From Eledone cirrhosa (Eukaryota): 64,000 bases of DNA. The stretch is from the NCBI GenBank assembly GCA_964016885.1, contig OZ024764.1, positions 10,168,001-10,232,000 of the forward strand, read 5' to 3'. This document shows positions 1 through 64,000 of this stretch, in pieces. Below the pieces are notes generated by a model, which saw only the letters and a program-made list of their open reading frames with translations, ran no database searches and was not told the origin of the DNA. Numbering within the stretch: position 1 is the first letter of the stretch; each line of letters starts with the position of its first letter. The translations under genes and the position numbers were made by a program.

Positions 1-299
1 ACAGAACTGGACATGCCACGACCAGCGATGGCTTTGACGAAGATAAAACCGACGTCTGCAGCCCGAATGGTGCTCCGAGCGGCCCCCCCACAATGGAACT
101 GGACCCCAGAAGGCTTAGGGTCCACTTTAATATGGAGAAGAAGCCAGTCAAGAATAAGTACAATGGAACCACAACCACCCGTCCTCCACCATCTTCTACT
201 AAACCACAGTTGGAAGAGGAAGATACTGTATCATTGCTGCAGACATACCTCGGAGATTCGTCCATCCAACAGATGCTCCACCGCTTACAGCAAATTGAG
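1..299 (+). CDS. KIAA0753: KIAA0753-like exon (5' boundary uncertain)
   Basis: Open frame 3 RTGHATTSDG...MLHRLQQIE, donor GTAGGT at 300. Confidence 0.78.
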
Positions 300-2133
300 G
301 TAGGTCACTTTTAAAAATTATTTCGTTTGTTACCATTTCGGTTTTACGTTTTGCGTTTTTTATGAACCTTTTTGGTGTGTGAAGTGGGGGGAGCATGTTT
401 ATAGAATACTTTTATGTTTTGGGGGGTTTGGTTTTTTTTTTTTTTTTTTTAAAGAAATAACCTGTATGGGTTTGTGTGTGTGTGACAGCTCACACCTATG
501 AAGGTTTAGCTGGCCTCCTCCAAGGTATATCTCGTTGGAGGTGTCTTGGGTAGTTTAATGATATGGACCCCAGACCCTATCATCTCATTTCTACAGCTGA
601 GTAAACTGGAGCAACGTGTTCACAATAGGGATGTAACCCTATGCCATAAAGAATGTTGGCCGAGCTCAACCAATTACTGTCAATAGGGGTGTAAGACTAT
701 GACAAAGAATGTTGTCCGAGCTCAACCAATTACTGTCTATAGGGGTGTTGTTGTTGTTGTTGTCACAGCTCACACCTATGCAGGTTTAGCTGGCTTCCTC
801 CAAGGTATATCTCGTTGGAGGTGTCTTGGGTGCTTTAATGATAGTGACCCCAGTCCTATCATCTCATTTCTACAGCTGAGTAAAGTGGAGCAATGTGAAA
901 TAAAGTGTTTTGCTCAAGGAAACAACACATCACCCAGTCTGAGAATTGAACTCGCAATCTTTCAATTGCAAGGTCAATGCTCTAACCATTAAATCATGTG
1001 CCTCCATATATATAATATATATATATAATCATCCTCATCATCATTTTACACCTGCTTTTCCCTGCTTGCAAGGGTGGGATGGATCCTATTCAGCATCTAT
1101 CCACTTGTCACAGTCCTTCGTCATCTCCTCTGTGAGCTTCATTGATCTGAGGTCAGCTCTCACCACCTCCGCCCATGATTTTTGTGGTCTTCCTTCCACC
1201 GGGATTTCTTGGTCATCCTCCATGCACATCACATGTCCATACCATCTCAGTCTTCTCTCCCACACACTACAACTTATCCCGCTTATACACAGTTTCTGTC
1301 TCAACTCATCTATACTTGGTCGTTTACGCACATTGACATTGCACATCCAACGGAGCATGCTTGCTTCATTTCTCTCCAGCTGTCACATATCCTCTTTAAT
1401 TGCTGCCATGTCTCACTACCATGCGGCATCGCGCATCTCACACAGGCATCATATAACCAGCCTTTCATACGCAGAGAGAAAACCCTTGCTTGCCAAAAGA
1501 GGAAACAGATCCCTAAACTTGTTCCAACCCGTCCTTATTCTAGATACTATGGCCTCGGAGCACCCTCCTCCCTTGCTAATCTGATCACCTAGGTATCGGA
1601 AGCTATCAACGACCTCTAGAGAACCCAACTGCATTTGAAAAATGTGTCTATCACTGCGACTTCTACTGTCAAATTTCCCTGTACATCTACTACATATGAA
1701 GTTTTCCTTTCTTGTTAGTTTGCCTGCATCTATTGTGTACCCAAGATCTGCATTGTGTACATTCTATAGAGATATAATATGTTTATATTTGTATATATCA
1801 TGTATTGAGTACTACATTGATAAAGAAAGATGTCAGATAGAGATAGACAGAGAACTATATATAAACTTGTCAACTTAAAAAATACTATAAAAACCATCTC
1901 CTACTCACCCATTAAATGGTAAATAAGATCTCTCCATTGTTAATCCGTTCTTAAGGGGTTTTACATACAGTTTTTTACACTATTGTCATTGCTTACCAAC
2001 ATTTTCAAATATATATGTATTTATATATAAAGTATTTCCGTGGAAAAGGTAAAGGAAAGAATTTCCTTCTGATGGGGCCGCCTGTCTTCGTGAAACCGTG
2101 GGTAATGGAATAATTAGTGTGTTGTTTATTATA

Positions 2134-2173
<40 letters not shown>

Positions 2174-2654
2174 ATATAAAGAAATACACAGATACATGCG
2201 GACACATACATATACATGAATATATCCACATATATCCCTGAATTTGTATCTTTGTGATGTAGTGTTTTTGCATAATATGCCACGAAACTACGTAGTCGAG
2301 GAGTAATAAAGGAATTTGGGTATGGTATATCTTATTAATTATATTTAATGTTTCTTCTTTCTTTATAATGTATTATATATATATATATATATATATAATT
2401 CTTCACTTCTTTTCTATACTTCACACCGAGTGTTTGTTTTTTCTATACATTTAAAAATATATTTGTATATATATAGAGAGAGAGATAAATGTGTATATAT
2501 ATATATATATAGGTGTGTGTGTGTGAGTGTTTATATATATGTATGTATATATATATATATATACACATATAATTGTATGTACAAATTCCTTGAAACGTGT
2601 AAGAAATTAAATATAAGATATTTTTTCCTTCTATGTACTCGTTTATATATATAC

Positions 2655-2690
<36 letters not shown>

Positions 2691-5600
2691 CACTAACTAG
2701 TCGATAAAATATCGTACCCTGTTGATATATAAAACTTCAAACAACTTAAAACATAAGGAATCTGACTAAAATCTCCGACCGTAAAAACAGTTTCTGAATT
2801 GAAAAATAAATAAGTCAGACCACTTCAACAGCTTGAGACGATCAATGGTGATCATCATCAGACAAAATTCTTCGATGCTTTGTACAGTTTATGAATCGGA
2901 AAGTTGCTTGGGATTATATATATCCCCCAGGGGACGATATTTTATTAACCTGTTAGTCATATATATATATATATATATATATAAATAAGTTCACACACTA
3001 CAACAGCCTTTTCACAGACAGCCCTCCACCCCGGAGTCAAATTTCTTAGTCTCTTTTCACTATCTTCCATGATGATAAGTTTGGGTTCTATGTAACACTG
3101 TTTCTGTAAATTTTGTCGAAGTTTCCAAATGAGATCGTCCTGTCTTGCATCATAATCGGATGATGGAGCTGGGCTATTGAAATATGTTTAGGGATTTCAA
3201 GGAATTAAAATTTTACAGCACATCTTCCAGTACGACCTTCTGTTGTAGTTTTAAATAAATAAATATATATATATATAAATATAAATATATATATATATAG
3301 GCTCCGCTGTATGTTAAAAAAGGGGTTAAAGCCGTCAGAGCCGAAAGAGAAAGAGACATATTCTGTCCATTAGCTTAGAGACATACATGTTGTTGTGTTG
3401 AAAGTTTTGGTTGAAATAGTCCAGGGGAGATAACTACTGTCAGCCGTACATTATCAGCAGATAGCGTGTCGAGAGATACTGAACCAGTTTAAATGTCCTT
3501 TAAACTGATATAAACATCTATTGACATTGATTTAATTAATTGGAGAAGATAGTATGGTCCATGTTTGATTGTTAGGGACCCAGTAATATATATGTGTTTA
3601 TTTTTAAAATAAAATTTAGTAAGGGTATCATTGACAATAGATTTCGAAATCAGAAAATGAAAATATCTCGTCGCATTCAGTGGATTCGTTACACGTTACT
3701 ATTATATAATAATATATGTGTATGTATTTATGATTATGTATATATATTTATATATAAATATAATATGATATATGTGTGTGTGTGTTATAAAATTTCAACA
3801 AATTTCAATAATATTAAGACACCCTAATGGGGGTTAAACCCCCTATAGTAAAAATTTTGGAAGCCCGTAACTTGAGTATTGGAACCTCTATTATCACAGG
3901 GTTTTTCTATTAATTAAACGTAAATCAACAAAAAAAGCACCTCTTTTATAGTAAAATTTGGCTAATTTAGCCATTTTATCCATGGCAAAACATCACTAGA
4001 ATTATGACAACAAAAATTATTAGTTAATACCTCTACTTTTATAACATTTTCCCTTTATTTTTTCTCCATAAATTATATCACTGTTTTAAAATCAATCATC
4101 ATTTTCTTACAAAAAAAATGTGTGAAACGCAGCAAGGCGCGGGTAATTCGGCTAGTGTATATATATATATATGTAAGAATGCGTAAAAATGATGATAGTG
4201 GTGGTAAATTTACTAATTTCCTTTGTCTCCTGTCCCTATCTCCACAGCAAGAACAGTTGAAGATTCGCCAGAACTGGTCCACACTGGTTTACCCGGTAAC
4301 ATCACAGCGCAAGGGACAAGCCCCACACAACGGTAACATATTCAGCCCCTTTCTTTCTCTATCTTCTATCTCCTTTACAACCATGTTTAAAAACGGACAT
4401 AAAAATGATGATGATGATAACAGGCTACTAAGATCCTTATTTATACATATATATATATATATATTTTTTTTTTCCTTACTTTCAAGAATTTATATACACA
4501 CACACACACGTGTGTGTGTATATATATTATATATATATATAGACAGTCAATCGACTTTCGTCAAATCGGACCGAGGAAACAATGTTCCCGTTGGTCTTTC
4601 CAATTGCTAATACTATCTATCAGTCGCAACTCCAGGTAGAAGGAGCAATGTGAAATAAAGTATCTTGCTCAAGGACATAATGCATCACCGGGTCCAGGAA
4701 TCGAACTCACATATATATATATGTGTATATGTATGTTTATATACACACACTCACACAGGCACACTTGTGTGTGTAACTGTATATATATATATATATATGT
4801 ATGTGTATGTATACACACACACACGTGTGTCAATGAACAGTATATACTCCACGTTACAACCCCCTGGATATATATATATATAGATAGATAGATATATGCT
4901 GCATGGTAGTGAGACATGGGCAGCAACTACAGAGGATATGCATCGGCTGGAGAGAAATGAAGCAAGCATGTTCCGTTGGATGTGCAATGTCAATGTGCGT
5001 GAATGACCAAGCATAGATGAGTTGAGAAAGAAACTGTGTATAAGAGGGATAAGTTGTGGTGTGTGGGAGAGAAGACTGCGTTGGTATGGACATGTGATGT
5101 GCATGGAGGATGACTGCTAGGTAAAGAAGTGCCAAGAAATCCCAGTAAAAGGAAGACGCAGTAGAGGAAGACCACGAAAAACCATGGGCGGAGGTGGTGA
5201 GAGCAGACCTCAGATCGCTGAAGCTCACGGAGGAGATGACGAAGGACCGTTACAAGTGGAGAGATGCTGTGCTGAATAGGACCTGTCCCACTCTTGCAAG
5301 CAGGGAAAAGCGGACGTAAAATGACAATGATGATGATGATATATATATATGTGTATATATGTACATGATGTAACCTCACCAACTCACAGTTGGCCAAGCG
5401 TGGTGAGTATGGGTACACCCCTGAAGATATAACCAAAACCAAACAGAAAGTTGTGGGGGTCAACCAGGGAGGGGTTCCTCCAACAGGAGCGAGGCGGCCC
5501 TAGTTAGGATTTTGGATTAGATATTGTATATAACTATAAGATGTAATTATAACCTCATGTTTTCTTCTTCCATGTCTTACTATTGCTGTTGCTGTTGTTG

Positions 5601-8560
5601 CTGATGATCCGCTGTTCAGGAGTTCAAGGCAGAGCTGTGTCACCAATTCTGAATACAACTGAAGAACCACATCAAAAGTAAATGTCTTTCATTTTCTGCA
5701 ATTTGTTATGATGATGCCAATACAAATACCTAATTTTTGCTGGACCGGCAATCACTCTGTATAATCAGCTCCTGATTATTTCTGGAATTCTATAAGATTT
5801 GTTTCCACTCATGTATTTTTCGAAAATGTTATTTATTTATTATATAAATTAAATGATAGTATTCTATATGCAGGTGGGCCCCCTTTATCTCCTGGCAACC
5901 AATATTTTTGGACCCAGTCTGCCACTGTACATACATATACATTCATTGCTGTAGTGGAGTCTGTGCTGCTGTATGGGTCTGAGACTTGGACACTGACCAA
6001 GAAACCCACTCAGATGGTGGATGGGTGCTACACGAGAATGCTGAGGATGGCTCTGAACATTAATCAGTATACACTGAGGATGAAGAACTCAGAGCTGTAT
6101 GGGAGCCTCCCAAAAGTCAGCTCAAAAGTGACACAGAGGAGACTGAGGTTGGCTGGACATGCTCACCGACATCCAGAGTTGACACTGCACTCAGTGCTCC
6201 TTTGGGAGCCCCTACATGGACACACTAGAAGAGGAAGACCAAGGTTAACGTATGTTGATGCCCTAAGAACAGACACTGGTCTGTTGGAGATGCAGGACAT
6301 GGCAGCGATAATGAGGGACAGAGACCGCTGGAGAGAGCTCGTCCATGGATCTCGGGAATTTTACCCGCCCTAGAATAGAATATATATATTTTTTTTATTT
6401 ATTAAATAGCTCTGTACCATACATGTAGCACTCTTCTTTACCTTTTCACAGAAATACTTTACATATATATATGTGTGTGTATATATATATTATTATTTTT
6501 TATACTTTTCCAGTGTCCGATCTCCAGAAGCCATCACCTTCACCAAAGAAGAAACCCACCACGGGGCAGACTGGACTAAACTGGTTTCAACTTCGTCTCC
6601 TTTTCCATCACCTCGTCTCCACCATCCTCATATCACTGCCGGACACTACACTAACACCGCTCCATCGTCTCCAGCCGACGCTCCGCTGACCGAAAGCCGA
6701 CTGTTTGTTCAGAGACATACGCTGGGCGCGGTCAAAAAGAACCGCGCAGCCTATCTCTTGTATCTGAAGAACTCAGCCTATCACCAGGTGGAGAATTTTG
6801 ACCCCTGGGACCTTACGGAAAAGTATGACCTTTGTTGTTTTTTTTATTTGGAGTGTGGTGGTGGTGGGTTGTATTTTTCCGCTAGAATTTTTTCTTCTTT
6901 TATCACCATGGACGGGGTAATGGTGTTCGTGTGCGGGCTGGGTTGTATTTTTCCGCTAGAATTTTTTCTTCTTTTATCACCATGGATGGGGTAGTGGTGT
7001 TCGTGTGCGGGCTGGGTTGTATTTTTTCTTCTTTTATCACCATGGAGTGGGGTGGTGGTGGCCGTGTGCGTGTGTGTGTGTGTGTGGGGGCGGGGGTTGT
7101 ATTTTTCCGTTGAAATTTTTTCTTCTTTCATCATCACCATGGAGTGGAGTGTTGGTGGTCATGTGTGTGTGTGTGGGTGGGGGGAATGGGGGTTGTATTT
7201 TCCCGTGTAAATGTTTTCTCTTTCATAATCATCATCATCATCAACATCAACAGCATTGCTATCATCATATATATATATATTTACACAATCTTGCCTGGAC
7301 TTGTGCCTCGGAGGGCAACTTACTAGGTGCAAATGCCATGGTCATTCATCATTGTTTAACGTCCATCTTCCATGCTAGCATGGGTTAGACGGGTTTGTCC
7401 CATCTAGAGACAAGCTGGGTCAGGTGAGCTCCCTATCGCAAACCACATTTACAGTGTGAGCTGGGTGCGTTTTACCGTGTCTTTTACACGACCACTTTAC
7501 AATGAGGGCTGGGTGCTTTTTATATATATATATATATCATCATCATTTTACGTCCGCTTTTCCATGCTTGCAAGGGTGGGATGGGAACTGATTCTAGCTT
7601 GATTTCTACAGCTGGATGCCCTTCCTAACACCAACCTCATTTACAGTGAGTGCTGGGTGCTTTTTTGCCGTGGCACCTCCACGTCCACTTTGCAGTGGAA
7701 TGATAGGGACCCCAGTCTCTATCATCTCATTTCTACAGCTGAGTAAACTGGAGCAATGTGAAATAAAGTGTCTTGCTCAAGGAAACAACACATCACCCAG
7801 TCTGAGAATTGAACTCACAACCTTTCGATTGCAAGGCCAATGCTCTAACCACTAAGCCATGTGCCTCCATCAGATATATATATATATATCATAATAATAA
7901 TGAAAATATTGTGTACAGTGCTCAGGTGCACTACAACTCATCAAAAGTGTATGTATAGTACGTAGGGTAATGTACAAACGTCAGGAAAATGAACAGTGCA
8001 TGAGTCATGGTGTGCATGTGTATGGAGAACATTAGGTGTAGTTTTGGCGAATTTCGGCAAGCATGAGTGTTTTAAATGATGCAGTGTCTCGACAGCTAAC
8101 AACTGACGCAGGCAGTTTGTTCCATGCTTCATCATCATCGTTTAATGTCTATCTTCCACGCTAGCATGTGTTAGCCGGAGTTGTTCCACTTGAGGCAAGG
8201 TTAGTCGGGTGACCGTGTCTCTCGCGTATAGGACTACCTGGCAGGTTTTCTACGGCTGGATGCCCTTTCTAACACCAACCACATTTACAGTGTGGACTGG
8301 GAGCTTTTTACAGTGTTACCTACACGGCCACATTACAGCGTGGACTGTGTTTTTTTCCCTCCCTTTTTTTTTTATATGTATATAAATATGGCCATTTTGT
8401 ATTTTCCCCGTTTATTTGTAGAATTGCTGATTCCATACTTTCCGACTGTGTTGTGGATGTCCTTAAAGAAGTGCAGGTACTTAGCGATGATATCATCCAA
8501 CAGATTTATGAAAACGAATTCATTGCTGTCCCATCATCTACAGATCTCCAGAGCCAGTGA
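1..8560 (+). CDS. KIAA0753: KIAA0753 / moonraker (MNR/OFIP)-like centriolar protein, C-terminal 5 exons (gene starts left of window)
   Basis: Exons <1-299, 4248-4332, 5620-5677, 6514-6822, 8422-8560 join in frame (intron phases 0,1,2,2). Peptide ...SIQQMLHRLQQIEQEQLKIRQNWSTLVY...SPEAITFTK...YLLYLKNSAYHQVENFDPWDLTEKIADSILSDCVVDVLKEVQVLSDDIIQQIYENEF* resembles the recalled KIAA0753 C-terminus (MLQRMEEME..VRQRY; F.PW.IAE...EL.D.CE.YAE.VF.SEF). Recognised from memory, not by a search. Confidence 0.78.
747..1005 (-). mobile_element. SINE A head/central domain with a different 3' body and (CAA)n tail (partial duplicate 484-618)
   Basis: Shared head up to ..GGGGTC, then GCACCCAAGACACCTCCAACGAGATATACC.. 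Confidence 0.7.
1028..1760 (-). mobile_element. RTE-clade LINE 3' fragment (family A)
   Basis: FRYLG..GGC..AIVSRI..GW.KFR, MLRWMC, RRLRWYGHV; (ATG)n tail. Confidence 0.85.
4248..4332 (+). CDS. KIAA0753: KIAA0753-like exon
   Basis: Pyrimidine tract + CAG; QEQLKIRQNWSTLVYPVTSQRKGQAPHN; donor GTAACA, phase 1. Confidence 0.75.
4897..5340 (+). mobile_element. RTE-clade LINE 3' fragment (family A)
   Basis: [19 protein letters not shown]; ends CTTGCAAGCAGGGAAAAGCGGACGTAAAATGA..(TGA)n. Confidence 0.85.
5620..5677 (+). CDS. KIAA0753: KIAA0753-like exon (58 nt)
   Basis: TTCAG acceptor, GVQGRAVSPILNTTEEPHQN, donor GTAAAT; bridges phase 1 to phase 2 exactly. Confidence 0.65.
5940..6380 (+). mobile_element. 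RTE/RTE-X LINE 3' fragment, intact 139-aa RT C-terminus (partial sister at 56110-56310)
   Basis: ESVLLYGSETWTLT..MLRMALNI..RRLRLAGH..LLWEP..RGRP.LTY. Confidence 0.85.
6514..6822 (+). CDS. KIAA0753: KIAA0753-like exon
   Basis: TACTTTTCCAG acceptor; VRSPEAITFTK...ENFDPWDLTEK; donor GTATGA. Confidence 0.8.
7538..7868 (-). mobile_element. tRNA-derived SINE family A, full length
   Basis: Head GGAGGCACATGGCTTAGTGGTTAGAGC..GTTCAATTC (A/B boxes), central CCTTGAGCAAGACACTT..CAGCTGTAGAAATG domain, RTE-type tail. Confidence 0.85.
8422..8560 (+). CDS. KIAA0753: KIAA0753-like terminal coding exon
   Basis: TTTGTAG acceptor; IADSILSDCVVDVLKEVQVLSDDIIQQIYENEFIAVPSSTDLQSQ, TGA at 8558-8560. Confidence 0.8.
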
Positions 8561-8704
8561 TACCTGTGGCAGTCCCAGTGAACTGTGGATTCTATATTTA
8601 TTTAGCGTTTTCTTTTCTTTTTTTTCTCTCTGACTTGTTTAGTGCAAAGTCAGTCATGATCCAGTAGACCTGTGATCAAAGATGTTCCAGCTATGACCAT
8701 CCTG

Positions 8705-8950
8705 TCTTACGTCCAGACACAGTGTATCTAGGACTACATTATCTAATGTGTCCTGTTTTATATACAGACACAGTGTATCTAGGACTACGTTATCTAATGT
8801 GTCCTGTCTTATATAGTGTATCTAGGACTACATTATCTAATGTGTCCTGTCTTATATATAGACACAGTGTACCTAGGACTACATTATCTAATGTGTCCTG
8901 TCTTTTATCCAGACACCATGTACCTAGGACGACATTATCTAATGTGATCT
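8705..8950. repeat. 51-bp tandem repeat within a dispersed element (inverted sister 58337-58640)
   Basis: TGTATCTAGGACTACATTATCTAATGTGTCCTGTCTTATATACAGACACAG. Confidence 0.85.
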
Positions 8951-9669
8951 TCCTTATTGTTTAGTCCCAGGTCAGTCTTGATCCAGCAGACATATGATCA
9001 AAGATGTTCCAACTGTGACCATTAATTAAGGCATGCAAGATTTCACAGCTCTAGCATCACTCCTTTATAGTCAGCCTCTGACCAAGATACTCTCATGGAA
9101 TGACCAAATGAGGTTTATTTTTCAATATGCAGTTATTAATATGGACATTTCAGCTGACCCTCGGACTGAAAGCAAGGACTTTCTGACCACAGAACATTCA
9201 GGGGAAGGGGTTGTTACATGTTCTGCATCTAAACACACTTCTCGAGTGACACTCAGTTACTCATTCGAGTGAAGTAAAGAACTCAACTGGACTTCCCTAC
9301 ACTCACCATGTTGTGAGGTAGTGCAGACCATGAAGGAAAAAAAAAAAATGAATTTTATTGTGCCAAATAAAATACACACACACACACATACATTCTTACA
9401 CACACATATACATTCATACACAATCACATATATATGTACAGACACACACTCATACATATACATACATACCCATACAAATAAACATACATACATACAATCA
9501 TATATATATATATATCAACATCACCGTTTCATGTCCATTCTTCCACGCTAGCATGGGTTAGACGGGTTGTCCTGTTGTGGGCAGTGTCTGGTTGGCTGAC
9601 CATGCCTTGCTCATACGGGAACTGATTCTGGCTTGATTTCTACAGCTGGATGCCCTTCCTAACACCAAC

Positions 9670-11210
9670 CTCATTTACAGTGAGTACTGGATGCTTTTTT
9701 ACCATGGCGCCTACATGTCCACTTTACAGTGAGTACTGGGTGCTTTTTGTTGGGACACCTACATGACCACTTTACAGTGAGTACTGGGTACTTTTTGTTG
9801 TGACACCTACATGACCACTTGACAGTGAGTACTGGGTGCTTTTTGTTGGGACACCTACATGACCACTTTACAGTGAGTACTGGGTACTTTTTGTTGTGAC
9901 ACCTACATGACCACTTGACAGTGAGTACTGTGTGCTTTTTGTTGTGACACCTACATGACCACTTGACAGTGAGTACTGGGTGCTTTTTTGTTGACACCTA
10001 CATGACCACTTTACAGTGAGAACTGGGTGCTTTTTGTTGTGACACCTACATGACCACTTTACAGTGAGAACTGGGTGCTTTTTGTTGTGACTCCTACATG
10101 TCCACTTTACAGTGTGGACTGGGTGCTTTTTGTTGTGACACCTACATGACCACTTTACAGTGAGAACTGGGTGCTTTTTGTTGTGACACCTACATGACCA
10201 CTTTACAGTGAGAACTGGGTGCTTTTTGTTGTGACACCTACATGACCACTTTACAGTGAGAACTGGGTGCTTTTTGTTGTGACACCTACATGACCACTTT
10301 ACAGTGAGTACTGGGAGCTTTTTGTTGACACCTACATGACCACTTTACAGTGAGAACTGGGTGCTTTTTGTTGTGACACCTACATGTCCACTTTACAGTG
10401 AGTACTGGGAGCTTTTTGTTGTGACACCTACATGTCCACTTTACAGTGTGGACTGGGTGCTTTTTGTTGTGACACCTACATGACCACTTTACAGTGAGAA
10501 CTGGGTGCTTTTTGTTGTGACACCTACATGACCACTTTACAGTGAGTACTGGGAGCTTTTTGTTGTGACACCTACATGACCACTTTACAGTGTGGACTGG
10601 GTGTTGTTTGTTGTGACACCTACATGACCACTTGACAGTGAGTATTGGGTGCTTTTTGTTGTGACACCTACATGACCACTTTACAGTGAGTACTGGGTGC
10701 TTTTTTGTTGTGACACCTACATGACCACTTCACAGTGAGAACTGGGTGCTTTTTGTTGTGACACCTACATGACCACTTCACAGTGAGTACTTGGTACTTT
10801 TTTTACTGTGGTACCTACACATCCACTTTACAGTGTGGACTGGGTACTTTTTTACTGTGGTACCTACACATCCACTTTACAGTGAGTACTGGGTACTTTT
10901 TTACTGTGGTACCTACCCATCCACTTCACAATGAGTACTTTTTTTACTGTGGTACCTACACATCCACTTCACAGTGAGTACTGGGTACTTTTTTTACTGT
11001 GGTACCTACACATCCACTTCACAGTGAGTAATGGGTACTTTTTTACTGTGGTACCTACACATCCACTTCACAGTGAGTACTGGGTACTTTTTTTACTGTG
11101 GTACCTACACGACCACTTTACAGTGTGAGCTGCGTACTTTTTTTCTGTGGCACCTACACGACCACTTTACAGTGAGTACTGGGTACTTTATTGCCATGGC
11201 ACCTCCCACT
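9670..11210. repeat. 48-bp minisatellite (about 32 copies) inside an RTE family-B 3' end (9520-11350 -)
   Basis: CACTTTACAGTGAGTACTGGGTGCTTTTTGTTGTGACACCTACATGAC. Confidence 0.92.
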
Positions 11211-11379
11211 TGCAGTGGGAGGAGGTGGGGGGAATATTGTCTATATGCTTCAGCTTCGGCTTGTACCTGTGGGAAGTCAGGTCTTCTGTATTACTGCGTA
11301 ACACCAGAGGTCTCACTCCTGTGTCATCGCCTTTGAGAGGTGCAATTGAGTAAGATCGGATATATATATATATATATAT

Positions 11380-11575
11380 ATAACAAAGGAAATGTGGTAA
11401 GGAACCAGGTGGACCATAACGCACCAAAGTACTCAATACTTGAGGTAGTAGAGTGGGTAATAGGAACCAGTAAGACCCCGACAGCTGAGCTCAAGCCGTT
11501 TCGACGGCTAATTCTGGACTGAATTAGCCGTCGAAACGGCTTGAGCTCAGCTGTCGGGGTCTTACTGGTTCCTAT
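11380..11575. mobile_element. Short fold-back element in (TA)n (sister of 20017-20212)
   Basis: About 54-bp perfect arms TAGGAACC...GCTAATTC / GAATTAGC...GGTTCCTA after a shared 80-bp leader. Confidence 0.75.
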
Positions 11576-11974
11576 ATATATATATATATATATATACATA
11601 CACACATATATACAGACATATATATATACACACACATTCAAAGACACATCACACATATAGTGCATATCAAAATATATATACTTTTATTCTTTTACTGGTT
11701 TCAGTCATTTGACTACGACCCTGCTGGGGCACTGCCTTAAGTCGACCATGTTGACACCCGCTCCAGCTCTACTTTTATCGTGTTTTATCAATCTCTTTTT
11801 TGTTGAACCGCTAAGTTACGGAATATAAACACACACACATATATATATATATATACATACATATGAATATATACATACGTATATACATATGTGTATATAT
11901 ATATATGTATATTTATATGTGTGCATTGGTGTTCAAAAGGTAAGAGCTCAGCCATCGGGCCCCAAACTCTCTAA

Positions 11975-12021
11975 CATATATATATATATATATACACACA
12001 CAGATATATGTGAATATATAC

Positions 12022-12054
<33 letters not shown>

Positions 12055-12803
12055 TATGTATATACATATATATATGTATATACATATATATATACATATA
12101 TATATGTATATACATATATATATACATATATATATGTATATACATATATATACATATGTATATACATGTATATACATATGTATATGTATATACATATGTA
12201 TATACATATGTATATGTATATACATATGTATATACATATATACATGCATATACATATGTATATACATATATATATGTATATACATATGTATATACATATA
12301 TATATGTATATACATATATATATGTATATACATATATATATGTATATACATATATATATGTATATATATGTATATACATATATATGTATATATATGTATA
12401 TACATATATGTATATATATGTATATACATATATATGTATATACATATATATGTATATACATATATATGTATATACATATATATACATACACATATATATG
12501 TATATACATATATATACATACACATATATATGTTTATATATCTATATATATGTTTATATATCTATATATATGTATATATATCTATATATATCTATATATC
12601 TATATATATATCTATATATCTATATATATATATATATCTATATATATCTATATATCTATATATATCTATATATCTATATATATGTATATATATATATGTA
12701 TATACATATATATATGTATATACATATATATACATACACATGTATATATGTGAATATATACATATATATGTTTATATATATATACACATACATACATATT
12801 TTG

Positions 12804-12835
<32 letters not shown>

Positions 12836-12840
12836 ATGTC
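11975..12840. repeat. Compound (TA)n/(TATACA)/(TATC) microsatellite
   Basis: About 860 bp of near-pure alternating purine-pyrimidine sequence. Confidence 0.95.
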
Positions 12841-13034
12841 CATGTACACATACACATATACTATTATATGTGTGGTCGGATGAGTGAGGGGTGGACGGTG
12901 GGGGTGTAGCTCGACAGGTTCAGCCACCCCCACCTCACCCCATCCTCCATTTCCAGCAAGATCTGCTCTTGTAATCAAAAAATAAAATACAATAAAATAA
13001 TTTTTACACAGACCCAGTTTCAAGTTTTGACATT

Positions 13035-13951
13035 ATTTTGTTTAAACCGGAAATATCCGGTCATAATTCTCTCACCTCTTTCTGCTTTAAACCGGCTGTA
13101 ACTGGCCACTCATAGTGATGTTGAGCTATTGTTCTCAAAAGAAATAATATCAAAATCTCATAGATTCGATATTATGTGAGGTAAAGCCTTTACCATGAAA
13201 GAACAATAGTATATATAGAGTAATGTAAATGTTATGTGAGATATGTGAGGTAAAGCCTTTACCATGAAAGAACAATAGTATATATAGAGTAATGTAAATG
13301 TTATGTGAGATATTATGTGAGGTAAAGTCTTTACTGTGAATATATAATAGTATATATATAGAGTAATGTAAATGTTATGTGAGATATTATGTGAGGTAAA
13401 GCCTTTACTGTGAATATATAATAGTATATATATAGAGTAATGTAAATGTTATGTGAGATATTATGTGAGGTAAAGCCTTTACCATGAAAATACAATAGTA
13501 AATATAGAGTAATGTAAATGTTATGTGAGGTATTATGTGAGGTAAAGCCTTTACTGTGAAAATATAATAGTATATATAGAGTAATGTAAATATGTGAGAT
13601 ATTATGTGAGGTAAAGCCTTTACTGTGAAAATATAATAGTATATATAGAGTAATGTAAATGTTATGTGAGATATTATGTGAGGTAAAGCCTTTACTGTGA
13701 ATATATAATAGTATATATATAGAGTAATGTAAATGTTATGTGAGATATTATGTGAGGTAAAGCCTTTACTGTGAAAATACAATAGTATATATAGAGTAAT
13801 GTAAATGTTATGTGAGATATTATGTGAGGTAAAGCCTTTACTGTGACAATATAATAGTAAATATAGAGTAATGTAAATGTTATGTGAAGTAAAGCCTTTA
13901 TCACAAAAATACAACAGTATATACAGAGTAATGTAAATGGTAAAGGGTTAA
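13035..13951. mobile_element. piggyBac-like MITE with internal about 62-bp tandem array (13170-13940)
   Basis: Ends AAAGGG-TTAA; sisters 39970-40512 (split by a SINE) and 45790-46512 (44-bp internal array). Confidence 0.55.
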
Positions 13952-14089
13952 ACTTTAATCTGTACTAATAATAAACATATACACACACACATACATATAT
14001 ATATAGAGAAATATATATATTTGTGTGTGTGAATCCCGGGTTCAATCGGGGGTAACCACAGTAAGTAAGGCACTCAATACATAGTAGAG

Positions 14090-14236
14090 TATAAATATTT
14101 AATATAGAAATGGCTTCTACAGGACTAGAACTGTTTCATTCATGAGAAATCATCAGGAAGCTGACTGTCCAAGTAAATATGGTGGAATGAAACGGTTCTA
14201 ATCCTGTAGAAGCCATTTCTATATTAAATATTTATA
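14090..14236. repeat. Inverted repeat (about 50-bp arms) overlapping the hammerhead motif
   Basis: TAAATATTTAATATAGAAATGGCTTCTACAGG..GTTTCATTC / GAATGAAAC..CCTGTAGAAGCCATTTCTATATTAAATATTTA. Confidence 0.85.
14113..14161 (-). ncRNA. Type I hammerhead ribozyme motif (stem II base U.U)
   Basis: GCTTC-CTGATGA-TTTC TCAT GAAT-GAA-ACAG ttctagtc CTGT-A-GAAGC on the - strand. Confidence 0.6.
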
Positions 14237-14411
14237 TATATATGTGTGTGTGCGAGTTTTCAGTCTAAACACACCAACAATTACCAACGCCATTGCAAAC
14301 ATCATCACCATCACCACCTGCTGGTTGCCTTTGTCAACAACACTGTAATGTGTAACATGTGTGTGTGTGGAGGGTGGGTGGGATGGTGTAGGGTAGGAAA
14401 GTTTTACAAAT

Positions 14412-26788
<12,377 letters not shown>

Positions 26789-27145
26789 GGCAGCCACAAC
26801 TTCCCAACAGACAACAAACAAAGTTTCACTTCTCCCTCACCTGTTCGTCGTGTTTATTAAAGTTCGTGTACCGGAAAACGACGGAGACAGCCGAAGGGAG
26901 GTTAGTATGTGTCCGTGTATATATTTATATTTTTTATACCTTTATATTTCTTTATAAAGTTGGTGTATATAAACATATGTATATATATTATGTTGTTTTT
27001 ATGTCGGATTAATTATGATATTATGATAATAAAGTTAGCTTCTTCTTAAAAAGAAAGTTTTCACTGAATTAACAGCGTCTTTCTTTCTCCCGCCCTACGG
27101 TTCGAATTCCGGAAAAAAGTTTGTTTACGAAAAAGCGGAACGCTG

Positions 27146-27409
27146 GAGAAAGAGAGAGTGGTGAGAGAGAGATAAAGAGAGAGAGACAGAGAAAGATAAA
27201 GAGAGAGGGAGAGGGTGAGAGAAAGAAAGAGAGAGAGATTAATAGAGATAGAGAGAGAGGGATAAAGAGAGAGAGAAATAAAGGGAGAGAAAGAAAGAAA
27301 GAAAGGGGTGAGAGCGAAATAAAGAGAGAGAGAGAAAGAGAGAAAGGGGTGAGAGAGAGAATGGACAGATATATATAAAGAGATAGAGAGAGGGCGGGGG
27401 AGAGAATGG

Positions 27410-27455
<46 letters not shown>

Positions 27456-27541
27456 CGGGAAGAATAGATAGAGGTTAGAGAGAGAGAAGAGAAAGATAGA
27501 TTAAAATTTAAAAAAGAGGGGGAGAAAAGAGAGAGGGAGGG

Positions 27542-27593
<52 letters not shown>

Positions 27594-28100
27594 CAAACTC
27601 GTTAATTTTGTGTTTCTCTTTTTCTCTCTCTGTAATCTTATGCGTCTGTCTTTCTCTCTCTCAGCTTATGTATCTGTCTTTCTCTATCTCTCCTCCTCTC
27701 TCTCAGCTTATGTGTCTGTCTCTATCTATTTTTCCCCTTCTCTTCTTAAGTTTATATATCTATCTTTCTCTCTCTAAGCTTATGTGTCTGTCTTTCTCTT
27801 CCTCCTCTCTCGTTAAATTTTTGTCTGTTTTTCTCTCTTAAGCTTATGTATCTGTCTTTCTCTAGCTCTCCCCCTCTCTCTCTCATCTTATGTGTCTGTT
27901 TTTCTCTACCTCTCAGCTTATGTGTCTGTCTTTCTCTATCTCTCCCCCTCTCTCTCTCAGCTTATGTGTCTGTTTTTCTCTATCTCTCCCCTCTTTCAAC
28001 TTATGTGTTATTCTTTCTCTACATCTCTCCCTTCTACCCCTCTGTATCTATCTATCTATATATTACATACAACAGCGAGAGAGAGAGAGAGAGAGAGAAA
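27146..28100. repeat. (GA)n tract followed by TC-rich degenerate repeats
   Basis: Purine block 27146-27590, pyrimidine block 27610-28060. Confidence 0.85.
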
Positions 28101-28665
28101 GAGTAAGAAATATATAAGACGAAGCCATTACATCTAAATATTTCTTAACGTTATTTTTCGAATCTTTTTAATATTTTCTCTCGCTGTAAATTTATCAGAC
28201 ACATCATATAATGAATTTATAAATATTTCTTTCTCGACTTCATTGAAAAAATTTTACCATGCCGATGCCTATATAGCAATAATTTTAAAATATAAACGTG
28301 TATGAAATTTATAAAGTAAACCAGTATGGCGGCCGTTATATATATATATAAATATATATATTAAACATAAAATGAAATTTTAAGTAATCTACATCAAATT
28401 TATATATGAGAACCAAATGAATTTCGACTTTTTTCCTAATATATCTAAATTCAAGTAATCATTTTTGTAAATACACATATATATATACAATATATATGTA
28501 TATATAATATGCGTATATACGTAATCTATAAAATTAACTGTGATGTTCTTCTTATATTAATATCGATTCAATATCTTGTTTATATCGAACATACATCTGA
28601 AACAATATCGAATGAAAATGGCATAGCAAATATATATATATATTTTGTCATCTACAGATATATTG

Positions 28666-28747
28666 GCTGTGGTGGCCGAGTGGTTAAGGCGTTGGACTTG
28701 AAATCCAATGGGTTATACCCGCGCAGGTTCGAATCCTGCCCGCAGCG
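28666..28747 (+). tRNA. tRNA-Ser (anticodon UGA)
   Basis: GCTGTGG/CCGCAGC acceptor stem + G73, A box TGGCCGAGTGG, anticodon arm TTGGA-CTTGAAA-TCCAA, long variable arm GGG-TTATA-CCC, T arm GCAGG-TTCGAAT-CCTGC. Confidence 0.96.
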
Positions 28748-28748
28748 A

Positions 28749-28758
28749 TTTTTTTTTT
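28749..28758 (+). terminator. Pol III oligo-T terminator of tRNA-Ser
   Basis: T10 run immediately after the tRNA 3' end. Confidence 0.85.
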
Positions 28759-28799
28759 CATTTTTATTAATATTGTCATTAGATAATGGCCATTCTGAG

Positions 28800-29105
28800 A
28801 CACTCAGTCATTAGCCATGCTGGGGCACTATTTCAGTCATTAGACAATGACCATGCTGGGGCACTACCTTCTTTTACTGATTTCAGTCATTAGACTGTGG
28901 CCATGCTGGGGCGCTGACTTCTTTTACTGGTTTCAGTCATTAGACTGTGGCCATGCCTTCTTTTACTGGTTTCAGTCATCAGACAATGGCCATGCTGGGG
29001 CGATGACTTTTATTGGTTTCCGTCATTAGACTGTGGCCGTGCTGGGGCACTGCCTTTATTCACTAGACTGTGGCCATGCTGGGGCACGGCTTTTTCTTAC
29101 TGGTT
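28800..29105. repeat. Degenerate tandem copies of a dispersed repeat 3' end (also at 11690-11740)
   Basis: TTTTACTGGTTTCAGTCATTAGACTGTGGCCATGCTGGGGCACTGCC. Confidence 0.7.
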
Positions 29106-29358
29106 TCACTTTTCTTGACTTTATATTTCGTCTTCAAAACAAACCTAGTTCTCAGGGAGATTCAGCATAACACAGTGTGTGACAAGGCAGCTGGCCCCTT
29201 TGTATTACAGGTACAACTCCCTTTTACCAGCTAAGGAGACCAAAGTAACGGGAATTGAACTCATAAAGTTACGATCTTGATCTAAACACCTTCCACTATC
29301 AGGAGAGGACTGACTTGGGGTTAAACAACAACAACAACAACAACAAACAAACATAAAA

Positions 29359-29376
29359 TTTATTAAAATTTTTATT
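29359..29376 (-). promoter_or_regulatory. Probable RBM19 polyadenylation signals (two AATAAA)
   Basis: TTTATT at 29359-29364 and 29371-29376 on +, followed on - by a GT-rich TTTGTTTGTTGTTG tract. Confidence 0.6.
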
Positions 29377-29641
29377 TACCTCTCTTCATTTTATTATAAA
29401 TTATCTTTTTTCCTCCATCATAATGTTTAGAAAGAAACCCTGCTTTGGCCACTAAACCTCCATTTAAAAATAAATTATAATCTTAATTTGTCTCCCAACC
29501 CCTTCTCCACCTCTGCTCCCTTCCATCCCCCATACCTCCACCATCATCATAATCTTCATCACCCTCCATCACCATCAGCCACTCCACCATCATCATAGTC
29601 TTCACCCTCCAGTCACTACCTAATACTGTCCTCCACCATCA

Positions 29642-29703
29642 TTATAATTTTCCATCACCAAGAGAGTCCATGATGTTTGTCTTCCTGACCTTCTTGGGGA
29701 TTT
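29642..29703 (-). CDS. RBM19: RBM19 terminal coding exon
   Basis: [23 protein letters not shown] at 29644-29642. Confidence 0.85.
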
Positions 29704-32700
29704 CTGGGAGGAGGAAAAAGAAAGAAAAATAGAGATGAGAAGTGATGTGAGATGTTAGGTGTGATGTGAGATGTGATGTAAGGTGTGAGATGAGATGTGA
29801 TGTGAGATGTTAGATGTGATGTAAGGTGTGAGATAAGGTGTTAGGTGTGATGTGATGTGAGATGTTAGATGTGATGTAAGGTGTGAGATAAGGTGTTAGG
29901 TGTGATGTGATGTGAGATGTTAGATGTGATGTGGGATGTGGTGTAAGGTGTGAGATGAGATGTGATGTGGGATGTGGTGTAAGGTGTGATGTGAGATAAG
30001 GTGTTAGGTGTGATGTGATGTGAGATGTTAGATGTGATGTGGGTTGTGGTGTAAGGTGTGATGTAAGGTGTTATGTGATGGGAGATGTTAGATGTGATGT
30101 AAGGTGTGAGATAAGGTGTTAGGTGTGATGTGATGTGGGATGTGGTGTAAGGTGTGATGTGAGATGTTAGGTGTGAGATAAGGTGTTAGGTGTGATGTGA
30201 TGTGAGATGTTAGATGTGATGTGGGATGTGGTGTGAGATGTGATGTGGGATGTGGTGTAAGGTGTGAGATGTTAGATGTGATGTAAGGTGTTAGGTGTGA
30301 TGTGATGTGATGTGAGATGTTAGATGTGATGTGGGATGTGGTGTAAGGTGTGAGATGAGATGTGATGTGGGATGTGGTGTCAGGTGTGAGATTTGGTGTA
30401 AGGTTTGAGATGCGATGTGATGCGAGATGTGAGATGTGATGTAAGGTGTGAAATGATGTGAGATGTTAGATGTGATGTAAGGTGTGGGATGATGCGAGGT
30501 GAGATGTTAGATGTGAGATGATATGTGATGTGAGATTAAAATAAAGATATGGGGTGGATTGGGATGTGATGCAAGGGAGGTATGGTGTAACGAGATGTGA
30601 AATGAGATGATGAGATGTAATGTTAGATGAGGGTGGAGATGTTACATGAGATGAGAGAGGAGGTATTAACTGTGATGAGCTGTGAGATGCAATGCAAGAT
30701 GTCTGATGCGATGTGAGATATAAGATGTGATGTGCCATGTGAAATGAGATAAGATGTGGTGAGATGATGTTAGATGGAGGTGAGATGTGCGATGTGATAT
30801 GATGTGAGATGCAATGAGCAATGTGAAATGACATGTGGAGTGAGATGAAATGAGATTGGAGACGAGAGGTTAGATGTGATGGAATGTGAGATGTGAAATA
30901 TGGTGATGTTAGATGGAATGTGAAATTAGGTGGAGTGTGAAATGTAAAATGTGACATGTGACAGATGGAATGTGGGATGGGACATTAGATGGAATGTGAA
31001 ATGTGACATTAGATGGAATGTGAAATGTGACATTAGACGGAATGTGAAATGTGACATTAGATGGATTGTGAAATGTGTCATTAGATGGAATGTGAAATGT
31101 GGCATTAGATGGAATGTGGGATGTGACATTAGATGGAATGTGAAATGTGGCATTAGATGGAATGTGAAATGTGACATTAGATGGAATGTGAAATTAGATG
31201 TAATGTGAAATGTGGCATTAGATGGAATGTGAGATGTGACATTAGATAATTTTTTCTACTTTAGGCACAAGGCCAGAAATTATCTCAGTGCATTACTGGT
31301 ACTTTATTTTATCGACCCCGTAAGGATGAAAGGTAAAGTCAACCTCGGAGGGATTGAGATGAAATATGAAATGTTAAATGCGATGTTAAATAGAGAAGTA
31401 TTTGTGGTGATATTTACCATCGTGGAAATGTTCAGCAGTTTTCCTGCGAAGATCTTCAATAGTCTCTTCTGTATCGGCCCATTCTAGGACCAAACGCCGG
31501 CCATACAAATGAGTGCTGTGACACAAGGCATTGAACGCTTTCTACAAATAAACAAAGTCATCATCATCATCATCATCATCATTTTACGTCCGCTTTTCCC
31601 TGCTTGCAAGGGTGAGACGGGTCCTATTCAGCACAGCATCTCTCCACTTGTCACGGTCCTTCGTCATCTCCTCCGTGAGCTTCAGCAATCTGAGGTCTGC
31701 TCTCACCACCTCCGCTCATGCTTTTCGTGGTCTTCCTCTACTGGCATCTCTTGGCACTTCTTTACCCAGTGGTCATCCTCCATGCGCATCACATGTCCAT
31801 ACCATCACAGTCTTGTCTCCCACACACTACAACTTATCCTTCTTATACACAGTTTCTCTTTCAACTCATACATACTTGGCCATTCACGCACATTGACATT
31901 ACATATCCAGCGGAGCATGCTTGCTTCATTTCGCTCCAGCCATCACACATCCTCAGCAGTTGCTGCCCATGTCTCACTACCATGCAGGCATCATATAACC
32001 GGCCTTTCGTATGCAGGGAAAAACCCTTCTTTGTCAGCAGAGGAAGCAGCTCCCTAAACTTCTTCCAACCCGTCCTTATTCTAGATACATGTGACACACT
32101 GTAAAGTGATTGTGTTGGTGACTTGACAAAAAGTGCCCAGTACACCATGTAAAGTGGTCATGTTGGTGGCACAACAAAAAGCACCCAGTCCACACTGTAA
32201 AGTGGTCATGTTGGTGGCAGGATAAAAAGCACCCAGTCCACACTGTAAAGTGGTCGTGTTGGTGTCACAACAAAAAGCGCCCAGTACACCCTCTAAATGT
32301 TATTGGCATTTCCTTGGTCTGATCTGATGATCAGCTCCTTTCTTCTGTCAGGAGTTGTGACCAACAGATAGTATCAGCAATGTAAAGACGAATGGAAACA
32401 TTGTTTCCTTGGTCAATTTGACAAGTTCAACCCCACTTGTTAAGCGAATGAGCTCTGGGATTTTGTCGATTGATCAAAGACAAATATAAATATATACATA
32501 TAGAATTAGGATTGGTGCTCTGAAATAGCGATGTATACATGAATGTATGTATAATATATTTGGCAATATACTGTATGTTTAATTAAAAACATTTTGAAGA
32601 CAATTCGCTATCAGTTTTAAAGTAGTGACTATGTCACTTCTTTTTTGACAAAAGAAGGGAGAGAAGCTGACAGTCTGTTTCATGCTGGTTGGCGTTCATC

Positions 32701-35700
32701 AGAGCCACGCACTCTCCTGCTTCCGCAGAAAATTATAGAAGCTGGATTCTTATAAAATTCCAGTAATTATCAGGAGCTGATTATACAGAGCTATTGCCGG
32801 TCCAGCATAAATTAGGAATTAGGATGGGTGCTCTGAAATATCGATCATTTCATCATTCATTTCATTTTACGTCCGCTTTTTTCCCTGCTTGCAAGGGTGG
32901 GACGGGAACTGATTCTGGCTTGATTTCTACAGCTGGATGCCCTTCCTAACACCAACCTCATTTACAGTGAGTGCTGGGTACTTTTTTGCCGTGGCACCTC
33001 CACGACCACTTTGCAGTGGAATGATATGGATCTCAGTCCCTATCATCTCATTTCTACAGCTGAGTAAACTGGAGCAATGTGAAATAAAGTGTCTTGCTCA
33101 AGGAAACAACACATCACCCGGTCTGAGAATTAATCGATGTATACATGAATGTATGTATAGTATATTTGGCAATTATAGATATATGTATATTGTTAGAAAT
33201 ATAGTAAATGAAAGAGTTAACGAGTTAAGACCATACCTTAGCCTCTCGACGATTTACAAAGTCGACAAAAGCAAAACCTCGATGGGACCCAGTACCGGCC
33301 ATCTTCTTGGGTAAGCGGACAATTTTAAGTTCTCCAAAGACACTGGAATGGAAATAAAGAACAGAAATTATAGACATCATCATCATTATCACAGTTTTAC
33401 GTATGTTCTTCCATGCTAGCATGGGTTAGACGGATTGTCCTGTTGTGGGCAGTGTCCAGTTGGCTGACCTTGTCTTGCTCATACAGGAACTGATTCTGGC
33501 TTGATTTCTACAGCTAGATGCCCTTCCTAACACCAACCTCATTTACAGTGAGTGCTAGGTGCTTTTTTTTCCGTGGCGCCTACACGTCTACTTTGCAGTG
33601 AGAGTGGTGGGAACATATTGTCCATATGCTTCAGCTTCGGCTTGTACCCGTGGGAAGTCGGGTCTTCAGTATTACTGCGTGACGCCAGAGGTCACGGTCG
33701 TGTGTCATCACCTTTGAGAATTGCAATTGGGTAAGGTCGGCTTTTATCACCTTATCCCAGGTCTTCTTGGGTCTCCCCACTCCGCGGCTTTCATCGACTT
33801 CTAGTGCTTTGCACCTTTTTATGCAGCTGTCATCCTTCATACACATCACATGTCCATACCAACACAACCTCCTCTCCTGTACACAACATTTGGTCGTTTA
33901 ATATCTATTTTTCCACACTAACATGGGTTAGACAAGTTGTCCTGACCTTGTGAGACAAGTCAGATCAGATGACCATGACTTGCTCATAACAGAAAGAGGT
34001 GAGAGAATTCTGGCTGGATATGGCCGGTTTAAATGTTAAAGGGTTAAGGATGGTTTAGGCTTAGTACCATTTATCTAAACATAAATACCAGGGCATTTGT
34101 ATAGAGACATCAGGACAACAAGAAGCTGACCATTGGTCCCATATTCGACAGAACATTCCACAATGGTTGAGAAAGTCAGGTAAATAATAATAATAATAAT
34201 AATGAAATTATTGTGTACAGTGCTCAGGTGCACTACAACTCATCAAAGGCACATAGAATAGTGTACAAATGTCAGGAAAATGAACAGTGTATGAGTCATG
34301 ATATACAGATACATGTCTACGTATATATATATATGTGTGTGTCTGTTTATATATATATAAACATTATTGTACAGTGCTCAGGTGCACTACAACTCATCAA
34401 AGGTGCATGTATAGTACATAGAATAATGTACTAATGTCAAGAAAATGAACAGTGTATGAGTCATGATATACACACCGATACACAATAAATATAGTAAATA
34501 TAGAGTAATGTAAATACTAAAGGGTTAAATCTTTCTAAATTTCATCATACACAAGAACATTGTGTATGGTCAGAATTCTTCCACCTTTTTCTGTTCAAAC
34601 TGGTTGTAACTGGTCAGGAAAGTGAACAGTGTATGAGTCATGATATGCATGTGTGTGTGTGTGTATGAAGGGGGAATATCAGGTGTAGTGTTGGCGAATC
34701 TCAGGAAGCATGGAGGTTTTAAAGGATACAGTGTCTCGACAGCTAACAACTGATGCAGGTAGTTCGTTCCATGGAGGTTTTAAAGGATGCAGTGTCTCGA
34801 CAGCTAACAACTGATGCAGGTAGTTTGTTCCATGGAGGTTTTAAAGGATGCAGTGTCTCAACAGCTAACAACCGATGTAGGTAGTTTGTTCCATGGAAGT
34901 TTTAAAGGATGCAGTGTCTCAACAGCTAACAACTGATGCAGGTAGTTTGTTCCATGGAGGTTTTAAAGGATGCAGTGTCTCAACAGCTAACAACTTATGT
35001 AGGTAGTTTGTTCCATGGAAGTTTTAAAGGATGCAGTGTCTCAACAGCTAACAACTGATGCAGGTAGTTTGTTCCATGGAGGTTGTAAAGGATGCAGTGT
35101 CTCGACAGCTAACAACTTATGCAGGTAGTTTGTTCCATGGAGGTTTTAAAGGATGCAGTGTCTCAACAGCTAACAACTTATATAGGTAGTTTGTTCCATG
35201 GAGGTTTTAAAGGATGCAGTGTCTCGACAGCTAACAACTTATGTAGGTAGTTTGTTCCATGGAGGTTGTAAAGGATGCAGTGTCTCGACAGCTAACAACT
35301 GATGCAGGTAGTTTGTTCCATGGAGGGTTTAAAGGATGCAGTGTCTCGACAGCTAACAACTGATGCAGGTAGTTTGTTCCATTGAGGGTTTAAAGGATGC
35401 AGTGTCTCGACAGCTAACAACTTATGCAGGTAGTTTGTTCCTTGCTTCAGCATGAAAAAATGTTTACTAAAGTCAAGGGAGCTGTGCTGTTTTCTGACTT
35501 TGTAGGCATGTGCATGTGTGTTGGATGCATGGAATTCAAGAACCTCTGGAGGCATCAAAAATGGACAGAGTCACCTGTGAGGCATATTTACCTGAATAAT
35601 TGCTGAATTTCTTTCTTCTTAGCCTGGAATGGAATATTTCTAACCAAAATTTTTGTGGTTTTCTGTTGTTTTTTCACTTGCTTTTTACGGGCAACAACTT

Positions 35701-36912
35701 TAGCGCTTCTGAAAAATATATATATATACTTTATAAATAACAATGAAAGAGTGTTTAAAACATTTAATCACTTATAATCGTTTCATCCTAGCACAAGGCC
35801 GGATTCATCAGAGTATATAACAAAGGTTAAAACACAAATATAATATCAGAAGTTTGTCATAAGAACATTAGGAGGTTACATAATATGGGAAGTAAGCATA
35901 AGTATCAACATTTATATAAGAAAAGATAGCAAAGGTAGAAGAAACATATGGAAAATATGACCATATAAATGGTATAAAATAAAATTAGGAGCAGCTAAAA
36001 GCAAAGAAGTATAGTGCAAGACATATATCCTAATTAGTAAATAAACATATATCATAAGCATTACAGAAGTTTATAAAGTTAATAAGAGCAGGTGTGCAGT
36101 TCAAATATCATCATCAGCGATTAACGACTATCTTCCACGTTAGCATGGGTTTAGAAGGGGATTGTCCCACTTGAGGCAAGATTGGTTGGGTGACCATGTC
36201 TCGCTTGTATAGGACTATCTGGCAGGTTTTCTACAGCTGGATGCCCTTCCTAACACTAACCACATTTACAGTGTGGACTGGGAGCCTTTTTACTGTGTTA
36301 CCTACATGACCACATTACAGCGTGGACCATCTCGATGATGACGAAGATAATGGAAATGATGACGGTGGAGATGGTGATGGTGATGTTAGTGATGATGGTG
36401 ATGATGGTGGTGATGATAGTGATGATGATGGTGATGTTAGTGATGGACGTGTTTTTTTTTGTTGTGACACCTACACGATCTCATTAGTTTGGACTGGATG
36501 TTGTGGTACCAACATAACTTTATAGGGAAAGGGTGGTGTTGGTCGGAGTGGGAGGATGGAGTAGGGGTAGTGGGTTGGGGTGTATGTTTGGTTTGGAGGG
36601 GCCTACTGACTGTAGGTTAACTTTGCACGTAGGCAAGGCGAGTCTTCTGTATTACTGCGTAGCGCCAAATATCTCGGTCCAGTGACATTGTCTTAGAGAG
36701 GTACAAATGTGCAAGGTCGGAATTTATCATTTTGATCGCCCTGCAGTTTTTTATGCAGCTGTCATCTTTCATGCACATCACGTGACCATACCAACATAAT
36801 CCTCTCTCAAGTAAACAACATCTGATCCCTCTTATTCTTAATTTCTCACATTCAACGGATCATGTGTGCATGTTTCATTCCTTTCCAGTCTCCAAAATAT
36901 ATTTTTTATAAT

Positions 36913-36948
<36 letters not shown>

Positions 36949-37697
36949 CCTTGAGCAAGACACTTTATTTCACATTGCTCCAGTTTAGTCAGCTGTAGAA
37001 ATGAGATGATAGGACTGGGGTCCCTATCATTCCACTGCAAAGTGGTCATGGAGGTGCCACGGCAAAATACCACCCAGCACTGACTGTAAAGTGGTCATGG
37101 AGGTGCCACGGCAAAATACCACCCAGCACTGACTGTAAAGTGGTCATGGAGGTGCCACGGCAAAATACCACCCAGCACTCACTGTAAAGTGGTCATGGAG
37201 GTGAAACGGAAAAAAAGCACCCAGCACTCACTGTAAATGAGGTTGGTGTTAGGAAGGGCATCCAGCTGTAGAAATCAAGCCAGAATCAGTTCCCGTATGA
37301 GCAAGACAAGGTCAGCCGATCAGACACTGCCCACAACAGGACAACCCGTCTAACCCATGCTAGCGTGGAAGAACGGACATAAAACGGTGATGATGATGAT
37401 GCTGATGATATATATATATATATATAAAATACGTAGTTTAGAAAGCCACAACAATGCAGAGGGAAATCTCGAGGTAGGAAGTGAATGATAGATAGGAGAA
37501 ATAGGATAAAGTGAAAATTGAGAGAGACAAAGATGAAAACAAAACAAAGGTAGAAGGGTTACCGTAGTGGAGATTTAATCCCAATATTTCGGGCTCACGC
37601 CCATCTACGGGGGAAAGTTCCAAAAGGGGGGGAACAGGCTAAGCGGAGAAAGTTGTGATGTCGTTAAAACAGGAATGCCGTTATGGGGAGAAAATTA

Positions 37698-37763
<66 letters not shown>

Positions 37764-40700
37764 GAAATGAGAAAGAGATATAGAGGAAGAATCTACACCA
37801 GTACAGGACTGGTACTTTTGTTTATCGACCTCAAATGGATGAAAGGTGAGATTTGAACTCAAAGAACGTTGAGTTGGAACGAATACTGCAAAGCATTCTG
37901 TCCGACATTTTAACGACTCTGCCACAATTAGCTGTCCCCCATTCCTACCTCACCCATCAACAACACCACCACCACCACAACCACCACAACCACCCACTAA
38001 TATCTACACTACTGCAAAATAAAAAATATATAAAACAATTCAGCTAAGTGGCAGCAGAAGCCCTTACATAGAGTGTCTGTTGGATATCTTCAGTTCTATC
38101 TGCTGTCCATTGAGTTCTACATGTTGGAGCTTCTTAATGGCCTTCTGAGCTGATTTGCTGCGTTTGAATTCCACAAACCCGTAGCCCATTGACATAACCT
38201 GACCTGAAAAAGATATTTCATAGATTTAAAATAGTTAAACAGCTTCCTTCAGTCATAAATGACCATGGGTTTTGCATCTAGAAAGTTCCCCCTATCCCTC
38301 CAAAGCATAAATCTGGGCTGTTTTTTGTGGAAGCCATCGATAAAACTTGGCCTGAAAAAGTAATTTTAAAGATTTTCAAAAGCAGTAAAGACCATACCCA
38401 CTGCAACTTTTGGTCAAGAGTGACCATGGTTTTGCATCAAGAAAGTTCCTCACCGTTCTGAAACACAAGTCTAGGTAAGGTTGTTTTTGTGAATCTGTTC
38501 AGCAATTCTTTCCTGAGACATTCTAACCACATGTCTGTAGTATCAGAGCTGTGATCTCTCAATTCGTAGATTCTTTCCTGAGACATTCTAACCACATGTC
38601 TGTAGTATCAGAGCTGTGATCTCTCAATTCGGAGATTCTTTCTCGAGACATTCTAACCACATGCCTGTAGTATCAGAGCTGTGATCTCTCCATTCAGAGA
38701 TTCTTTCCTGAGACATTCTAACCACATGTCTGTAGTATCAGAGCTGTGATCTCTCAATTCAGAGATTTTTTCTCGAGACATTCTAACCACATGTCTGTAG
38801 TATCATAGCTGTGATCTCTCAATTCAGAGATTCTTTCCTCAGACATTCTAACCACATGTCTGTAGTATCAGAGCTGTGATCTCTCAATTCAGAGATTCTT
38901 TCCTCAGACATTCTAACCACATGTCTGTAGTATCATAGCTGTGATCTCTCAATTCAGAGATTCTTTCCTCAGACATTCTAACCACATGTCTGTAGTATCA
39001 GAGCTGTGATCTCTCAATACAGAGAAGTAGCAGCTCTAACTGGAGCGACACTCTGATCTCCAAGCTACAGACTCTATCGAGTAACGTTACTCTAAAAACC
39101 TTTTGGAAGAACACCATATCGGATGCTTGCATTGTATTTCACGATCATATTCTGTTGGTCATTACACAAGATTCCTGACCATAGGTAAGGGTTGGCATTA
39201 TACCAAATAAAACTTAAGCTATATTATTAAAAGGTCCGTGAATTGGCCAAAATGGAATGTATGCAAGCAGGATATAGTTACTTGTCCCCTCTAAGATGAC
39301 AGTAACTCAGATTAAGAACTGACTTGGTCTGTAACAATCTGTCTTGTCCAACCCATGCCAAAAGACCAGCAATTACCCCAGTACATTACTGGTACTTTAT
39401 GTTATCGACCCCGTAAGGATGAAAGGCAAAGTTAACCTCAGCAGGTTTTAAATTCAGATCATAAAGGTCTGTAACTCTTGCTGCAAAGCATGGGGTCAGA
39501 CCCTCTACTGATACTGCCAATCCCCTGCCCCTATGGTGTCAAAAAATATTGACGATGATAATGATGATGATGTGTAAGGGAAGATAACTCACCTTGGTTT
39601 TTTAAATCCTTTTTGCGTGCCACAATAACGTTTCTGATAGGTCCACACTTTTCAAATGTCTACAACAGTATAAACAATACAAGTTAAATACAGTCATCTT
39701 GATCTTTGTATGGTATGTTACGGTATAGTATGGCCCTGTAATTCCTGAGGGAGTCGTAGAGACGCCATATCTAACATACAGCGTTTCTAGGGCATTTTTT
39801 AAAACTTAACAAAGCACGTCTCCTCTCCAGGTCTGAATACAGCAGATTTCTTCCAAAGTTGATCAGGATGGGAATTGAACTCAGAGAGAATACAAAGAAA
39901 GCCAGAACAAATACTGTAAACCATTTTATCCTACATAGTGACAACTCTAACAATTAGCCACCAGTTAATATTTAGCGTTTAAACGGCCGTATACTGCCAG
40001 AATTCTCTCAACACTTTCTGTTCAAACTGGCTGAAACCGGCTGCTTATCCAACATTAAAGTATTGTTCTCAAAATAAATGATATCAAAATCTCATAGATT
40101 CGATATTATGCGAGATAATTATGTGAGATAAAGTCGTTACTGCGAAAATATTATAGTAAATATGGCTTAGTGGTTAGAGCATTGGCCTTGCAATTGAAAG
40201 GTTGTGAGTTCAATTCTCAGACCGGGTGATGTGTTGTTTCCTTGAGCAAGACACTTTATTTCACATTGCTCCAGTTTACTCAGCTGTAGAAATGAGATGA
40301 TAGGGACTGGGGTCCCTATCATTCCACTGCAAAGTGGTTGTGGAGGTGCCACGGCAAAAAAGCACCCAGCACTCACTGTAAATGAGGTTGGTGTTAGGAA
40401 GGGCATCCAGCTGTAGAAATCAAGCCAGAATCAGTTCCCGTCCTACCCTTGCAAGCAGGGAAAAGTGGACGTAAAATAATGAAATAGAGTAATGTGAATG
40501 CTAAAGGGTTAATCATCAAGCAAGGCATTGTAGCCACAAACTCACCTGCCTTAAATCCGCTTCTTTAGTATCTAAAGAAAGGTTCTTCACAAACATAACA
40601 CTATCAGGTTCCACATCACTTTCCTCCTCTTCCTCGGAAGATTCTCCAGCTTTCTTCTCTACCTGGAAATAAATAAATACATACATAAATAAATGTAGTT

Positions 40701-43700
40701 GTCCTGTCCTGATGTAAATGCATATAATAATTTTTACTAGTGGACAGCTTTCAATGCTCCTGTGTGGGTGTCAAACATGACCTGTCTAACTCACTAAAAG
40801 TTGATAGAAGCCTTGGAGTGGGGAGACCCAAGAAAAATTGGGAAATTATAACACACATAACCCTATCAGTGAAGCCCTTTAGTATAGGGCAACTAACAGA
40901 AGTATTACTGTTACGAAAGGACCTGGGAAATTATAACACACATAACCCTATCAGTGAAGCCCTTTAGTATGGGGCAACTAACAGAAAATTGTATTACGGT
41001 TACAAAAGGAACTGGGAAATTATAACACACATAACCCTATCAGTGAAGCCCTTTAGTATAGGGCAACTAACAGAAGTATTACGGTTACGAAAGGACCTGG
41101 GAAATTATAACACACATAACCCTATCAGTGAAGCCCTTTAGTATAGGGCAACTAACAGAAGTATTACAGTTACGAAAGGACCTGGGAAATTATAACACAC
41201 ATAACCCTATCAGTGAAGCCCTTTAGTATAGGGCAACTAACAGAAGTATTACGGTTACGAAAGGACCTGGGAAATTATAACACACATAACCCTATCAGTG
41301 AAGCCCTTTAGTATGGGGCAACAGAAAATTGTATTACGGTTACAAAAGGAACTGGGAAATTATAACACACATAACCCTATCAGTGAAGCCCTTTAGTATA
41401 GGGCAACTAACAGAAGTATTACGGTTACGAAAGGACCTGGGAAATTATAACACACATAACCCTATCAGTGAAGCCCTTTAGTATAGGGCAACTAACAGAA
41501 GTATTACGGTTTCGAAAGGACCTGGGAAATTATAACACACATAACCCTATCAGTGAAGCCCTTTAGTATAGGGCAACTAACAGAAGTATTACGGTTTCGA
41601 AAGGACCTGGGAAATTATAACACACATAACCCTATCAGTGAAGCCCTTTAGTATGGGGCAACTAACAGAAAATTGTATTACGGTTACGAAAGGAACTGGG
41701 AAATTATAACACACATAACCCTATCAGTGAAGCCCTTTAGTATAGGGCAACTAACAGAAGTATTACGGTTACGAAAGGACCTGGGAAATTATAACACACA
41801 TAACCCTATCAGTGAAGCCCTTTAGTATAGGGCAACTAACAGAAGTATTACAGTTACGAAAGGACCTGGGAAATTATAACACACATAACCCTATCAGTGA
41901 AGCCCTTTAGTATAGGGCAACTAACAGAAGTATTACGGTTTCGAAAGGACCTGGGAAATTATAACACACATAACCCTATCAGTGAAGCCCTTTAGTATAG
42001 GGCAACTAACAGAAGTATTACTGTTACGAAAGGACCTGGGAAATTATAACACACATAACCCTATCAGTGAAGCCCTTTAGTATAGGGCAACTAACAGAAG
42101 TATTACTGTTACGAAAGGACCTGGGAAATTATAACACACATAACCCTATCAGTGAAGCCCTTTAGTATAGGGCAACTAACAGAAGTATTACTGTTACGAA
42201 AGGACCTGGGAAATTATAACACACATAACCCTATCAGTGAAGCCCTTTAGTATAGGGCAACTAACAGAAGTATTACTGTTACGAAAGGACCTGGGAAATT
42301 ATAACACACATAACCCTATCAGTGAAGCCCTTTAGTATAGGGCAACTAACAGAAGTATTACTGTTACGAAAGGACCTGGGAAATTATAACACACATAACC
42401 CTATCAGTGAAGCCCTTTAGTATAGGGCAACTAACAGAAGTATTACTGTTACGAAAGGACCTGGGAAATTATAACACACATAACCCTATCAGTGAAGCCC
42501 TTTAGTATAGGGCAACTAACAGAAGTATTACTGTTACGAAAGGACCTGGGAAATTATAACACACATAACCCTATCAGTGAAGCCCTTTAGTATAGGGCAA
42601 TTAACAGAAAATTGTATTACAGTTACAAAAAAAATTCTAAATAAGCCTACAAGGTAAAAATTAAAAATGGTCATCGCGGACCATTCTGACTGGTCTGCAC
42701 CTATTACACACCCCTGTAGTAGAGGATGTAATGAGTAAAATACTTACCTTCTTCTCGTTAGGGGTGTCGTTGTCGGCTGGGGCTGAACTAGAGTCCTTCT
42801 TCAATGTGGGTGCAGGGTTGACAAAGGTCTGCAGTGGGGCCCATTCCAGATATAGGGGCATGTGGAGGAACTGAAATGGTAGCAAGAAACAATGTGAGGT
42901 GAGGTGAGGTGAAGTGATGGAGGGTAGGTGAGATGAGGTTGGAGGGGATATGTGAATGGGAGGGAGTAGATGGGGGGGGGTCAGGTTTAGGTAGAGAGAT
43001 AGGCCATGGTGAGTGAGTGGAGGGGGGGGGAGGGGTGATGTGAAGCAGATAGAGAAAGAGAGGAGGGTTGAAGTGAGATATGGTTAGGTTAGGTGTGGGG
43101 ATGAAGGGGTATGAGTTGAGGGAAGGGGATGTGAGGTGAGGTAGAGAGAGAGAGGGTGAGTGGAGGGGTGGAGATGGGGTAGGTTGAGGTGAGGTAGTTA
43201 GGTAGAGGTAGAGAGCGAGGAGGTGAAATAGAGAGAAAGAGAGAGGTGAGGGGAGGTTAGGTGAGTGGAGAGAGAGGGAGAAAGAGAAGGAAAGAGAGAG
43301 AAAGAGAAAAAGAGATAGAGAGGAGAAAAAGAAAGAAAGAGATAGATAGAGAGAGACAGGGAGAGAAAAAAAGAGAAAGAAAGAGAGAGAGGAATGGTGG
43401 AGTTGAGGTAAAAGTTACCTTGGTGTACGCGAGGTTCGTGAAAGCTTTCTTCGCTTCACTGGGCGAGAGGAACTCCACAATACAGGAGATTCCAGTGGGA
43501 GGGAAGATAACTCTTCCCAGAGTTCCGTACTTGGAAAACAGCCTAGAAATCTCCTCGGCCTTCGTGCCAGCCGGAAGGTTCTTTACCAATATCACAGTGT
43601 GGCTCCTGGGGCCGGAAGCCTGGTGTGGCCGGGAAACAAAACAAAGAATAGAATTAATGAGATAAAAATTAGGAAAAAAAAAATGAAAAATAATCAAATT

Positions 43701-43754
43701 TCTTAATCATCATTATCATCGTTTAATGTCTATTTTCAACACTAGCATGGGTTA

Positions 43755-43807
<53 letters not shown>

Positions 43808-45362
43808 ACATATATATATATGTGTGTGTGTGTGTGTACATATATATATATATATATACCCATGCAAGCGTGGAACATGGACGTTAAACGATGATGATGA
43901 TATATATATATATATACACACACACAAATATATATATATATATATACACACATATATATATATATGGAGGCACATGGCTTAGTGGTTAGAGCATTGTGAG
44001 TTCAATTCTCAGACCGGGTGATGTGTTGTTTTCTTGAGCAAGAAACTTTATTTCACATTGCTCCAGTTTACTCAGCTGTAGAAATGAAATGTGTAGGCGC
44101 CACGGAAAAAAAGCACCCAGCTGTAGAAATCAAGCCAGCATCAGTTCCCGTCCCACCCTTGCAAGCAGGGAAAGGCGGACATAAGATGATGATATATATA
44201 TATGTATCATCATCATCATCATCATCGTTTAATGTCCATCTTCCACGCTTGCATGGGTTTGGACGGGAGTATTCCCACTTGAGGCAAGATTGGTTGTCTT
44301 GCTCGTATAGGACTGTCTGGCGGGTTTTCTACGGCTGGATTCCCTTCCTAACACCAACCACATTTACAGTGTGGACTGGGAGGTTTTTACCGTGTTACCT
44401 ACACGGCCACATTACAGCGTGGACTGTGTGTTTTTTTTTCGTGACACCTACACGACCTCATTTATTTAGGACTGGATGTTGTGGTACCAACATAACTTCA
44501 CATTTAAGGGGGTGGTGTGGATGGGTGGGGGTGGTGGGACGGGGTGTATTTTTCTTAGAGGTGCCTACTGACTGTAGGTTTCGCTTTGTACTTAGGCAAG
44601 GCGGGTCTTCTCTATATATACATATATATATATATGAAAATATTCAGGACTCCAACGGCTGTTTCGACAGCTAGATCCAAACTGTATAAGTGTATATACA
44701 TATATACATATATACTCTAATTTTCATATATATTTCTGCTCCCTCACAAGTTGAGTTTATTAAGTTGTGTGTGTTGGACTGTTATTTCTATTCAATACAC
44801 GCTTACCACGTTTGACTAGCGGAGCACGAGGTGACAAATTCATCTTTCTGTGTGAACGTTGGCAAATAGTGTTTGTGGCATTTAATCAGATTCTCTCGCT
44901 GATGAAGCCCAGGATTATCTGTTACAAACACACTCAGGGCGAAACAGATTAGGGATAATCTGTCCGAGAGATATAATGGTTATTGAGGCGGTTTGTATAT
45001 TTTATCATTCTGTCTGCTTCTTGGTTAAATATTTCAAACAAATGTGGTTTTTCAACCCTTGTAATTTTAGACACACGGTTTACTGTGTTTCTTACTATAT
45101 ATTATTAATCGGCTCAGTATTTATACTTGGAGCTTAATAGTTACAGGGTTCCAATTGAGTTTTAACTCTAATTTTCATATATATATGAGTATATAGTTAT
45201 GTAATAAACGACATAAGACAATTATTCCATTTACCAAAGGTTTCACGAAGACAGACGAGCTCAACACAGACGTCTGAAATCGCTCATGAGTGTATATATG
45301 TATATATATGTATATATATATACATATATATAAGTATATATACATACATACATGTGTGTATT

Positions 45363-45393
<31 letters not shown>

Positions 45394-48300
45394 CTGTATG
45401 TATATGTATATATGTGGATTTATACATATACACAGATCCGTATGAACAAAACAACCCATGCTAGTGTAGAAAATAGACGTTAAATGATGATGATGTTAAT
45501 GATGATGATGATAGTGATAAATTCAAGAGCAGGTCACCTGACTGAAACTATCCAATGAGACACCATTTTCTAACAGGAAGTCCCTTGTCTCTGCCACAAT
45601 CTGTGTCTCCCCCAATGCAATTCGGACTCCGAGGCTGTCATTTGTCTCCTAAAATATATAAAATAAAACATAAAATATATATTACTGTTTATCATTAATT
45701 GACCAATAATTAAAAATATAATTATAAATATAGTTTCTCAAGAGTTCTTTCATCACACAACTGTGACATCAACAGTGAGTATCATGTTTCTATGTTTCCT
45801 CCTGTTGTGTTCCTATAATGTTTTACTATTTTCACAAGAGTAACATGATAATCACTGATGATGTCACAAATATCTCACATATCAAATCTAAGAGATTTTG
45901 ATGGTATTTATTTTGAGAACAATACCTTAACATCAGTATAAGCAGCTGAATACAGCCAGTTTGAACAGAAAGAGGTGGGAGAATACAGGCCGGATATGGC
46001 TGGTTTAAATGCTAAAGGGTTAACATCAGTATGAGTGGCCAGTTACAGCCGGTTTAAACAGAAAGAAGTGAGAGAATTCTGTCCGGATATGGCCAGTTTA
46101 AACAGAAAGAGGTGAGATAATTCTAGTCAGTTACAGCCAGTTTGAACAGAAATGGGTGAAAGAATTCTGGCCAGTTACAGCCATTTTGAACAGAAATGGG
46201 TGAAAGAATTCTGGCTAGTTACAGCCAGTTTGAACAGAAATGGGTGAGAGAATTCTGGCCAGTTACAGCCAGTTTAAATAGAAATGGGTGAAAGAATTCT
46301 GGCCAGTTACAGCCAGTTTGAACAGAAAGAGGTGGGAGAATTCTGGCCGGATATGGCTGGTTTGAACAGAAAGAGGTAAGAGAATTCTGGCCAGATATGG
46401 CCAGTTTAAACAGAAAGAGGTGAGAGAATTCTAGTCAGTTACAGCCAGTTTGAACAGAAATAGGTGAAAGAATTCTGGCCAGTTATGGCCGGTTTAAATG
46501 CTAAAGGGTTAAACATCAAAGATTTGACTCACAATATCCAAAAGATCTGACTTCTCAATTCCATATTTCTCAGTTAAGACATCCGCAACCGCGTTGCTTC
46601 CCAGGAAGAGTGTGTTCCAGTTGTGAGAGCTAGAAATATATAGGAGACACTACTGATGGTGGTGGTGTTGGTGGTTTAATGGTTGCCATGGCAACAACGA
46701 CGAAGACCACCACCACTACTACTACTACCACTGCAACTACAACTACCACCACCATCACCACCACCACCACCACAACCACTACTATACAACACCACCTCTA
46801 CCACAACAACCACCACCACCTCAACAACACCACAACGACCACAACCACCACAATAACAATGCCACTACCACATTACACCACCACCACAACACCACTACCA
46901 TCACCTCAACAACACCACTACCTTCACCACAACAACCACCACCACCTCAACAACACTACCACCACCACCACCACCACCACCTCAACAACACCACCACAAC
47001 AACACTACCACCACCACCACCACCACCTCAACAACACTACCACAACTACCACCACCTCAACAACACTACAACCACCACCACCTCAACAACACCACAACCA
47101 CCACCACCTCAACAACACTACCACAACCACCACCACCTCAACAACACTACCACCACCACCACCTCAACAACACTACCACCACCAACACCACAACCACTAC
47201 TACAATTACAACTTACCTCTGTGCCTGAGATTTTTTCTTCTGTAAATTTTTCGTCTTATAAGATGAGTCTTTGGAATTTTCTAGTAAAGAAATAGAAAGA
47301 AAGGAGAGATTATGTTGTGGAACCAGCATTACCGTTTTACAGAGTGTACTGGGTGTATTTTATAGTAGCACCATCACTAACACTTTACAGAGTGTACAGG
47401 GTGTATATTATTGTGGCACCAACACAACCATTTTATAGAGTGTACTGGGTGTATTTTACCATGGCACCAGCACTACCACTTTACAGAGTGTACAAGGTGT
47501 ATATTATTGTGGCACCAACACTACCACTTTACAGAGTGTACTGGGTGTATTTTATAGTAGCACCATCACTAACACTTTACAGAGTGTACTCGGTGTATTT
47601 TATCATGACACCAGCACTACCACTTTACAGAGTGTACTGGGTGTATTTAATTGTGACACCAACATCACAACTTTACAGGGTGTATATTATTGTGGCACCA
47701 ACACTACCACTTTACAGAGTGTACTGGGTGTATTTTATAGTAGCACCATCACTAACACTTTACAGAGTGTACTCGGTGTATTTTATCATGACACCAGCAC
47801 TACCACTTTACAGAGTGTACTGGGTGTATTTAATTGTGACACTAACATCACAACTTTACAGGGTGTATATTATTGTGGCACCAACACTACCACTTTACAG
47901 AGTGTACAGGGTGTATATTATTGTGGCACCAACACTACCACTTTACAGAGTGTACTGGGTGTATTTTATTATGGCACCAGCACTACCACTTTACAGAGTG
48001 TACAAGGTGTATATTATTGTGGTACCAACACTACCACTTTACAGTGTACTGGGTGTATTTATAGTAGCACCATCACTAACTCTTTACAGAGTGTACTGGA
48101 TGTATTTTATCATGGCACCAGCACTATCACTTTATAGAGTGTACTGGGTGTATTTAATTGTGACACAAACATCACAACTTTACAGAGTGTATATTATTGT
48201 GGCACCAACACTACCACTTTACAGAGTGTACTGGGTGTATACTATTGTGGGACCAACACCAGAGAGTCCTCTTCAATTCTATATCAAATATAAATGATTT

Positions 48301-49937
48301 GGCTCTAGAGGTGAGGCTGAAAAAATGTTTACCTATTTCTTCAGGATCCTTCTTAATTCTGCTGGGCATTACATGTAGAAGTCTTCCCTGTAAAGAGACA
48401 AAAAAATACATATAAACAGTCCATACTGTAAAGTGGCTGTTTAGGTGTCACGACAAAAACCACCATTCTCTCATTCTCTGTGGATAGATCATTGAGAAAA
48501 TTTACAGTGTTACAGTAAAGACTTTAATATTTAATGTGATGTAGTCATAGTGTTGTTTTGTACTAAATGTTTATAGTATCTTTACTGGTGGACAGATTGT
48601 TGTGAACATTTACAGTATTACAGTAAAGACTTTAATATTTAATGTGATGTAGTCATAGTGTTGTTTTGTACTAAATGTTTATAGTATCTTTACTGGTGGA
48701 CAGATTGTTGTGAACATTTACAGTATTACAGTAAAGACTTTAATATTTAATGTGATGTAGTCAGTGTTGTTTTGTACTAAATGTTTATAGTATCTTTACT
48801 GGTGGACAGATTGTTGTGAACATTTACAGTATTACAGTAAAGACCTTAACATTAAATTGATAGTCATAGTGCTGTTTTGTACTAAATGTTTATAGTATCT
48901 TTACTGGTGGACAGATTGTTGTGAACATTTACAGTATTACAGTAAAGACTTTAATATTTAATGTGATGTAGTCATAGTGTTGTTTTATAATTTTCAAGTT
49001 ATGTCTTGTTAATGTGGTTTGATGTGGTATAGGTCTTTAAAACTTAAAGAGACTAAACCCCCAGCCTCCTCTTCCATCCTCTCTATTATATCCTGTCCTG
49101 TCCCTTTTTCTACCCTATTCTGTTTACTTACTTGAAAGGAGCTGCCATCCATCTCTGATAATGCCCTCACAGCATTTTCGGGTATCATATAGGTGATGAA
49201 AGCAAACCCCTTCATTCTGTTGGTTGCTGTGTCCAGGGGAAGATAAACCTCCACAAGTGCACCTGTCAAAAGATTAATTAAAGTTACAGCCAGGTGAGAA
49301 AAAGAATGGAAAAATTTCCACCAATTTAAATGAGGTAGAAAATGTAATGTACCACATCGAGGGCAGTGTTAGGGTGACTACAAGCGGGATTTGAACTCAC
49401 AATACAAAATCAATGGTAAAATGGTAGAAAGGGGTCAGCATATATTCGAGGTCAATATTTTGATGATTTTAAGGTTTGAGTTTCTTGCCCATCTCTCAGA
49501 CATAAAATAATTGTTTCTATTTTTGGCACAAGGCCAGCAATTACCCAAGTGTATTACCGGTACTTTATTTTATCGACTTATTTTTTCACTTAAATTTAAT
49601 ATGTAATATATATGTAACATATCATTCCACTGCAAAGTGGTCGTGGAGGTGCCACAGAAAAAAAAAGCACCCAGCACTCACTGTAAATGAGGTTGGTGTT
49701 AGGAAGGGCATCCAGCTGTAGAAATCAAGCCAGAATCAGTTCCCGTCCAACCCTTGCAAGCAGGGAAAAGCGGACGTAAAATGATGATGATGATGATATG
49801 TGATTGCCTCAAACAACTTGATTAGTACCTGTTATATGGCAGCTACAACTTCGATTTATACCTAATATAATTTTATATATATATATTAACCCATGCTAGC
49901 GTGGAAAATGGACGTTAAACGAAGATGATGATACTGA

Positions 49938-49987
<50 letters not shown>

Positions 49988-52900
49988 TAAGTATTTCCGT
50001 GGAAAAGGTAAAGGAAAGAAGAGTGCTCTATATATAGTACAGAGCTATTTAATTACATAATAAACAACACAATATAATTATTCCATTACCCAAGGTTTCA
50101 CGAAGTCAGACGATTATAACAAAAGTGTCTGAAGTCACTCAAAGATTCCTTCTGATGAGCGATATCAGACGTTTCTGTTAGAATCGTCTAACTTCATGAA
50201 ACCTTGGGTAATGGAATAATTATATTGTGTTGTTTATTGCATAATTATATATATATATATGGAGGCACATGGCTTAGTGGTTAGAGCATTGGGCTTGCAA
50301 TCAAAAGGTTGTGAGTTCAATTCTCAGACCGGGTGATGTGTTGTTTCCTTGAGCAAGACACTTTATTTCACATTGCTCCAGTTTACTCAGCTGTAGAAAT
50401 GAGATGATAGGGACTGGGGTCCGTATTATTCCGCTGCAAAGTGGACGTGGAGGTGCCACGGCAAAAAAGCACCCAGCACCCACTGTAAAGTGGTCGTGGA
50501 GGTGCCACGGCAAAAAGGCACCCAGCACTCACTGTAAATGAGGTTGGTGTTAGGAAGAGCATCCAGCTGTAGAAATCAAGCCAGAATCAGTTCCCTTCCC
50601 ACCCTTGCAAGCAGGGAAAAGCGGACGTAAAATGATGATGAATGATGATATATATGTGTGTGTGTGTGGGGGGGGGGGGGGTCTCACCATTAACAACAAT
50701 AAACAAGAAATAAACAAGCCACATACCATATTTACTGAAAAGCTGCTCCAGATCTTCTTCTGTACATGTGTAGGGTAAGTTGCGAATAAACAGCCTTCCT
50801 GACTGTAAAGAAGCAAGAATATATATATATATACATACATACATATATATATAGAGAGAGAGAGAATAGTGAAGGCGCATGGCTTAGTGGTTAGAGCATT
50901 GGCCTTGCAATCGAAAGGTTGTGATTTAAATTCTCGGACCGGGTGATGTGTTGTTTCCTTGAGCAAGACACTTTATTTCACATTGCTCCAGTTTACTCAG
51001 CTGTAAAAGTGAGATGATAGGGACTGGGGTCCCTATCATTCCACTGCAAAGTGGTCGTGGAGGTGCCACGGCAAAAAAGCACCCAGCCCACACTGTAAAG
51101 TGGTCGTGGAGGTGCCACGGCAAAAAAGCACCCAGCAGTCACTGTAAATGAGGTTGGTGTTAGGAAGGGCATCCAGCTGTAGAAATCAAGCCAGAATCAG
51201 TTCCCGTATGAGCAAGACAAGGTCAGCCGACCGGACACTGCCCACAACAGGACAACCCGTCTAACCCATGCTAGCATGGAAGAATGGACGTAAAACGGTG
51301 ATAATGATGATGATTCTAAACACTCTCTGTCACTCCTATGTAGAAAAAGAACATTGAGTGCTTGAATTGAATTGCATCAATGTTTACCTTAAGTATATAT
51401 ATAATTAGGATTTAGCTTCATGCGTAGCTGTATATGGATATATATTAGAATTTCGTATTTCTAAAGAAATATGGTATGTTTACAGGTAAATATTGAGAAA
51501 GCCGTAGGTATGTGAAAGCCGTAGCTATGTGAAAGCCGTAGCTATGTGAAAGCCGTAGCTATGTGAAAGCCGTAGCTATGTGAAAGCCGTAGCTATGTGA
51601 AAGCCGTAGCTATGTGAAAGCCGTAGCTATGTGAAAGCCGTAGCTATGTGAAAGCCGTAGCTATGTGAAAGTCGTAGCTATGTGAAAGCCGTAGCTATGT
51701 GAAAGCTATAGCTATGTGAAAGCCGTAGCTATGTGAAAGCCGTAGCTATGTGAAAGCTGTAGCTATGTGAAAGCCGTAGCTATGTGAAAGCCGTAGCTAT
51801 GTGAAAGCCGTAGCTATGTGAAAGCCGTAGCTATGTGAAAGCCGTAGCTATGTGAAAGCCGTAGCTATGTGAAAGCTGTAGCTATGTGAAAGCTGTAGCT
51901 ATGTGAAACACCGGGGCTGACGCCATCTGGTGGTGTCCAGGTGTTTCGAATAGCTACGGCTTTCTAAATGTTTATCTGTAAACATACCGTATTTCTTTAT
52001 AAATACGAAATTCTAATATATATAATGACGTATTATATTCGTTTTTTCCCGTTCTTTGCAGGGAACGTTTCCACGAACCAAAGTATCGTCTTTCTGTCTT
52101 CCTCCGGTTGCAACGTCTTTTGAAATATTCACTTCTGCGTTCACAGATTGACTTTGTTAGTTTCAGAAGATCCCGTTAAGGGTGAAAGCAGCGATTCTTT
52201 GCTTAAACTTTAATCTGTTATTTTAATAAATATTTGCTCTACGGCTCATATATATTAGATATATATTTATCCTTATCGAGCCCTCTTTGGATTTTGTCTT
52301 CAAATTTATTATTATATATATATATAAAGTTCATATGTCTAAGGGTACAAGGTACCCCCAGAAATACATAGGTTGTCTATGATTCAAGGTGGTTCTATGG
52401 TAATAATTTGATATACCAGAACTTAATATCAAGATAAGCAGAACAAGTAAAATTCAACCAATTTTTCAAAATAAATCAAAATTAATTTAAAATTAAAATT
52501 AATCAAAATTAAAAAATATAATATAAATATTTACCTATTTGAATAGGTAAATATTTATATTATATTTTTTAATTTTGATTAATTTTAAATTAATTTTGAT
52601 TTATTTTGAAAAATTGGTTGAATTTTACTTGTTCTGCTTATCTTGATATATATATATATATATATATTTTAGGTTCACAAATAAACACACAGACAAAAAT
52701 TGCCATTTATGTATATAGATATATGGAGAGATAAAGTAAGAGAGAGGAAGTGAGAAAGAGATATAGAGGAAGAATCAACCCCAGTATTAAACTGGTACTT
52801 TTTTTATCGACCTCGAAAAGGATGAAAGACAAAGTAGCACTCAACAGGATTTGAAGTGAGAGAGCAGAGAGCTGGAATGAATACCACAAACCATTTTATC

Positions 52901-55900
52901 CGACGCTCTAACGACCCTACCAACTCGCTGCCTTCACCACCGTGGAAAAGAGCACCTAAAAACAATGATGATGCAAGAGGCCCACTCACAACTAATATTG
53001 AGTGGAGTTGAGGTACTTACTTCACTCAGTTCTTCCTCTTCTTCATCTTCTGGCACGATCTGTCAAGATAAATACGGCAGATGTGGGATGGTAAATCAAG
53101 CACAATATATATTACATGATACATCAGACAACAATAAGCAATACATATTACATCAAACACAACATACATTACATCAGACGAATGACACACAGTACACCTT
53201 GTATCAAACACTACACATGTTACATTAGACAATAACACACAATAGATGTTACATCAGACAAATGAAACACACAATATACCTTATATCAAACTCTACAGAT
53301 GTTACATCAAACTCTACACATGTTACATCAGACACAACAATACATGCTATATCAAACACAACAAACAATACATCAGATATAACATACATGTTACATCAAA
53401 CATACACCAGACACGACGTTACATCAGACACAACAAACAATACATGTTACATCAGACACATAACACACAATAACATGATACATCAGACACACTACATACA
53501 TTAAATATACAGGTGAGAGAAACGTAAAATTACCTTTTCATCAACAATATGTTTCACCTTTGACTGTCCATCTTCATTATCTCCACTTGATATACTCTCC
53601 TTTAAAGAGATCTTGGCACCCTCTTGAGAGAGGTAGGCAAGAAAAACAAATTAATATTTAACGTTCTGTACCACAATAAACCACATTCTTGAAAAGTACA
53701 AAACACTATGACTACATCACATTAAATATTAAAGTCTTTACTATAATACTGTAAATTTTCCCAACAATCTGTCCACCAGTAAAGATACTATAAACATATT
53801 GTTGTTACAATTCACACCTCTGTAGGTTTTGCCTGCAAAATCTGTCCAGCAATTCTTTCCTGAGATATTCTAACCACATGTCTGTAGTATCAGAGTTGTG
53901 ATCTATCAATTCAGAGATTCTTTCCTGGGACATTTTAACCAAATGTCTGTAGTATCATCAGAGCTGTGATCTCTCAATTCAGAGATTCTTTCCTGAGACA
54001 TTCTAACCACATGTCTGTAATATCAGAGCTGTGATCTCTCAATTCAGAGATTCTTTCCTGAGACATTCTAACCACATGTCTGTAGTATCAGAGCTGTGAT
54101 CTCTCAATTCAGAGATTCTCTCCTGAGACATTCTAACCACATGTCTGTAGTATCAGAGCTGTGATCTCTCAATTCAGAGATTCTCTCCTGAGACATTCTA
54201 ACCACATGTCTGTAGTATCAGAGCTGTGATCTCTCAATTCAGAGATTCTTTCCTCAGACATTCTAACCACATGTCTGTAGTATCAGAGCTGTGATCTCCC
54301 AATTCGGATAAGTAGCAGCTCTACCTGGAGTCACTCCCTGATCTCCAAGCTTCACACTCTATCGAGTAATGTTACTCCAAAGACCCTTCAAAGGAGCCCT
54401 TGAGATTAACCCCATTTCAGCCACTTGTATTCTAACCAGATGTCTGTAATATCAGAGCTATGATCTCTGTGAACGAAGTCATATGAAACAAAATGTTTTA
54501 CTGGTCAACTCAAGACTCCACCAGGGCAAAGGATTGAACCCACATCGTCTACAAGGCCCTATGTGTCCCCTAAAAAAATAAAATAAAACCTAAAGGGTGC
54601 AAACTCACTGACAAACTTTCCTTGCTTCTCCATGGCCAACTTTACATCTTCGGCATTAAAGAGTTCAGCAAATACGATACCTAAAAATATAGAATTGGAT
54701 CATACAGTTCTTTACTTCTTTACGTGTGTTGCGTATGCATGTATATATATATATATATATACATATGTATGTGTGTGAAGGCGTGTGGCTGAGTGGTTAG
54801 AGAATTGGATTCGCAATCATGAGGTTGTGAGTTCGATTCCTGGGCCAGGTGATCTGTTATGTCCTTGGGCAAGACACTTTATTTCACGTTGCTCCTTCTA
54901 TCTGGAGCTGCAACCAATAGAGAGTATTAGCAATTGGAAAGACCAATGGAAACATCGTTTCCTCGGTCCGATTTGATATATATATTTATATACAATGTAT
55001 AATAATCAAAGATTGTTTAATCTTTCAAACATTTAATAACTCCCATGACTTTTGGAAACATCTTTTCATTCTCAGAGTTGCTGAAGCATGGAACAAACCA
55101 TCTGCATCAGTTGTTAGCTGTCAAGACACTGCATCCTTTAAAACCTCCATGGTACAAACTCCCAGCATCAGTTGTTAGCTGTCAAGACACTGCATCCTTT
55201 AAAACCTCCATGGTACAAACTAGCTGCATCAGTTGTTAGCTGTCGAGACACTGCATCCTTTAAAACCTCCATGGTACAAACTAGCTGCATCAGTTGTTAG
55301 CTGTCGAGACACTGCATCCTTTAAAACCTCCATGGAACAAACTACCTGCATCAGTTGTTAGCTGTTGAGACACTGCATCCTTTAAAACCTCCATGGAACA
55401 AACTACCTGCATCAGTTGTTAGCTGTTGAGACACTGCCTCCTTTAAAACCTCCATGCTTCCCGAGATTCTCCAACACTACACCTGATATCCTCTCTCCAT
55501 ACACACGCACACATGTATTTCATGACTCATACACTGTTCACTTTGCTGACATTTGTACATTATTCTATGTACTATATATACATGCACCTTTGATGAGTTG
55601 TAGTGCACCTGAGAATTGTACACAATAATTTCATTATTATTATTATTTTATAATATAAAAAAGATATCCATTTACCAACTCTATATTCTCGTGACTCATA
55701 AATATATCGAAACAGTAAGACTTTAGATAGATAAATCGGTATAAGATACAGATATTTATGGCTGCTTTTACTACTACTACTACTACTAGTGCCACCACTA
55801 CTACCATTACTACTACTACTACCACCACCACCACCACCACCACACCATACACTGATAACTTACCAAATTGTTTATGATTAAGTCCTCGCGGTACATGGAT

Positions 55901-58900
55901 TTGTTTCACTTTGATGGGGTAGAAAAACTCCTTTACAGTATCCTGAAATTAATTTTAAAAAAAAACCTTTTAACTGTACTCATAGTTTAATGTATTCAGA
56001 TGATGTTTGGAACATAACTTAATGAAGGAAATATATATATATATATATATATATTGGTAGAAGCTCTCTACATTCCAGAACCACATCATGAGACTTATGA
56101 CTGGCAAGCAGCTCAGAGCTGTATGGGAGCCTCCCAAAAATCAGCTCGAAAGTAACACAGAGGTGACTGAGGTTAGCTGGACATGCTCACCGACATTCAG
56201 AGTTGACACTGCACTCAGTGGTCCTGTGGGAGCCCCTACACAGACACACTAGAAGAGGGAGACCAAGGTTGACATATGTTGATGCACTCAGGACAGACAC
56301 TGGTCTCTTGGTGTTTGGAACATAACTTAAAGAGTTTTACAGAAAATTATGATGGAAGATTTTTTAGATAAATACAAACACTTTAAACCTTTCATTACCA
56401 TATTTCTAATGTAAGACACTGTTGGTGTTTGGAACATAACTTAACAAAGGTTCTTACATAAAATTATGATGGAAGACATTTAATTTCAATATAAACACTT
56501 TATTCATCATTATGAAAAAAGTTAATGAATACTTACAATATGATATCTACCAGTGAGGCCTTTCATTCTAACAGAATATCTGATTGGTTGGGGTTCTGGC
56601 TGTGAGAGGAGAAAACAAAGACATTGTTGGTGTTTGGAACCTAACTTAACAAAGGTTCTTACATGAAATTATGATGGAAGGTTTTTAGATAAATATAAAC
56701 ACTTTAACCCTTTCATTACCATATTTCTAATGAAAGACACTGTTGGTGTTTGGAATATAACTTAACAAAGGTTCTTACATGAAATTATGATGGAAGGTGT
56801 TTAGATAAATATAAACACTTTAACCCTTTCATTACCATATTTCTAATGAAAGACACTGTTGGTGTTTGGAATATAACTTAACAAAGGTTCTTACATGAAA
56901 TTATGATGGAAGGTTTTTAGATAAATATAAACACTTTAACCCTTTCATTACCATATTTCTAATGAAAGACACTGTTGGTGTTTGGAATATAACTTAACAA
57001 AGGTTCTTACATGAAATTATGATGGAAGGTTTTTAGATAAATATAAACACTTTAACCCTTTCATTACCATATTTCTAATGAAAGACACTGTTGGTGTTTG
57101 GAATATAACTTAACAAAGGTTCTTACATGAAATTATGATGGAAGGTTTTTAGATAAATATAAACACTTTAACCCTTTCATTACCATATTTCTAATGAAAG
57201 ACACTGTTGGTGTTTGGAATATAACTTAACAAAGGTTCTTACATGAAATTATGATGGAAGGTGTTTAGATAAATATAAACACTTTAACCCTTTCATTACC
57301 ATATTTCTAATGAAAGACACTGTTGGTGTTTGGAATATAACTTAACAAAGGTTCTTACATGAAATTATGATGGAAGGTGTTTAGATAAATATAAACACTT
57401 TAACCCTTTCATTACCATATTTCTAATGAAAGACACTGTTGGTGTTTGGAATATAACTTAACAAAGGTTCTTACATGAAATTATGATGGAAGGTTTATAG
57501 ATAAATATAAACACTTTAACCCTTTCATTACCATATTTCTAATGAAAGACACTGTTGGTGTTTGGAATATAACTTAACAAAGGTTCTTACATGAAATTAT
57601 GATGGAAGGTGTTTAGATAAATATAAACACTTTAACCCTTTCATTACCATATTTCTAATGAAAGACACTGTTGGTGTTTGGAATATAACTTAACAAAGGT
57701 TCTTACATGAAATTATGATGGAAGGTCTTTAGATAAATATAAACACTTTAACCCTTTCATTACCATATTTCTAATGAAAGACACTGTTGGTGTTTGGAAT
57801 ATAACTTAACAAAGGTTCTTACATGAAATTATGATGGAAGGTGTTTAGATAAATATAAACACTTTAACCCTTTCATTACCATATTTCTAATGAAAGACAC
57901 TGTTGGTGTTTGGAATATAACTTAACAAAGGTTCTTACATAAAATTATGATGGAAGGTTTTTAGATAAATATAAACACTTTAACCCTTTCATTACCATAT
58001 TTCTAATGAAAGACACTATTGGTGTTTGGAACAACTTAACACTGTGTATATGTAGCTGGTCTCTTGGACTTTTACAAAGTGCTGAGGGGATAAAGTTGAT
58101 ATAAAGAGTTGTTTGCTCATGCACAACTATTACTAAAAATACAACATCAACATTACCTTAGAATTTACAGGAACCTTTTCGGACTTCGGGTTTTCTCTGG
58201 GTGTTGACTTTTCAATAACATTATTACCACTGGCTGAAATATATCAGAGAGAGAGAAATACATTTTAGTTAACAGGAGGGTCATGGCTGGAACATCCTTG
58301 ATCATAGGTGCTGGATCAAGACTGACCTAGGGCTAAACATTAGATAATATAGTCCTAGATACACTGTCTGTATATAAGACAGGACACATTAGATAATGTA
58401 GTCCTAGATACACTGTGTCTGTATATAAGACAGGACACATTAGATAATGTAGTCCTAGATACAGTGTGTCTGTAAATATGACAGGACACATTAGATAATG
58501 TAGTCCTAGATAGACTATGTCTGGGTATAAGACTGGAAACATTAGATAATGTAGTCCTAGATACACTGTGTCTGTATATAAGACAGGACATATTTGATAA
58601 TGTAGTCCTAGATATACTGTGTCTGAATAAGAGACAGGATGGTCACAGGTGGAACATCTTTCATCATATCATAAGTCTACTGGATAACAGGCCTACCAGA
58701 TCCGGCATAGGACTGACCTGAGGCTCAAGAACAAGATGTAAAGATCTTCACCCATTTAACATTTAATAAAAAAAGGAAAAATAGAAAGGAAAAAGAAAAA
58801 CAGTAGAGCTAGCTTACCTTTTTTAGTCATTGTTTCATATTCATCATCAGCAGATTCATTGCCAGAATCATCAAAAACAACTTCAGAGGATCCACTGGAA

Positions 58901-61900
58901 CTTTTGTTCTTGTTTTGGGACTTAAACGAGTCCTTCAAGAACTCAATAGTGTCGTTACTCCACATATTCTTGGCTCCTTTCCCTGACAATCTGTGAGCTT
59001 CCCAAAATTCCAAAAACTCGGAATTGTCATAAAGCTGGGGAAACAAAAGTTAAAATTCTACTATATATACTTGTGTAAAAGTCGAATTCTGTAAACCAAT
59101 TTATTCTCCTTCTTCACCTCCTTATTCCAGAGAGGGTCGTAGGGTCAGAGTCCTCAAAAATTATGTATAATATGTGCATATATACACACATACACACACA
59201 CACATCATCATCATCATTTCATTTTACGTCCACTTTTTCCCTGCTTGCAAGGGTGGGACGGGAACTGATGCTGGCTTGATTTCTACAGCTGGATGCCCTT
59301 CCTAACACCAACCTCATTTACAGTGAGTGCTGGGTGCTTTTTTGCCGTGGCACCTCCACGACCACTTTGCAGTGGAGTGATAGGGACCCCAGTCCCTATC
59401 ATCTCATTTCTACAGCTGAGTAAACTGGAGCAATGTGAAATAAAGTGTCTTGCTCAAGGAAACAACACATCACCCGGTCTGAGAATTGAACTCACAACCT
59501 TTCGATTGCAAGGCCAATGCTCTAACCACTAAGCCATGTGCCATATATATATATATAAACAATGAGTTAGAGACTTTGTTGATATGTAATAAATGGAATT
59601 ATGTTCATAAGAGATACGAAGCACACCACAGATAAATATTAATCTGGAGTATTATGACGCCGGGGTTGACTTTGCCTTTCATCCTTACGGGGTCGATAAA
59701 ATAAAGTACCAGTAATGCACTGGGTAATTGCTGGCCTTGTGCCTAAAGTAGAAACAATTATGATGATAATAGGAATAAATGAAATATATGTCACTATAGC
59801 ATCATTATTTATTTCATTATAGGGCGGTGGATTGGCAGTATCGGTAGAGGGTCGGACGCCATGCGTTGACGCATAGAGTTACGGCCCTTGCCATTCTGAG
59901 TTCAAATCTCGCCGAGGTTAACTTTGCCTTTCATCCTTACGGGGTCGATAAAATAAAGTACCAGTAATGCACTGGGTCATTGCTGGCCTTGTGCCTAATG
60001 TAGAAATAATTATTTATTTCATTATATATATTTCAGGGATGCTAAATTATAGCATGCCTTCTTCAGACAAAATACAATATTAGATGTATAAAATATTATA
60101 TGACAGACTCGTAAAGGAGACCGTATACGATCAATTCTAAACGGGTATATATATATATACTAAATACGTTTTTACATTATATGTTGGAGGCACATGGTTT
60201 AGTGGTTAGAGCATTGGCCTTGCAATCGAAAGGTTGTGAGTTCAATTCTCAGACTGAGTGATGTGTTGTTTCCTTGAGCAAGACACTTTATTTCACGTTG
60301 CTCCAGTTCACTCAGCTGTAGAAATGAGATGATAGGGACTGGGGTCCCTATCATTCCACTGCAAAGTGGTCGTGCAGGTGCCACAACAAAAAAGCACCCA
60401 GCACTCACTGTAAAGTGGACGTGGAGGTGCCACGGAAAAAAAGCACCCAGCACTCACTGTAAATGAGGTTGGTGTTAGGAAGGGCATCCAGCTGTAGAAA
60501 TCAAGCCAGAATCAGTTCCCGTCCAACCCTTGCAAGCAGAGAAAAGGGGACATAAAATGAAATGATGATGATGATGTTGATTTATGAATGTTCGTAAATC
60601 AATATTTAATGTAAAGACATATTTGGTATCTATTTTAATGAATAATTTGCTTCATGTGTAATTATTATATTTAACACAATAGGATTTTGTACACATGCTT
60701 GTTTGGAAAATTCTTTCAAAGTATGAAACAGCCCTTTGCACGGCTTATAATAATAAATTAACATATTTCCTGGCGTTGAAGATGCTATTTTTTCCCTAAA
60801 ATAAGTCTCAAAAATCTACCATGTGTCCTGTAGGCCGAAGGTTGTTTATTATTTTTTTTCAAATTTTTGGTTGTCGAAATTAGGGTGCATCCTCGAGGAC
60901 AAAGCGTCTTCGACGCCAGGGAATATGGTGCTCTATTTTGAGCTGTTTTTAACTTCTCCACCTATGTTTCTAATTATTTATATTGTTTTTGTAAAAAACG
61001 ATATGTATTTCATATATATTTATATAAAAACAGTCCACTCTGTAATGACGCTATTTAGGTAACACGGTAAAAACCTTCCAGTCCACACTGTAAATGTGGT
61101 TGGTGTGAGGAAGGGCATCCAACCGTAGAAAACCTGCCAGACAGTCCTATACGAGCGAGACACGGTCACCCGACACCAATCTTACCTCAAATGGGACAAT
61201 TCCCGTCTAACCCATGCTAGCGTGGAAGATAGACATGAAACGATGATGATGATGATATATATGTGTGTGTGTGTGTATATAAATGACCAGGTAGACCACA
61301 CACTGGACTATAAATGACCATGTAGACCACACACTGGACTATAAATGACCAGGTAGACCACACACTGGACTATAAGTGACCAGGTAGACCACACACTGGA
61401 CTATAAGTGACTAGGTAGACCAGACACTGGACTATAAATGACCAGGTAGACCACACACTGAACTATAAGTGACCAGGTAGACCACACACTGGACTATAAA
61501 TGACCAGGTAGACCACACACTGGACTATAAGTGACCAGGTAGACCACACACTGGACTATAAATGACCAGGTAGACCACACACTGGACTATAAGTGACCAG
61601 GTAGACCACACACTGGACTATAAGTGACCATGTAGACCACACACTGGACTATAAATGACCAGGTAGACTACACACTGGACTATAAATGACCAGGTAGACC
61701 ACACACTGGACTATAAGTGACCATGTAGACCACACACTGGACTATAAATGACCAGGTAGACTACACACTGGACTATAAATGACCAGGTAGACCACACACT
61801 GGACTATAAGTGACCAGGTAGACCACACACTGGACTATAAATGACCAGGTAGACCACACACTGGACTATAAGTGACCATGTAGACCACACACTGTACTAT

Positions 61901-62848
61901 AAATGACCAGGTAGACCACACACTAGACTATAAATGACCAGGTAGACCACACACTGGACTATAAGTGACCAGGTAGACCACACACTGGACTATAAATGAC
62001 CAGGTAGACCACACACTGGACTATAAGTGACCATGTAGACCACACACTGTACTATAAATGACCAGGTAGACCACACACTAGACTATAAATGACCAGGTAG
62101 ACTACACACTGGACTATAAATGACCAGGTAGACCACACACTGAATTATAAGTGACCAGGTAGACCACACACTAGACTATAAATGACCAGGTAGACCACAC
62201 ACTGGACTATAAATGACCAGGTAGACCACACACTGAATTATAAGTGACCAGGTAGACCACACACTAGACTATAAATGACCAGGTAGACCACACACTAGAC
62301 TATAAATGACCAGGTAGACCACACACTGGACTATAAGTGACCAGGTAGACCACACACTGGACTATAAATGACCAGGTAGACCACACACTGGACTATAAGT
62401 GACCAGGTAGACTACACACTGGACTATAAATGACCAGGTAGACCACACACTGGACTATAAGTGACCATGTAGACCACACACTGGACTATAAATGACCAGG
62501 TAGACCACACACTGGACTATAAGTGACCAGGTAGACTACACACTGGACTATAAATGACCAGGTAGACCACACACTGGACTATAAATGACCAGGTAGACTA
62601 CACACTGGACTATAAATGACCAGGTAGACCACACACTGGACTATAAGTGACCAGGTAGACCACACACTGGACTATAAGTGACCAGGTAGACCACACACTG
62701 GACTATAAATGACCAGGTAGACCACACACTGGACTATAAATGACCAGGTAGACCACACACTGGACTATAAATGACCAGGTAGAAAAATTGTTTGACTCAC
62801 ATCTCCGAGAAGTTCTTTCATCTTGTCTTCATTGTTCCTTTTGTGGAT
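29642..62848 (-). CDS. RBM19: RNA-binding protein 19 (Mrd1 orthologue, multi-RRM ribosome biogenesis factor), 23 exons in window, 5' part off the right edge
   Basis: 23 GT-AG exons join in frame (2271 nt, 756 aa + stop). Diagnostic motifs: [107 protein letters not shown]. Confidence 0.96.
29735..31250. repeat. GATGT-pentamer satellite grading into a 24-bp unit; fills the last RBM19 intron
   Basis: GATGT/GAGAT/GGTGT units; GACATTAGATGGAATGTGAAATGT at 30980-31250. Confidence 0.92.
31418..31541 (-). CDS. RBM19: RBM19 exon
   Basis: [41 protein letters not shown]. Confidence 0.95.
31555..32090 (-). mobile_element. RTE family-A 3' fragment
   Basis: [17 protein letters not shown]; same tail. Confidence 0.85.
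33237..33342 (-). CDS. RBM19: RBM19 exon (RRM6 RNP1)
   Basis: [35 protein letters not shown]. Confidence 0.95.
33373..33890 (-). mobile_element. RTE-clade LINE 3' end (family B) with long 3' UTR
   Basis: [26 protein letters not shown]; the UTR contains the module found in SINE A. Confidence 0.8.
34200..35530 (-). mobile_element. CR1/L2-type LINE 3' end with 61-bp array (about 12 copies, 34710-35445)
   Basis: [18 protein letters not shown] + CATGGAGGTTTTAAAGGATGCAGTGTCTCGACAGCTAACAACTGATGCAGGTAGTTTGTTC repeats. Confidence 0.8.
35592..35708 (-). CDS. RBM19: RBM19 exon (RRM6 start)
   Basis: [39 protein letters not shown]. Confidence 0.95.
35769..35815 (-). ncRNA. Degenerate minimal hammerhead-like motif
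   Basis: TACT-CTGATGA-ATCC..GGAT-GAAACGATTAT-A-AGTG on the - strand. Confidence 0.4.
36105..36890 (-). mobile_element. RTE-clade LINE 3' end (family C); UTR-only sisters at 8130-8350, 24620-24850, 25632-26010, 44207-44612, 61030-61255
   Basis: Degraded WYGHV coding end + shared UTR ..GCATGGAAGATAGACGTTAAACGATGATG. Confidence 0.75.
36946..37405 (+). mobile_element. SINE family A (5'-truncated), tail B, internal 48-bp unit x4
   Basis: CACTGTAAAGTGGTCATGGAGGTGCCACGGCAAAATACCACCCAG repeated; ends AACCCATGCTAGCGTGGAAG.. Confidence 0.8.
38068..38203 (-). CDS. RBM19: RBM19 exon (RRM5 RNP1)
   Basis: [45 protein letters not shown]. Confidence 0.95.
38506..39030. repeat. 65-bp tandem repeat (about 8 copies)
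   Basis: TTCTTTCCTGAGACATTCTAACCACATGTCTGTAGTATCAGAGCTGTGATCTCTCAATTCAGAGA. Confidence 0.92.
39593..39659 (-). CDS. RBM19: RBM19 exon
   Basis: [23 protein letters not shown]. Confidence 0.92.
40546..40662 (-). CDS. RBM19: RBM19 exon (RRM5 start)
   Basis: [39 protein letters not shown]. Confidence 0.93.
40836..42600. repeat. 85-bp minisatellite (about 21 copies)
   Basis: CTGGGAAATTATAACACACATAACCCTATCAGTGAAGCCCTTTAGTATAGGGCAACTAACAGAAGTATTACGGTTACGAAAGGAC. Confidence 0.95.
42748..42870 (-). CDS. RBM19: RBM19 exon
   Basis: [16 protein letters not shown]...NEKK. Confidence 0.94.
43419..43619 (-). CDS. RBM19: RBM19 exon (RRM4)
   Basis: [19 protein letters not shown]...[13 protein letters not shown]. 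Confidence 0.95.
44714..45185 (+). mobile_element. Hammerhead-bearing retroelement remnant (Penelope-like pLTR or retrozyme-like)
   Basis: Bounded by direct repeat ACTCTAATTTTCATATATA (44714, 45165), inserted in (TA)n, carries the intact hammerhead. Confidence 0.55.
44892..44971 (+). ncRNA. Type I hammerhead ribozyme (fully paired)
   Basis: Stem I TCTCTCG/CGAGAGA; CTGATGA (+1 A); stem II GCCC/GGGC; GAA; stem III ACAGATTA-GGGA-TAATCTGT; GTC cleavage triplet ending at 44964. Confidence 0.85.
45538..45648 (-). CDS. RBM19: RBM19 exon
   Basis: [37 protein letters not shown]. Confidence 0.95.
46533..46629 (-). CDS. RBM19: RBM19 exon
   Basis: [32 protein letters not shown]. Confidence 0.95.
46690..47210. 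repeat. (CAC/CAA)n trinucleotide tract filling an RBM19 intron
   Basis: ACC/AAC repeats. Confidence 0.9.
47217..47280 (-). CDS. RBM19: RBM19 exon
   Basis: [22 protein letters not shown]. Confidence 0.88.
47320..48260. repeat. 48-bp minisatellite (about 20 copies, higher-order structure), related to 9670-11210
   Basis: CCACTTTACAGAGTGTACTGGGTGTATTT..GCACCA.CACTA. Confidence 0.9.
48333..48387 (-). CDS. RBM19: RBM19 exon
   Basis: [18 protein letters not shown]. Confidence 0.92.
48485..48990. repeat. 108-bp tandem repeat (about 4.5 copies); single inverted copy at 53695-53800
   Basis: TTTACAGTATTACAGTAAAGACTTTAATATTTAATGTGATGTAGTCATAGTG.. Confidence 0.9.
49132..49262 (-). CDS. RBM19: RBM19 exon (RRM3)
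   Basis: [44 protein letters not shown]. Confidence 0.95.
50050..50247. repeat. Inverted repeat (about 90-bp arms)
   Basis: AATAAACAACACAATATAATTATTCCATTACCCAAGGTTTCA.. mirrored at 50197-50240. Confidence 0.85.
50145..50217 (+). ncRNA. Type I hammerhead-like motif in a fold-back element
   Basis: ATTCCTT-CTGATGA-GCGA..AGACG..CGTCT..TCAT-GAA-ACC TTG GGT-A-ATGGAAT; related degenerate copies at 2062-2111 (+) and about 45220-45290 (-). Confidence 0.55.
50261..51313 (+). mobile_element. Two SINE A copies (50261-50648 tail A; 50871-51313 tail B) bracketing an RBM19 exon
   Basis: Same head and body, different 3' tails. Confidence 0.85.
50727..50802 (-). CDS. RBM19: RBM19 exon (RRM3)
   Basis: [26 protein letters not shown]. 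Confidence 0.95.
51440..52020. mobile_element. Fold-back element with an internal 17-bp tandem array
   Basis: Inverted termini TATATTAGAATTTCGTATTT../..AAATACGAAATTCTAATATA; GCCGTAGCTATGTGAAA x about 24 (51500-51908). Confidence 0.8.
52426..52649. repeat. Near-perfect AT-rich palindrome (about 110-bp arms, 2-nt centre)
   Basis: ATATCAAGATAAGCAG...TACCTATT-TG-AATAGGTA...CTGCTTATCTTGATAT, one small indel. Confidence 0.9.
53021..53059 (-). CDS. RBM19: RBM19 exon (39 nt)
   Basis: [13 protein letters not shown], acidic linker before RRM3. Confidence 0.85.
53534..53622 (-). CDS. RBM19: RBM19 exon
   Basis: [30 protein letters not shown]; AAG / GTAATT. Confidence 0.8.
53853..54310. repeat. 65-bp tandem repeat (about 7 copies)
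   Basis: Same unit and flanks as 38506-39030. Confidence 0.92.
54609..54680 (-). CDS. RBM19: RBM19 exon
   Basis: [24 protein letters not shown]. Confidence 0.88.
54777..54975 (+). mobile_element. SINE with tRNA head and a further 3' body (sister 4545-4710 -)
   Basis: TGGCTGAGTGG..GTTCGATTCC, CCTTGGGCAAGACAC, then GCAATTGGAAAGACCAATGGAAACATCGTTTCCTCGGTCCG. Confidence 0.7.
55043..55645 (+). mobile_element. CR1/L2-type LINE 3' end with 61-bp array (about 6 copies)
   Basis: Reverse orientation of the same unit, (ATT)n tail. Confidence 0.8.
55864..55942 (-). CDS. RBM19: RBM19 exon
   Basis: [27 protein letters not shown]. Confidence 0.88.
56537..56599 (-). CDS. RBM19: RBM19 exon (RRM2 RNP2)
   Basis: [21 protein letters not shown]; CAG / GTAAGT. 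Confidence 0.85.
56625..58040. repeat. 116-bp minisatellite (about 12 copies)
   Basis: ACTTTAACCCTTTCATTACCATATTTCTAATGAAAGACACTGTTGGTGTTTGGAATATAACTTAAC.. Confidence 0.95.
58157..58233 (-). CDS. RBM19: RBM19 exon
   Basis: [26 protein letters not shown]; phase 1 to 0. Confidence 0.8.
58818..59034 (-). CDS. RBM19: RBM19 exon
   Basis: [14 protein letters not shown]...WSNDT...ETMTKK; CAG / GTAAGC. Confidence 0.9.
59205..60577. mobile_element. Inverted SINE A pair (59205-59543 -, 60186-60577 +) with SINE B copies between (59657-60015 +)
   Basis: Sequence identity to the other copies. Confidence 0.85.
60762..60927. mobile_element. MITE (Tc1/mariner-Tigger-like TIRs)
   Basis: CATATTTCCTGGCGTTGAAGATGCT / AGCGTCTTCGACGCCAGGGAATATG. 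Confidence 0.6.
61278..62782. repeat. 31-bp minisatellite (about 48 copies)
   Basis: TATAAATGACCAGGTAGACCACACACTGGAC. Confidence 0.95.
62801..62848 (-). CDS. RBM19: RBM19 exon
   Basis: [16 protein letters not shown]; CAG / GTGAGT. Confidence 0.8.
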
Positions 62849-63149
62849 CTGAGGAAAAAAATGTGAGAAATAGAGTTAGAGATAGTGAGGTGGATATATA
62901 GAAGGGTAGGTAGGGAGATGGGTGAATAGATATATAGATAGGTGGAGAAAGAGGAACAGATAGTGAGGTGGATATATATATATATAGAGAGAGAGAGAGA
63001 AGTAGATAGGTAGATAGACAGAAGGGTATATGGAGATAGAAAGAATACGATCACAAGCAGCCAAAATGGGGTTCCTCTGAAGGGTCTTTAGAGTAATGTT
63101 ACTTGATAGAGATCAGAGAGTCGCTCCAGGTCGAGCTGCTACTTCTCTG

Positions 63150-64000
63150 AATGAAAGATCACAGCTCTGATACTATGGTTATGTGGTTAGAATGTCTCAG
63201 GTAAGAATCTCCAAATTGAGAGATCACAGCTCTGATACTACAGACATGTGGTTAGAATGTCTGAGGAAAGAATCTCTGAATTGAGAGATCACAGCTCTGA
63301 TACTACAGACATGTGGTTAGAATGTCTCAGGAAAGAATCTCTGAATTGAGAGATCACAGCTCTGATACTACAGACATGTGGTTAGAATGTCTCAGGAAAG
63401 AATCTCTGAATTGAGAGATCACAGCTCTGATACTACAGACATGTGGTTAGAATGTCTGAGGAAAGAATCTCTGAATTGAGAGATCACAGCTCTGATACTA
63501 CAGACACGTGGTTAGAATGTCTCAGGAAAGAATTTCTGAATTGAGAGATCACAGCTCTGATACTACAGACATGTGGTTAGAATGTCTGAGGAAAGAATCT
63601 CTGAATTGAGAGATCACAGCTCTGATACTACAGACATGTGGTTAGAATGTCTCAGGAAAGAATCTCTGAATTGAGAGATCACAGCTCTGATACTACAGAC
63701 ATGTGGTTAGAATGTCTCAGGAAAGAAACTCTAAATTGAGAGATCACAGCTCTGATACTACAGACATGTGGTTAGAATGTCTCAGGAAAGAATCTCTGAA
63801 TTGAGAGATCACAGCTCTGATACTACAGACACGTGGTTAGAATGTCTCAGGAAAGAATTTCTGAATTGAGAGATCACAGCTCTGATACTACAGACATGTG
63901 GTTAGAATGTCTCAGGAAATAATCTCTGAATTGAGAGATCACAGCTCTGATACTACAGACATGTGGTTAGAATGTCTCAGGAAAGAATCTCTGAATTGAG
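63150..64000. repeat. 65-bp tandem repeat, inverted orientation, runs off the window
   Basis: Reverse complement of the same unit, about 13 copies. Confidence 0.92.

Follow-up and report, generated by a model that had tools for sequence, protein, structure and literature searches.

A non-coding hammerhead ribozyme repeat of Eledone cirrhosa with a Penelope-like insertion signature

Animal non-LTR retrozymes are described as repeats with units of 150-450 nt, and a canonical stem III is normal for the hammerheads of those in invertebrates (Cervera and de la Pena 2020, PMC7229834). A preprint covering 35 genomes (31 vertebrates, three insects and one coral) argues that they are non-autonomous derivatives of Penelope-like elements (PLEs) (Li, Clavereau and Pollet 2026, 10.64898/2026.07.22.740005). 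Both the class and its link to PLEs are already in print there, the link resting so far on co-occurrence and sequence trees. PLEs themselves form partial tandems and inverted arms, carry a tail at one end and insert at (TA)n targets (Craig et al. 2021, PMC8557442). For one PLE protein it has been shown that it nicks and extends both strands, begins reverse transcription at two internal sites, which define the tail, works from RNA that is uncut and is required for the ribozyme of its element to cut (Frangieh et al. 2024, PMC11167929). Pseudoknots that join stems I and II through 4-6 bp are frequent in hammerheads and raise their activity (Perreault et al. 2011, PMC3088659). Two questions on which the repeat described here bears are what mobilises animal retrozymes and what purpose hammerheads serve in PLEs.

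The repeat described here lies in a 64,000-nt stretch of the Eledone cirrhosa genome (contig OZ024764.1, positions 10,168,001 to 10,232,000), hereafter the window. It is a 451-nt non-coding hammerhead repeat, present in hundreds of tandem, inverted or 5'-truncated copies at (TA)n, that is probably copied in trans by the RT-endonuclease of a PLE; the enzyme would start at two fixed sites on uncut or circular RNA in which the ribozyme is predicted to be held off. From its sequence, the unit is likely a non-LTR retrozyme, that is, a non-autonomous PLE. In this family the PLE insertion signature is seen directly in a non-coding hammerhead repeat. What is added to the published link is a rule governing the two ends of inverted copies, read-through of the cut site and a family-specific predicted lock helix.

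The hammerhead and its 451-nt unit

The motif at 44892-44971 (plus strand) is a real type I hammerhead, as first described, with a predicted cut after C44964, and every part named in the preliminary description was found at its position. A 7-bp stem I (44892-44898/44965-44971) is followed by the core CUGAUGA (44899-44905), an extra A between A9 and G10.1 (44906) and a 4-bp stem II (44907-44910/44937-44940), whose 26-nt loop II (44911-44936) has 17 nt complementary to the 5' flank. The GAA of the core (44941-44943) leads into stem III, which is 8 bp long counting A15.1-U16.1 (44944-44951/44956-44963), has a GGGA loop and runs into the GUC site (44962-44964). CUGANGA, GAAA, UH and three stems with stem I open are all present, with the one additional nucleotide after A9. 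The long stem III, at first taken for a special form, is the canonical one that is normal for invertebrate retrozymes (PMC7229834).

A strict descriptor (stems of at least 6/4/6 bp) found nothing in 100 dinucleotide-shuffled windows, and a loose one found 0.08 matches per shuffled window in the same number. The predicted fold of the isolated 96-mer is exactly the three-way junction, with an energy z-score of only -1.47. The Infernal-type check that had been proposed, here a scan of Rfam, gave no hammerhead match at the gathering threshold or at E up to 10, which is a result about the library and not a defining property of type I hammerheads. Elsewhere in the window, an 85-bp satellite (40839-42609; 20.7 copies, 96% alike) has a GCCC/GGGC hairpin like stem II after GUGAA, with no complete core found by the descriptor.

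The whole insertion occupies 44714-45184 (plus strand) and consists of one unit (44734-45184; 36% GC) plus the last 20 nt of another (44714-44733). It is 5'-truncated, and its 3' end is fused to (TA)n. The direct repeat previously read as a 19-nt boundary of the carrier is actually 20 nt long (44714-44733 and 45165-45184) and represents the 3' end of a preceding tandem unit, as the same 20 nt are found at tandem junctions elsewhere. A target-site duplication was rejected, the repeat being the unit's own 3' end.

A genome search with 44714-45185 returned at least 106 matches (from 40 of 1,544 candidates scored), and the full-length ones among these are 94-99% identical. Exact-pattern searches, in which tandem units are counted separately, gave 229 and 233 matches for the window's family and at least 1,374 for the wider hammerhead clade, with 0 control matches for each pattern. 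The clade comprises two families, A (that of the window) and B, whose units are 53% identical. The unit measures 451 nt in the window's subfamily and 538 nt in the sister family B; in an older subfamily, which is 75% identical, it measures 463 nt. The tandem copies sought for this element are indeed numerous across the genome: up to seven units follow one another, each with one type I hammerhead, and at the junctions the 3' end of a unit (end point B, see below) is joined directly to the next unit start, with a period of 451-538 nt. In all 80 distinct family A loci (four near-identical loci, L053-L056, counted once and overlapping loci dropped) the element portion is unit sequence only, and these loci have no terminal repeats besides the partial tandems. 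ORF scans found no coding frame belonging to the unit within its 451-538 nt period; the linked RT/GIY-YIG ORF that had been envisaged is not part of it, and the unit thus lacks the RT and GIY-YIG ORF within the repeat that marks an autonomous PLE. Retrozymes, too, are short tandem repeats in which every unit has a type I hammerhead, with no protein coding and no LTR.

Across 45 copies, pairing in stems I and III stands at 96%, and 80 cells with double changes were counted against 30.6 in shuffles (reached in 0/500), although most of these compensatory changes reflect a single lineage split, A versus B, and the stem III arms are partly fixed by the search pattern. Stem I, for example, is UCUCUCG/CGAGAGA in family A and ACACACG/CGUGUGU in family B. 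The covariation of stems among genomic copies that had been looked for is therefore present in stems I and III, between the two families. Family B also has a shortened stem II, a GUA site and A.C where G10.1-C11.1 is expected, and the last of these may weaken its ribozyme. An extra A between A9 and G10.1, as in the window copy, is compatible with hammerhead activity. The Chrysanthemum chlorotic mottle viroid hammerhead reportedly has an extra core nucleotide too, said to be at this same position; here, unlike in the viroid, the insert varies in sequence and ranges from 1 to 3 nt among the subfamilies of family A, and the sister family has A.C at 10.1-11.1.

The preliminary description also proposed an undescribed family of cephalopod ribozyme retroelements. 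That the family is of the Penelope/retrozyme kind is borne out by its many copies and compensatory stem changes, whereas "undescribed" applies to the literature searched, in which no cephalopod retrozyme report was found; the supplement of PMC7229834, Repbase and Dfam may hold examples.

The placement of the copy antisense in an RBM19 intron holds in the form of an RBM19-like gene, with minus-strand RRM exons on both sides at 43419-43610 (RBM19-like; downstream of the intron when read in the gene's direction) and 49132-49257 (upstream). The best PDB match of the exon at 43419-43610 is 1whx (RIKEN 1200009A02, E 1e-20), which we take to be mouse Rbm19, and it also matches 2cph RBM19 (E 4e-4). 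As these exons are on the minus strand, the ribozyme strand is antisense to the host transcript, and the window copy cannot cut the host pre-mRNA in cis. A domesticated ribozyme with a host role might be suspected from its position in the intron of a conserved gene. However, this reading is extremely improbable, as the motif is antisense to the gene and the copy is 99% identical to copies elsewhere, and hence very recently inserted. The intron copy itself is an ordinary recent insertion and not a feature of the host gene. Both flanks (44640-44690 and 45190-45290) resemble the ends of other TA-associated repeats, and the insertion lies in a nest of such ends; the right flank (45190-45290) has far higher depth in the contigs compared. 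Contigs X1-X4, of unclear kind, yielded neither an empty-site allele nor a piece spanning the stretch.

Insertion signature, template and candidate enzymes

Outer 3' ends fall almost entirely at two points. Among 119 such ends, 62 are at point B (45176-45184), which is used by the window copy, 50 are at point A (45102-45107), a TA-rich spot inside the unit that the window copy passes through, 3 are close to these and 4 are elsewhere. Point A is the putative first and point B the putative second RT start site. Between them lies a Penelope-type tail of about 80 nt (45105-45184, plus strand), with a small hairpin motif (45112-45133) that is common to families A and B, and family B has both end points too. 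(TA)n adjoins nearly all outer 3' ends in the flanks inspected; the scripted test (109/119) is loose, since it includes the element's own last bases. The outer 5' ends (n=41) are scattered, six at position 21 being an artefact of the length filter and a cluster at 383 coinciding with a TA-rich spot.

Inverted arms are found at 39 of the 80 loci: 33 combine A with B, one is A+A, none is B+B and five have one end unclassed. The first 25 loci were chosen by a query ending at B. In the 55 that were not chosen by a full-length query, the A+B:A+A:B+B ratio is 21:1:0, with a chance of about 6e-6 if ends are independent and equally likely (hand calculation). This near-strict A+B rule puts the two-start-site model, which comes from in vitro work, to the test in a genome, and would arise if the two target strands use different start sites. 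Rare variants common to both arms of single insertions (L053, L110, L111, L140 and L148) suggest one template per insertion. The partial tandems, inverted 5'-truncated arms and tail at one end are as in non-autonomous PLEs, and scattered copies that are inverted and truncated on the 5' side, with 3' ends fixed at two points, indicate retrotransposition. In older copies (L176, L177, L178, L185, L186 and L205) a SINE-like repeat lies antisense at point A, with differing truncations that suggest repeated independent insertion, and similar sequence is found at 19027-19227 of the window. The window also holds an intact tRNA gene (28666-28747; Rfam, 67 bits) and two tRNA-like fragments (7798-7861 and 50270-50327).

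There are 366 matches anchored just 3' of the cut site. Among the 100 listed, 98 read through it and the other two begin 5-7 nt after it. With 5' ends not piling up at the cut site, the linear ribozyme-cut monomer was rejected, and is therefore not the usual template. For a circle versus an uncut multimer the evidence is mixed: one array has six identical units (L029), in another two unit types alternate (L106), and in a third both outer units have a variant absent from the inner one (L140). Rare variants are single in 116/128 cases, and these probably arose after insertion.

Template choice bears on a rival reading, which is possible but considerably less probable than the one preferred, in which the ribozyme cuts efficiently, the helix between its flank and loop II (next section) does no more than activate it as a pseudoknot, any extension being optional, and a circular monomer serves as the template, as it does in coral retrozymes. 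In favour of this, the predicted fold of the sense circle is better than that of shuffles (z -3.5, versus -0.8 for the antisense), and both the six identical units of L029 and the rare variants that tandem units have in common in L039, L059, L115 and L116 are consistent with rolling-circle copying. However, L140 has unlike units in a single insertion, for which a monomer circle would need later conversion.

Candidate enzymes for copying in trans are at hand, as intact TA-associated PLE ORFs are abundant in the same genome. They include a Neptune-like family (33,256 candidates in the genome search; 796-aa RT-EN frame) and several families with Hydra-type endonuclease motifs, these clade labels denoting motif likeness to the descriptions in PMC8557442 and not position in a tree. 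In one Hydra-type family the TA-fused ends lie 80 nt from each other and the ORF follows end B (L232), which makes its clade a first, weak candidate for the partner. The likeness of its tail to that of the unit is weak: 6/1000 shuffles reach the score for the window's subfamily, and 254/1000 and 208/1000 for the other two units. As for a parent element, BLAST comparison of the unit with the Neptune-like and Hydra-type (C) families examined gave no significant match.

Alternatively, the unit could be the terminal repeat (pLTR) of an autonomous PLE and the copies its 5'-truncated ends. The tail, inversion and TA pattern are the same as in autonomous PLEs, most PLE insertions are 5'-truncated, only part of the approximately 1,400 copies was read, and at two single loci the unit is directly joined to an ORF (Poseidon-like in L156, Hydra-like in L115). 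These two junctions, however, involve different clades, are single cases and lie within the endonuclease region. Moreover, tandem junctions return end B straight to the unit start up to seven times, whereas in an autonomous PLE of this genome the ORF follows end B (L232). A pLTR is therefore unlikely, and the non-autonomous reading is preferred. The L156 and L115 junctions have no TA tract and may be due to template switching or target deletion.

Several other PLE ends were encountered. A high-copy Hydra-type autonomous PLE (L214-L233), of which the window holds a small inverted copy (20033-20210), has two TA-fused ends 80 nt apart and a hammerhead with UUGAUAA instead of CUGAUGA as its U3-A8 core, a long stem II and a 4-bp stem III. 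An inverted pair of another hammerhead-like PLE end (19578-19881), in which the core is CUGACGA, stem II is long and stem III is minimal or decayed, lies near a minus-strand ubiquitin-conjugating-enzyme exon (19441-19542). A minimal PLE-type hammerhead with a palindromic 2-bp stem III is found on the minus strand at 60015-60074 and has many relatives in the fetched loci. A young Neptune-like PLE (L091-L098) has an upstream ORF, the 796-aa RT-EN frame in another frame and a microsatellite-like 3' UTR, with no hammerhead assignable by the descriptor.

Predicted pairing of the 5' flank with loop II

Two segments of the 5' flank (plus strand) can pair with loop II. The proximal one, P0a (44883-44887 with 44913-44917, 5 bp), has the geometry of a loop II pseudoknot and is predicted to act as one, and the distal one, P0b (44869-44880 with 44920-44931, 12 bp), is a predicted lock. 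In the folding model, stems I and II have a probability of 0.91-1.0 in 44880-44985, but adding 44850-44879 drops them to 0, as they are in 44850-45010, in longer pieces and in the circle. The short construct is predicted to be in the ON state because it omits the upstream strand 44869-44880, which pairs with loop II. Thus, the earlier suggestion of cleavage as a monomer agrees with the prediction for 44880-44985, but with 44850-44879 included the ribozyme is predicted to be blocked, and cleavage as a free monomer in the natural context is doubtful. The blocked state, which is predicted to form before the 3' half of the ribozyme is made, is favoured by 4-6 kcal/mol in a model that cannot score pseudoknots, so that their energy is left out of this ON-OFF gap. 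With a return linker of only 5 nt, the helix as a whole appears too long to form alongside stem II. Pairing of loop II with the GAAA/stem III strand was rejected as an alternative fold (probability at most 0.01). A lock of this kind, if it is as predicted, has consequences for the design of assays of the ribozyme.

The two-part helix recurs in family B, where its sequences are different. Pairing of the helix amounts to 87% across 25 copies of family A and 89.5% across 13 copies of family B, P0a being the best-kept part (119/125 and 86/87 cells paired, respectively). When flank and loop II come from the same family, the mean duplex energies are -15.3 and -17.9 kcal/mol, and when they come from different families, -8.5 and -9.4 (44/49 rows kept, the other five having a flank without the upstream search motif). 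Changes within each family are almost only wobble, and double changes do not exceed those in shuffles (2 cells in A, 81/500; 0 cells in B, 500/500). In the old copies L181, L199 and L205 the pairing is no better than in shuffles, and the close subfamily L025 folds to the ON state in a 135-nt context.

For the rival reading of an activating pseudoknot, P0a fits the 4-6 bp pseudoknots between stems I and II that commonly raise activity (PMC3088659); in addition, it is the best-kept part of the helix, and the ON-OFF gap leaves out pseudoknot energy. On the other hand, both families retain the distal 12 bp and, on geometric grounds, the whole seems too long to coexist with stem II. The helix could also be chance complementarity in AT-rich sequence, the ribozyme a passenger or relic and the repeat a satellite spread by DNA-level recombination. 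Some arrays may have grown after insertion (L029, L106), cleavage was seen in only 1/9 retrozyme dimers tested in the Xenopus preprint, and PAc insertion in vitro did not require the hammerhead (PMC11167929). When the register of the helix is slid, however, only 25-48% is paired, the core and stems are kept with compensatory changes across 53% unit identity, and dispersed copies, 5'-truncated and inverted, with two fixed 3' ends mark retrotransposition. A passenger ribozyme is accordingly very unlikely.

On the preferred reading of a ribozyme held off, tandem copies would give rise to multimeric RNA, in which the nascent 5' flank is predicted to pair with loop II before the 3' half of the ribozyme appears, so that most RNA would stay uncut. 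Should the distal 12 bp open, perhaps with the help of a protein, the proximal 5 bp would become a stabilising pseudoknot and the ribozyme would cut, and cut monomers could be circularised as in known retrozymes. A PLE protein would then nick both strands of the (TA)n target, and cDNA would begin at site A on one strand and at site B on the other, from the same RNA; what is observed is the A+B rule and the fixed position of both ends, and the enzymatic step is modelled on Anolis PAc in vitro. As the copies show, the cDNA passes the cut site, often continues beyond one unit and ends at random, and the window copy would be a direct 471-nt copy begun at site B. More tentatively, and with the odds against it, the family-specific two-part helix of 17-20 bp may be a protein-gated switch that locks the ribozyme during transcription and is opened by a Penelope-type protein, one PLE dimer priming both strands at two fixed sites of the same RNA. 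If so, animal retrozymes would be linked in their mechanism to PLE enzymes, and both the tail and the inverted arms of PLEs would have an explanation. With a 451-nt unit, copies that are young and a genome that also has intact candidate enzymes, the family is a small system for reconstitution.

Comparison with known systems

The loop II helix has counterparts in other hammerheads. An attenuated satellite-RNA hammerhead is said to exist, to which the one here may be likened in the pairing of loop II with sequence beside stem I, the helix here being a predicted one. Such pairing is also seen in pseudoknotted hammerheads (PMC3088659), but there the helix is 4-6 bp and activating, whereas here it is 17-20 bp in two parts.

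As in the EN+ PLEs described in PMC8557442 and PMC11167929, the copies form partial tandems, are inverted and 5'-truncated with a tail at one end, and have a hammerhead upstream of the tail and uncut RNA as the probable template; their (TA)n targets are those of Neptune, Naiad and Hydra (PMC8557442). Unlike EN+ PLEs, the unit has no ORF, its tail is approximately 80-95 nt rather than 30-40 (PMC8557442, PMC11167929), and it has a full stem III where the PLE hammerhead is minimal. Both end points here are TA-rich, and priming may use homology, unlike that of PAc in vitro (PMC11167929).

With non-LTR retrozymes, as presented in PMC7229834 and 10.64898/2026.07.22.740005, the family has in common a short non-coding tandem unit of low GC, dispersed monomers, dimers and multimers, and autonomous PLEs in the same genome, together with one canonical type I hammerhead per unit (PMC7229834). 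At 451-538 nt, the unit is at or above the 150-450 nt of PMC7229834 and within the 51-972 of 10.64898/2026.07.22.740005. Retrozymes give rise to RNA of both linear and circular form, and the unit here is known from genomic copies alone. Unlike in retrozymes, no target duplication is visible in (TA)n. The ribozyme is predicted to be blocked, which among animals is reported in PMC7229834 for some mussel circles only, and the two fixed 3' ends with their A+B inversions are without counterpart in the retrozyme descriptions compared.
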